DNA from: Ginglymostoma cirratum
Lineage: Eukaryota
Length of the DNA stretch: 64,000 nucleotides
Assembly (NCBI GenBank): GCA_024137785.1
Contig: JAHRHZ010000009.1
Location: 7,522,428-7,586,427, forward strand
Direction of reading: 5' to 3'
Below are positions 1 through 64,000 of this stretch, piece after piece (positions within the stretch are counted from its first letter, which is position 1; the number at the start of each line of letters is the position of its first letter). The translations under genes were made by a program, and so were the position numbers. A model generated the notes under the pieces. It saw only the letters and a list, made by a program, of their open reading frames with translations. It had not been told where the DNA came from and did not search any database.

Positions 1-378
1 GCAAGACAGTGCTACGAAGTGAGGTTCGGCAAACTGGGCCTGTGAGAAGTGAACTTGTTGCCATTTACAAAATACTTAAAGGGATCGACAGGGTAGATGC
101 AGGTAAGACATTTTCCCTCAACTAGAATTAGAGGGCTTAATTTAAATATAAAGGGGAAGCCACTTAGTTCTCAGGAGATTTCTTTCTTACACAGAGGGTT
201 GTGAATCTTTGTAATTCTCTACCCCAAAGGGCTTTGGAAGCTCAGTCTTTAAGAATGTTCAAGATTGAGATCGATGGATTACTGATTACCCATGGTGTAC
301 AGAGTTATGGGAATGGGATGAATAAATGTTTTGGATCAGCCACGAATGTCAGAGCTGGCTGAATGGCTTCCTCCTATT
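1..378 (+). mobile_element. CR1-type LINE 3' end fragment
   Basis: Decayed CR1 ORF2 C-terminus/3'UTR motifs (tacaaaatacttaaagggatcgacagggtagatgc; cagagggttgtgaatctttg..aattctctacc; ggctgaatggcttcctcct), similar to the better preserved copy at 21592-23050. Confidence 0.75.
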
Positions 379-380
379 CA

Positions 381-1007
381 GGTGGGACTTGAACCTCTGC
401 CTCTTGGCTCAGAGAGAGGGGCACTACCACTGTGAAACAAGAGCTCGCTGTATAATACTTTATAATCAACCTAGGGTATGGGCCAAATGTGACTAGTTCA
501 GTTTAGAAAACCTGGTTGGCCTGTTGCTGTATGACTGTATGACCATATATCTGTTCTGAGATGCTATTATACAGTTCCAGAGCTGGTGGGATGTGAAGCT
601 GGTTGTCCTAGCTCAGAGGCAGGGACACTACCACTACATAACATGAGCTTTCTTTGTCAGATATCTTCTAATCAACCTGTTACGAGATGAGTAGTTATTA
701 CACACCTCTGGAGCAGTTAGGACTTGACATTGGGTCCCCTGGCTCAGAGGTAGGGACACTACCACTGTGCAACAAGAGCTCTCTCTGTTAGATACCTTCT
801 AATCAACTTCGTCGGTAATGTTATGACAGAGCAGGTGGGGGAGTTGAACATGGTTCTCCTGGCTGGGAGGTAGGAACATGCCACTTTGCAACAAGAGCTT
901 TGTCAGATTTTTTTCTACTCCACCTGTTCTGAGATGTTATTGCACGCCTCTGGAGCAGTTGGGACTGGAACCTGGGTCTACCGTCTCAGAGGCATGTACC
1001 CTGCTCC
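381..1007 (-). repeat. Tandem array of ~5 diverged ~125-bp tRNA-like SINE-head units
   Basis: Recurring ggctcagagg.agggacactaccactgtg..acaagagct..ctaatcaacctgtt at ~381, 551, 682, 808, 929. On the minus strand it reads as A-box-like (tgcacagtggtag) and B-box-like (gttcaagtccc) motifs. Confidence 0.65.
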
Positions 1008-1033
1008 TGGATCACAGCAGCTTCCCTTATGTA

Positions 1034-1601
1034 TCAGAGATAAAAGGTGCTGCAGATGCTGGAGAATCCGAGATAACAAGCATGGGGCTGGATGAACACA
1101 GCAGGTCAAGCAGCATCATAGGAGCAGGAAAACTTGACGTTTCGGGCCTAAACCCTTCATGATGNNNNNNNNNNNNNNNNNNNNNNNNNNNNNNNNNNNN
1201 NNNNNNNNNNNNNNNNNNNNNNNNNNNNNNNNNNNNNNNNNNNNNNNNNNNNNNNNNNNNNNNNNNNNNNNNNNNNNNNNNNNNNNNNNNNNNNNNNNNN
1301 NNNNNNNNNNNNNNNNNNNNNNNNNNNNNNNNNNNNNNNNNNNNNNNNNNNNNNNNNNNNNNNNNNNNNNNNNNNNNNNNNNNNNNNNNNNNNNNNNNNN
1401 NNNNNNNNNNNNNNNNNNNNNNNNNNNNNNNNNNNNNNNNNNNNNNNNNNNNNNNNNNNNNNNNNNNNNNNNNNNNNNNNNNNNNNNNNNNNNNNNNNNN
1501 NNNNNNNNNNNNNNNNNNNNNNNNNNNNNNNNNNNNNNNNNNNNNNNNNNNNNNNNNNNNNNNNGACCTGCTGTGTTCATCCAGCCCCATGCTTGTTATC
1601 T
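1034..1601. mobile_element. Short Penelope-like (PLE-derived) element with inverted arms and 16-bp target-site duplication; interior is a 400-N gap
   Basis: Direct repeat cagcttcccttatgta at 1018-1033 and 1602-1617. Exact 38-bp inverted repeat 1070-1107 / 1565-1602. N run 1165-1564. Confidence 0.75.
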
Positions 1602-1619
1602 CAGCTTCCCTTATGTAGC

Positions 1620-2360
1620 CTCCTCAGTCAGCAGGACCCTGGAGGCGGAGGGAGCCGAAGCTGTTCGGTAATCTCCGGAGCAGCCCGAGGCGCGGTGCAC
1701 TGTGGGTGCTGGTGCCGAGCCGCTCTGCCATATTTACCAGAGCCGCCATTTTGTCGCTGTTGCCGCCGCGTCTCCGTGGGCGAGGCCTCGGGGAATCTGC
1801 GGCCGCTGGAAGCCCTCGACCGGGGAAACGATAAACTCGAGCGTCGGGCGGACGGGAGAGGGGGAAGTGAGTTAGTCTAGGGTGTGATCTTCGATCCGTG
1901 CGTCCCCTCGCTGTTCCCCTCCCCTCCCCACGCCACCCCCCCCCCCGACTTGAGCCGGGCTCCGCGCCGGCGGCGGCTGCTGCGATGGGCCGGTCTCGGA
2001 GTCGCAGTTCGTCGCGCTCGAAGCACGCCAAGAGCAGCAAGCACGGCAAGCGGCGGACCCGCTCGCACTCGCGGGACAAGGAGAGGCCGCGCAAACGCTC
2101 CAAGTCCCGGGAGAAGAAGAGCCGCCGGCACGCGGCCAACCGGGAGTCGCGCTCCCGCTCCCGCTGCCGGACCACCCCGGAGCGCATCGACATCTTCGGC
2201 CGCAACCTGAGCAAGAGGAGCAGCCTGGATGAGAAACAGAAGCGGGAGGAGGAGGAGAAGAAAGCTGAGCTGGAGAGGCAGCGCAAGATGTGAGTGCTGC
2301 TGCTCCTTGATTACTATCGGGCCTGGTCCGAATGCATGAGGCCTCGGCCTCGGTTTTTGA
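1620..2360 (+). promoter_or_regulatory. ARGLU1: CpG-island promoter/5'UTR of ARGLU1 with YY1 site
   Basis: Abrupt GC/CpG-rich segment spanning exon 1; canonical YY1 motif GCCGCCATTTTG at 1742-1753. The TSS itself cannot be fixed from sequence. Confidence 0.8.
1985..2289 (+). CDS. ARGLU1: ARGLU1 (arginine and glutamate-rich protein 1) coding exon 1
   Basis: ATG 1985; MGRSRSRSSSRSKH...RIDIFGRNLSKRSSLDEKQKREEEEKKAELERQRK matches the ARGLU1 RS-rich N-terminus; donor AT|GTGAGT at 2290 (phase 2). Confidence 0.97.
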
Positions 2361-3249
2361 AACCGTCAGGGGAGGGGATGGGCTTCCTGTCTGGGAGAGT
2401 GACCTGTACTGATGTGGGGTTGGCTGGGGAAGGGGAGAACGGGGGGTAATGGTGATTGGAGAAGGGAGAGCGCAGTGAATTTTCGGAGGCGGCCTAGGCC
2501 TGAGGCCAGCAGCAGTGGTTTCAGTTTGGTGAGCGATCTAAAATGGCAGCCTACCCCTCAATTAAAGAAAGAGTGCCCACACTTCATGTCCCTCTTGTAG
2601 GGTGGTGTTGGGGGGTGGGTAGAGTCTGACTTCGCATGTACTGGGAGAAATTGTGGGTAGACCACGAATGCATAACCCTTGTGTGGAATTTTTATGATAG
2701 TTTATTTTGTGAACTTTCCGTTAATCATATGCTCATTGCCATCCCGTCCATAACCTTGCAGTGATTGCATTAAGCCTGTTAATCGTTGGAAAAGAGTTTT
2801 GTTAATATGCTGTGTGGCTCAGCAAACTACTTGGAGAGGTTTTGATTGGGTCATTTCCTGTGAAAGGTTATTTCCCACTGGTTGTTAAAGACAGCCCATT
2901 AGATTGGATGGACTCTGGCAATTGAAAGGCTAAAAGTGTTCCTCTTCCATTGTTGAGGCTGGTTTCCCAGTGGAAAGAGATGAAATTGTAAAATTAATCT
3001 GAATTCAAATGCATTTGAGTCCTGTGCAAAAGTAGATGTGGACATGTTGGTGCTTAATGGGCATTGTGAATGCAATATCATTGTGACACTGATTCTACAA
3101 TGCTTTCCAAAATTATGGCCAGAATTATTTTAGATTAAAATGCACATTAAAAAATATAACACTATACATGTTTGATTTGCAGTCTGCATACAATTCCAAT
3201 TTTGTTGCAGGTTTCCGTGTATACCTTTCTAGAGCTAGGTTTATATTTT

Positions 3250-3530
3250 TTGAGCCTGGAAGAATGAATGGTAATCTCATTGAAAAATAGACCATTCCTA
3301 AGAGTTGACAGGGTATGTGCAGGAGGACTCTTTCTTCTGACTGGGGAATCTACAATAGGACCTGGAGTTGACTATTTTGGACTGAGATGATTAATCTCCA
3401 CTATGGAGGTTCAATTGAGATCAATATATCTTTAGACACTATGAATCAGTGACTTAAGAGCAATGGGGGAAGCTGAAATATAGGTAGATATTACTGAATC
3501 GTGGAGCAATCTTGAAGGCCTATTGCTAAT
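3250..3530 (+). mobile_element. Decayed CR1 3' fragment
   Basis: agaatgaatggtaatctcattgaa..gttgacagggta..ggggaatcta motifs shared with other CR1 copies. Confidence 0.5.
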
Positions 3531-3879
3531 CTCCTTTCTTTCTTGCTTCTTGCCTCCAAGAAGCTCTTGTCTGTGTAACTTGTTGCTGCTCATTGACCCT
3601 ATTTCTACAAAACTGCCGACTACCTGACTTAATTCTTGATTTTAAGTTATCTCTTGGTTTTACTCTTAATGCTTCTGGCCCCTGATACTGCCATTCTCCC
3701 CTTAAATCAACCATCAGCGCTTCTCTAAGTGATTGATCCTTCTACCCTTCTCCATCTCTCTTTACAGCTTAAGATCTTGAACTTATCTGTTCATTTTTTT
3801 TCCTGTAAGTTCATGTTTGGATTGTTCCAATAACGTTTTCACTCCTGCCACAAATTTGATTCCTTGTTTCTTTCTGTAT

Positions 3880-4932
3880 GGTGTGTCATCCCTTCTTGAC
3901 CAGTCAGCAACCTTTGATACTACTTGCTGCCATCCTGTTCTCACACCTTCGTTATTCAGCTGTGTCAGACTGAACACGTCTGGTTCGATTCTTCTTCATC
4001 CAGTCAGAGGCAAAGCATTTGCTTCTGTTCACGTTGCAATGCCAGCGTCTCTCGAATCCCTCAAAGATCCCACCCCACCCCACCCCCACCCTGCCGCCAG
4101 CCCGTTTGTTATCACGTGCTTCCCTTGTTGAAATTCAAATTTGCAATGTCATGTTCCAAATAGCCCATCAGCTCTTTTAGTTCCTCGAAAATTGTTGCAC
4201 CACTTTCTTGCCATCCAGTAATGGAAGCAAAATTTTCCTCCAAAATAAATATTGGGAGGCAGAAGTTTGTCTTCAGTTCCTATTACAGGCTTTATTCCTT
4301 TGATACCAACTTCATCCCCTCTGTGTCAACAGCCTGAGGCCAGACCAGGTCTCTTGGTATTATTATTGACTCTGGTGAGTTTTTGACTGTATGTCCTTGC
4401 AGTCACAAAAACCACTATCCTCCATGTGCATAATATTGTCTGATTCTGCTTTGTGTAAGCTCATCTGCTGGAACTCTTCTCTGTGCTTCTGAGAAATCTC
4501 TACTTGCCAATTCTTATGCTTTTTGGGCTGGCCTATCACCTCCATAGATTTGGGGTTATTCAAAACTCAACTTCTCTTATCCCAACTTCCAACAACTTCC
4601 CGTCACCCCGTACTTGCTGACATACACTTGACTCTGGTTTGCTTTGTCATTGATCTTTATTTCTATGACCTGGAAGCTCCATGTCAATTAACTCCAGACA
4701 TACACCACCTGCTTGAGTTCGATGCTCCTTCACTTCTGATCTTGTACATCTCCTACTTCAATAACTCCATTGTACTTTTGGCTACCTCCGACGTAAACAC
4801 TAGAATTACATCCCGAAAGCCCTTGATAGTCTGGTCCTTTAACGCACCTTCGAAAACTACTTTAGATCAAACTGTTTATCACTTTGAGATATTTACTGTA
4901 TTTTAAAGGGTTTATAAATGTAAGTTGTGTTC
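3880..4932 (+). mobile_element. Old L2/CR1-clade LINE 3' fragment
   Basis: Pyrimidine-rich decayed body ending in an L2-like tail (cactttgagatattt..aaaggg.ttataaatgtaagttgtgtt). A similar tail lies at ~8160-8210. Confidence 0.45.
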
Positions 4933-7900
4933 AGTGTCATTATTCATTTACTTCAAAGCAGTGTTTAGCACAAAATTAGTTTAATTTCAGCTAGTCTGTT
5001 ATCCCTGGTTTGAATCTGTTTACTGTGTATGCAGAGAGTTTGAGCTATAAGCATATTTCGGTAGAAGGAAAAGGGACTGTAGTGGTCTGGCAGTGAGTTG
5101 TCATTGCAGAATATGCCCAGTATAGTCTAGTGTGTCTGCTACTATGTAGAGCGTCTAAAAGAGATCCTATTGAATAGGGGACAGCCCCTTTCTTCCATAC
5201 TGTTGGCAAATCCAACCATTTCACCTCAGTTCAGTACCTGCCTCCAACCCACCTGTTGCGTTCCATCTTCTTGCATATTTTAAGTTGGTGAATAGGTATG
5301 ACACAGGCTAAGGAAGTGGTAACAACAAATGCAAATTTGTGGGCAAGAAAATTGATAGGAGATTGACTTTCAAACATTCTTATCGTGAACTCCTCGAGAT
5401 AAAGATATTGTGAGGAGACTTGTAGGAGAGAAATGGAGGCAATTAGACAGATTTTTGGTTTGTTTGGATAGCTGTATGCGAGACCTGTGCTGCAATAGAA
5501 TAAAGTAATTTTAGAGCTGTAGTCCAATTTTGGGATACACGTGCAGGTTGCACATAAATTAAACATGGATTAAGGAAAATGGTGTTTGGTTTTCCAAGGA
5601 ACTTTTTCAGAGATTGTGTGCAGTCTAAACACTTGTCCATCAATGGTCCAGGTCTATTCAAACAAGAATTCTGTACCAATCACTTATTTTTAAATCTAAT
5701 GTTATATGCTGCAAGTCTTCTGTGCAGCCCAGGTCCTTTGTGCTTGGTGTGGCTATTAAATCAGGATGTAACTCACCTGCCTTAAAGTCAATACTGCTTA
5801 CTGATTCTTTACTAAATTTTAGAAAATGATAGACAAATTCAATTTGTGCTTCTAAAATTAAGAACACTGTACAAGGCTGATGAACAATTTTGACATAAAG
5901 ACATGTCTCGGGGTCTTGGTTGTCACTTTTCTCCTTTGAGTAGTGGTGTGACTTGTTTAATGTAGGATTGATGTTGATTGTGAACTAAGCTGTCTTATTT
6001 CCTTTCAGAAGTGTATGTATCCGATAAGTGGAAATGGAAGCAAAGTTAGAAGAACTAATTCCGAAACGAGGGGGAATTTCTGTGCTTGAAAATAGAATGA
6101 GTACCAGTCTGTGTTTGTGTCTATATATCTGCAAGTGTGTATTTGTTTTGTTTAGATTAAAGATAAACGTTTTCAGTTCCCCTTCATCTAACATTACAGA
6201 TTTCCAATGCCTCATGTCTGTAATTAACTAAGAAATGAGAAGATAAAAAGTAATGTTAGTGACCTACTACCTACCTCTTCCTCCTCTAGCTTTCCACTGT
6301 TGCTATTGCTAGTTTCACCAGCCATCGTCATATGCTTGTTGCCCAAATCTATCCGCCTGTTCCTTTTCTTGTTATTCATTCTGAGGTCATTTCATATATA
6401 ATAAAAAATCAGGTATAGGATACTTAGCAGCCCCCTCTTCCAACCTCCGCATGTTTTCCAGTGAACTCAGAATTGAACTCTATGCTATTAAGTTCACATT
6501 TCCCAAATAATTTATCACTTAACTCTTCCAAGGCTGCTGATCAGTGTCGTATTACAAATGGTCATATGCCATGGAATCTCATGGGCTAAAATCTATCACA
6601 TGGGTGCACCTTTACTCAATCCCCTACATTATTGGGTTTATAAATTCTAGGAGTAGAAAGAAGTATTCTTAACCCATTATTTCTCACCTCATTTCCTCTT
6701 TCCCGACTGTGTTACTCACGCAATAATGAAAAGATGTGCCTCATTAAAAATATTTCGGGTCTGTGAAATTTCGTTATCGTTTGAGTAGGTGCTCTTTTTT
6801 AAAAACAGCTGAGAGGCATGTCTGCTTCAAAGCTGGGATGTATATTCCTAAAATCAAAATGTATCATCAGGCGATGATGTCAAATTAATTGAGTCTGTTG
6901 CTACAAGCTTGGAAAGTGCTACAGTCATTTCAGATGTTATGTTGTTACCTTATAGCAATTCAGTAGCCCAGTCTTTAATAATTTCTAATATTGCCAGCTT
7001 TACTTGTTGAATTCTTCATGAGCTCTAAAGTACCTAATAACAGAATGCTTCAGGAGTCAGAGTTCAGACACCTGTTGATGAATGAATAAACATATATGTG
7101 CTATACATGAAGAATTACACTATTCAAACAATACCGCTTAACTTTATATTCCTTCATTTGTTCTGACAAAGGTCACTGAACTGAAGATGTTAACTCTGTT
7201 TTTCTCTACAGATGCTGCCAAGCCTGCTGAGTTTCTCCAGTACTTTCTGTTCTTGTCTCTCAACTTTGTTTTCTTCCTTTTAACTATTATATGAATGTGC
7301 AAACTTTGTCGGAGAACAGTAACCCTGAGTATTTTAATGGCTCATAGAGCTTATGAATGTTGAACCATCCCTGTTCTCAAATACCCTTAAAGCAGTAATT
7401 GCTGAACGGTCATGGCTGAAATCGTTTCTTCTGTTCCTCCAGATAATGGTCGAGAGTGTTAACTCCTAAAGTAAATGATTTGCTGATGGAGTTGAGAGAA
7501 GTTTGAGTACGAGCACTAGTATTGGTCCCATGTGCCCGCCCTGCTCCCATGTCTTTTTCTTTTTCAAACTTATTCCTTATTTAACCCTCTTATAAGTGTT
7601 GACACGCTGTCTCCTTCAGTCACCAACTCTCGACATTCATTAGGTGCGCCATCCGACGGATTAAAAGAAAGCAGTGTTTCTCCCTGTTTCAGTCCTGACT
7701 CTCAATATTTTTTTGTCTTGACTTTTTCTCTGATGCTTCTCTGGCTGACCTTCCCCTTATAAGGGCCAGTACTCATCAAACAATCTGTTTGCTTCCTGAT
7801 TCATTGCCCAGCATGCTCATTGACTTACAGTGGCTCCTGATCTGACATCAAGTTTGAAATTTTTATCCTTGGCTTCATGTTTCACCGTGGCTTTACCTTT

Positions 7901-8949
7901 CCTTAACTTGACACGTTCCACCAGTCAATTGACCTTCAGAGATCTCTGAAGTTACTGACACTTGTGCGTGGCTGATTTCAGTCATTTCAATGTTGTTGAC
8001 TGTGTTTTCAGTTTTCTAAATTCTAACCTTGTGAATTTCCTACCTAAAACTCTGGTTCTCTGCATCTCTCCCCTCTGAAGATGCTCCTTTATCAAGGTTT
8101 TGGTCATCTGCCCTAATATTGGCTTGTCTGGCTCTGTGTCAATTTTTTGTCAGATGTATTGGTTTGGGATGCTTTGTAATGTTAAGTATGTTAACTAAAT
8201 ATAGTTGTTCAGTGTGTTACACTCAGTCTTCTGTGTAAAGCCCCTCATTCTATTTAAGAACTAAAAACATTTTCTGTTCTGTCTGTTCCTTTTATAGTCA
8301 ATTAAATTCCTATCATTTACCCTATTTTGTAAGAATACACTGTCTCAGTTTTTCAATTGATCTTTATGTTGCCTCACACCAATTAGTATTTCTATAAAAC
8401 TGCAAACCACTATTACCTAAGGAGTTGTATGTATATAGTAAAGCTCAGGCTGCAGAATATTCCCACTATTGGCTTGTTAAGGTTTTATATAGATTGACTA
8501 TTATCTTTTAACTTCTATATCTTTACCTAGTTCCTAGGATTCTATTTACTTTTTTATGACTTTGAGATTCTCCTTTTGTCTTGGGAATGTAAGCTTTCAC
8601 ATTCCTTGTCCTTTCTGCCTGAATTTATTTACACATTTGTGCTAAGATTTTGTTTTAGGTACAGCAGTCTTCATACCGAGGTTGTGTATACATCAGATGA
8701 ACATAAAAGATCCCAGGGCACTATTTTAAGTATGGTATTTTCTCAGTGTGGCTACCAGTAATTGCCTCTGAATCAACATCTCTAAAACAGACACTCTGAT
8801 CATTTTCTGCATTGCTATTTGTGGGGACCTTGCTTTTGAAAATTGTTTACCATCTGTGCCTGCAGTTGTAATGAAAGAAATAGGAGCAGGAGAAAGCCGT
8901 GCAGCCTCTTAAGCTTCCTCTGCCATTCAATATAATTGTGGTTGGCCAT

Positions 8950-9870
8950 AACATTTGATATGGGAAATGGCGAGCTATTTGTACTGCACTTGATTCCAAA
9001 TATCATTTGATAAGGTTCCACATGTAAGGTTATTGTGTGAAGTGGGAGTTCATGCTGTAGCATGGTTAGAAGGCTGGCTGGCTGGCAGAAAACAGTGCAT
9101 AAATGAGCCCGGGTCTCGACCCGAAACGTCAACTTTTCCTGCTCCTCTAATGCTGCTTGGCCTGCTGTGTTCATCCAGCTCCACAACGTTTTATCATAAA
9201 TGAGCCCTTCTTGTTTTGGCAAGATATCATTGGGGACCCACATGAGGTCTGCGCTTTCCCCTCAACTTTGTAAGTTTATATCAATGACTTAGATGAGACA
9301 GTCAAAGGCATCTTGGTAGATTTGCAGATAGGAACATAGAAACAAGAGGATGCGATTCAGCTCCTTGAACCTGTTCCACCACTTAATACGATCATGGTTG
9401 ATCTGTGGCCTCACTCGATATACCTGCCTTTGGTCCGTATCCATATCCATATTACCTTTGTGTAACAAAAATTTATCTACTTCAGATTTTATATCTAACA
9501 AGTGATTGAGCATCTACTGCTGTTTGTGGCAGTGTGTTCCAAATATCTATCAGTTGTTTTTTGTGTAGAAGTGCTTCATTACATCTCTACCAATGGAAAT
9601 AGTTTATTTTTATCAATCCTGTTTTTTGTTCTGTTGATATCTTGAAAACTTGAATCAGATCACCCCTTAGCCTTCTAAATTCTAGAAATAACAGGCCAAA
9701 TTTATAGAAAATCTTCTCATATAACAAAGATAACGCAAAAATAGGTAGAAAAATATGTTGTGAAGATGACAAAACAAGGATTCAGACCAAGATAGAAGTT
9801 GAGTGGGCAAAAATTGAGCAGTTAGAATGCAAAGTAGGAAAACGGAAGTAGTTTATTCTCCCTGATAGAA
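8950..9870. mobile_element. Nested CR1 remnants: + strand RT fragment interrupted by a minus-strand CR1 3' end (~9333-9730)
   Basis: + strand remnants of FDKVPH, YINDLD and FAD motifs; minus-strand ORF 9587..9772 contains GLLFLEFRRLRGDLIQVFKI, typical of CR1 ORF2. Confidence 0.7.
9111..9194 (+). mobile_element. 84-bp PLE-derived insertion with 13-bp TSD
   Basis: cataaatgagccc at 9098-9110 and 9195-9207. The body is the reverse complement of the family at 1070-1160. Confidence 0.8.
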
Positions 9871-10229
9871 AGATTAAAGTGAAGGTGAATAGTCACAGAA
9901 CAAAGCAGGATTACGTAAAGAATATAGACAATAATACTGTGAGCACATACATACAATCAACAAAATCATAGGTATCCAGCAAATTGACTTGTTTTTCTCT
10001 TGTTGGTCTCTTGTATAGATACCTAAACAAGATAGCAGGAAAACGTCTAGTAGGCATTCACAGTATTATTGGGATACATTACAACTGGGTAAACTAGGCG
10101 GTAGCCTAGACACAGTCATCTACAACTGTTGCATCAATGACCTTCCCTCCATCGTAAGATCACAAGTGGGGATGTTCACTGATGTAATGATTAGGACCAT
10201 TCATAATTCCTCAGATGGTGAAGCAATCT

Positions 10230-10822
10230 ATCTGAACGTGGCAGAACTTTGCAATGGTGAGTAGGTCCAGCAGTGTGGACTTGTGGTGACAACGTCAGAG
10301 GAGAGTTAGCATCCCAGGCAGCTTCTGCATTGTCAAAGCAGCCCTTGCACCGACTCATGACTGCTGCTGCGGAGTCAAGTTTGGGTTCCCAACGGTGTCT
10401 GCGTCCAGTGCAGATTCAAGGAGGCAGAGGCAAGTTTGGGCCCCATACGAGACCCAGCAGCATCAGCACTGGCTGCATTGCCATGGTGTGTCTAAAGTTT
10501 GGACAGGTACAGTACTGGACAGCATCAGTGACGTCTGCATTGGCAAGGACATTGGTGAATGTGAGATGGTGCCGAAGCTGGTTCCGGCAGCCATGGCATG
10601 ATGAAGTTCATGCCTGCCCACCAGGCCCATGATTGAGCACTTAACAAGAAAGACTGTAAAGTTAGACAGTTTTTCTTTATTTTTTCTGCCTTTATATTTT
10701 ATGTTGTGATTTCCTTTTGTGTTTTAAGATGGCTCCAGGGAGTGGCGACACTATACAACACTTCTTGCTGTAATTTTGTATCAAGATACATGTGACAATT
10801 ATTAAATCAAATCAAATCAAAT
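10230..10822 (+). mobile_element. Unclassified interspersed repeat with (AATCA)n tail
   Basis: GC-richer body, then aagatggctcc..tacatgtgacaat..(aaatc)3. A related 3' end lies at 29660-29790. Confidence 0.4.
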
Positions 10823-12239
10823 AACAATACGGTGACAACACATCATATGTTTAGTTGCTAAATTTTAATATTCTAAATTCATTGGCACTACTCATCCTGA
10901 CTAAAGCAAAGTATGACTACTACTACTTCAGACGTTAAACATGTTTACACCTAGTTTACCTGTTTGCAATGTATCACAATCATTAAAAATTAATTTGGAG
11001 AATTGCATTAGATCTTGGCAATTGCAAAACTCCATTTCTTAGGAAAGAGTTTTGAAGTCTGCTTTAAGACAATTAAGTTCCAAGTATTTTTCACTTCAGC
11101 ACAAGCTTCCAAGTTTAGCACTTGTTGAAAGGTTTGGTTAAAGAATCCGTCATTATGTGAAAAAACAAAAACAAGGAAAGATTGTGTAGTTCATCAAGCT
11201 ATCAGACATACTCTTGGATGGAACTAAATAGTACCTCTCTTCATTAGTCAATGCATATCTTAGGAGAGACAAAAGAAAAGAACACATATCCACATATATA
11301 AATAGACATGTCCAACAAGATAAAAAAAGAAATTCTTCTCGCAGCCTGAGACGATCCAAATAAGTTAAGGAACTCGGGGGGCCTTGAGGTACAAACTCAG
11401 CATTTCCATCTACTTGTATGCAGTACTGTTAGCCATAGCAAGGGACAAATCCTGATTTTTGTTTATCCTATTAGTACGTGTTTTCTGTACTGATACTGTT
11501 CGATCATAAGCACCTCTTCCTGAGCCATTGCAGCATCTGCTCTCCATTGCACAAGACATATGAATTGGCCTTTTTTTGCAATATCTTGATGAGAGCTTTA
11601 AGGAAGTTTGTATGTATGTTGTTCAGGTATAAATGTTCAAATGTGTCTTGTAGTTCTACTAAAATCAGATTCACAGACTGTATTTAGTTCCTCTTTGTGT
11701 ATTTCATGTTTGAATTTCCAGACTTATTTTTCAGTATGGAAAATTGCCGTTGCTGTTTTTGCTTAGTATTGTGAGTTTAAAATATTTAACTGCTTGTTTT
11801 TGTTTGGGTTTGCTTATACCAGCAATTGGAATGAATTATCTCAAGGTATCTTCCTTAGCTCACATACATCCTACGAAAGGACTAAATGTCAGCAGTTCTC
11901 TAGAACATGAAAGCTTGGCAAAATTACACTACTTGGAATGACTGTATTCAGGAAATAATGTGTTTTCCAATGGATTTCTCCTTTGATTACTGAACTCAAC
12001 AAAAAACCGACCAGACAGCTTGTTCAGCAAGTCAAAATACCACACAAATTCCGGACATCTCGGCAACTAATACAGAGTTGCTAATTTGCCATTCATTCAG
12101 ACTGCTGATGCAAATACAAAATCTGCTGCTTGAAGCTGAAGTCAGTTAACACGTGGTCAGTAGAGTAATGTGCACATGGTGTTGATAATTCATGGATTAA
12201 ATCTTTTAAATTGTCCACAGCTCCAGGTGCAGATTTGAT

Positions 12240-13030
12240 TGTGTCTATAAAGTACCCTTTCTTCCTTTTCTGCCCTAGCTCTTTCCTTTATCTTCTAACT
12301 CCAGTTGTCTAATTTTCAGTTTAATTTTTCCTAACTCCACTGCAGTTGCCTGTGTCTCTGATATACCTAAATGCTTGACCAACTCCATTACAATTTCAGC
12401 TTTCCTCTTGTCCCTAGGTAAATCCAATTCTAGCCTATTTGCTAAATTTAAAAATATATCCTTCCTCTGTCTTTTTAAACTTTCTTGACAAATTGGGAAA
12501 GCATTTTCATAGTCCAGAACCTCATTTGCAGTATTAAGTGAGATTTCCCCCACTTTTGATTTAACCAACACGTAATCAAAGTTAAACAGATTTTCCGCTT
12601 CTTACCTAAGTTTTATTTAAAGTCTAGGAAGCTAATCCCCAAGTCTGTTTAAGTCTGCTGGGACCTGTTGTACCCCAAATCTGTTCAGATCCCGGACTGG
12701 ACCAGGCAGATACAGGACGAGCCCCCAGTCTGTTATGAAGCGGAGGTTAACCCTGGCTCTCCTTAACTAATGCTGAAACACCCATAGAGGCTCGTCTTGC
12801 CTCATAATCTGTTAAAAGAAGTGTGAAACGTGGTATAACCTGCCTCTGCCGCCCCCCCCCCCCCCACCTCAAATGTGTTATAATGAGGAGGTTAAATGAA
12901 ATGAATTCCTGACCATCACTATAATCAACAAGTAACAATTTATTTATCTAACTCTTAACTGAACAAATTAACAGAATAACTAACAAACCAAACAATTCCC
13001 CCTTACCTACTAACTAATCCTGAATGCCTT
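12240..13030 (-). mobile_element. Gypsy-like LTR retrotransposon 5' remnant (LTR end, tRNA-Pro PBS, gag N-terminus)
   Basis: Minus strand reads ...TCATAACA (LTR end at 12731), then TGGGGGCTCGTCC (12727-12715), complementary to the tRNA-Pro 3' end. ORF 12275..12571 encodes a gag-like helical/coiled-coil N-terminus. Confidence 0.75.
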
Positions 13031-15104
13031 ACCAACAAAACAAGAGTACTGCCTGGGCTTTTAACCACACAGCCTTTTGATACAATGTTTCAATTTCAGG
13101 AGCTCACTGTATACCACATTTATTTTTAATCTCCAAGCCTAGAAACACTTCCCCCCCCCCCCCCCTCATTTTACAAACACCAAATACCCTACCTAACTTC
13201 GCAACAATGGAAAATGTGCTATTCTGTGCGAGGAGGAGGTCCCGAATTTGCATGAGGCAAATAATTGATGAAAGGTAAACCCAAAAATGGAGCCATTGGT
13301 TTGCAAATAGGTTAACATAGAAGCCCATCACCCAAACACCTGCGAACATGGTGATGCATGAAATAGTTGTGGTGAAAGATGCACTCTGAATTACTTGGTG
13401 GCGTCATCTTCATAAGTTGGCATTTTCATCACTTTCTCATAATATCTTTGGAAACATCTCATCTGATGATCAATTCTTATCAAGTATAGACAGCCCATCT
13501 AATGCCATGTCCTTTAGTGATTTTAAACCATGATTTATAGAGCATACATTAGTTGGCAGCTGGGTCTTGTCGTTTCTTACTTTTTCAATTTTCCTCTGAG
13601 TATTCTGTATTTGACCTGGCTCTCAGTTGTTATACACTGACAAGTGCATTTTTGTTCACGCCTTTTGTGCATCAGTGCCTCCTGCACTATCGTAGTTTGA
13701 TTTTGTTTTATGCTTCTAAGGTGTCCCAGTCTGCTGCAGCTCCTGATTCTCTCAGATGATTGGTGCAGAGCGTGGGCCTTAATTTATCTTCTCCTTGATT
13801 TTCTTGATTCACCTCAAGCCTAATCAATTCCCAATTTTCTCCTAATTTAGAAAGTTTTAAACAGTTTAAGCTGTTTTCTGTACCTTGTTGATATAGACAA
13901 AATGTCAATGCAAACAAATTTGACAAAAGTATGTAGGCCCTGTTAGACTGGTATTAATGCTTGTTAGAGCTTATGTAGACATAAGGGCTGGGATATTCCA
14001 ATAACCAGATAGTCGATGGCACAGCACAGACTTGAGTTGTGCGTTGTGAAAGCCCAGAGGCAGCAGACTCTGTGGGTACTACCTGGGAAATTGAAACCTC
14101 AGGTGGGCAGTTCCTAGTATCTGAAACCCACCCCTCAAAACAAAAAGCTTTAACATCACAGGATCCAGAGGGCTCTACTTGGGTAAAGCTATTAGCTACC
14201 CAGGATCACTTGGACAATTACAACCCTTGACTACCTCCTGGGTAATTGTTAAGCTGATGCCCAACTACACCTCCCTTGACTCCTGCCACTGGGACCCTGG
14301 CAACCAACGACATCATGTCTGCCCTGACAGTCTTCTCTTGCCTCACCTTCCTCCAAAACACCAGCCCTGACAACCCCACCTCCCCGACACACACCGACTG
14401 CCATTTTAACTCCGCAATTTGCTGCTAGACATCTAAGTCTCAGAAAAAAGCAATTGACTACTACAAAATAGTACAGTTTAACCACCCCTAGCCCCCCCAA
14501 AAAAAAATTATCTTGCATGATGTAGAGGTTTGTGTGGATTTCAGATATGCTTCACATTTCTGAAGGAGCCAGGGTTAGGATACTCAACTAGAAATGTGGA
14601 GCACAATAACAGTGCTTTTTTTTAAAAAAAAAAAAAATTGCACTCCTTGTAATATCTGGACTAAAATTTACTCTTAAAATAGGAATGAGTGTAGGTTCTA
14701 TCATGCTTTGATTAAAAGAAACAAATACTTGAAAAATCTAGTTAGAATTTATTGATACATGTATTTGTGACCCATTTAATGGTAGTAAAAATATACTTTG
14801 CAAATCAGGATGCACAAAACCATCAGCAACACTTGTAATGGATTTTCCTTTTGCAGCTCTTGGACTACTTTCTTTGAGTGAAATGAATTTGATTCATTAA
14901 TGCATTCCTTAATTAAATGCATTAAGATTTTATGCCTATAGATTCTTTATGATGTACTCAAGCCACAAGATTGAACTGGTTTCATCTGTGCTGTTGAATC
15001 ATCTTGTTATGGAAGAGGAAAACATGAGCACTCTGCAAAAGGTCTTTTGTAGATTGTTTAATTCCGCACACAATTTTTTTGGAGATTCCACCCATGAACG
15101 GGAG

Positions 15105-15470
15105 ACAGTGACACACTGGTAGTCATAATGGGCTATCATTCCAGAGGCCAAGGTTAATGCTTTAGGTTCAGGGTTCAGATCCCATCATAGCTGGTGAATT
15201 TAAATCAGTTAATAAAAGATTTTGAAATTAAAAGCTAGTCCCAGTAATGGTGGTGATGGAACTACTATTGATTGTTGTTAAAACCAATTCGGTTCACTCA
15301 TGTCTCATATGAAGTTTACAATCTAGCCTGCAAGGGACTCCAGATAGATGGAAATGTGATTTGACTCTTAACTGTCCTGTAAAATGGCCACTCAGTTCCA
15401 AGGAGCTAGGGATGGGCAGCAAATGCTGCCCTGTCCAATGATGCTCATATCCCATTAAATAATAAATGTT
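15105..15470 (+). mobile_element. tRNA-derived SINE with LINE-like 3' tail
   Basis: ccagaggcca.gg.taatgc..gggttc.gatccca.catagc head and gactcttaactg.cct..agggatgggca..aaatgctg.cct tail. A second copy lies at 17545-17820. Confidence 0.6.
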
Positions 15471-15599
15471 TAAAAAGCACAGACAGGCTGAAGATTTAAG
15501 TATGGTTCCCGTATTTAAATTATGGGGATGGATTGAGAGATACAGAGAAAGTAACTGGCATACAAAAGAACTGAGGAAATAGGCATAGGGAAGGAGAGA

Positions 15600-16285
15600 A
15601 TAACCATTTTTACATGGCAAAAGCATTTTGCAGTCAATTTAAGCAGTTTGAAGTGCAGTCACTTTGTACCTTCAAGAAACATGGCAGCCAGATTGCACAC
15701 AGCAAGGCCCCACTAACAGTGCAAAATTAATGATCAGATAAGCTGTTCGTGCATTGTTGATTAATCATTGGTCAGGCCTCCAGTGGTGAATTCTCCTGCT
15801 CTCATTCAGAATCATTCTGAAGGCTGTTTTAACTTTCACCTGAGACGACTTGTGGCACATTGGTTAGCACTGCTGCCTCACAGCGCCAGCGACTTGAGTT
15901 CGATTCCACCCTCGGGCTACTGTCTATGTGGATTTTGTGCATTCTTCCCATGTCTGCATGGGTTTCCTCCCACAGTCCAGAGATGTGCAGGTTGGGTGGA
16001 TTGGCCGTGCGATATTGCCCGTAGTGTTCACGGAGGTGTAGATTATGTGGGCTGTAGGGGGATGGGTCTGGGTGGGATGTTCCGAGGTTTGGTGTGGACT
16101 TGTTGGGCCGAAGGGCCTGTTTCCACACTGTAGGGATTCTATGAGACGGAATTTTTTTTTCACTTCCAACAGTGTAAGACTTAATTAGTAGTATGGTGCG
16201 TAGTCAGCCTACGTTATGTGCTGAGTCTCGTGTGGATTGACCCACAACATTATGATTTAGAAGGGAGGGTGCTACCACCAGCTTA
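15600..16285 (-). mobile_element. Deu-domain-type SINE split by an HE1 SINE insertion
   Basis: tttgaagtgcagtcact..aacatggcagcca.attgcacacagcaag..taatgatcagataa is the reverse complement of the Deu core/tail; the head resumes at ~16160-16285. Confidence 0.6.
15849..16141 (+). mobile_element. HE1-type V-SINE
   Basis: gtggcaca.tggttagcactgctgcctcacagcgccag head, V-domain (gggtttcctcccacagtcca.agatgtgcagg), tail gggcctgtttccacactgtagggattcta; flanked by tgagacg at 15841 and 16142. Confidence 0.85.
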
Positions 16286-16364
16286 AAAATGGAAGTGTTT
16301 GTTCTTGGAGTTTTCCAGTTTTTGTATGAACTTGCTTACTAATTGTTTTCCCTTATCACTTAAG

Positions 16365-16590
16365 TCGACAGCAGGAAATAGAAGAGAAGCTGATTGAGGA
16401 AGAAACTGCAAGAAGGGTGGAAGAACTTGTGGCCAAACGTGTGGAAGAGGAGTTGGAGAAACGTAAAGATGAGATTGAGCGTGAGGTACTCCGGCGTGTC
16501 GAGGAGGCCAAGCGCATTATGGAAAAGCAATTGTTGGAGGAGCTTGAGCGACAGCGACATGCTGAGCTCGCTGCACAGAAAGCTAGAGAG
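16365..16590 (+). CDS. ARGLU1: ARGLU1 coding exon 2
   Basis: Acceptor taag|T completes Ile; [75 protein letters not shown]; donor GAG|GTAACG at 16591. Confidence 0.97.
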
Positions 16591-17544
16591 GTAACGCTCG
16601 ATCGTTGGAAAAGCAAACGACAGTCCATGGCAAAACTTTCAGTCGCAGTCAATGGTCACCACTTAATCTTCATCAGTAAATGGAATCAGAATACATCTTA
16701 CCCTTTTCCAGCAGTCTGCAGTACCATAGCTTTGTTTTTCATACGTTGTATTTCTTCTGATGTACAAATGAACATTTCATAATAGTTTAAGATGCTAAAT
16801 GTAGTTTTTAATTAGGCTACACAAAGCATTGTTCCATGGCATTTGCTCTTTAAATTCAAGAACTTTTGGTACAATAATACTAATGTTCTAGCATAACCTC
16901 TGTTGAAAATCTTTTCCCCACACTTCAGTTTAATTGAAACTTTTGCCATGGCTGCAGAATTTTTTTACCTAACCATGCAAAAGCTTTTTTCTTTAAGGCT
17001 TTTCAGTCTCGCAATTTGCCCTTCATTTGTGTAAACACTTCGTATTTCATCCTTACTCCAAGTGGCGTAGTCTTTCCAAAGCTGAAGTAGGTCAATGTGG
17101 TTGAACTTGCAGTGCTTGCTTATGGCAAGTGGTTTATGTTTGCTATATATTCGTCTTAAATAAGATTATAAAGGGGAAATTTTACCTTGAGGTTTCTGAT
17201 ATCAGCCTCCATTTTATTCAAAGGATTCTTGTGGGACTGGAGCTAGTCCTTTGTAACCCACCTCCAGCGTGTAGTTATAAGTACCTTTACCTCCCAAGAG
17301 GGCTATTGGCGACTGGTGAGTCCCTCCTTGAAGCTAGACATCCTATATATTATGTGGTCATGGTATTGGAAGCTGGAAAATGTCTTCCTATGAAATAGTG
17401 AATTGCTACTTCTATTAATTTTGCTAGCACTCATCACTCCTGGATTCTGAAATGTTTAGTCTTACAGAAAAGTGCAGTGCCTAGCTGACCATACAACTTC
17501 AAAAATGTAACATTAACCATTTAAGTATAAAGTAACTTGGGGAA

Positions 17545-17820
17545 GTGGTAGTGCAGGGTAACTTCACTGGAAAATAGAACCCCAGGCTAATATTTGGAAA
17601 CATGGGTTTGAATCTCACCATAGCAGATTTGAATTCAGTAAAAAGCTGGCTTAGTGGCGACCATGTAACCCCTTGTCATTAGCTGTAAAAGCACGTCACG
17701 GAGGGAGATCTGCCATATTCCAGACCCACAGCTATATGGTTGACTTTACCTCCCTATGGGCAGTTAGGAATGAACAATACATGAAGGCCTAGCCAGGAAA
17801 GCCCTCATCCTATGAATATT
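17545..17820 (+). mobile_element. tRNA-derived SINE, same family as 15105-15470
   Basis: Shared head and tail motifs; the only clear repeat inside ARGLU1 intron 2. Confidence 0.55.
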
Positions 17821-19558
17821 TTTTAAAACCACCATTTTAACGATGTGTGCATTTTCTTTCAAGTAATATATTTAAACTTTAATGTCAGGCGTTGTTATAT
17901 AGAATTAGGACTGAAGCACACAATAGTGCTTTGTTTACCGTATGTTTTATCTGATGTTACTTTGTGAAGTTTTATATGGCCCTATGCATTTATGGTGACA
18001 ACCTGTTTATACTGACCAAAAAACTGAAGCCCCAGTTCCATTTTTATATATTTATGCCAAATATTTACAGGTTATGTCAATGACATTATAAACATTTACA
18101 TGGTTAGTTTTCCTTTGTTTTATAATTATCAAAGGGTTTTATTATCCCTGTCATTCCGTCCCTACCTTTGGGAAGTTTGCATCTTTTACGTAATTGATCA
18201 AATTTACTTGTAAATAGCTGGGGGTGAAAATGGCATAATCTCATTATCTCAGATTCAGACCTAAGGCTTAATTTTGGATCTTTGCTTCCCCTCCCCCGTT
18301 GAGTTTATTTCAGTATATTTCACATTCATTTTATGCCCTCCTCTATCCCCCAGCCTTCATATCTCAATTCAGACATAAACAAGATCAAAGCCTAGACTTA
18401 GAATTAATGCGTGGCGGTCATATGACCTTAACACTTGGAAAAGAAATCCACGTGTAAAGTTCATTACTTTGTATAAAATATAAAAATATACCAATAGCTT
18501 TAATATCCCTCCTTTTCTGAAAGGTAAGAATGAATTGAATTTGTTTGTCTTGTATTGTCGTGTTGACAAATGGCATTAACACATTTAGTGATTGCCAGTG
18601 CAAAGTCATTGGATGAATAGGACTTTATATTGTTCTTCAAAGGGAAGGCGGTTAGTTTGTTTTGCTGATAAAATGTACTGGTTATTCCTCTAGGTATAAA
18701 ACCACCAGAAGTTTTGGCTACATTGACTTACTGACATATTTTACAAGTAATTAAGTTTTGGTAACTTGTACTTTCTTGCTTTAATCAATTGACATCAAGT
18801 GAAGGAGTTTTTTTTGTTTACGCAGTTGGTCTGTCAGAAAATTTTTCATTTCAGAATGTTCTTGTTTGCAGCCTTGAAGGGGGAATCATTCTACATTTTC
18901 TTTATATTTAATGCATCGAAGAGTGGCATAAAATGTGTTAGGAAAATACTACAGTTAATTTACATGACATTTTCATAAAATTAAAGACCTTCAAATTGAG
19001 TTTATATTCTGAAACACTATTATAAGTTGCATGATAGCCAGTGCTGCCTCATTTTTGTGTTTTCATTTCATTTTAGTTGTAAATTTTCAGCGTATTGATT
19101 TACTGTAAGATGTTGTCTATTATGTTATGATTTGCATTCTAACTTATTTATATCCAGGCTATTTTAAGTTCCAGGGTTGATGAGTGTCAGCTTGTAGCAC
19201 ATTACTAATCATAGTAAGATCATTTTTCTTTTTCATGTTTCTTCATAGTTTGCTTGGCTTCATGTTAACATTGTCATCCTACAGACAAGGGCAAATTTCC
19301 TGGGCCATTCACAGTACAGAAAATATAATTTTCCGTTCTGTGTACATTGTGAAATTGTTAACATTAAACACCTGGAAGGTGTTTGTCTGAATTCTGCAGC
19401 AGAGTAATCTCCAAACGTTGAAGTGTATTTAGTAGCTGAAGTAGATCATTATAAAATCTTTTGATCCCAAAATTAGTATAAATCATTCAGCATTTACTCA
19501 TCCCCTTGTAATAACAAAGTGCCTTGATTTGAAAAGTTGCTTGATCACCAATAGCTTA

Positions 19559-19965
19559 AATGGCGCTTATGTTCTCAGAACGGAACAAACCATCGTTTCT
19601 CCTACTGTGAAAGGTGCTCTCAGTTCCACAGAAGGATGGATTAAAGTTTGTATTTTTCACTAACAGTAAATGTATCTTTCTTATTAATTGTTTGCCTTAG
19701 GAATGGTGATTTATATTGTTTCTTCTTACCGTAAACATCTGCATTCCTCAGCTCAGCCTACGTTGTGTTGTGTTTCTTGTTATTGGCTGAGCTGCTGATG
19801 CAGGTGTTGCCAAGCTAACAGTACAAATCAGTTTAAAGAGGAAGCTGGCGCATATGGCAGCCGAGGAGCACACTCTGCAGGACACTGGACGAGACAGTAA
19901 ATATTCAACTTTTAATGCTGATTAATGGCGTTATAGGTAAAGAATACGTAGGTATTTGTAATTGC
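19559..19965 (+). promoter_or_regulatory. ARGLU1: ARGLU1 intron-2 ultraconserved splicing-control element (copy 1)
   Basis: Position near the 3' end of intron 2. Sequence cagtacaaatcagtttaaagaggaagctggcgcatatggcagccgaggagcacactctgcaggacactgga...ataggtaaagaatacgtaggta matches my recollection of the human ARGLU1 UCE (Pirnie et al. 2017, NAR). Boundaries approximate. Confidence 0.85.
19881..19936 (+). other. ARGLU1: ARGLU1 alternative poison exon
   Basis: ctctgcag|GAC acceptor; donor TAG|GTAAAG at 19937 (alternative TAG|GTATTT at 19952). In frame after exon 2 it reads DTGRDSKYSTFNAD* with TAA at 19923-19925. Confidence 0.8.
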
Positions 19966-20290
19966 TGAGAAAAGTCTATCTTTTTTATTTTTGTTAATGT
20001 AATTGGTAAAGTTTCTTTAGCAGTTGTATTATGTGTGGTTTAAAAATAGTAATATCAGCAAGCCTGACAAAGGAGGGTTTGGGTCATTGCTGTTTGAGGG
20101 CTGGGGTGGGATGGTTTATACCCAGAAAGAATTTAACTAGGGGCAAAATAGTTCACAAGAATGGCAATAAAAAGGTGGCTGTCTTGGGCATAGTCAGAGG
20201 AAGGAAAGAATACTAAGGGAAGGAGCAGTTAGTGTAGATGCAGTATTAAAATTATTTCTCTCCATTAACATCATATTGTCTCCTACTTAG

Positions 20291-20374
20291 GAGGAAGAAC
20301 GAGCTAAACGAGAAGAACTTGAGCGAATATTGGAGGAAAATAATCGAAAAATAGCAGAAGCTCAAGCTAAATTG
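20291..20374 (+). CDS. ARGLU1: ARGLU1 coding exon 3
   Basis: ctacttag|GAG; EEERAKREELERILEENNRKIAEAQAKL; TTG|GTATGT; 84 nt, phase 0/0. Confidence 0.97.
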
Positions 20375-20406
20375 GTATGTTTCATTAAAATTAAGTTAAT
20401 TTGTTG

Positions 20407-20706
20407 AATGGCAGTTATGTTCTCAGTATGGTTCAGACCATTCTTTTACTTACTGTGTCAAATGCTCTCAGCTCCACAGTAGGATGGATTGAAGCTTGTA
20501 TTTTTCCACTAACAGTAATTGTATTTTATTAATTGCTTGCATTGCGAATGGTGATGGAATATGCTGCTTACAATAAAAGTCTGCATTCCTTTGCTCAACC
20601 TATATTGTATTGTGTCTTGGTACTGACTGAGCTGCTTGAGGCAGTTGCCACGTTAACAGAACAAATCATTTTAAAGAGGAAGCTGGTGCATATGGCAGCT
20701 GGGGAG
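20407..20706 (+). repeat. Diverged second copy of the ARGLU1 UCE core, at the start of intron 3
   Basis: Colinear with 19559-19868; shared blocks include ttatgttctcag, tgctctcag.tccacag.aggatggatt, cactaacagtaa, gaatggtgat, tctgcattcct, ctgagctgct, acaaatca.tttaaagaggaagctgg.gcatatggcagc. Confidence 0.92.
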
Positions 20707-21591
20707 TCTTTACCTCTGTTTACCGCAGAACTTAGAGATATTATTCTTCCAACAGATCAGAAGAGTTTGACCTGATAAGATGCAAATTTAGCAACAAAGA
20801 ATAGCATATTGATTTTGATTTCTCCCAAACATGAGGGTACCAATTATTTAAACTTCTCTCCAGATGCAAAATATGTGGCTGTCATCCTGTAAGGGTAGAG
20901 GGAATATATTTTCTACTTCAGTTGTTTTGAGGAACCGTAGCTGATCTTTATCTCGAGGAAGAATATTATTTTGGATTTCTTGGGTTTCCATACTTTATGG
21001 TTACAATGTACTTTCGTTCACTATGCCACTTCTAAGTGTCAGCTACTCAATCCAATCATAGTAACTTCATTGTCACTGACTCAGGTTACATACCGTCATG
21101 TTTTCAAGTCTGTCAGTATCTACGACTCAATACTGACTCATTGCATGTCTTCACCCTTATCATTTGATAAATGTCTGTTTTTGAGTTTGGTACAAATGAG
21201 TGCTTCACTGAATGCTTGACTACTGAAGCTTGGAAGTTCCGGTTTTCTAGACAGACTACAGAGTCTGATTTGACACATGGGCATTCCTTGTTAAAATTCT
21301 CAACGTCCTTGAACATTCCTGCCTTCTAATCAGTCTTCAGTTCTCAGTTGTGCAACGAAGACAATTGCATTGTGATTTGTCCAGCTTTTGTCAATATCAG
21401 TCATCAACTGACATCAGCTTGCCCTCTCAAATCAAATAGCCAGAGTGCTGTGTTTGCTGACTGGAATTGATTCTTTGCTTCATTCAAATGGACTTGGCTG
21501 TTGCTAAAAACATTTGCTCTAGCTTCAAACCAAGGTAGTTCCTTCAAGTTCCTGAGCTGGGTCACTACTAGCATGCACTTCGCTGAAGAAA

Positions 21592-34477: not shown

Positions 34478-36381
34478 CATTACATCTGAGACTATGCATC
34501 AAAAAGAGCTAATTATCAGTAAAGTGCTTTGGGATGTCCTGAGAGGTTTAAAGATACTTTACAAATACCTTTACACAAATAAGATTTTCAAAATTGCTTT
34601 GTGAAATGAAACAATTGTAGACTGGAAATAGAAAAAAATGGCCAGTATCACTCTTCAGACTTTGGCATTTTCATTATCATCAGCAGTGTCTCATGTCACA
34701 TTCACTTGTATTCATTAGAATTGAACAGCTTATATTGGCCCAAATAAAGTGGCTAGTTGAGGTCCTAGATTTAAATAATGGCAGTGAACTTCTTGTGTGT
34801 GTTATTACCAGTAGCTGGTCCGATGGGGATTTATTGAAAACCGCTCCTCTCCAAAATGGGAAGCAAATAAAATAATTTAATGCTACACTAAATCCCTAAA
34901 GGGCCATAATTCTCATAGGTTAGAAAATTACCTCCACAATATTATTAGGATAACATAAATTTTGTTAATTAGCCCAATTTCATAAGGAAGATTGGGTTAA
35001 TTACAAAATGTATTCTTACTGTAGAAAAGGGTTAGGTTTTCTCTCTATGAAGGTTCAAGGGTATGATTATTATGGTATGATAAAGGATAATAGAGTCATA
35101 AATAAAATTAATTAGCCTAATTTGCATATATAAATTGTGCCTCTTTGTTACACTTTCTCCTACAATTCAAAAATCATGCGGGTCAGTTTTATGCTAAATT
35201 TGGAAGGTATGTCAGCTTTTCTATTAGTTAATGCATCATTAAGTTCTCCTAATTGGATTTAAAGTTCTTGTATGAAGCAGCCATAAAGTGCTTTGCTACA
35301 AAAGATGAATGCTGTTGCTGCATTATAAAAATCAACTTCTTTAATCATTAAAAATGACTTTAAACAGCAACCAATCATAAGCATCAGCTGTTTTAATCAG
35401 ATTTTGCTATCAAATTCTTTGTCTCCCTCTACCTCTTTGCTTCTTTAAGACATGCCTGATAAAATCCTTTAGCTCTATGTTTAAGGTACATTATCACTGT
35501 GGGAACAGACGCTGTCTAATTAGACGAAATTGGGATTACTGATCTATAAATATCTACATAATTAAAAGCCATGCATCTAGCTTACATCCGTCACATCATC
35601 TTTCAATGGTACTATGTGTCAAATATATTACTTTCGAGACCATTATACCTCAAAGCATTAGAACCATTAGGACAAAATAAATACATGGCACAAATAAACT
35701 GGTAGGTTAAAGTACTGATCAAATGTCTGATTGACTAAATGTGAATGATTTTCAAGGTTGAAAAAACTCCAAATAGGAGCAAACAATTTGCAAAAGTAGC
35801 ATAACCAAATTCCCATTTTGTTTTTAAAACCACCGTCCATAAGCTAACAAAACCAACAAATAACATCTAAATAATTTTGTTGTAACTTTAAACTGCCGTC
35901 TTGAGTGACTTTATACAACACGTGATGAGAAAAGTCACAGCATTCTGGGGAAAAGAGAATTTCAAAATTACCATAAATTTGTTTTTAATGCTAAAAGCAC
36001 CCATTATGAATTCCACAAAAATAGATCTGAATTGATTAAAATGTCACTGTTTGACTAATTTTGGTCCGGTAGCAATCCGGGTTAGAGAATGTAAACAGCT
36101 TATAAAAAGCTTCAGTTCAGTTACCTGAACTAAAAGATCTTGTCATATTTCGCAAGTTTTTTTTCGGTTGTTTGCTGTTGACGTACTTCAAACTTAATGC
36201 TTATTAATTGATTTAATTTTATGTGCCTCCTTTCTGAATCTAAATGGTGGCATTTTTAATATCTTAGAAGTTCCAGGTATGTAAAACAACAAATGAATTC
36301 ATATGAATGAGTCTGCTTGGGGAGTTACTTTGAAAAGAGTCAATCAGTTTGAAAAGCTGAGACAGGTATAGAACTCTTTTT

Positions 36382-36702
36382 AAGAATCATAGAATCCCTA
36401 TAGTGTAGGAGCAGGCCATTTGGCCCAACAAATCCACGCCAACTCTCCAAAGAGCGTCCAACACACACCCCGCTACCCTAACCCTGTAACACGAATTTGC
36501 CATAACTAATCCACTTAGCTTGCACATCCCTGGACACTATTACAGCACAATTTAGCACGGCTAACTTATTAAACCTGCGCATCTTTGGACTGTGGGAGGA
36601 AACCAGAGCACCCTGAGGAAACCCACGCAGACACGGGGAGAAAGCGCAAACTCCTCACAGACACCTGAGGCTGGAATTGAACTTGGGTCCCTGGTTTTGT
36701 GA
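36382..36702 (-). mobile_element. HE1-type V-SINE
   Basis: agaatcatagaatcccta.agtg...tctttggactgtgggaggaaaccagagcacc..gaggaaacccacgcagacacggggaga. Confidence 0.85.
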
Positions 36703-37349
36703 GAGTTCAAAAGAAGTGTAAGTTAAATGGTCTCCCACAGCTATAAGAAAATCAAAGGAAAGAACTATTACGTTATTTAAGCTATTTAAAAATGAACCAG
36801 ACATATGAACAAAGTTATAATCTGTAGAATTAAAGGGATAGCACCAATATGGGTATGATATTGGCTGAGTGACAGCATATAGACAATAGAAGTTAATGGA
36901 CGATTTCTGGACTGGAAAAATAAACTGACTATGTTCTATAATATGTAGAAGCACGTGCTATTTCAATCAAAATTTTGAGTGATACACAACTTGTAAACTA
37001 TCAGGATATAATGTTGTCCAAGGTAATGGGGCTGCAAGAGTTTATTTTCATGCCACATTGAGCTCCACCCAATCTGATGATGTCACACAGTTTTTGGGTA
37101 GAGCCGATGAGTTCTAAGCTACCCTTCATAGGGTACAGGATACAGCTTCTGAGAGTCCTATTAACTATGCCAGACTTGTAATGTCATTTGTACGTATTGT
37201 TAACATGCTATCAACCATCTTAACTAAGCCAAGTATCTCCTCTGTTTTGACTCACCTGTGGTCCAGTTTCTATCACTGATAATGAGACAGGCTCTAATTG
37301 CAACACAGGCAAAGGCAGATAAGTGGCAGTGAATTATTTCAAACAGTCC

Positions 37350-38325
37350 TGTGACACAGTTTCAAATCCCACCACCACGTATTGTCAATTTGAACAATTT
37401 TTTTTAAACCTGGAATTAAAGGTTAGTCAAATGGTGACCAGGAATTATAACTGTTGGAAAAATCCATTTAGTTCACCAAAGACCTTTAGGGAAAGAACTC
37501 TATTGTCTTTGACATCTTGGCAATAGTATGTGCTCCAGAACAGCCACATTCATAACCAAGCCATTCCTGTACAATTACAACATTAGCATTTATCCAGCAA
37601 TGTGGAAAATTGCTCACAAAATGCAAGGCATATCCAACACAGCCAGTTATTATACAATAATTTACTCTTGATCATCTGGAAGTGATAGAAGGTACTGATG
37701 ATAAGACATTCCAGTGACATTTGACAACAATAACTTGCTCACAGATGTTCAGTTTCAATTCTGTCAGGGCCACTCAGCTCCTGTTCTCTTCACCGTATTG
37801 GTCCACATTTGCACAATGGAGCTAAACTCAAGATGGAAGGTGAGAGTGACTACCCTTGACACTGAAAAAGGATTTTACTTATCCCTGACACTATCAGGAT
37901 AAAGCCACCCACTTCATTCGCACCCTCCCCACCATTTTTAACATTCACCTACACACCCCCACCGCCACCACTGGGAGATTGTGGCCCCAGTGTGTACTGT
38001 CTACAAGATGCTCTGCAGTAAAACAGCAAGGCTTCTTCTACAGCCCCTTCCCCTTCCACCACTTAAAAAGACACATGGTCCTCCACCTCCTGCCTGCGTA
38101 AAACCACGAAACATTCTGACTTGGAAATTTAGAACCGTTCCTTCACTGTGCTTGGGTCAAATTCCTGGAACTCCCTTCCTAACAGTACTGTTGATGTCCC
38201 CACACCCAAGAACCGTGGAGAATCAAGAGGGCAGCTCAAAAAGGCCACCACTTTCTCCAAGGCACTTAGGGAAGGGACTTAAATGCTGTCTTAACCAGCA
38301 ATGCTCAAACCATATGAATGAATAT
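37350..38325 (+). mobile_element. Decayed SINE plus CR1/L2-clade LINE fragment
   Basis: tgtggaaaattgctca.., gggccactcagctcctg, gtgagagtgactacccttgac, tcaaattcctggaactcccttcctaacag and a shared tail. Confidence 0.55.
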
Positions 38326-39829
38326 AGAAATATAAAGTTAAGAGAGTTCTGAGAGTCCGATTCTAAGCAAATTCTTTCTTAAAAGATTGTAGACAAATAA
38401 TGTACAGTTATGGCTGTGAGTCCCTTATTTCTCAATATCAATAGTGTCTCTTTTTACTTTATGGTCTATCATATATGTCGCTTTAACAAATGCATTACAC
38501 TATGGTGATCTGTAAAACTTGTCATGCTTGGCCTGACATAGATCACAGTAAACTTCAAATAATTCACTTCAGATCATTGACTACTAACATATAATACAAT
38601 AGGTTCATTAAATAGTAGATATACACATGAGGAATGTTTAATACTTAAGTTGTTAGACTGAATACCTTCATTTGTATTGCAGCTTTGGATGATTTTACTG
38701 GGATTAACATACTTCACAGGAGAAGAAGACAAATCTAGTTTGGTAGGAATTGTGTCTTCCTTGCCCAATTCACATGTCTCACAGTGTGTCTGCTGATGCA
38801 GAGTCATTTTAAATTTGTACTTTTATCATCCTCCTGATTTTACATTATATGGAAAATTTAGTGGCTGGGAAAGATTGGTTAATAATTTTTTTTGCAATCC
38901 TTGCATCTCACAGTTCAAAGGCTAAAAGGTGTACTTTCTAACCTTCCCTGTGGAGGTTTGACAGCTTGCACTCTTTTGTGATAATATTTCACTCTTGGCT
39001 TGCAGCACACAACAGGCTTCAGCAGTTGTTTATTGATTATGACAGACAAACATCTCAACATATACTAAGAACTTCTACAACTTAGAAAAGGCGTCTCTTT
39101 TTTAATAGAAAGCTTGATTTTTCCAATTGCATTGAAAGATCCATTGAATAGTAATTTGCATCATTTTGATTTCTGTAGAAGATTACTGATTAATTTTTGC
39201 ACTCCATTGAGAATACTGACCAAATGTGAGATATAAATATCAACCTTTAGAGTACTAGCAGCTTCAGAGGATCATATGCTCCCAGTTTCTCTCAGGTCCT
39301 TCTGACATTATGATCTCAATACATTGTGATACTGAAACAGTTTCAGCAGTGCAGCATAGACACATTCTATAATACTATTTAGTCATTTTCTTCAACTCTA
39401 CAACAGTAGAGTTATAAAAATTCAAAACACCCCTTAAAGCAATTCCATGTAAAACTAAGATGTTAAAATAACTTTATTTCTATCCTGCTTATCTCCATTT
39501 TTCAAAGCTAAATCTTTCCTGCTTATCATTTTCTCATCTCTCCATCTTCCTTCTATTTGTAAAGTTAAACAATTGTCGTCACGGTGACCAGATGAAGTCT
39601 ACAATTGTTTTCACCATTCTTTGACTGGAAAGATGTAAAATTAGCTTGCCGTTAGTTCAATAAGTGGTGACTTCAGCTGGAAAATGGATATACGAGAGAG
39701 ATTAGATCAGACTGGGAACAGTCATGGTAAGCACACAGTTAAAAACTCTGTCTAGGCTTTCATAAAAAGAATGACCCTTGGCTTAGCTAATATTTGTGAA
39801 GCTATAACTTTCAGAAGAAGTGAAAAGTA

Positions 39830-40880
39830 TTGAAGTGAATAAATTTCCAGTAGCCTTGCAAGTATTTCTCCTTCAACTAATTATTCTATTCCCTTTTAAA
39901 AGATATTATTTAATCTGATTCCACTAGTCTTTCAGGGAGTTTGATTCAGATTATGACACTGTATTGTTTAAAAATATAGCTTCTCAGCTTGTCACTGATC
40001 TGTTATCATTTGCCTTAAATCTGAATCATCTGCTTACTGATCATTCTGCCTTTGGAAATATTTTTCTCTTATTTACTCTATCCACCTCTTCTCCGATTTT
40101 AAAAATCACCATTGAATCTTCTTGTAATCTACTTTACTCTAAGGGGAACAACCCTAGACCTCTGGTCTCTCCACATATCTAGTAACGTTACTGCCAGCAT
40201 TGTTCCAGTACATCTACATTGCATCCTCAGTAAGGCCCTGTACAGTGCTCCCATTTGGACACAATATTCCTTTTGGGATTGCTAAAGGTTTAGCACAATT
40301 GACATGTTTGTCCCTCTTCACATTTTTAATCAGAGGTGGAATGGCTGCAGTTGTCCCATTCTCTGCCACAAATGCCATATGGAATAAGAATTGGAAGATT
40401 GTGGCCAAAGTCTTCATTATTTTAATCCTTACTTCCTTCAACAACCCAGGATATATCAGTCTAGACCAAAGAGTGTTATTACTGATGCCAACTGTTAAGT
40501 ACCTTTGATTTACCTTATTTTATCCCATCCAACATGAAAGTTGCCAACATGCTTTTCTTTCATGAAGGCAAGCAAAGTACTCATTAGAATTTCAGCCTTG
40601 TCTGCTAGCTTTCCAAGGTCTCCGTTTTTGTCCCTGATTGGCTTCATCCTTGCTTTGACTACCTTTCAGTCTTGAAATATTTACTTAAGATTTTGGGACC
40701 TCCATTCATGTCAAACACAAATCTACCTTCACACATTCTCTTTTCCCCTCTAATTTCCCTTTCCAATTTCTGTATGTGCTTTCTCTATTCAGCTTCTTTT
40801 CCACTGAATTATGAACCTGTTATGTCTTATAAGCCTTCCCTTCTGTTCATTTTAATTTCTATATATTTAGACAGCCAGTA
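39830..40880 (-). mobile_element. Old CR1 fragment(s)
   Basis: Decayed minus-strand CR1 motifs (tttactctatcc..ctcttc..gattttaaaaa..cacc..aatct). Confidence 0.45.
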
Positions 40881-41830
40881 AGCAGTAGCTCAGATATTTG
40901 ATTTACATGGAGCCAAGGATTATAATGGAGCATACATGGGAGTGCCTGAAAGTCAAGGTAAGGCCACAGTTAGAGCAGTCACGGTTTTATTTAATAACAG
41001 TGCAGGATTGTTGGGCTGAATGGTCTGAATGTTCTTATCTCAGATGATCTCAATGCCTTTCCTTTCCCCTCAAAGGAGCATTTCTAGGCTAGATTTGAAT
41101 TCTTCAAAGACGTCCTGTTGATCGTTTGCTGTTTTTGCCTTCTACACCCATTCTCTAATTCAGAGTGATGACCGGCCAAGAATTTCCAACAATTAACAAC
41201 ACATTGATAGAAAATGAAATGCTTTAGCCAGGTTGTCTGTCTCATGTTCACCCATGACACTAGGAAAGAACAGGGAAACTTGGTAAACATTTGGGCCTGG
41301 TCTCATGATTTAAGTCACCGCTTGAAGCATTTTATTTTTAGGCTGAAATTCAAAATTTAAAGCATCCGTGTAAATAATTTGGCTTGATGTAAGCAGCTTG
41401 ATAAAACAAATTACCAATATTACCTTCTCAAACAAAGCAAACAATGTGTATATTGCACTATTTTTCAGCATGTCTTTTCTTTGCTTATTAGCAACATGAT
41501 AGTACTAGTTATTGTATCTTTTGATGCTATCAACAAATCTGATGCAAAACTGATACAATACCCCATAATATTCCAACCAATTATGAAGTAAAGTACAAAG
41601 ACATATATTCCAGAGCTGACTCTATCTGAGTCTCTAGCTTGCAATACGCTGCCTTTGGGGCGATCTCTATATTTGCTATAAAATGTAAGTTACCTCTCCT
41701 ATGACCTGGTAGCCTGATGTCAATCATCATTTGACAAACTGGTAAGTATTAAAGTTTCAGTTAGGACATCACCCTGAACAAACTGCACAGCAAGCAATGG
41801 AGCTTATACTATATGCCAGCACAGTTACAG

Positions 41831-42736
41831 TGTTGCGAAGTTGGTATAGTACTTGTGGTTTGGAAGGCAAAGTTTTAGAGTAAATGAGGTTTGTAAAATG
41901 ATAGGGAGAAGGATGTGTGGTACCTTTAAAAGATGATGTGTTTTTTAGGCTTGGAGATTTTTTTAAAAACTGCAGACAGCATCAGATGCACAGAGAATTT
42001 GAGACATTGTATCCAGACAAAGCAGCATTTTCCCCAAGACAACAGGTTTTTGAATTTAGCCAATTAATTTAAACCAGGCCCTAGATACCAAATAAATTTA
42101 AATCTGAAGGCTTTGACAACCTAGGACCAATCCTGTTGTAAGAAATTAATAGGCCATCAAAGAACGGGCCATTTGAAAATCAGTGTGAGAACAACTGCCT
42201 TCTGAAGAGAAACTCACTGGCTCTTGCAGAAATCTCTAAGCTCTCAGAGTAAGCACCATGGTGCTCTTAGATAATAATCCTGATACAAGAATTTGACAGA
42301 GGAAGGCATTCCTCACTGGAGGACAGTGGAGAAGGCAAAAAACATTCTGGAAGACTTATCTTGGCTGTAATTTTGAGAGATTAAGTTTTTTTAAAATTAA
42401 TTTGGTTTATATAAGTGGGGCTAATATCTATTGGAACAACATACTATGAGAATTTAGTTTTATTCAGGGAAAATTAGTTGTTCAGGGGAAATTGGTTTGT
42501 TAGTAGTTCTGTTAATTTGTTAATCATTAGAGTTAGATAAATAAATTGTCACGTTGATTGTGGAGTGACTATCTGAATATCATTTTGTTTCACCTCCTTT
42601 TAACAGATTGAGAGGTGAGAGACAGGTCATATCACTTTTTACTTTTCCTTCAACAGACTATGAGGTGAGGGGAACTTCTCTGGGTGCTTCGGTTTTAATT
42701 ATCAGAGGGGTGTTCACCTCCTCTCTGTTCATAACA
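41831..42736 (+). mobile_element. Solo LTR (~906 bp), related to the LTR at 12731
   Basis: Starts TGTTGCGAA and ends TTCATAACA (imperfect terminal inverted repeat); flanks acag/aaag are a possible 4-bp TSD with one mismatch. The 3' ~90 bp align with the reverse complement of 12731-12820. Confidence 0.65.
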
Positions 42737-42809
42737 AAAGTCAATATTAAATAAAACCAGCTGACCAATTCCATAGGATACAGATGGAGACATGGGAGCA
42801 TAGTATAGT

Positions 42810-43250
42810 ATGTACAGCATAGACACAGATTCCTTTGGCCCAACTCATCCATGCTGAACGGATACCCTATATAAATCTAGTTCCATTTGTCAGCATTTGG
42901 CTCATATCCCTCTAAACCCTTCCTATTCGTTTACCCAACCAGATGCCTTTTAAATGTTGTAATTGTGCCAGCCTCCACCACTTCCTCTGGCAGCTCATTC
43001 CGTACACGCACCACTCTTTGTGTGAAAAACTGCACCTTAGGTCCCTTTTAAATCTTTCCCCTCTCATCTTAAATCTATGCCTTCTAATTTTGGGCTCCCC
43101 AAGCCTGGGGAAAAGACCTTGTCTATTTACCCTGTCCATGCCCCTCATGATTTTATAAACTTTTGGAAGGTCACCGCTTAGCCTCGGATACTCCAGGGAA
43201 AATAGCCCCAGCCTATTCAGCCTCTCCCAATAGCTTAAGCCCCGCCACAA
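42810..43250 (-). mobile_element. CR1/HER1-type LINE 3' fragment
   Basis: ORF 42912..43250 GLSYWERLNRLGLFSLE..RLSGDL..VYKIMRGMDRV. Confidence 0.85.
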
Positions 43251-44065
43251 CTGCAGGCAAGAATTATAAAAGCTTTCATTTCGTGTTACAGTTTAAGATA
43301 CCATAAGACATTAATACAATACTGTTTCTGACAGTTAAATACACATTTTTCGTATAACAGAAGCTGGCTGTTTCTCATCGCGGGTTACCTGTTAATGGGT
43401 CTGATCGCTATGTCTGGGTTTGCGAAGGTGCGCAGCACTGTTACTATTTTTTTTAGGTGAGCTGATTCAATCTGAAACAAGTAACCTCTGCAATTCAGGG
43501 AAAGGGATCGAGTTTACATATTTGTCATAAAAGCTGCAACAGAAATAAGAAGCCGGGCGTAAAATGAGGTAATGACAACGTTTAAAAAGGTCAATATACT
43601 GTAATAGATTTCGAGTCCAGAAAGAAGCCAATGCATTAATGCTTTGAAATACTGATCTCGTAAAGAGAAATCCCTCCTTCTGTTTGGGTTCAGTGACTGG
43701 TCTTCCTTTGAATGTTCACTGACTCAGGTTAGACACTCTAAAATTGTTCGAATACGAATACAAATACAAATATCACCGTTGTCATGTCGTATGCGATTAT
43801 ACAAGTGAATCTTCCATAAAGTCGCACAAAACGATTAAATTAAATCTGCAAACTTGGAGTGTAAACTGTATCGTCATGCATTTCCGGGCTAGCTTTTAAG
43901 TCGATGCTGCTAGCATTTAACCCGGTTCATGGTGCCGGAAATCTCTCCATGTGCTGCAGTCTACAAAACTTGCTTCACTTGTACGAATTAAACTTCCATG
44001 GCCACTTTCCAAATTAGACCATATTTCCTCTCCCTCTCTTTTCCTCCCTCTCTCCTACAGACACA

Positions 44066-44535
44066 GATACATCATTAGTTCAAATGCTTTGCATTTACTC
44101 CAATAGATACAAATATATAATTAGTTCAAATGCTTGTTCTTACTCCTAGAGATACTATATATAATTAATTCAAATGTTTGCCCTTACTCCTTTACATACA
44201 AATATATAAGTAGTTCGAATACCTGCTGTTACTCCTATAGATACTACATAATTAATTCAATTATTTGTTCTTACTCCTATGGATATCATATATAATTAAT
44301 TCAAATGTTTGTCCTTACTCCCGTGAATACAAATTTATAATTAGTTTGAACACCTCTTGTTACTCCTTTAGATACTATGTATAAGAAATTCAAATGTTTG
44401 TCCTTACTTCTATAGATACAAGTATATTAGTTCACATGCCTGCTCTTAGTCCCATCCATACTATATATAATTAATAAAAATGTTTGTCGTTGCTCTTTAT
44501 AGATACAGTTTGTATTATTTCAAATGCTTGCCCTT
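44066..44535 (+). repeat. Minisatellite, ~11 units of ~44 bp
   Basis: Consensus gatac-(a/t)atatataatta(g/a)ttcaaatg(c/t)ttg..cttactcctata; units start near 44066, 44106, 44151, 44195, 44240, 44282, 44326, 44371, 44415, 44457, 44502. Confidence 0.9.
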
Positions 44536-45499
44536 AAAGATTACGCTGTTTCTTCACTGTTGGAATTAAATAACGGCACTAAGGCACATTTTAGGATACA
44601 GGTGCGAATTTTGTCAATAGGCTTTCAAAAATCTACATGTTCTTTGTAAGGTGTATATCTTAATAGGAACAAAAACAAAACGGGGCAAGGTTATGGATTT
44701 GGAGCAAGAGAAGACAACTAACTCTCTCAAGCGGCCAGCACAGCGGTTTAGGCCGAAAAGCTTTCTTCTAGCTATGGATTCATCTGTTCGGTTATAATAA
44801 ACCTTAAATAAATCAGTTTTGCATTTTAAATAATCAAGTGTCCGAAAGCCTTTCAAAAGGGGACGAGTTTTATTCTCCTGACGGTGCATCAATGGATCTG
44901 ACTTTTTTTAAAAAACGTGCTCTTCAGGCCAGCCTTCAGAAACCTATAATGTTCACAAAAGATTATAAGTTGTTAAAAATCACCTTTCATTGCAGCTGAA
45001 GACGTTTCTGCTGTGCAGTCAAACGCGTTTCGCTTGTGGCTTCTGTTCGATTCCTGGGCAACTTTATTTGAAAAAATCCAAGTTTGTGTTGGATTTCAGC
45101 ACCGCACCTTCACAATCACACTGATTGGTTTTCATCGAAACATCCTTAGGGGTCAATAGCATTCTCAGGTACAATGCTGAATCTGTCCTAACTCGGAAAT
45201 AAAACCATTTCCGTCATACTCCAAGACCTTGTGCAATGACATTAAAAATGCTCATGATCTAAAGACAACAAATCCCTCAGAAATCTTTCTTGTTTGCTTT
45301 GTTGTTGTGTCAATCTGCTGTAGATTTTCCAGGAAGTTATAGATACTGATTATATTGACCAACCAGATAATTACTGAATTAGGGACAATATATGATCTGA
45401 TGCAAATTGAAGACAAACACTGAATCTTTCTGAAGCCAACAATGTGACGATTCCAATAATTTGAATTGTAAAATGGGCATTTCTCTTTCGGTGAAATAA

Positions 45500-46215
45500 A
45501 AATAGTTGGAGGAACTCAGCAGGTCTGGCACTATCTGTGGAGGAAAGAAAAAAGCAGGTTCTGGAGAAGGGACGCTGGAGTCAAAACGTTAACTCTGCTT
45601 TCTCCCCACAGGTGCTGCCAGACCAGGGAGAAAGCAAANNNNNNNNNNNNNNNNNNNNNNNNNNNNNNNNNNNNNNNNNNNNNNNNNNNNNNNNNNNNNN
45701 NNNNNNNNNNNNNNNNNNNNNNNNNNNNNNNNNNNNNNNNNNNNNNNNNNNNNNNNNNNNNNNNNNNNNNNNNNNNNNNNNNNNNNNNNNNNNNNNNNNN
45801 NNNNNNNNNNNNNNNNNNNNNNNNNNNNNNNNNNNNNNNNNNNNNNNNNNNNNNNNNNNNNNNNNNNNNNNNNNNNNNNNNNNNNNNNNNNNNNNNNNNN
45901 NNNNNNNNNNNNNNNNNNNNNNNNNNNNNNNNNNNNNNNNNNNNNNNNNNNNNNNNNNNNNNNNNNNNNNNNNNNNNNNNNNNNNNNNNNNNNNNNNNNN
46001 NNNNNNNNNNNNNNNNNNNNNNNNNNNNNNNNNNNNNNTTTGCTTTCTCCCTGGTCTGGCAGCACCTGTGGGGAGAAAGCAGAGTTAACGTTTTGACTCC
46101 AGCGTCCCTTCTCCAGAACCTGCTTTTTTCTTTCCTCCACAGATAGAGCGAGACCTGCCGAGTTTCTCCAGCAATTTCTGTTTCCGCAACCGCAGTTATT
46201 TGTTTTATTTTGTTA
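45500..46215. mobile_element. PLE-derived hairpin element spanning a 400-N gap
   Basis: 45531-45638 is the exact reverse complement of 46039-46146; N run 45639-46038. Confidence 0.7.
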
Positions 46216-46936
46216 TTTTCAGATGAATGTTGAGAAAATAAAAACTGGATTCAGTGTCTTTTAGCTTTTCGACGTTTACCATTTTGAATTTACTGTCACG
46301 CTTCATTACAATGTTGTATACATTGAATTGGAACATTCTAGCAATAACACGCTGTCAAATAGTTTTGGAAAGGCCAGTGTTTTTATGTAGGGTGATTAAT
46401 ATCGTTTCATAAGGCGCCACTTTGCATATCAAATGTCTGGAGGGACATTGTGGGAAAAGGGCGAATTGCAATTTAATGGCTTTGAGGATTTGCTTTGAAA
46501 TCGGTTTTCGTATTTTGGGCAATCTGTAACAGATCCTATTCTGGGATCTCAGTGAGCAGTTACTTTTATAGATCGGACGCAGGGGTCATATTTCTTTTTC
46601 CTCTGGTTTGGTGTTGCTGCCAATTGTGCTGGGTCACAGTAAAAGGAAAGATCAGACTCTCAGCAAATCCGCCACTTCCTGTATGTTTCAGGTTAAAACT
46701 TCAATGACAGCCGGGAAACACACGAGCGCTTTAGATGATCTATATCAGAGAAAGGATTAATGTAGCTTTTCGCAAGTTGTGTTCTTTTATTGTTGACGGG
46801 TAAAATCTTAACGCGCAAAATCGATAAGAAAATGAAATAAAACTTGTGCTAACTAACGTCCTCTCAATGTGTCTTGTCCTTATCTTTCCCACTATGACTG
46901 TAAATTGTACTACAATTCTGAACCAAGGTTATAAAC

Positions 46937-47084
46937 TACAGTTTAGAGAGAAAGCAGAGTAACAGTTCGGGTCCAAACACCCCTCTTCAGGAGTGTCTTC
47001 TGGTTTCTCCCTCCATAGATCTGCTGAATTTCTCCAACAATTTCAGTTTTGGTTTTAGATTTCCAGCTTCCTCAGTTCTTTGTT
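46937..47084. mobile_element. Short PLE-derived element
   Basis: gagagaaagcagagtaac..ttcgggtcc and ctgctgaatttctccaacaatttc terminal motifs; ttataaac on both sides. Confidence 0.55.
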
Positions 47085-49859
47085 TTATAAACACGCGGCA
47101 CTGCCGCCGGAGAAACAACTGGCAAATCAGTTAAGTTTTATTTTACAAAATAAAAACATCTTTTGGATTGTTGTTAGAACAGGAGGCATTCAAATTAACC
47201 GGAATTTCTTGCGAATAAGCTCCGAACTAATACGCCGGTCTTCCATTTGTACGAGTTGCAGTCGAGTAAACTGTGGGGAAGAATCAAAACTTCTCAAAGC
47301 GCATGACCCTTCCCGCAGATCGAAGTTATTAATTACCAGCAAAAGTGTGTGTGTGTGTGGGTGTGTGTGTCTGGGGTTTGGGGGGGGTGTGGGGGGGGAT
47401 GTTCCAGTGACTTCATGATGAGCGTGGGAATTAGCGTATAAAATGCTGCAGTAAACGTGTCGACAGCTGTAATGGTTAGGGCTGATGTTGAAAGGGTTTA
47501 CAATCGTTGCTAATCCTTTGCTGTTTGTAGGAGACACGCGTGACGATTTCTGTTTAACTGATGTCTTCTCAGGCCGGTGAGCGGGATAAACAAGTGATTT
47601 GAATATAAAACTCCATGATGCCGCAACTCCAACTCACCGATAATAGGGTTATGGTCTTAAAACTTCTTTTTTATAAAAAAGAAAATCTTGACACACGTAT
47701 GAATCCTTCCATAGATCTATCACCTCGGACTTTGCTACGTGTCATCATCTCGTGTCCGCGTTTATCGCTAACTATGAAACACACAGAAAGCAGTGAAAAC
47801 TTTGTTGGGGTGATTCGTGAATGAACAATTTATGCGCACATACAATCACGTTTGTTTCACAAACTGCAACTGTAGATTTCATATCATCGCCTTAAATTTG
47901 CGAAAATCTAGAATATTATCACATCTGTCGATCCAATCCGCCCAGGATTAATACATTAATTGAGGAGAAGTCACTAAGATTTGTTTCATTAAAAAGGAAA
48001 CATTTTTTAAAGGTTGCAAGCTGTCATTATCCCGCTTGGAACTTTTTTTTAATACAGTTCCGTAGTTTCTTCCTGCTCTTCAGTTAGCTGGGAGATAATT
48101 CAAACTAACCTGGAAACAGAGAGGATTCTTGTTCCATCCTTTACGGAGAATGTGTCGCCACTGAAAATCATTCAATTGTCCGCGCAATGTCCAGAACATC
48201 ACACACTGGTCAAACTGGACACTTCATTTCTGTCGCTTTAAATTCTTTTGCGAAACTTATTAACTGTCACGATCGATATACACTACCAAACCCGTTTAAA
48301 CTAAATGGGATTTAGTTGCTCAGGATTCCGGACACTCGGGATCCCTCGCCTGTAAATTAGATTATGTCTGGCGAGTTGAAAACTAAATAAAACTAACACG
48401 TTATTTGCACCTTTTTGTTAGGTTTCAAGATTTAGGTGCAGAATATCGAGTTGGAATCTTTTTATAACTCGTCCGTGCTTGCTCTTTTTCATCAATTGTC
48501 TACTTACATTTAAACATTAATTGTCATTTGCAGTTTCCATCAAGTATTTCCCTTTAATTGCAAACTCGCGTTTTCCCCGATTGTGCACTTATCCATTTCC
48601 ATTTATTCCATTGACACTAACATAGAGTTGGGAGAATTACAACTCACTAAAATAATTGGGCAAGGGTTTTATGGCAGATGCTGATTAATTGCCCGAAAGA
48701 TCGGTCTTTTTAAACAGTAAATCCGCTCTTGCGTGATGGATGCTTATTTTACAGTTTAATATTACATGAGCTGATTATTTGATAATTCCAAAAGTCATGA
48801 GGTTCCTGAAGACAATACAACTCTGAACGCAATCACTCTGATCTCTTAATAATTTAAATATTGCAGACACAAATAATTTCCAAGTCTGAATTCTACCCTC
48901 ACAATTAGTTTCCGCAAATTTCAGAAGTAACATTACGTAATCTCAAGGATTTTAAAACCCTCAAGAAGTTAACTATGTCGGTCAATTCAAGGCAGACTTC
49001 AAAATCTTTGAAGTCTAGATATTCTTGTTATCTTTAAAAGTTTACCGTGACAGTCAAGTGCCGCGAGAATGTTCCAAATTTAGGAAGGCGATAAGACCCA
49101 GACAGAATTCATGGCGGGAGTTTCTTTTTGTGGAAAATTAAAGATTTAATCTCTAGTGGGCGCTGTCGGTCCATGAAAAAGACTGAAATCGGCAGACTGC
49201 TGGCAATATCATACCTTCACATCATCGCATTTAATGCCCAGCCCAGAACAAAATACATCAGTGCCTTTAACCAGCCGTATAATTCCTTCAACAGAATACA
49301 AATGCACGGAATTGCAGCAAATCAATGGACACGGCATAATTGTTTATCTCGGTGAGATGCACAGTTATTTGTCTCCAGAGCGAAGCTTTCCTCATCATCT
49401 TGCACTCCCCGCCCCCTATTTGATTTGCGCAAATATCAAACCTTGCATTGGCTGTCGTTTACCCTAGCCCCCATGCAATCTGACCGAATTGGCAAGGGAG
49501 GGGGGGAGTGGGAAGGAGAAAAAGACAATGTCAGGGAAACTTTTACGACAGTGAAAATCCTACCAGTTTATTGATGAGTGCAATGTATTAGGGACATAAT
49601 CCCACCTCCACTCCCTAAAACCCGCAACCTTGTTCCCCTACCCCTGTCCCCAAATCCCCATCAACACTTTAATCAAATGATAACGAGATTTGTGCTTAAA
49701 CTGCAATCTTTTTAATTAGCAAGTGCAAATGGAACAGTGTGTGCGTTTACATGGGAGAGCTATAGTGGTGTAGCCTCGCTCAGTTTTATTGAGTTACCTG
49801 CTCTCTCAGATCTGCCTTCACCCGATGGAACAATAACAATGGTGGGGGGTGGCGTTGAC

Positions 49860-50010
49860 TGACGCATCTGAAGACCAATGGGAGCCTGGATATTGCAGTC
49901 AGTCAACCCGAAGTGGCGGCCGCAGGTGGCTGGGTAAACCAATGAGCGGGTGCTAGGGAGAGGGGCGGGCTCTCTGAGACCCTGCTGCTGGGAGGTATAT
50001 AACCTTCCTG
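49860..50010 (+). promoter_or_regulatory. EFNB2: EFNB2 core promoter candidate
   Basis: CCAAT at 49875-49879 and 49939-49943, GC box GGGGCGGG 49962-49969, TATATAA 49996-50002, in canonical order ~575 nt upstream of the ATG. Confidence 0.65.
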
Positions 50011-50575
50011 CAAAGAGCTGCCTCATCACGTCCTGGATGGTGAAAGTCGCCAAGTGGAGAGCTGAGGAAGGCAGAAATACACACACACACACACATATAA
50101 CACAGACAGAGCGCGCTTGCATGCACATCGCTGCAACCCTTACTGTGAACAACCCAATCGGACAGACTTGGACCTATGTCTCAAACAGCAGAGAGATTGC
50201 TCAGAGAGGAGAGAAGGAAGGCTCGCAACTGATTATTTTTCTCTCTCTCTTCCCCCCACCACCACCCCTCGTCCTGCCTTGGCTCATTTTGCCTCTGCGT
50301 TGTAAAGCAGGTATCTAGGTACAACAACAACATAGAGAGAGTAGCAGCGATTTGAAAGTAAAGCATCGGCAGTGTTGCCGGGAGTATGTGGAGAGCGAGT
50401 GGCCGAGTGTGAGAGACCGCTCTGCGAACAGCTCCAGCGGATCAGCAGCAACTGCGAGGCAGACTCTCGGATCTTTTGGTTCTTTAATTTTTTTAAAGAA
50501 AAAGGATACATCCAGAGATTTGACAGGGACGCGGGGCGCTCTCTACCCGAACTGTATTGGATCAAGTTACCGGTA

Positions 50576-50697
50576 ATGATGGCAATAAGGAACTCGCTTT
50601 GGAGATACTATTTGGGAGTTTTGTTCGTTTTATGCAGGGTGGCTCTATCAAACTGTGAAATTTTGGCACCTATATATTGGAATTCCTCAAATCCCAA
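50576..50697 (+). CDS. EFNB2: Ephrin-B2 coding exon 1 (signal peptide and start of receptor-binding domain); gene continues beyond the window
   Basis: MMAIRNSLWRYYLGVLFVLCRVALSNCEILAPIYWNSSNP(K) resembles human MAVRRDSVWKYCWGVLMVLCRTAISKSIVLEPIYWNSSNSK; donor AA|GTAAGT at 50698 (122 nt, phase 2); synteny with ARGLU1. No exon 2 was recognised before 64000. Confidence 0.93.
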
Positions 50698-53648
50698 GTA
50701 AGTGAAACAGCAGACGCCTCTTCTGGAAGGCTCAGCACTTTTTGCAAATCTTATGATTTAATTTCTTGCACAAACATATAGTACAAGGCGGCGTTGACTT
50801 GTTAAGCGTAGTCTCTCTGTCCCTATTCCAGTGTTGGGGTGGGTGGTGGGGTTTACTCTCCTGACAGCGGTGTGTATTCATTGAGACAGTCCGAGGAGAA
50901 ATAGCGCTGGAGCCGGTTCTCCGGGAGGGGACCCGGTCTGTAGTGAAGCCAGATCGCGATCCGCCACGGAGACGCGGTTAGCGACTGCCTGCCCCCTCCC
51001 TCCTCAGTGTGTTTGGAAATGGCTGGGTTTATACATTGAAGGCTTTTTTTTGTTAATGATTGGGAGCGAGGTAGGGGTGCGAGTTTAGTGGCTGGGGGGG
51101 GGGGGAAACACTGGAAAATGAACCGAGCCTGCAGTCTGCATGGGTACAACCTTACTTGGGGCCCTGGGTTGTGAGAACACGAGTTAGGAGGTGCCCGAGA
51201 TAGAGAGGGACACAGTTCGCAGGAAGGGGGTCAGATCGAGCTTTCTTATAGATATAGATATGAAAATCCGCGATGGATGCGGGTGTTAACTCCCAGCGCG
51301 ATGCTAACAGCAGTCTGACAGAAGGGAGCAGGTGGCGTTAGGAGACTCGGTGTTAATATCGGGAGGATACAGCGATCTGCGCTGTCAGTGTTGGAACGGA
51401 TTCTGCAGGAGACGCTTTGCTTGAAGTTTCGACAGCAAGGGGGATTCTCTCCGGGAAACCGCTTGATTTGCCCAGAGTGTATTTCCTGCATTGAAGCTCT
51501 GACCTGAAATGAGTGTTGGTGGAGGAAACGCGGGCTAATTCTGCCCTTCAGAACCCGCACCGAGGTGCAGGCACTAATGAAAATGAACGTCGTCCAGACC
51601 TCCCTCTTAGGTCCATCGTAGGGACTGATATTGTTCACGTCTCCCAGTGCAACTGGTGTAAGAGCAGCAGACTGAACCTTTTCTCGTGTGCCTCAGCCCG
51701 GTGCCATTATCATTGCAAGCCGCCTCTCTTAATACATGGCGCTTTCAGGTCTCCTGGACCGCCACCACCCCCCCCCCCCCCCCCCCCCCCCAACTATCAT
51801 TTCAACGCATAGGAAAAGCAAACAGTTACAATCATTCGCTCCTCCAGTGTTTAGTCTATGAATCAGCTTCTTATCGGAGTTGGGTTAAACCTTTCTGTTG
51901 GAACTCATTCAGCAAATGTTTGTTTAAAGTGTTAGAGCAAATGGGGTGTCCCAGTTACCAAAAACAGGTCAAGATAAGAAACTTGATGACAAATCTAAAT
52001 AGGCTCAGTTTTGACCCTTCCACACCCTGGTTTAATATCTCGCCCTCTCAGCCCTTTGAAAAAAAACACAGCCTCCTCACTCCGTCAGCATTTAGAGTGA
52101 ACAGGGGATTTGACCACTTTATATATTCATTCACCTTTTAGTGCGTATGAACTTTTAAAAAAACTTGATGTTAGTATTTACTATGTAAACACACGTTAAA
52201 AAAATTCTGCACTACCGTTAAAAGATCTTGCAACTTTGAAAGCTGCCTCTTTTGAGAAAAGTATAGGTTCTCACCTCGAAGAAAGGCAGATGGAGGGGGA
52301 AAATAGCGTGCTAGAAATGGCGGGATTGCCTCTAAAACTCCGAAGTCCTAACTTTTTCTTTTTAACGCCTGGACTGTCTCTGTGCCAAATGAGGACTAGA
52401 GATTTTTATTTGAAACGTATAGTATATAAAACTGAGAGTTAGTATGGGAGGATGTACTGCTTGTTCCTTGAAATTTGGGTTAGATTTTGGCACGGAATTA
52501 TGTGTGTATATATATAAAACAACTGAAAAAAATTGATTGAGAAATCACATTACAGGCTAACCATTTATCTTCAGCCCAAGTGACACCTCCGTTCAATACA
52601 AGTTGCGTCAGTTTTTTTCTTCCGTACTTCGGGAAGGCGAACTTGTGAAACTCGCTATTAACGCACCATATGTTCCACAGTACAGGGAGAGAGAAAAAAG
52701 AGTTGATGAAACGCCTTGTGTTCTGGGGGAACCTCAGACTTTAGAGAAAAGCCACCTCCTCGTCACTTAGCATTGAGTCGGGCAGGTGCGAACACTTTCG
52801 GTTAGTGCTGAGATGGGAGAAAATGGTTTATTTAAATGTTAAGAACAGATTGCAGATGGGAGACACTGCTTGGCAAAATAAAAATTCGAGTTTTCACCGG
52901 GGAAGAGTCAATTTCATAAAAGAAGACAGCATTTCTCACACTTCAGCACGATAGGCTTTCTCGCCGTTTCCCAGTCATTTTAAAACGTTGTTCACTGGAG
53001 CCTTACTTCGATGAAACTGCTCAATGTTTCGCTGAAGTAAGGCCCCCTCATTGATCACCGGAAGAAAGTTGAAAGGAGTTTTGAATGAATTATTCTGCAC
53101 TTTCTACCAGGCACCTTACATTACACTGGGAGGCAGCAGCAACAGGTAACCGGGTTTATAACTATGCAGGATATAACAGATACACAGTCATCAAATACGG
53201 ACAGATCCGCTACTGGTGCCCAAATGCTTGAATTACCCAGGCATTTCCCCATTACGCTGTTGTTTAAGCTTCGGGCCATCTTGTGCAAAGTAAGACATCT
53301 CGTTCCGGCCTGTTCTTGGAGCAGTTTAGATAAGCGGCACGTTTGTACAAACCTAACAGATCAAATGGTGCTTGCGGTCAACCTGATAATATCTTCCAAT
53401 TCTCTCTGCGCATCAAGAGATACACACCCTGTAACCCAGACATTTTGCAAACGACATGTAATCGTTGCAAAATTCAGATTGGCCTGCATTGATAAACTTA
53501 CTGTTAAATACGCATTTAAACACGTTAGAAACTTTATTATTTCCCTCCGTTCAGTTAAGCAATAATGCTAATGTATCTCTAGTGCTATTTGTTTGGATAT
53601 ATAAAACAGAGCACATATTAAACTTTAAAACAAATCAGACTAAACTGA

Positions 53649-53747
53649 ATAAAAACCAAAAGAACTGATGATGCTGTAAATCAGAAACAAACACAGAAAT
53701 TGCTGGAAAAGCTCAGCAGGTCTGCCAGCAATTTCTGTTTTTGTTTT
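53649..53747. mobile_element. 99-bp PLE-derived hairpin insertion with 12-bp TSD
   Basis: agactaaactga at 53637-53648 and 53748-53759; internal inverted arms acagaaattgctgg / ccagcaatttctgt. Confidence 0.8.
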
Positions 53748-56700
53748 AGACTAAACTGACACAGTTTTATCTAGTTTTAGCAATTTCTAATAGGTGCACT
53801 TAAGTTAGAAAAGAGAAAAAAAACAGAATATTAACAAACTAGAAATTGCGCAGTTAATTTTTTTTTATAAATCAGAAGATTTCTAATTGGAAATGAGAAG
53901 AAACTTCAGTCAGATAATGAAGGTTTATCCTGAAGTGCAGCCTTTCACTTCATTACATAGATAGAGATGAAAAGCTCTCCAAAATAGTACAGTCCTACAG
54001 AGGTCACTCTTCAGATGTTTAAAGCAGCCACTAAGATTTCTCAGCCAGTAGCTGTATGCAGCCTTTTGTTTTCCTCATGGGTTATTGGTAATTTCTCTGG
54101 AAATTATATTTCATACAAGGTGGTGGGGCGAATGAACAACATATTCAGTAGCCACTGCCCAAACATTCTGAGATAGTTTCACAATCTGAATCAAGGAGTC
54201 CCATTTGGATAATTGGAGTATTGTGTCTGATGGTACATTAACATTACTCTCATATATACATGTGAGGTTTTTTTCAGGGCATTACCATTACTAACAGCTA
54301 CCTTTATATATAGGCACTAGGGTAACTGCACTTCTACAATTGCTTTCGAATCTCCAGGATTTACTGATTAATGTCCATATTCACTACCATGAGAAACCCG
54401 GGATAAAAAGTTTAGTGGCATTAAAAGGGTGTTTCTCTTTTCCTTGCAGCATTTTTGTTTATTTGCTAATAAGGTAATGAAGAGAGAGAAAAGGTTGTTT
54501 GACTAGGTCGAACAGTTGGGGCAGAAAGTCATATAAACTTCCAGGGGTATTTTCATCCAGAGTTGGCAAATCTAAGGAGTCTTAAACTTTGCTTTGTGGG
54601 TATTGTATTTCATTACGTTATATATCTGTTTACAAGGGGCTGCTTCAAGGTGGCTCTTAAGCTGCCTGACAAGGACAGGCTTGTCAGACCTATGCAGTCT
54701 GCTTTACAATAACTCAGAAATGTTTTCATGCATTTCAGGGTATTGACCATTTTCTACAGCTTATTGGTTTGATGCAGTAAAGTCTCACCAGAGAATGTCC
54801 ACATAGAATGTTGAAATGAACAAGAATCCAGATCATAAAGATGTTAGTTTAGTTGAAGCATTTGTACAAGTATAGGTTCACCGCCTGTTTGCTCACTAGC
54901 AAAGAAAGAATAGAACATTTTTGCCTGCATGATGTAATGTTAGTCAAATGCTCCTGCTGTACTTACAGAACACATAGATCAATTATTGTTAAACAGTGAT
55001 ACATCTTATGTATTTGATCCTTTATCCCTATCTGTTGGGACACAAAGAGATGGAAGGACGAGTCACATTTCTAATCAATGGCATTATCAATTAATTTAAT
55101 GCAATAATATACGTAAAATTAATGTTAACAGATTTCTTCCCTTTGAAAAATTGCTGTTGTGAAATGGGTTTTAATTTTACTTATAAATGTTTACTATAAT
55201 TATTTATCACTAAGTTCCTCCATTATAGTATTTTGTTTCAGTCCTATCTTGCCGTAAACCAAACTGCCTTGTCACATGCATAAGGATGCCGTCTTCTGCT
55301 TATTTTTGAGTGCTAGTATGACCGTGCAGTTAGAATAGAGAGAAGCATGCAGTGTCGGTGCTTTGCACTGAAGTTAGTACTTGCACTGAAGTTTTAGGCA
55401 CATTCATGACCCTCTAGTTGCTGCTCTTTGCACTTTTACAACAATGGTGTTACATTAAAACCTGAGAAGATGTGGAAGATATCCTTGGTAGTTATTGTTT
55501 GACAATTAAAATTTTCCAGATGCAGAGTTGTGCAAAGAAAATTCAAATATGTATATCCAAGAACAATTACCTATTAAGGTTTTTCGAGCTACATGTAACC
55601 ACAGGAAGATCTTATTTTGTCATTCAACTTTTCATTGCTGCTTATAGCTGATGGTTTGAGTCTCAATAAGTGGCAAATGTTTTCTGTTCACCTATACTCA
55701 TAATGTACAGAAACAGGCCATACTTTTGATCCTATTATGGAACCACACACACTACAGCAGACATGGAGCCTATTCGACCAATGGTGTCTCTTCAGCTGAA
55801 GTTGCCCTTTTAATTTTTTTTCATTTTAAGTTCATGTTGAATTACCTTAACAATTAGAATAGTTATTTCAATAGCTGCTTAGATGGAGGTTTTTCATAAA
55901 CAGTTTTTTTTTAATAGTCTACTTACCTGTTCTGTTTCTTCAGCGAGAATTGTGAGTTTCTTCCTCTTTGTTATCCATTTATGGAAATAATATTACATAA
56001 CTCACTTCTTTCCAAAACGCTTTGTAATTCTAGTTATTAGATCCTTTAATCTTCTCTGAGGTAGTGAAAAAAGAGTCTTTTTTTTCTATTGATGACCTCT
56101 CACTCCTGACATTATCCTATATTACACTTTTTCTGTAATGTGAATATCTTTGCTGTTAAGAGGAAGCAATTAAAAAGATACAGCTTTTATTGTCCCAAAT
56201 CATTCTTTCATGTTTTCATTATTCTTAGAACTCTTTTCCAATGTAATCTACTTCTGTTGAATTTCTGTAAAAGCGGGTTGCTTTATAGAGAAAACCAATC
56301 CATTCTGATCAAATAATAGGACGGTTTGTTATACACGGCAAACTATACTTTTTCAGGAATTCAGAAATTTAAAATTAAAATATTAAATCTTTGGCATCTT
56401 TAAGAATGATAGATTAGTTTAAAAGGAGGGCTTTCAAGAAAACCTGTACAGACATCATTGCTAATATTGCTTTTAAATCCAGCATGATTGCTTAAGTAAA
56501 ATAAGCTTTTCTCTAATTTCTGTCATGAGTAGAGTATTTAGAGGATGCTGTAATTTGTTGGAAAAGGTTGTTGTTTACTCTGGATCTCAGTCCTACAATT
56601 GTATTTTCTCTCTGAAGTAAATTCAAAGAGATGAGAGTAAAAGATAATTTCTGCCAATTGCCTATGCACAGCACATTTTACCTCAGCCTGTCTGTTCAGT

Positions 56701-59700
56701 TCACATCATCAAAGGTAGAGGCAACACCCTTGATATTTCTCGATTAAAAGCAGATTTTTGGCAGGATTCTGATTTACATCATAATAATCCTAACCACAAA
56801 GAAAAATGACTAGTCGCTGTTTAAAACAAAATATCCCAGCTGTAAGCCTCCATGGAGCTTGGGGACAGTGAGGAGGTAGTAGCAGCTCATGACACACAGA
56901 GCATGAGAAATGCAAATGCCAACACTGATGCTGAGCAGAAAGACTGCTTTATGTTCACATACGTGGAATGGCCAGGCAATGAATTTAACTTCATTAAAAA
57001 GCATGTCACTTTTCAGAGAGAGGACAGCTCTCAGATGACAAGTTATTCTATTTGCATTTTGAAGACCCATCAGTATCTGCATTGTTGAGGCTTTCAAAAT
57101 TCATGGGCATAATTAAAACAAGAGTGTTCTGTGTACTGACTTAGCTATTTGATGGCAGAATGAAATACTGAGGTTTAATTTTAGTTCAGTGAACACCTTC
57201 TTAGTTTCTGGCTAACTACTTTATATAACCCAAATAATTTATTTAAAGCTGTTATATTTAATGTTGATGAAGAATGATGGATTTTCTACTATGCAATGTT
57301 CTTGCATTGCCGGGCTCCTTTGGTGGCTTAGTTCCGTAGTTAAATGCAATACACATTGTGATGTAAAAAAAAGTTGATGTGTCTTGGGTTAGCATTGGGG
57401 TGCAATTGTTAGTTTCTGTGTCCCTGCATTAGTGATGATTAAAAGCCAGGATCCTATGGTTGTCCTTTGGCCCTTGTTGGAAGAGTGGGACAGGAGATTG
57501 TCCAGATTTTTGCTTGAAAATAAATGTTACTTCACAAGTTACCAAATTTAATGATCGCATCTTATCTGTAATGATCAATCAGTGTCTCTTTAATGTGCGT
57601 TGAGACATGTAAACTCACTTTTATAAATATAGTAAAGGTCCCATGCACGTAATTGCTTAAAAACAGTTTTAAAGAAAGGTGGTTTAGGATTTTTAGAGCC
57701 AAAGATTGGTTAAAAATAAAATGTACTTTTGTTTCTTGTGACTTGAAGAAGATCCTTCATTTGCAATTTTAATTAAATGTAAGTTCTAATTCCCAGTTGC
57801 TGCAACCAGTCTTTTCACTTAATGAAGCAACATCTACATTCAGTTACTAAATTATTTCAAGTTCAAGGATGTCATTGGACAAGGAACAAATTAGCTTAAC
57901 TAGACTTCCAGAATAGAAGCCACTTCATACATTATGACAACTGAAAACATAAATTATATGAATCTGAGAATGATCTTGAGCAAAATTATTCAACACTTAA
58001 CATGGGCATTTTATAAATTCATCATCCTGCAAAAGTCAGAAAGGTATTACATTGCGTAAAACAAACAGGCAATGTTTGCGTTCAAGCAGGATCTCGATAT
58101 GAAGAAGGTGCTGCTCATCTGTAGAATGATACCTTACATGAGAGAATCGGTAGATTTGTGTTACTGAGTTTGGGGAAACTTTAGTTTGTTAACCCAAGAT
58201 AGAACACATTCAAATTAGATTGAACTTAGTCCTTTCAAACAGATCATACAGTAATACAAACTAGTCCCAATAAAACATTTCTTTGTTTGTAGGCAAGCAG
58301 GTGCATATCGATTGCATTTTGAGTAGGCTGCAGAATTGCATTTACATTAGGGCTCATCTTTTCCTTTCCTAAGTATTAAACAATGAGAAACTTGCTCCCA
58401 ATGCCTCTTTGAAGTACTTTTGCAACATTTTGTTAAACAAAGAAAACATTGCATGGATAAACTGGACCCATTGAAGTAAGATCCTTGTTTTCTTTTAATT
58501 GGGAAGGCTCTAGATGTGTTGCACCAGGAGCTGCTATTATAAAGGACATGACTCAAGCCGAATGGTTGTGCATTTTTGACCCTCCTATGGTCTTACAGTA
58601 GCACATGATAGGTTGGACATGGGAAAGGAAATAAACTGCAGAATTGTCTTGATGCCTTTATTATACATAAATTGATTGCCACATCTGCAATTCAAAACTA
58701 AATTCTGTCTGTTTTTAATACGTGCTGCTATGTTTCTTAAAAACTATGTATTACTGTGAAAAGAATTTTAAGTTGTTGCAATTTATGAAGGAATCAGTAA
58801 TTTGATAAAAATAAATTGCTGCAAAGTTCTGAGCATGGAATTCGTCAGGAGATGTTAAAAGAAGCCACAAATACCAATTAAAGAAGTATGACAAAACAGA
58901 TCTGTACTTGATAAAAGCAGTTTCATTGTTATGGTGTTTGTCCCATGTTCTTGTCTAAAAAAAGGCACATGGGAATGTAGAATGTTCACTGTCTTAAAGC
59001 AAAAATAAATCAAAAGCAGCCTGTCTTTAGACTTTAACACTCCTTTATGCTTAACCCCCGAGGAATTTTGAATTTGGCAAATATGCCAAACCTATTTCTC
59101 AATTCTGTCTACCTATAGATCAATCATGGGAAAGGCGGTGTTCCAAAATGTTTATTGTACTGTAAGGTAGAGCTGTACATATTACGGGAACAAAAAGTTT
59201 CATTGGAGAAGCAACTTCTTCTTAATCTTGAGGGATTTCAATATGATTTGTATATCGAACTGTCGATTAAAGTTATCCAATATTAAAGGAATGCAGACAT
59301 TATGATATTAATGTGGGTGCAGATCATCTTACAATTTGTTTCAGCTTATAGGTAAGAATAGTATCAAAAGTAAGTTAATCTTCTGTGGCTTCGAGGCAGG
59401 TTAGGCAAGGTAAAAACTGCCTTTTGATGTTGGTTACTTTCGTGCACGAGTAGCAAAATTGTTAGAGAAACTCTTGAGTAATAAAGTTAAGGTTCTTCAT
59501 AAATTGGATGACAGTGATGTACTGCAAGTTTTGTGTTGTGATTTCACATCTTGAAGCTGGATATTGACATGTTAAAACTGCAGAGAGTTGACAAACAGGT
59601 TTCCCAAACTGCAAAGGGTTAGTTTGTAATAATCTCCCAATGGACATTTTCTGTTCTAATATGCTTACTGATCCAAGCTGCAAGAGGCAGTTTGTTGCAG

Positions 59701-61147
59701 AATATGTTTTTCTGTAATTTAGCAGGATATGAAAATGTGTTTGCAGAAGTAATTCTGGATCCTGTTCCCCTAATAGAAAAGCAAGGTACTATGGATGCTG
59801 GAAATCTAAAATAACACCTGAAATATTGGATGTACTTTGCAGGTCAGACAGCATCTGCAGGAAGGGAAGCTAAAGTCAAAATGATCATCTTGCTTCTACT
59901 GTGTCCAGTTTCCCATATTTTTATAGTTTTAGATATGAATTAGACTTGTTTGACATACTGAAGTGTTTGTTTGCTGATGTATCTATCTGTTTTCTTCAGG
60001 GAGACTTTTTTTCCCTATGCAGAATGGAAAATTAGGAAAAAGCTATGCCACAATCATCTTCTATTTAAAAGGAAATCAGCCCTCAAGTAATTGACAATGA
60101 AAGGATTACACTGCAGATTGGAGCTGTAATGTAAATTAAGGGGCAGAATAGAAAGAGCCGGATCTAGCGCGATTGAAATAAGCAGTCACAAAGACATCAG
60201 CTGTAGTAATCTGATCGTTTCTAAAGCAAACTACCAGTCTATTCCTTTCTGATAAATAATACAGCAAATGCGTCCATTTTATATACAAAATATAAGTGGG
60301 AACCGGGGTTGCCAAGGCAACATATAGATTTTGTTCATGTCCAAACTGACACATCTGTCATTGTAATTTGTAAAGGAAAGGAGGGAAGCAGCATTCAGAG
60401 CTGTTGAGCATTTTACAATATAAGAACGGGCTGGGATTAGGATGTATAAAAGGCCTGTTTTTTGGCTTGGGTTTGGAGAATGGTAAAGAAAAGCTGCTCA
60501 GTTCTTGTTCATTCATTGTGCGTAATAGGAAAAAGGTAGATTTAATTTGATGCTTTATTGAAGCCCTCTATGCCAAAGCTCCAGATTGTACCAAGGGTTG
60601 GTTAGGTTTTTTTTTTAACTCTTGGCCCAGCAGCAGCTATTCGGTTGGATTAAAATTGCTTTGAGATTGTTTCTTTCATCTATTTGTGCCACAGACAGGA
60701 ACACGCTGAGTAGCAACAGAACACAGGAGGATTGGTGGGGCTGAGGTTATCTGAAAGGAAAATAGGGTGCTTTTGATGCAGCCATCTTTCAGGCACAGGC
60801 TTTGGTCTCACACTCCATGAGAGAGGCAAAGTTAAACATGCCACATAGTTCTTGCACTGCTCTGTTGACTGTGTTTCTCCGAGTACTGCTTCTTACCTAG
60901 CATCTGATCGATAGTCTGATTGTCAGTTTCCAAGCCAGCCATTTCCCACCATTGCTGCAATAAATATATCCAGCCGATCACAGTCTCAGGGAATGGAGAG
61001 GAAGACTAGATGAAGTATCAAATTTAAAATGCACGATCTTTCATTTCTAAAAAAAATTAAAATCTGCACAGTGAAGATGTAAGAATACTAAGAATCCCCG
61101 CCAGAGGGGATGGTTACTTCATTTTTCTTCGCCATGCTGCCCCATGA

Positions 61148-61472
61148 CATTGTGGCTCAGTGGTTAGCACTGCTGCCTCACAGCACCAGGGACCAGCTTT
61201 GAATCCACCCTCAGGCAACTGTCTGTGTGGAGTTTGCATATTATCCTCATGTCTGTGCGGGTTTCCTCCCACAATCCAAAGATGTGTAGGCTAGGTAGAT
61301 TGGCAATGCTAAATTACCCACACTGTCCAGGGATGTGCAGGCTAGGTGGATTAGCCATGGGAAAAGCAGAGTCACAGGGATAGTGTGGACTGGGAGTGAG
61401 ATGCTCTTCAGACAGTTGGCATGGACTCAATGGGATGAATGGCCTGCTTCCATACTTAGGAATTCTGTGATT
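61148..61472 (+). mobile_element. HE1-type V-SINE
   Basis: gtggctcagtggttagcactgctgcctcacagcaccaggga head, V-domain and tail. Confidence 0.85.
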
Positions 61473-62064
61473 TTGCTTTTCATGAGCTTATAGTGTTTGT
61501 AGAAGTGTTAAAATGTGTCTGTGCTGGATCCTGAAAAGGCAAATACAATTGAGCTTTGGGAGTACCTTAGCATTTTGCCAGGTAAAGCAAAAGACAACTG
61601 TTTTCTGGCTGTTAGTTAGCATTTAAGCAGGGTAGATCCACTCTGTGCCATTTGGATGAAGGTTTTCAGACTTGGATTCCTAAATGATAATAGCAGTGAT
61701 TTTCTTGAAAAAGCTTAATACTTACAATCAGATTTTAAAAACCTTCTGGTAGTGAAAGTGTTAATGTTGTTCTAATGAGATTTAAAGGTTTCCATGTCAC
61801 TTTTCACAGACAAAAGAAGGTCAAGAAATATCGGGCAAATGCTTTGTTGCTAATAACCTTTACTAGTTTTTTCCACTCTTTCCCTGTCACTTCTCCCCGA
61901 AAGAAATTGACCTCCTGAATACCACACTGTTCACCCTCCAGTACTTCACTCAAAGTATATTATTTATCTGCAAACCTTGACAATGAGTATGGGTGAGAAC
62001 TGTAGCTAAATTTGATCTGTCCTAACTCAATGCCTACACAAGTGAAAACCAATGGGTGATGATT

Positions 62065-62179
62065 TGGAACAAAAATAGAAATTGCTGGATAAACTCAGCA
62101 GGTCTGGCGGCATCTGTGGAGAGAAAGCAGGGTTAAATTTTCAGATTTCCAGCGTCTGCTGTTCTTTGTTTTATTTTGA
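62065..62179. mobile_element. Short PLE-derived element
   Basis: agaaattgctggataaactcagcaggtctggcggcatctgtggagagaaagcag; tgatgatt on both sides (possible 8-bp TSD). Confidence 0.65.
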
Positions 62180-63309
62180 TGATGATTCAGAACTGGCTGA
62201 TTCTTACCCCGTCCTCTTGAATTAAAAGACAATGACAGTAACTGAAACATCCCTAATTACACTTACCTGAGGCCAGCAAACTCAGCACAAGCTGGGAGAT
62301 ACCTTGTACTGCATGGACCAGGTGCTCAATTGAACAAACTCACCAAAAAAATCTGAGAACTTCAGCAATCTTAATTTAAGTCAAAACAATCTTCAGCATA
62401 ATCCTAATGCTTTGTGCAATTTTGTTAATGACAAATATGGATTGTGAAAACTGTTTGTAATAAAATTATGTTGTGTTGCTCCTTATGAGATAGTGGAAAT
62501 CTGTAGTTCAAGATAAACAGTTTGGTAGACTATGAGCTTAGAGGCTGATGTCCTTTATTTAGGTCAATTTACTCAAAAATAGCAATTCTGCAAAGATTGT
62601 TGACTGGGGAAGAAATGCTAGCAAATCAGTTGAATTTAGAAGTTCTGATGATTCCTAATTTTCCAAAATTAAACCAGTCAGTGTTGGTGAAAAGATAGCT
62701 TGAAAAGGATATTGTCCTTGTGATGAGCGCTTTCAGGGAAATTACTCAGTCTGCTGAGTAAATTTCACTTCTGCACAGAAAAGTTAAAGCATGTGAGTAT
62801 CTTACTCCTGTCAAGCAAAATAAAAGGGACAGATTTCATCAAAGACTAGCTCATGAGTTGTTTCGTCAAAATGCAGGCAAGTGCATAATTATAGATTTAA
62901 TTAGAAATGAAATATTTCACATAACCTGGAGGAAGAGGGAAGTTTAAACAAAAGCAGACTTTTGAGAGATGTTGGTAAGCTCGTTAGCAAATTGTTACTT
63001 GCTGGTTTAATATTGAAGGCAACTTTCTTCACTGTTCAACATAAGTTGTAAATTTTTCTCGGTGTCCTCTTCTGAAAACAATACACACTGTAATTGCCTG
63101 CTGACAAACTGATTCCATCAACAGCTTCTGAATTATATCTTCTGTATCACTTATTTAGTTGGTCTCATTTGTTCAAATGAGTCCTTGATGTAGCTAGGTT
63201 TCAAATCTGTTAGCCTCCAACTTTTTCTTTTAAACACTGAATATAACTTACTCCACATGTGAGACTGGAATCTTATTGCAAAAGAAAATTAACTAGTTGT
63301 AGATATGGA

Positions 63310-63520
63310 GTAACATAAAAAATAGGAGCTGGGGTAGGTGAATAAGCCCAACAGGCCTGTTTCCCCATTCAGTGCAATCAGGGCTGATCTTCTACCTCAA
63401 GACCACCTTCCTGCATTTCCCTGATACCCGTTGTATCCAAATATCTACTGATTCTGCCTTGAATTTACTGAATGGTTTAATGAACATCCATAGCCCTCAG
63501 AACATTCTGAAGATCTAAAA
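63310..63520 (-). mobile_element. CR1 3' end fragment
   Basis: ataggagctggggtagg..ccattcagtgcaatcagggctgatct, the reverse complement of the CR1 tail. Confidence 0.6.
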
Positions 63521-64000
63521 CCCACCACATGTCCAAAATATTCACATAGATAATTTGGTAGTAATCCTACATTTTCATTAAACTTGAGAGCAGATTCAGT
63601 TTCCTAGCAGTATTAAGACCTTAACCTAGCAGACTGAGATTGGTTAATCATGCAGTCAGTAATGGCTATCATTGTAATGTACTTTTGGTGAAGTTACATG
63701 GAAACATGGGAGAGAATCTGAAGACTTTGCTGTCTTGAAGTTGCATTACTGAGTACACAAGTTACATAGTGAGGTTTAGATTGCACATTTGCCATAAAAT
63801 TAAACGTGCTACTTAAAATATTAAAACTTGGAAAAGCAACTTTCTAAAATCTGCTATCATTGTCAAAAGTTTTTTTGGCAGGGGACTAAAAATGTTGACA
63901 TGATTGCCCCCGGGGAACCTTGGGCACTACAGCAGTGCAATATTTAAATGTTCACACATTTTAATGTAGGATGTTCTCTTGTAATGGACAGATGGAACAG

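Follow-up and report, generated by a model that had tools for sequence, protein, structure and literature searches.

The window, a stretch of 64,000 nucleotides from Ginglymostoma cirratum, carries on its plus strand a four-exon ARGLU1 gene of 260 codons in total. The coding part of exon 1 (1985-2289) is an RS-rich frame with named ARGLU1 relatives and a GT donor; exon 2 (16365-16590, 226 nt) has PF15346 relatives at 97 to 99%; exon 3 (20291-20374, 84 nt) is in phase 0 at both ends; and the coding part of exon 4 lies at 24528-24695. In a protein search of the 4.36-Gb assembly (three candidates scored), exon 2 had a single match, indicating that ARGLU1 is single-copy. A turtle ARGLU1 entry (protein P0022) joins exon 2 straight to exon 4 without exon 3, which may be a gene-model artefact. 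Intron 3 (4.15 kb) carries a LINE-type reverse-transcriptase frame fragment (21580-23125, minus strand), with related pieces elsewhere in the window. Other parts of the window hold a 44-nt unit repeated in tandem about 11 times (44052-44536), a 146-nt inverted repeat (45493-45638 and 46039-46184, 94.5% identity) flanking a 400-base run of N, and a CpG-island-like segment (51001-51500, observed/expected 0.74) distant from the ARGLU1 start.

The top self-match of the window is a colinear direct repeat on the plus strand, with one copy in intron 2 (copy 1, 19556-19868) and the other at the start of intron 3 (copy 2, 20404-20706); the two are 78.7% identical over 315 columns (E 7e-66), with 247 matches, 54 substitutions, and 6 gap events. 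Copy 1 is the duplicated part of the intron-2 conserved element and corresponds to human reporter segment 168-1 plus most of segment 168-2; copy 2 is a diverged, 3'-truncated duplicate of it. An earlier note on this DNA had claimed that the ARGLU1 intron-2 element is duplicated in cis, as a colinear direct repeat about three-quarters identical, that the second copy begins some 30 nt past the exon-3 donor, and that the duplicated unit contains no coding exon. All of this is borne out, copy 2 starting at 20404 behind an exon 3 that ends at 20374; the span, which the note had carried on to 20770, must be shortened, as similarity stops at 20706. A genome search with copy 1, which skips common words so that its counts are lower bounds, found at least two places and returned copy 1 and copy 2 alone. 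An assembly artefact was rejected because a divergence of 21% is not allelic and because six own-species sequencing runs from three studies, one of which may be the source of the assembly, hold 77 to 100% of the sampled copy-2 words (shares of 0.77-1.00).

Words of copy 2 are contained in 20 of the 24 runs listed. Besides the own-species runs, these include 13 runs from five studies of a second organism (organism B), each with a share of 0.20 (6 of 30 words), and one further run of organism B with a share of 0.13; rows at 0.13 and 0.00 were left out of the run comparison. Copy 2 shares exact stretches of at most 17 nt with copy 1 and at most 26 nt with the outgroup locus described below; since both lengths fall short of the 31-nt search words, organism B probably carries its own copy 2, and the words speak at most for its presence. 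A share of 0.20 would correspond to about 95% identity (92-97%) if the differences are evenly spread, and one well-kept block would give an equal share; for an element as slow as copy 1, a share near 0.5 would be expected, at 2% divergence. No third organism with copy-2 words appeared among the runs listed, a short list, so that this weighs little. None of the listed runs with copy-2 words is an RNA run, which speaks neither for nor against expression.

Copy 1 is part of the orthologue of the known ARGLU1 poison/decoy element. The human alternative exon is 58 nt long (PMC6097662) and is given as 57 nt after a 1-nt deletion in the legend of Fig. S8 of PMC5389617, Table 1 of which lists its donor 9-mer. 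Given the 58-nt human exon and a donor 9-mer that maps to 19894-19902, the orthologous, frame-shifting poison/decoy exon occupies 19839-19896, and its acceptor AG falls within the duplicated unit. Exon length and donor also place a branch-point-like motif and a weak acceptor at 19815-19838 (putative branch A at 19818, AG at 19837-38); the exon donor and a cluster of competing donors follow at 19897-20060 and are absent from copy 2. Compared by eye, four of the seven published donor 9-mers are identical here, one agrees at 7 of 9 letters, and two are changed. The locus of copy 1 has the features of an ARGLU1-type element: a 58-nt exon, weak splice sites at both of its ends, and downstream donors that compete. 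In the human reporter, deletion of segment 168-1 had no effect, and deletion of 168-2 or 168-3, or mutation of donors 5 and 6 or of the acceptor, lowered retention (PMC5389617). A conserved hairpin is predicted 5' of the poison-exon branch point (19735-19808, plus strand); it ends about 10 nt before the branch point, is predicted for the outgroup as well, and is not mentioned in the available text of PMC5389617.

The duplicated unit spans the branch-point-like motif, the acceptor, and the first 30 nt of the 58-nt exon, and it is without the last 28 exon bases, the exon donor, and segment 168-3 with its competing donors. The earlier note had the unit halt before the poison-exon acceptor and regarded it as a self-contained module; in fact the AG at 19837-38 lies inside the unit, with its counterpart at 20675-76, and the unit breaks off halfway through the poison exon, with the donor cluster missing. 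As it ends abruptly inside an exon, its 3' end looks like a breakpoint. Six shuffled-control alignments found no remnant of an exon 3 or of a donor cluster behind copy 2 in intron 3 (p 0.35-1.0), and a longer tandem unit that would have included them was therefore rejected. The stretch 19869-20290, which includes the missing part, and the stretch 20707-21575 each have one genome match. The junctions do not discriminate between a short templated insertion and a tandem duplication followed by deletion as the source of the truncation.

For an outgroup, a pattern scan of metagenome contigs yielded one locus, L003, with ARGLU1 exons 2 to 4; similar scans of genome contigs from viruses and prokaryotes gave 0 matches. 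By eye, L003 is similar to the human figure sequence, and reading through its intron 2 gives a match to the corresponding read-through in a named mammalian protein; on those two likenesses it was taken as an amniote-type outgroup. It has one copy of the element, in keeping with the earlier note, which knew the human element as single-copy, and no remnant of copy 2 was found in the whole of its 1239-nt intron 3 (p 0.24-0.80). Copy 1 agrees with this one outgroup at 211 of 238 columns over 19631-19868 and at 66 of 69 over 19800-19868. In a three-way alignment of 227 ungapped columns (19631-19868), 169 columns are common to all three sequences and 3 differ in all; copy 2 matches L003 at 174 of the 227, and identity to the L003 core is 77% for copy 2 and 89% for copy 1. 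The first 75 nt of the unit behave differently: the two copies agree at 57 of 75 positions, whereas L003 matches at 32 of 74. Because this 5' part is common to both copies and not to L003, the comparison points to a duplication that postdates the split from the amniote-type lineage.

Several further features emerged from the alignment to L003. An ACTAAC motif followed by an AG (19659-19672 in copy 1, 20508-20521 in copy 2) is conserved in copy 1, copy 2, and L003 and might be a QKI or SF1 site, although it lies within segment 168-1, the deletion of which was without effect in human cells; in copy 1 it is followed by a 9-mer with the same letters as the donor of the poison exon. Alignment with L003 extends beyond the element within intron 2, without a break from 20050 to exon 3 (20050-20290) and in small blocks at 19178-19232 and 17369-17410, whereas intron 3 does not align. 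Two mutually complementary intron-2 blocks (16621-16642 with 16934-16957), conserved with L003, are predicted to form a long-range helix behind the exon-2 donor, at -28.2 kcal/mol in the window and -26.0 in L003 (reverse strand, about 2185-2207 with 2410-2438); this predicted helix may matter for intron-2 retention. ARGLU1 is unmentioned in the titles and abstract beginnings of the RNA-structure literature searched.

Within the 227 columns, copy 2 has 32 private changes against 5 in copy 1 and 18 in L003 (Tajima p 9e-6). Two proposals of the earlier note are not supported by the comparison. Block-wise conservation found no support in four permutation tests on the pair (p = 0.82, 0.38, 0.23, and 0.33), and against like selection on both copies stand the 32 private changes of copy 2 against 5, the disappearance of its CpGs, and the decay of its hairpin. 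All seven CpGs of copy 1 are absent from copy 2, with changes at 10 of 14 CpG positions versus 48 of 288 others. The predicted hairpin energy is -33.2 kcal/mol in copy 1, -28.5 in L003, and -13.6 in copy 2; when the hairpin was decayed at random by 16 substitutions, 169 of 1000 trials were as weak as copy 2 or weaker. Out of 63 pairs predicted from copy 1 and L003, copy 2 breaks 18 and compatibly changes 5. The strong conservation of an ARGLU1-type element is missing from copy 2.

The copy-2 branch amounts to 0.156 substitutions per site. With the split of the shark and amniote-type lineages taken as 450 My ago, the copy-1/L003 clock would date the duplication to about 196 My (67-393) and give copy 2 a rate of 0.8e-9 per site per year (0.4-2.3e-9), a clock that depends on 5 and 18 events, a single outgroup, and the assumed date of the split. 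Fourfold sites of ARGLU1 differ at 23 of 46, or 0.9e-9 per site per year, and the dS of 0.061-0.111 reported for whale shark and zebra shark over about 50 My (PMC13100897) corresponds by our own arithmetic to 0.6-1.1e-9; the available text of PMC8455134 and PMC10587355 yielded no per-year rates for sharks. Because the copy-2 rate is close to both the fourfold and the shark dS rates, neutral drift suffices, within wide limits, to account for its divergence. Two points weigh on the other side: an older duplication would mean a rate slower than neutral, and the gap events number only 6 in 315 columns.

These dates also bear on the reading that the two-copy state is ancestral to jawed vertebrates, with copy 2 moderately constrained for at least 450 My and lost in bony vertebrates. 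Copy 2 does have the L003 base at 5 columns where copy 1 differs, and its divergence of 0.16 is well below neutral over 450 My; however, the two copies share a base that L003 lacks at 18 columns of the core and, within the 5' 75 nt, at 29 of 74, the outgroup intron 3 holds no remnant of copy 2, and the clock interval excludes 450 My, so that we judge an ancestral pair very improbable.

Intronic snoRNA and scaRNA genes duplicate in cis into the neighbouring intron of the same host gene, and copy 2 is alike in its neighbouring-intron position and its host gene. The earlier note had accordingly raised the idea that the module is a stable noncoding RNA. A structured intronic RNA of this kind, multiplied into the next intron, would fit the copy-1 core, which folds better than shuffles (z -2.8), and the predicted hairpin common to L003; yet the folding z is +1.1 for the copy-2 core and -0.8 for the outgroup unit, and the breakage of 18 of the 63 predicted pairs in copy 2 also speaks against it. 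Rfam gave no match at gathering score in the window and, at E <= 5 over 15000-25000, none except one bacterial family at 15522, and a C box is absent from all three sequences (copy 1, copy 2, and L003). With no family match, no C box, and a structure not kept in copy 2, a C/D or H/ACA snoRNA or a scaRNA was rejected, and a structured RNA in the wider sense seems to us scarcely credible.

The best-preserved part of copy 2 is its acceptor end (20653-20706, plus strand), which comprises an orphan branch-point-like motif, the AG at 20675-76, and the first 30 nt of the exon copy. Branch-point motif and AG are kept at aligned positions, with 8 pyrimidines in 17 positions, as in copy 1, and an A at -3; the acceptor is 302 nt past the exon-3 donor. 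When the published 25-nt human deletion tiles were mapped onto the element by position, 4 of 48 constrained columns had changed in the branch-point and acceptor tiles versus 32 of 157 elsewhere (p 0.039; base-matched p 0.036; without CpGs p 0.031; all uncorrected). Tile 6, the deletion of which raised splicing in human cells (PMC5389617), had changed at 1 of 24 columns versus 35 of 181 (p 0.049, base-matched 0.067, or 0.014 with each gap column counted singly and tiles 1 to 5 as the comparison; all uncorrected), and a block around the upstream ACTAAC motif at 1 of 27 (p 0.028, uncorrected). Three of the ten windows reach p < 0.05, the window from -40 to +20 gives p 0.27, and best-window scans on constrained columns give p 0.26-0.52; the preservation of the acceptor end is a lead, not a finding. 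Gene conversion behind the well-kept acceptor block is not favoured, because at 19831 it is copy 2, not copy 1, that has the base of the outgroup.

Because the acceptor end is the best-kept part, an orphan decoy acceptor is a live alternative, if one that we hold to be rather unlikely: copy 2 would have been pared to a branch point and AG that engage the exon-3 donor unproductively or rarely. Such a decoy would delay intron-3 removal, promote in-frame skipping of exon 3, or feed decay via a distant donor, and it would serve as a second, weaker ARGLU1 feedback point. This is what could be left of the two-module feedback system proposed in the earlier note, whose premise of like selection on both copies is not supported; an acceptor-only decoy in intron 3 is a tentative candidate in its place. 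For it speak the preservation of the acceptor end (p 0.014-0.067, depending on window and counting), the finding that the human 58-nt exon, together with short flanking sequence, caused a foreign intron to be retained (PMC6097662), and the precedent of a decoy acceptor behind a donor in In100, the unproductive engagement of which behind a caspase-2 exon would be a model for exon-3 skipping here (PMC2082412). If the copy-2 acceptor were used, a predicted 32 codons in frame with exon 3 would run to a stop (20677-20775, plus strand); the nearest donor-like site is 113 nt past this stop (20773-75), and a premature-stop reading needs that donor to be used. By a crude consensus count, this nearest donor-like 9-mer is 212 nt past the copy-2 acceptor.

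Against the decoy, the scan-corrected values and the -40 to +20 window given above do not single out the acceptor end, and copy 2 is without a weak donor of its own and without the donor cluster, which both the ARGLU1 model and the decoy model stress (PMC5389617, PMC6097662); nor does copy 2 show the In100 pattern. Neither predicted copy-2 tail occurs in any of 127 proteins (120 of the 179 relatives and 7 further ones), none of them named as cartilaginous fish, which makes this a weak test. It is a rather unlikely possibility that, in one cartilaginous-fish lineage, half of an ultraconserved element was copied and its branch point and acceptor alone were kept under selection, giving ARGLU1 an acceptor-only switch as a second feedback control over exon 3 and intron 3. 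If true, copy 2 would amount to a deletion experiment made by nature, with the splice signals set apart from the hairpin and the donor cluster; with its acceptor end still selected, copy 2 would represent a new splicing control point made from half an old one and would tell which parts work alone.

Copy 2 also contains an AATAAA hexamer (20572-20577, plus strand) that is missing from copy 1 and L003 at this position. As an intronic 3'-end signal, it would end some transcripts early, to give a 215-aa product without exon 4, or the copy-2 acceptor would supply an alternative last exon of 32 codons. The hexamer is the sole AATAAA in the 4.15-kb intron 3, TGTA occurs at 20497 and 20520, and the G+T fraction is 0.65-0.71 at 20 to 60 nt downstream; moreover, Chan and Pek are said to have found premature cleavage of a fly Arglu1 intron. 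On the other hand, the chance of at least one AATAAA in 303 nt is about 0.19, the TGTA motifs came with the sequence of copy 1, cleavage would be expected to be suppressed by the exon-3 donor close by, and no AATAAA or ATTAAA occurs past the acceptor within 20677-21575. We regard a 3'-end signal as improbable.

The reading that we prefer, and consider probable, is that copy 2 is a truncated local duplicate under relaxed selection. In an old local duplication, about 300 nt, reaching from the 5' end of the element halfway into the poison exon, would have landed 30 nt past the exon-3 donor; the copy would have been this short from the start or trimmed later by deletion. Copy 1 would have remained the working decoy/poison-exon element, and copy 2, which lost or never had the donor cluster, would then have drifted at an approximately neutral rate. 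It is presumably tolerated on account of a weak acceptor that has no donor close by to pair with, so that exon 3 would still splice to exon 4. The age and mechanism of this event and the lack of function of copy 2 are what we infer, and copy 2 is most likely a relic. Even as such, it shows an ultraconserved splicing element released from constraint: copy 2 has undergone about six times the change of its parent in the same gene and the same mutational setting, and this excess supports selection, not a mutational cold spot, as the reason for the conservation of copy 1. Copy 2 is also a possible lineage marker. Chan and Pek reportedly compared the Arglu1 sisRNA gene across species, which may bear on novelty. 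No report of a second ARGLU1 element was found among the titles and abstract beginnings searched, including those for ARGLU1 with shark, and none is mentioned in the available text of PMC5737842, PMC10858910, and PMC10789245; copy 2 is thus a real, truncated, and apparently unreported duplicate of a known element.

Compared with the ARGLU1 element described by Pirnie et al. (PMC5389617) and Parra et al. (PMC6097662), as far as the available text goes, copy 1 lies in the same intron and has the same exon length. Copy 2 retains the branch point, the acceptor, and 30 exon bases of that element but not the 3' half of the exon and the donor cluster; and whereas the published element is one, in intron 2, copy 2 stands in intron 3, the last of the gene, with 30 nt between it and the donor before it. 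In100 of caspase-2 (Havlioglu et al., PMC2082412) resembles copy 2 in being a branch point and acceptor without a partner, located in the intron directly after the donor of an exon. It requires a pyrimidine tract, a CAG, and a U/C-rich PTB-binding part of 20 to 60 nt (PMC2082412); copy 2 has the UAAC branch site, but only 8 of 17 pyrimidines and AAG instead of CAG, and the next 100 nt, with 48% pyrimidines, two UCUU, and one CUCU, do not amount to such a PTB-binding part. Duplicated conserved noncoding elements and tandem splicing elements (PMC7139118, 10.1101/2025.08.16.670673) likewise comprise two related copies; in the accounts available, those stem from whole-genome, gene, or coding-exon duplication, whereas here a non-coding half-exon has been duplicated within one single-copy gene, from one intron to the next.

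Follow-up and report, generated by a model that had tools for sequence, protein, structure and literature searches.

A predicted hairpin upstream of the ARGLU1 decoy exon and an apparently relaxed intron-3 duplicate of its ultraconserved element in Ginglymostoma cirratum

The ultraconserved element of ARGLU1 intron 2, a known splicing decoy, occurs in the analyzed stretch of Ginglymostoma cirratum DNA (64,000 nucleotides, hereafter the window) together with a partial duplicate in intron 3. We consider it probable that the original copy (copy 1) acts in cis as part of this decoy and carries a hairpin, and that the duplicate beside it (copy 2) has been released from constraint. The hairpin, denoted hairpin B, is the one well-supported structure among those predicted for the region, by thermodynamics and by comparison with the human sequence. 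Copy 2 is apparently a relaxed or non-functional local duplicate in which the helices shared with copy 1 are chance survivors, its neutrality being suggested by the pattern of substitutions. The intron-2 element itself is already known. The hairpin and the natural partial duplicate seem unreported: no description of either was found in the portions of the literature that were searched, including PMC3597668, PMC10858910, PMC12017769, and PMC13542418, with the Arglu1 sisRNA study (Chan and Pek, EMBO Rep) outside the scope of the search, and the main text of a preprint on human RNA structures (10.64898/2026.10.24.761493) held no occurrences.

The ARGLU1 exons and the features of the two copies described here lie on the forward strand. 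A genome-wide DNA search of this 4.36-Gb vertebrate genome returned only these two copies, which are 79% identical to one another. Copy 1 lies in intron 2 of ARGLU1, between exons 2 and 3, and copy 2 lies in intron 3. Exon 2 (16365..16590, with the 5′ end read from the sequence) and the coding part of exon 4 (24528..24692) both matched PF15346 over the cut-off. Exon 3 (20291..20374), which separates the two copies, encodes a segment of ARGLU1 whose match to the same family fell just below the cut-off (E 2.4e-5 over 28 residues). The donor of exon 2 (gag/GTaacg) is identical to the human donor listed in Table 1 of PMC5389617.

Several repeats were observed in the window. The start of a segment of intron 3 (21590-23050) matches a repeat seen elsewhere in the window (families D8 and D12) and gives the impression of a LINE fragment. 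An AT-rich minisatellite at 44052-44536 repeats a 44-nt unit approximately 11 times and shows higher-order periodicity at 89 and 131 nt. Four spaced copies of a 93-nt repeat at 353-1022, 66-72% alike to the reference copy, are probably what remains of an interspersed element that formed a tandem array and degenerated.

Copy 1, delimited by its alignment to copy 2 (19556..19868), is by sequence the 5′ part of the ultraconserved element known from intron 2 of ARGLU1, and is orthologous to the human one. In the text of Pirnie et al. (PMC5389617), human ARGLU1 intron 2 is described as harboring a 504-nt ultraconserved element in which an alternative exon is accompanied by a weak donor and by other donors that compete. 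We assign copy 1 to this element because the donors listed for human recur in order after 19896 and because they accompany a 58-nt frameshifting exon. Specifically, five donor 9-mers of the human element recur here, four of them identical and one with two changes, within a weak annotated donor and cluster of competing donors (19897..19960) that is missing from copy 2. The decoy, or poison, exon (19839..19896) is 58 nt long, as given for human in the sections consulted of PMC6097662, and 56 of its 58 bases are identical to the human text when compared by eye. When it is included, the reading frame shifts and a premature stop is reached 67 nt ahead of the exon 3-4 junction, which is the last one and lies beyond the 50-nt minimum distance expected of such a stop; this is a property of copy 1 only. 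Across the 214 nt that could be aligned by eye to the human sequence printed in Figure S4 of PMC5389617 (from ~19655 onward), 20 differences were found. The gene, the intron, the 58-nt frameshifting exon, the weak donor, and the donor cluster are thus shared with the human element as described in the consulted parts of PMC5389617 and PMC6097662; what differs from those descriptions is the partial copy in intron 3 and the stable hairpin upstream of the decoy acceptor.

A candidate branch point (CTAAC, A19818) and the weak decoy acceptor occupy 19815..19838, and U2AF1/2 binding is reported at the corresponding human acceptor (PMC6097662, in the sections consulted). A motif scan further identified a branch-point-like motif (A at 19663) followed by a pyrimidine tract and an AG (19660..19700), which we consider a candidate upstream acceptor. 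The exon range of ‘58-200 nt’ given in the consulted part of PMC6097662 is compatible with the AG at 19699-19700, which yields 201 nt when counted on the human text, a length that other pairs of sites equal.

The same 9-mer is found at 19660 and 19815, in each case as a branch-point-like motif followed by an AG, and it recurs in the human text; by a rough estimate, one 9-mer common to both domains in 310 nt is within chance. It may nevertheless be a repeated binding site for SF1 or QKI.

In human, the decoy exon with its weak splice sites has been shown to cause intron retention or decay, with feedback from ARGLU1, and retention in a reporter fell when either the acceptor or two donors were mutated (PMC5389617, in the text). 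A construct comprising 104 nt upstream, the exon, and 103 nt downstream promoted retention in a foreign intron, according to the consulted part of PMC6097662, and its 104-nt upstream piece would take in the upper part of hairpin B. Among the 22 sequencing runs listed, no RNA run was listed as containing the region. Runs of other organisms shared sequence words with it (shares of 0.34-0.35 in three and 0.57 in one) that could not be placed on the region, and no look-alike stretches were detected among those indexed.

The upper part of hairpin B (19734..19808) is predicted to comprise helices of 12 and 10 bp separated by a 3x2 internal loop and capped by a 26-nt UG-rich loop. The folding energy of these 22 bp was far below that of shuffled sequences (z -5.9, 0/300 shuffles), the best of 80 intron windows reaching -3.7, and an independent run gave a similar result (z -5.3, 0/200 shuffles). 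Pair probabilities were 0.97-1.0 in all four folding contexts. The reverse strand of the hairpin folds equally well, so energy does not choose the strand. Relative to the human text, compared by eye, the arms of the hairpin differ at 2 of 49 positions and the loop at 9 of 26 (Fisher p 0.0008). One of the two arm differences converts a G-C to a G-U pair and the other breaks a pair, with neither being two-sided, and the unpaired flanks of the hairpin are as conserved as its arms. These observations suggest that the human evidence is that of a variable patch coinciding with the loop rather than covariation.

Below this part, a weaker lower extension (19707..19830) is predicted to pair the candidate branch adenosine, with A19818 having paired probabilities of 0.59-0.93; this extension appears weaker in human by eye. 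The first-pass annotation had proposed that the element works as a folded RNA in both copies. Support for this proposal in copy 1 comes from one hairpin, whereas it does not extend to copy 2, in which the hairpin is lost: the folding z of copy 1 as a whole was -2.7 versus +0.08 for copy 2.

Copy 2 (20404..20706) begins 30 nt past the exon 3 donor, covers the first 313 nt of the element, and ends 30 nt into the decoy exon. Its ends are sharp, with flanks that show no alignable similarity, and its 5′ end falls within ~15 nt of the 5′ end of the human element. It retains the acceptor AG (20675-20676) and the 30 nt of the decoy exon, and has neither hairpin B, nor the upstream AG, nor a homolog of any donor in the cluster. 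The 62 differences between the copies in 313 nt are unclustered by three run statistics (p 0.23, 0.75, and 0.80). Over 164 nt in which human differs from copy 1 at 6 positions, copy 2 differs at 26 (p 0.0003). Only 13 of the 22 pairs of hairpin B are intact in copy 2 versus 15.5 expected, the arms are changed as often as the loop (11/49 vs 6/26, p 1.0), and folding of the region is no longer exceptional (z +0.3 to +0.5). Likewise, copy 2’s own folding energy is unremarkable (p 0.54), and the consensus energy of the two copies is no better than that of the null (p 0.85, 250 simulations). At 19731, 19831, and one loop position, copy 2 has the human base where copy 1 differs, suggesting that the duplication predates some of the changes in copy 1; elsewhere both copies differ jointly from human (by eye, with no outgroup).

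A tandem duplication that included exon 3 was also considered and rejected. No degenerate copy of the exon was detected, the best local score being 30 (reached in 7/200 shuffles) for a gappy alignment 2 kb away, and no residual homology was found past 19868 at four lengths.

How the hairpin might act is best approached through what is known of the human gene and of SF3B3. By extension from human, the weak splice sites of the 58-nt exon would either keep the intron in the transcript or direct the RNA into nonsense-mediated decay, with feedback from the ARGLU1 protein on this outcome. Within this arrangement, the pre-mRNA would form the 22-bp hairpin just upstream of the decoy acceptor, and the lower extension may pair the candidate branch adenosine in an SF3B3-like manner, tuning access to the branch point and acceptor. 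The 5′ 313 nt would have been duplicated locally into intron 3 and would then have changed roughly evenly, so that neither hairpin B nor the upstream AG nor any of the decoy donors was retained. In the consulted part of PMC11162794, SF3B3, likewise a splicing-factor gene, has a conserved stem-loop directly upstream of a poison exon, and the 3′ strand of its stem carries a candidate branch adenosine. There, however, the branch adenosines are described as lying within the main 14-17-bp stem, the disruption of which raises inclusion, whereas in ARGLU1 the candidate adenosine is predicted to pair in the lower extension, which is weaker, the loop measures 26 nt, and deletions in human are without reported effect. 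The at least three ARGLU1 structure rows in the consulted part of PMC11162794 refer to a site ~300 nt further downstream, which we read as the exon 3 acceptor. By this analogy, the function that we propose for hairpin B, tentatively and as the leading one of several, is that it tunes the accessibility of the decoy branch point and acceptor.

The human deletions bear directly on this proposal. According to the text of PMC5389617, rather than its gels, a deletion termed 168-1 left retention unchanged; placed by its primers, it maps to ~19570-19733 and removes the 5′ strand of the lower extension. Among the 25-bp deletions of the same study, the text alone reports effects for 6-11 and 13 and none for 1-5, and deletions 1-5 span both arms of hairpin B, its loop, and the branch-point motif. 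Since 168-1 and 1-5 are without reported effect, a role in protein binding or nuclear detention becomes nearly as likely as tuning. Here the hairpin would be real and would act elsewhere than on the branch point, for example with a double-stranded RNA binder on the stem and a UG-binding protein on the loop, or would be a microRNA-like or editing substrate. Firm support covers only the upper 22 bp, the conserved arms flank a variable loop, and SR proteins and NXF1 are reported on the conserved intron (PMC5737842, in the part consulted), all of which are compatible with such a role. The hairpin nonetheless adjoins the decoy branch region, with its predicted extension pairing the candidate branch adenosine; moreover, no Rfam microRNA match was obtained and the binders are putative. 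We therefore regard this possibility as somewhat doubtful, while holding it to be a serious competitor of branch-point tuning.

A less likely possibility is that copy 2 is still a decoy acceptor at the sequence level, slowing removal of intron 3 without a hairpin. Between its sharp ends, copy 2 retains a branch-point motif together with the AG of the acceptor and the first part of the decoy exon, and its divergence from copy 1 is lowest at the branch point-acceptor (4/30) and the exon start (3/30). Splice-signal segments, albeit picked post hoc, appear somewhat spared (17/130 changed vs 45/183 in the remainder, p 0.014), and a 7-bp helix (19806-12/19855-61) is invariant between the copies and present in the minimum-energy fold of copy 2. 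However, the run statistics given above are at chance, the sparing weakens to p 0.054 once human-variable patches are removed, and the invariance of the helix has a p of 0.18. The donor cluster and upstream AG have furthermore been lost, and in human, per the text of PMC5389617, mutation of the acceptor or two donors lowered retention. These considerations render a residual decoy function of copy 2 unlikely, and a relaxed duplicate remains the preferred reading.

Two box motifs led the first-pass annotation to a speculative H/ACA RNA, in which each domain would be followed by an ANANNA hexamer and then by ACA. The hexamers are present (19663, 19818, 20512, and 20656), and ACA occurs at 19823 and 20661, where it shares the last A of the hexamer, but no ACA follows the first hexamer before 19735. 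ANANNA occurs in this intron at a rate of 0.024 per nt, such that 6.6 are expected per 276 nt, and 5 were found in copy 1. Both hexamers start at the adenosine of a branch-point-like motif, the first 37 nt ahead of an AG that has a pyrimidine tract and the second 20 nt ahead of the decoy acceptor. The 19663 site, which overlaps the first ‘H box’, has lost its AG in copy 2, and the second hexamer and the ACA are contained in the candidate branch point and acceptor. The boxes are more simply read as splice signals of the known decoy exon.

H/ACA RNAs typically consist of a pair of 55-70-nt hairpins linked by a short hinge, with the pocket 13-15 nt and the loop 24-28 nt upstream of the ACA (PMC5207380, in the section consulted). 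Their H box is single-stranded and immediately follows the 5′ hairpin, their 3′ end lies 3 nt past the ACA, a bipartite guide pairs with rRNA or snRNA on either side of a uridine, and the discrete RNA is bound by dyskerin, NOP10, NHP2, and GAR1. Set against these dimensions, an H/ACA drawing that uses the helices originally proposed does not hold: helix A lies 23 nt from the hexamer, its loop is 36 nt away, and there is no pocket. The 3′ hairpin of copy 1 can be redrawn with its lower stem right before the ACA, the top of the pocket at 14 nt, and the internal loop at 26 nt from the ACA, with a probability of 5-8% that an ACA falls in that slot by chance. A different 5′ hairpin (19607-19660) stops 2 nt short of the first hexamer, places its loop at a distance of 26 nt, and is the fold of lowest energy when the domain is taken alone; it fits loosely and in copy 1 only, and the hexamer is partly paired in longer contexts. 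The 5′ half might then encode an overlapping H/ACA-like RNA (~19605-19828), duplicated in the manner of snoRNAs, whose ACA tail would overlap the branch region such that RNP assembly and decoy recognition compete; it would accord with this that the consulted human descriptions assign no splicing role to this half.

The redrawn structure is, however, oversized in its 3′ hairpin (108 nt) and hinge (46 nt), and both boxes are partly paired in copy 1. Copy 2 lacks the 3′ hairpin and pays ~4 kcal/mol for the 5′ one, and the copies stay similar for 40 nt beyond the ACA. Screening with Rfam yielded 0 matches at the gathering score in the window and 3 chance-level matches (E 1.2-9.9) over 19300-20900. 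The best guide matches in the 18S, U2, U5, and U6 of this genome comprised 6-9 pairs, none of them common to the copies; this search left out most of 28S, along with U1, U4, U11, U12, U4atac, and U6atac. Nominal matches were to U5 in copy 2 (0.02) and U6 in copy 1 (0.06) among 16 tests, again not common to the copies. The null for guides to 5.8S-28S was invalid because that stretch is mostly N, and its rows were dropped. ARGLU1 was not a snoRNA host among the supplement rows searched in PMC4914119 (human) and PMC11880993 (zebrafish), in which controls were found.

Similarities to H/ACA sno/scaRNAs as described in the consulted section of PMC5207380 thus comprise the ANANNA and ACA motifs, the 14- and 26-nt spacings in copy 1, and an intronic location with a copy in the neighboring intron, whereas the oversized hairpin and hinge, the overlap of the boxes with splice signals, the absence of the fold from copy 2, and the lack of a guide target among those searched set the element apart. 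On balance, an H/ACA-like RNA is very unlikely, and it is retained at all because of the spacings of the redrawn 3′ hairpin and the loosely fitting 5′ hairpin.

In this genome, a full-length 18S match (G000:C235; L007, L009, L010, L014, L015) has neither 5.8S nor 28S following it over the next 20 kb, where three weak tRNA-like hits are found instead, and a 5.8S copy lies ~21 kb upstream.

Equally hard to sustain is the model from which this analysis started, namely that both copies hold one fold, consisting of helix A and the base of helix B, that is under selection. As strings, the proposed helices exist: helix A has 8/9 pairs in copy 1 and 9/9 in copy 2, a 4-bp closing helix is present in both, the 6-bp base of helix B is invariant between the copies, and copy 1 has the upper B helices of 9 and 10 bp. 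Their joint preservation is nevertheless at chance. Among the 42 pairs proposed, 33 are intact in copy 2 versus 31.3 expected (p 0.31) under a null in which the 57 substitutions were re-dealt 5000 times over copy 1 with an identical spectrum and gaps; 4 changed on one side, 8 are broken, 1 is gapped, and 1 is repaired. The paralogue had been expected to supply covariation, yet none of the 42 pairs changed on both sides, and the two-strand change beside the B base proved to be re-pairing in a shifted register, with one wobble and one broken pair, rather than compensation.

The best case for a shared fold is helix A (19590..19639), which together with its closing helix is paired at 13/13 positions in copy 2 (nominal p 0.008, for a 13-pair composite uncorrected for selection) and reaches pair probabilities of 0.38-0.96 there. 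Yet copy 1 offers 27 candidate 9-bp helices, of which helix A alone pairs completely in copy 2; with 0.85 expected, the selection-aware p is 0.50. In copy 1 its pair probability is 0.00-0.10 (z -0.9), and it is one of three competing folds in the domain and not the favored one. The printed human sequence starts at ~19655, which places helix A outside that comparison. The B base has a pair probability of 0.00 in 8/8 folding contexts and, by eye, a mismatch in the human text of PMC5389617 Figure S4. Enforcing the proposed helices in copy 1 costs 7-9 kcal/mol for helix A and 8-13 kcal/mol for helix B. RNAalifold, which had been suggested as a check, returned a different structure for the two copies that includes neither helix A nor the B base; of its 64 pairs, 2 have changed on both sides, one being terminal and the other isolated. 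Collectively, these observations leave a common selected fold with very little probability.

Two further candidates were rejected outright. A three-way junction pairing the flanks of hairpin B with the decoy exon drew attention because its outer stem coincides with the end of the duplicated block; it costs 8-10 kcal/mol in copy 1 and ~16 kcal/mol in copy 2, which breaks two of the outer pairs. A C/D box reading was prompted by a C-box consensus in the human text (PMC5389617 Figure S4, compared by eye), from which both copies differ at the kink-turn adenine, and there is no terminal stem.

The preferred reading, a cis hairpin in copy 1 next to a relaxed duplicate, has several implications for the ARGLU1 element. 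The hairpin sits in the half of the element that the human deletions left without a function. The duplicate, in turn, shows how this sequence drifts when it is freed from constraint, with 26 differences over the stretch in which human has 6, which is the opposite of the use to which the first-pass annotation put it as a source of covariation. Should the H/ACA reading prove true, assembly of a dyskerin complex and recognition of the decoy would be set against one another on the same nucleotides, and the intron-3 copy would represent a decayed cis-duplicate in the manner of snoRNAs. In either case, copy 2 provides a ready comparison for what the ultraconserved 5′ half of the ARGLU1 element is conserved for.
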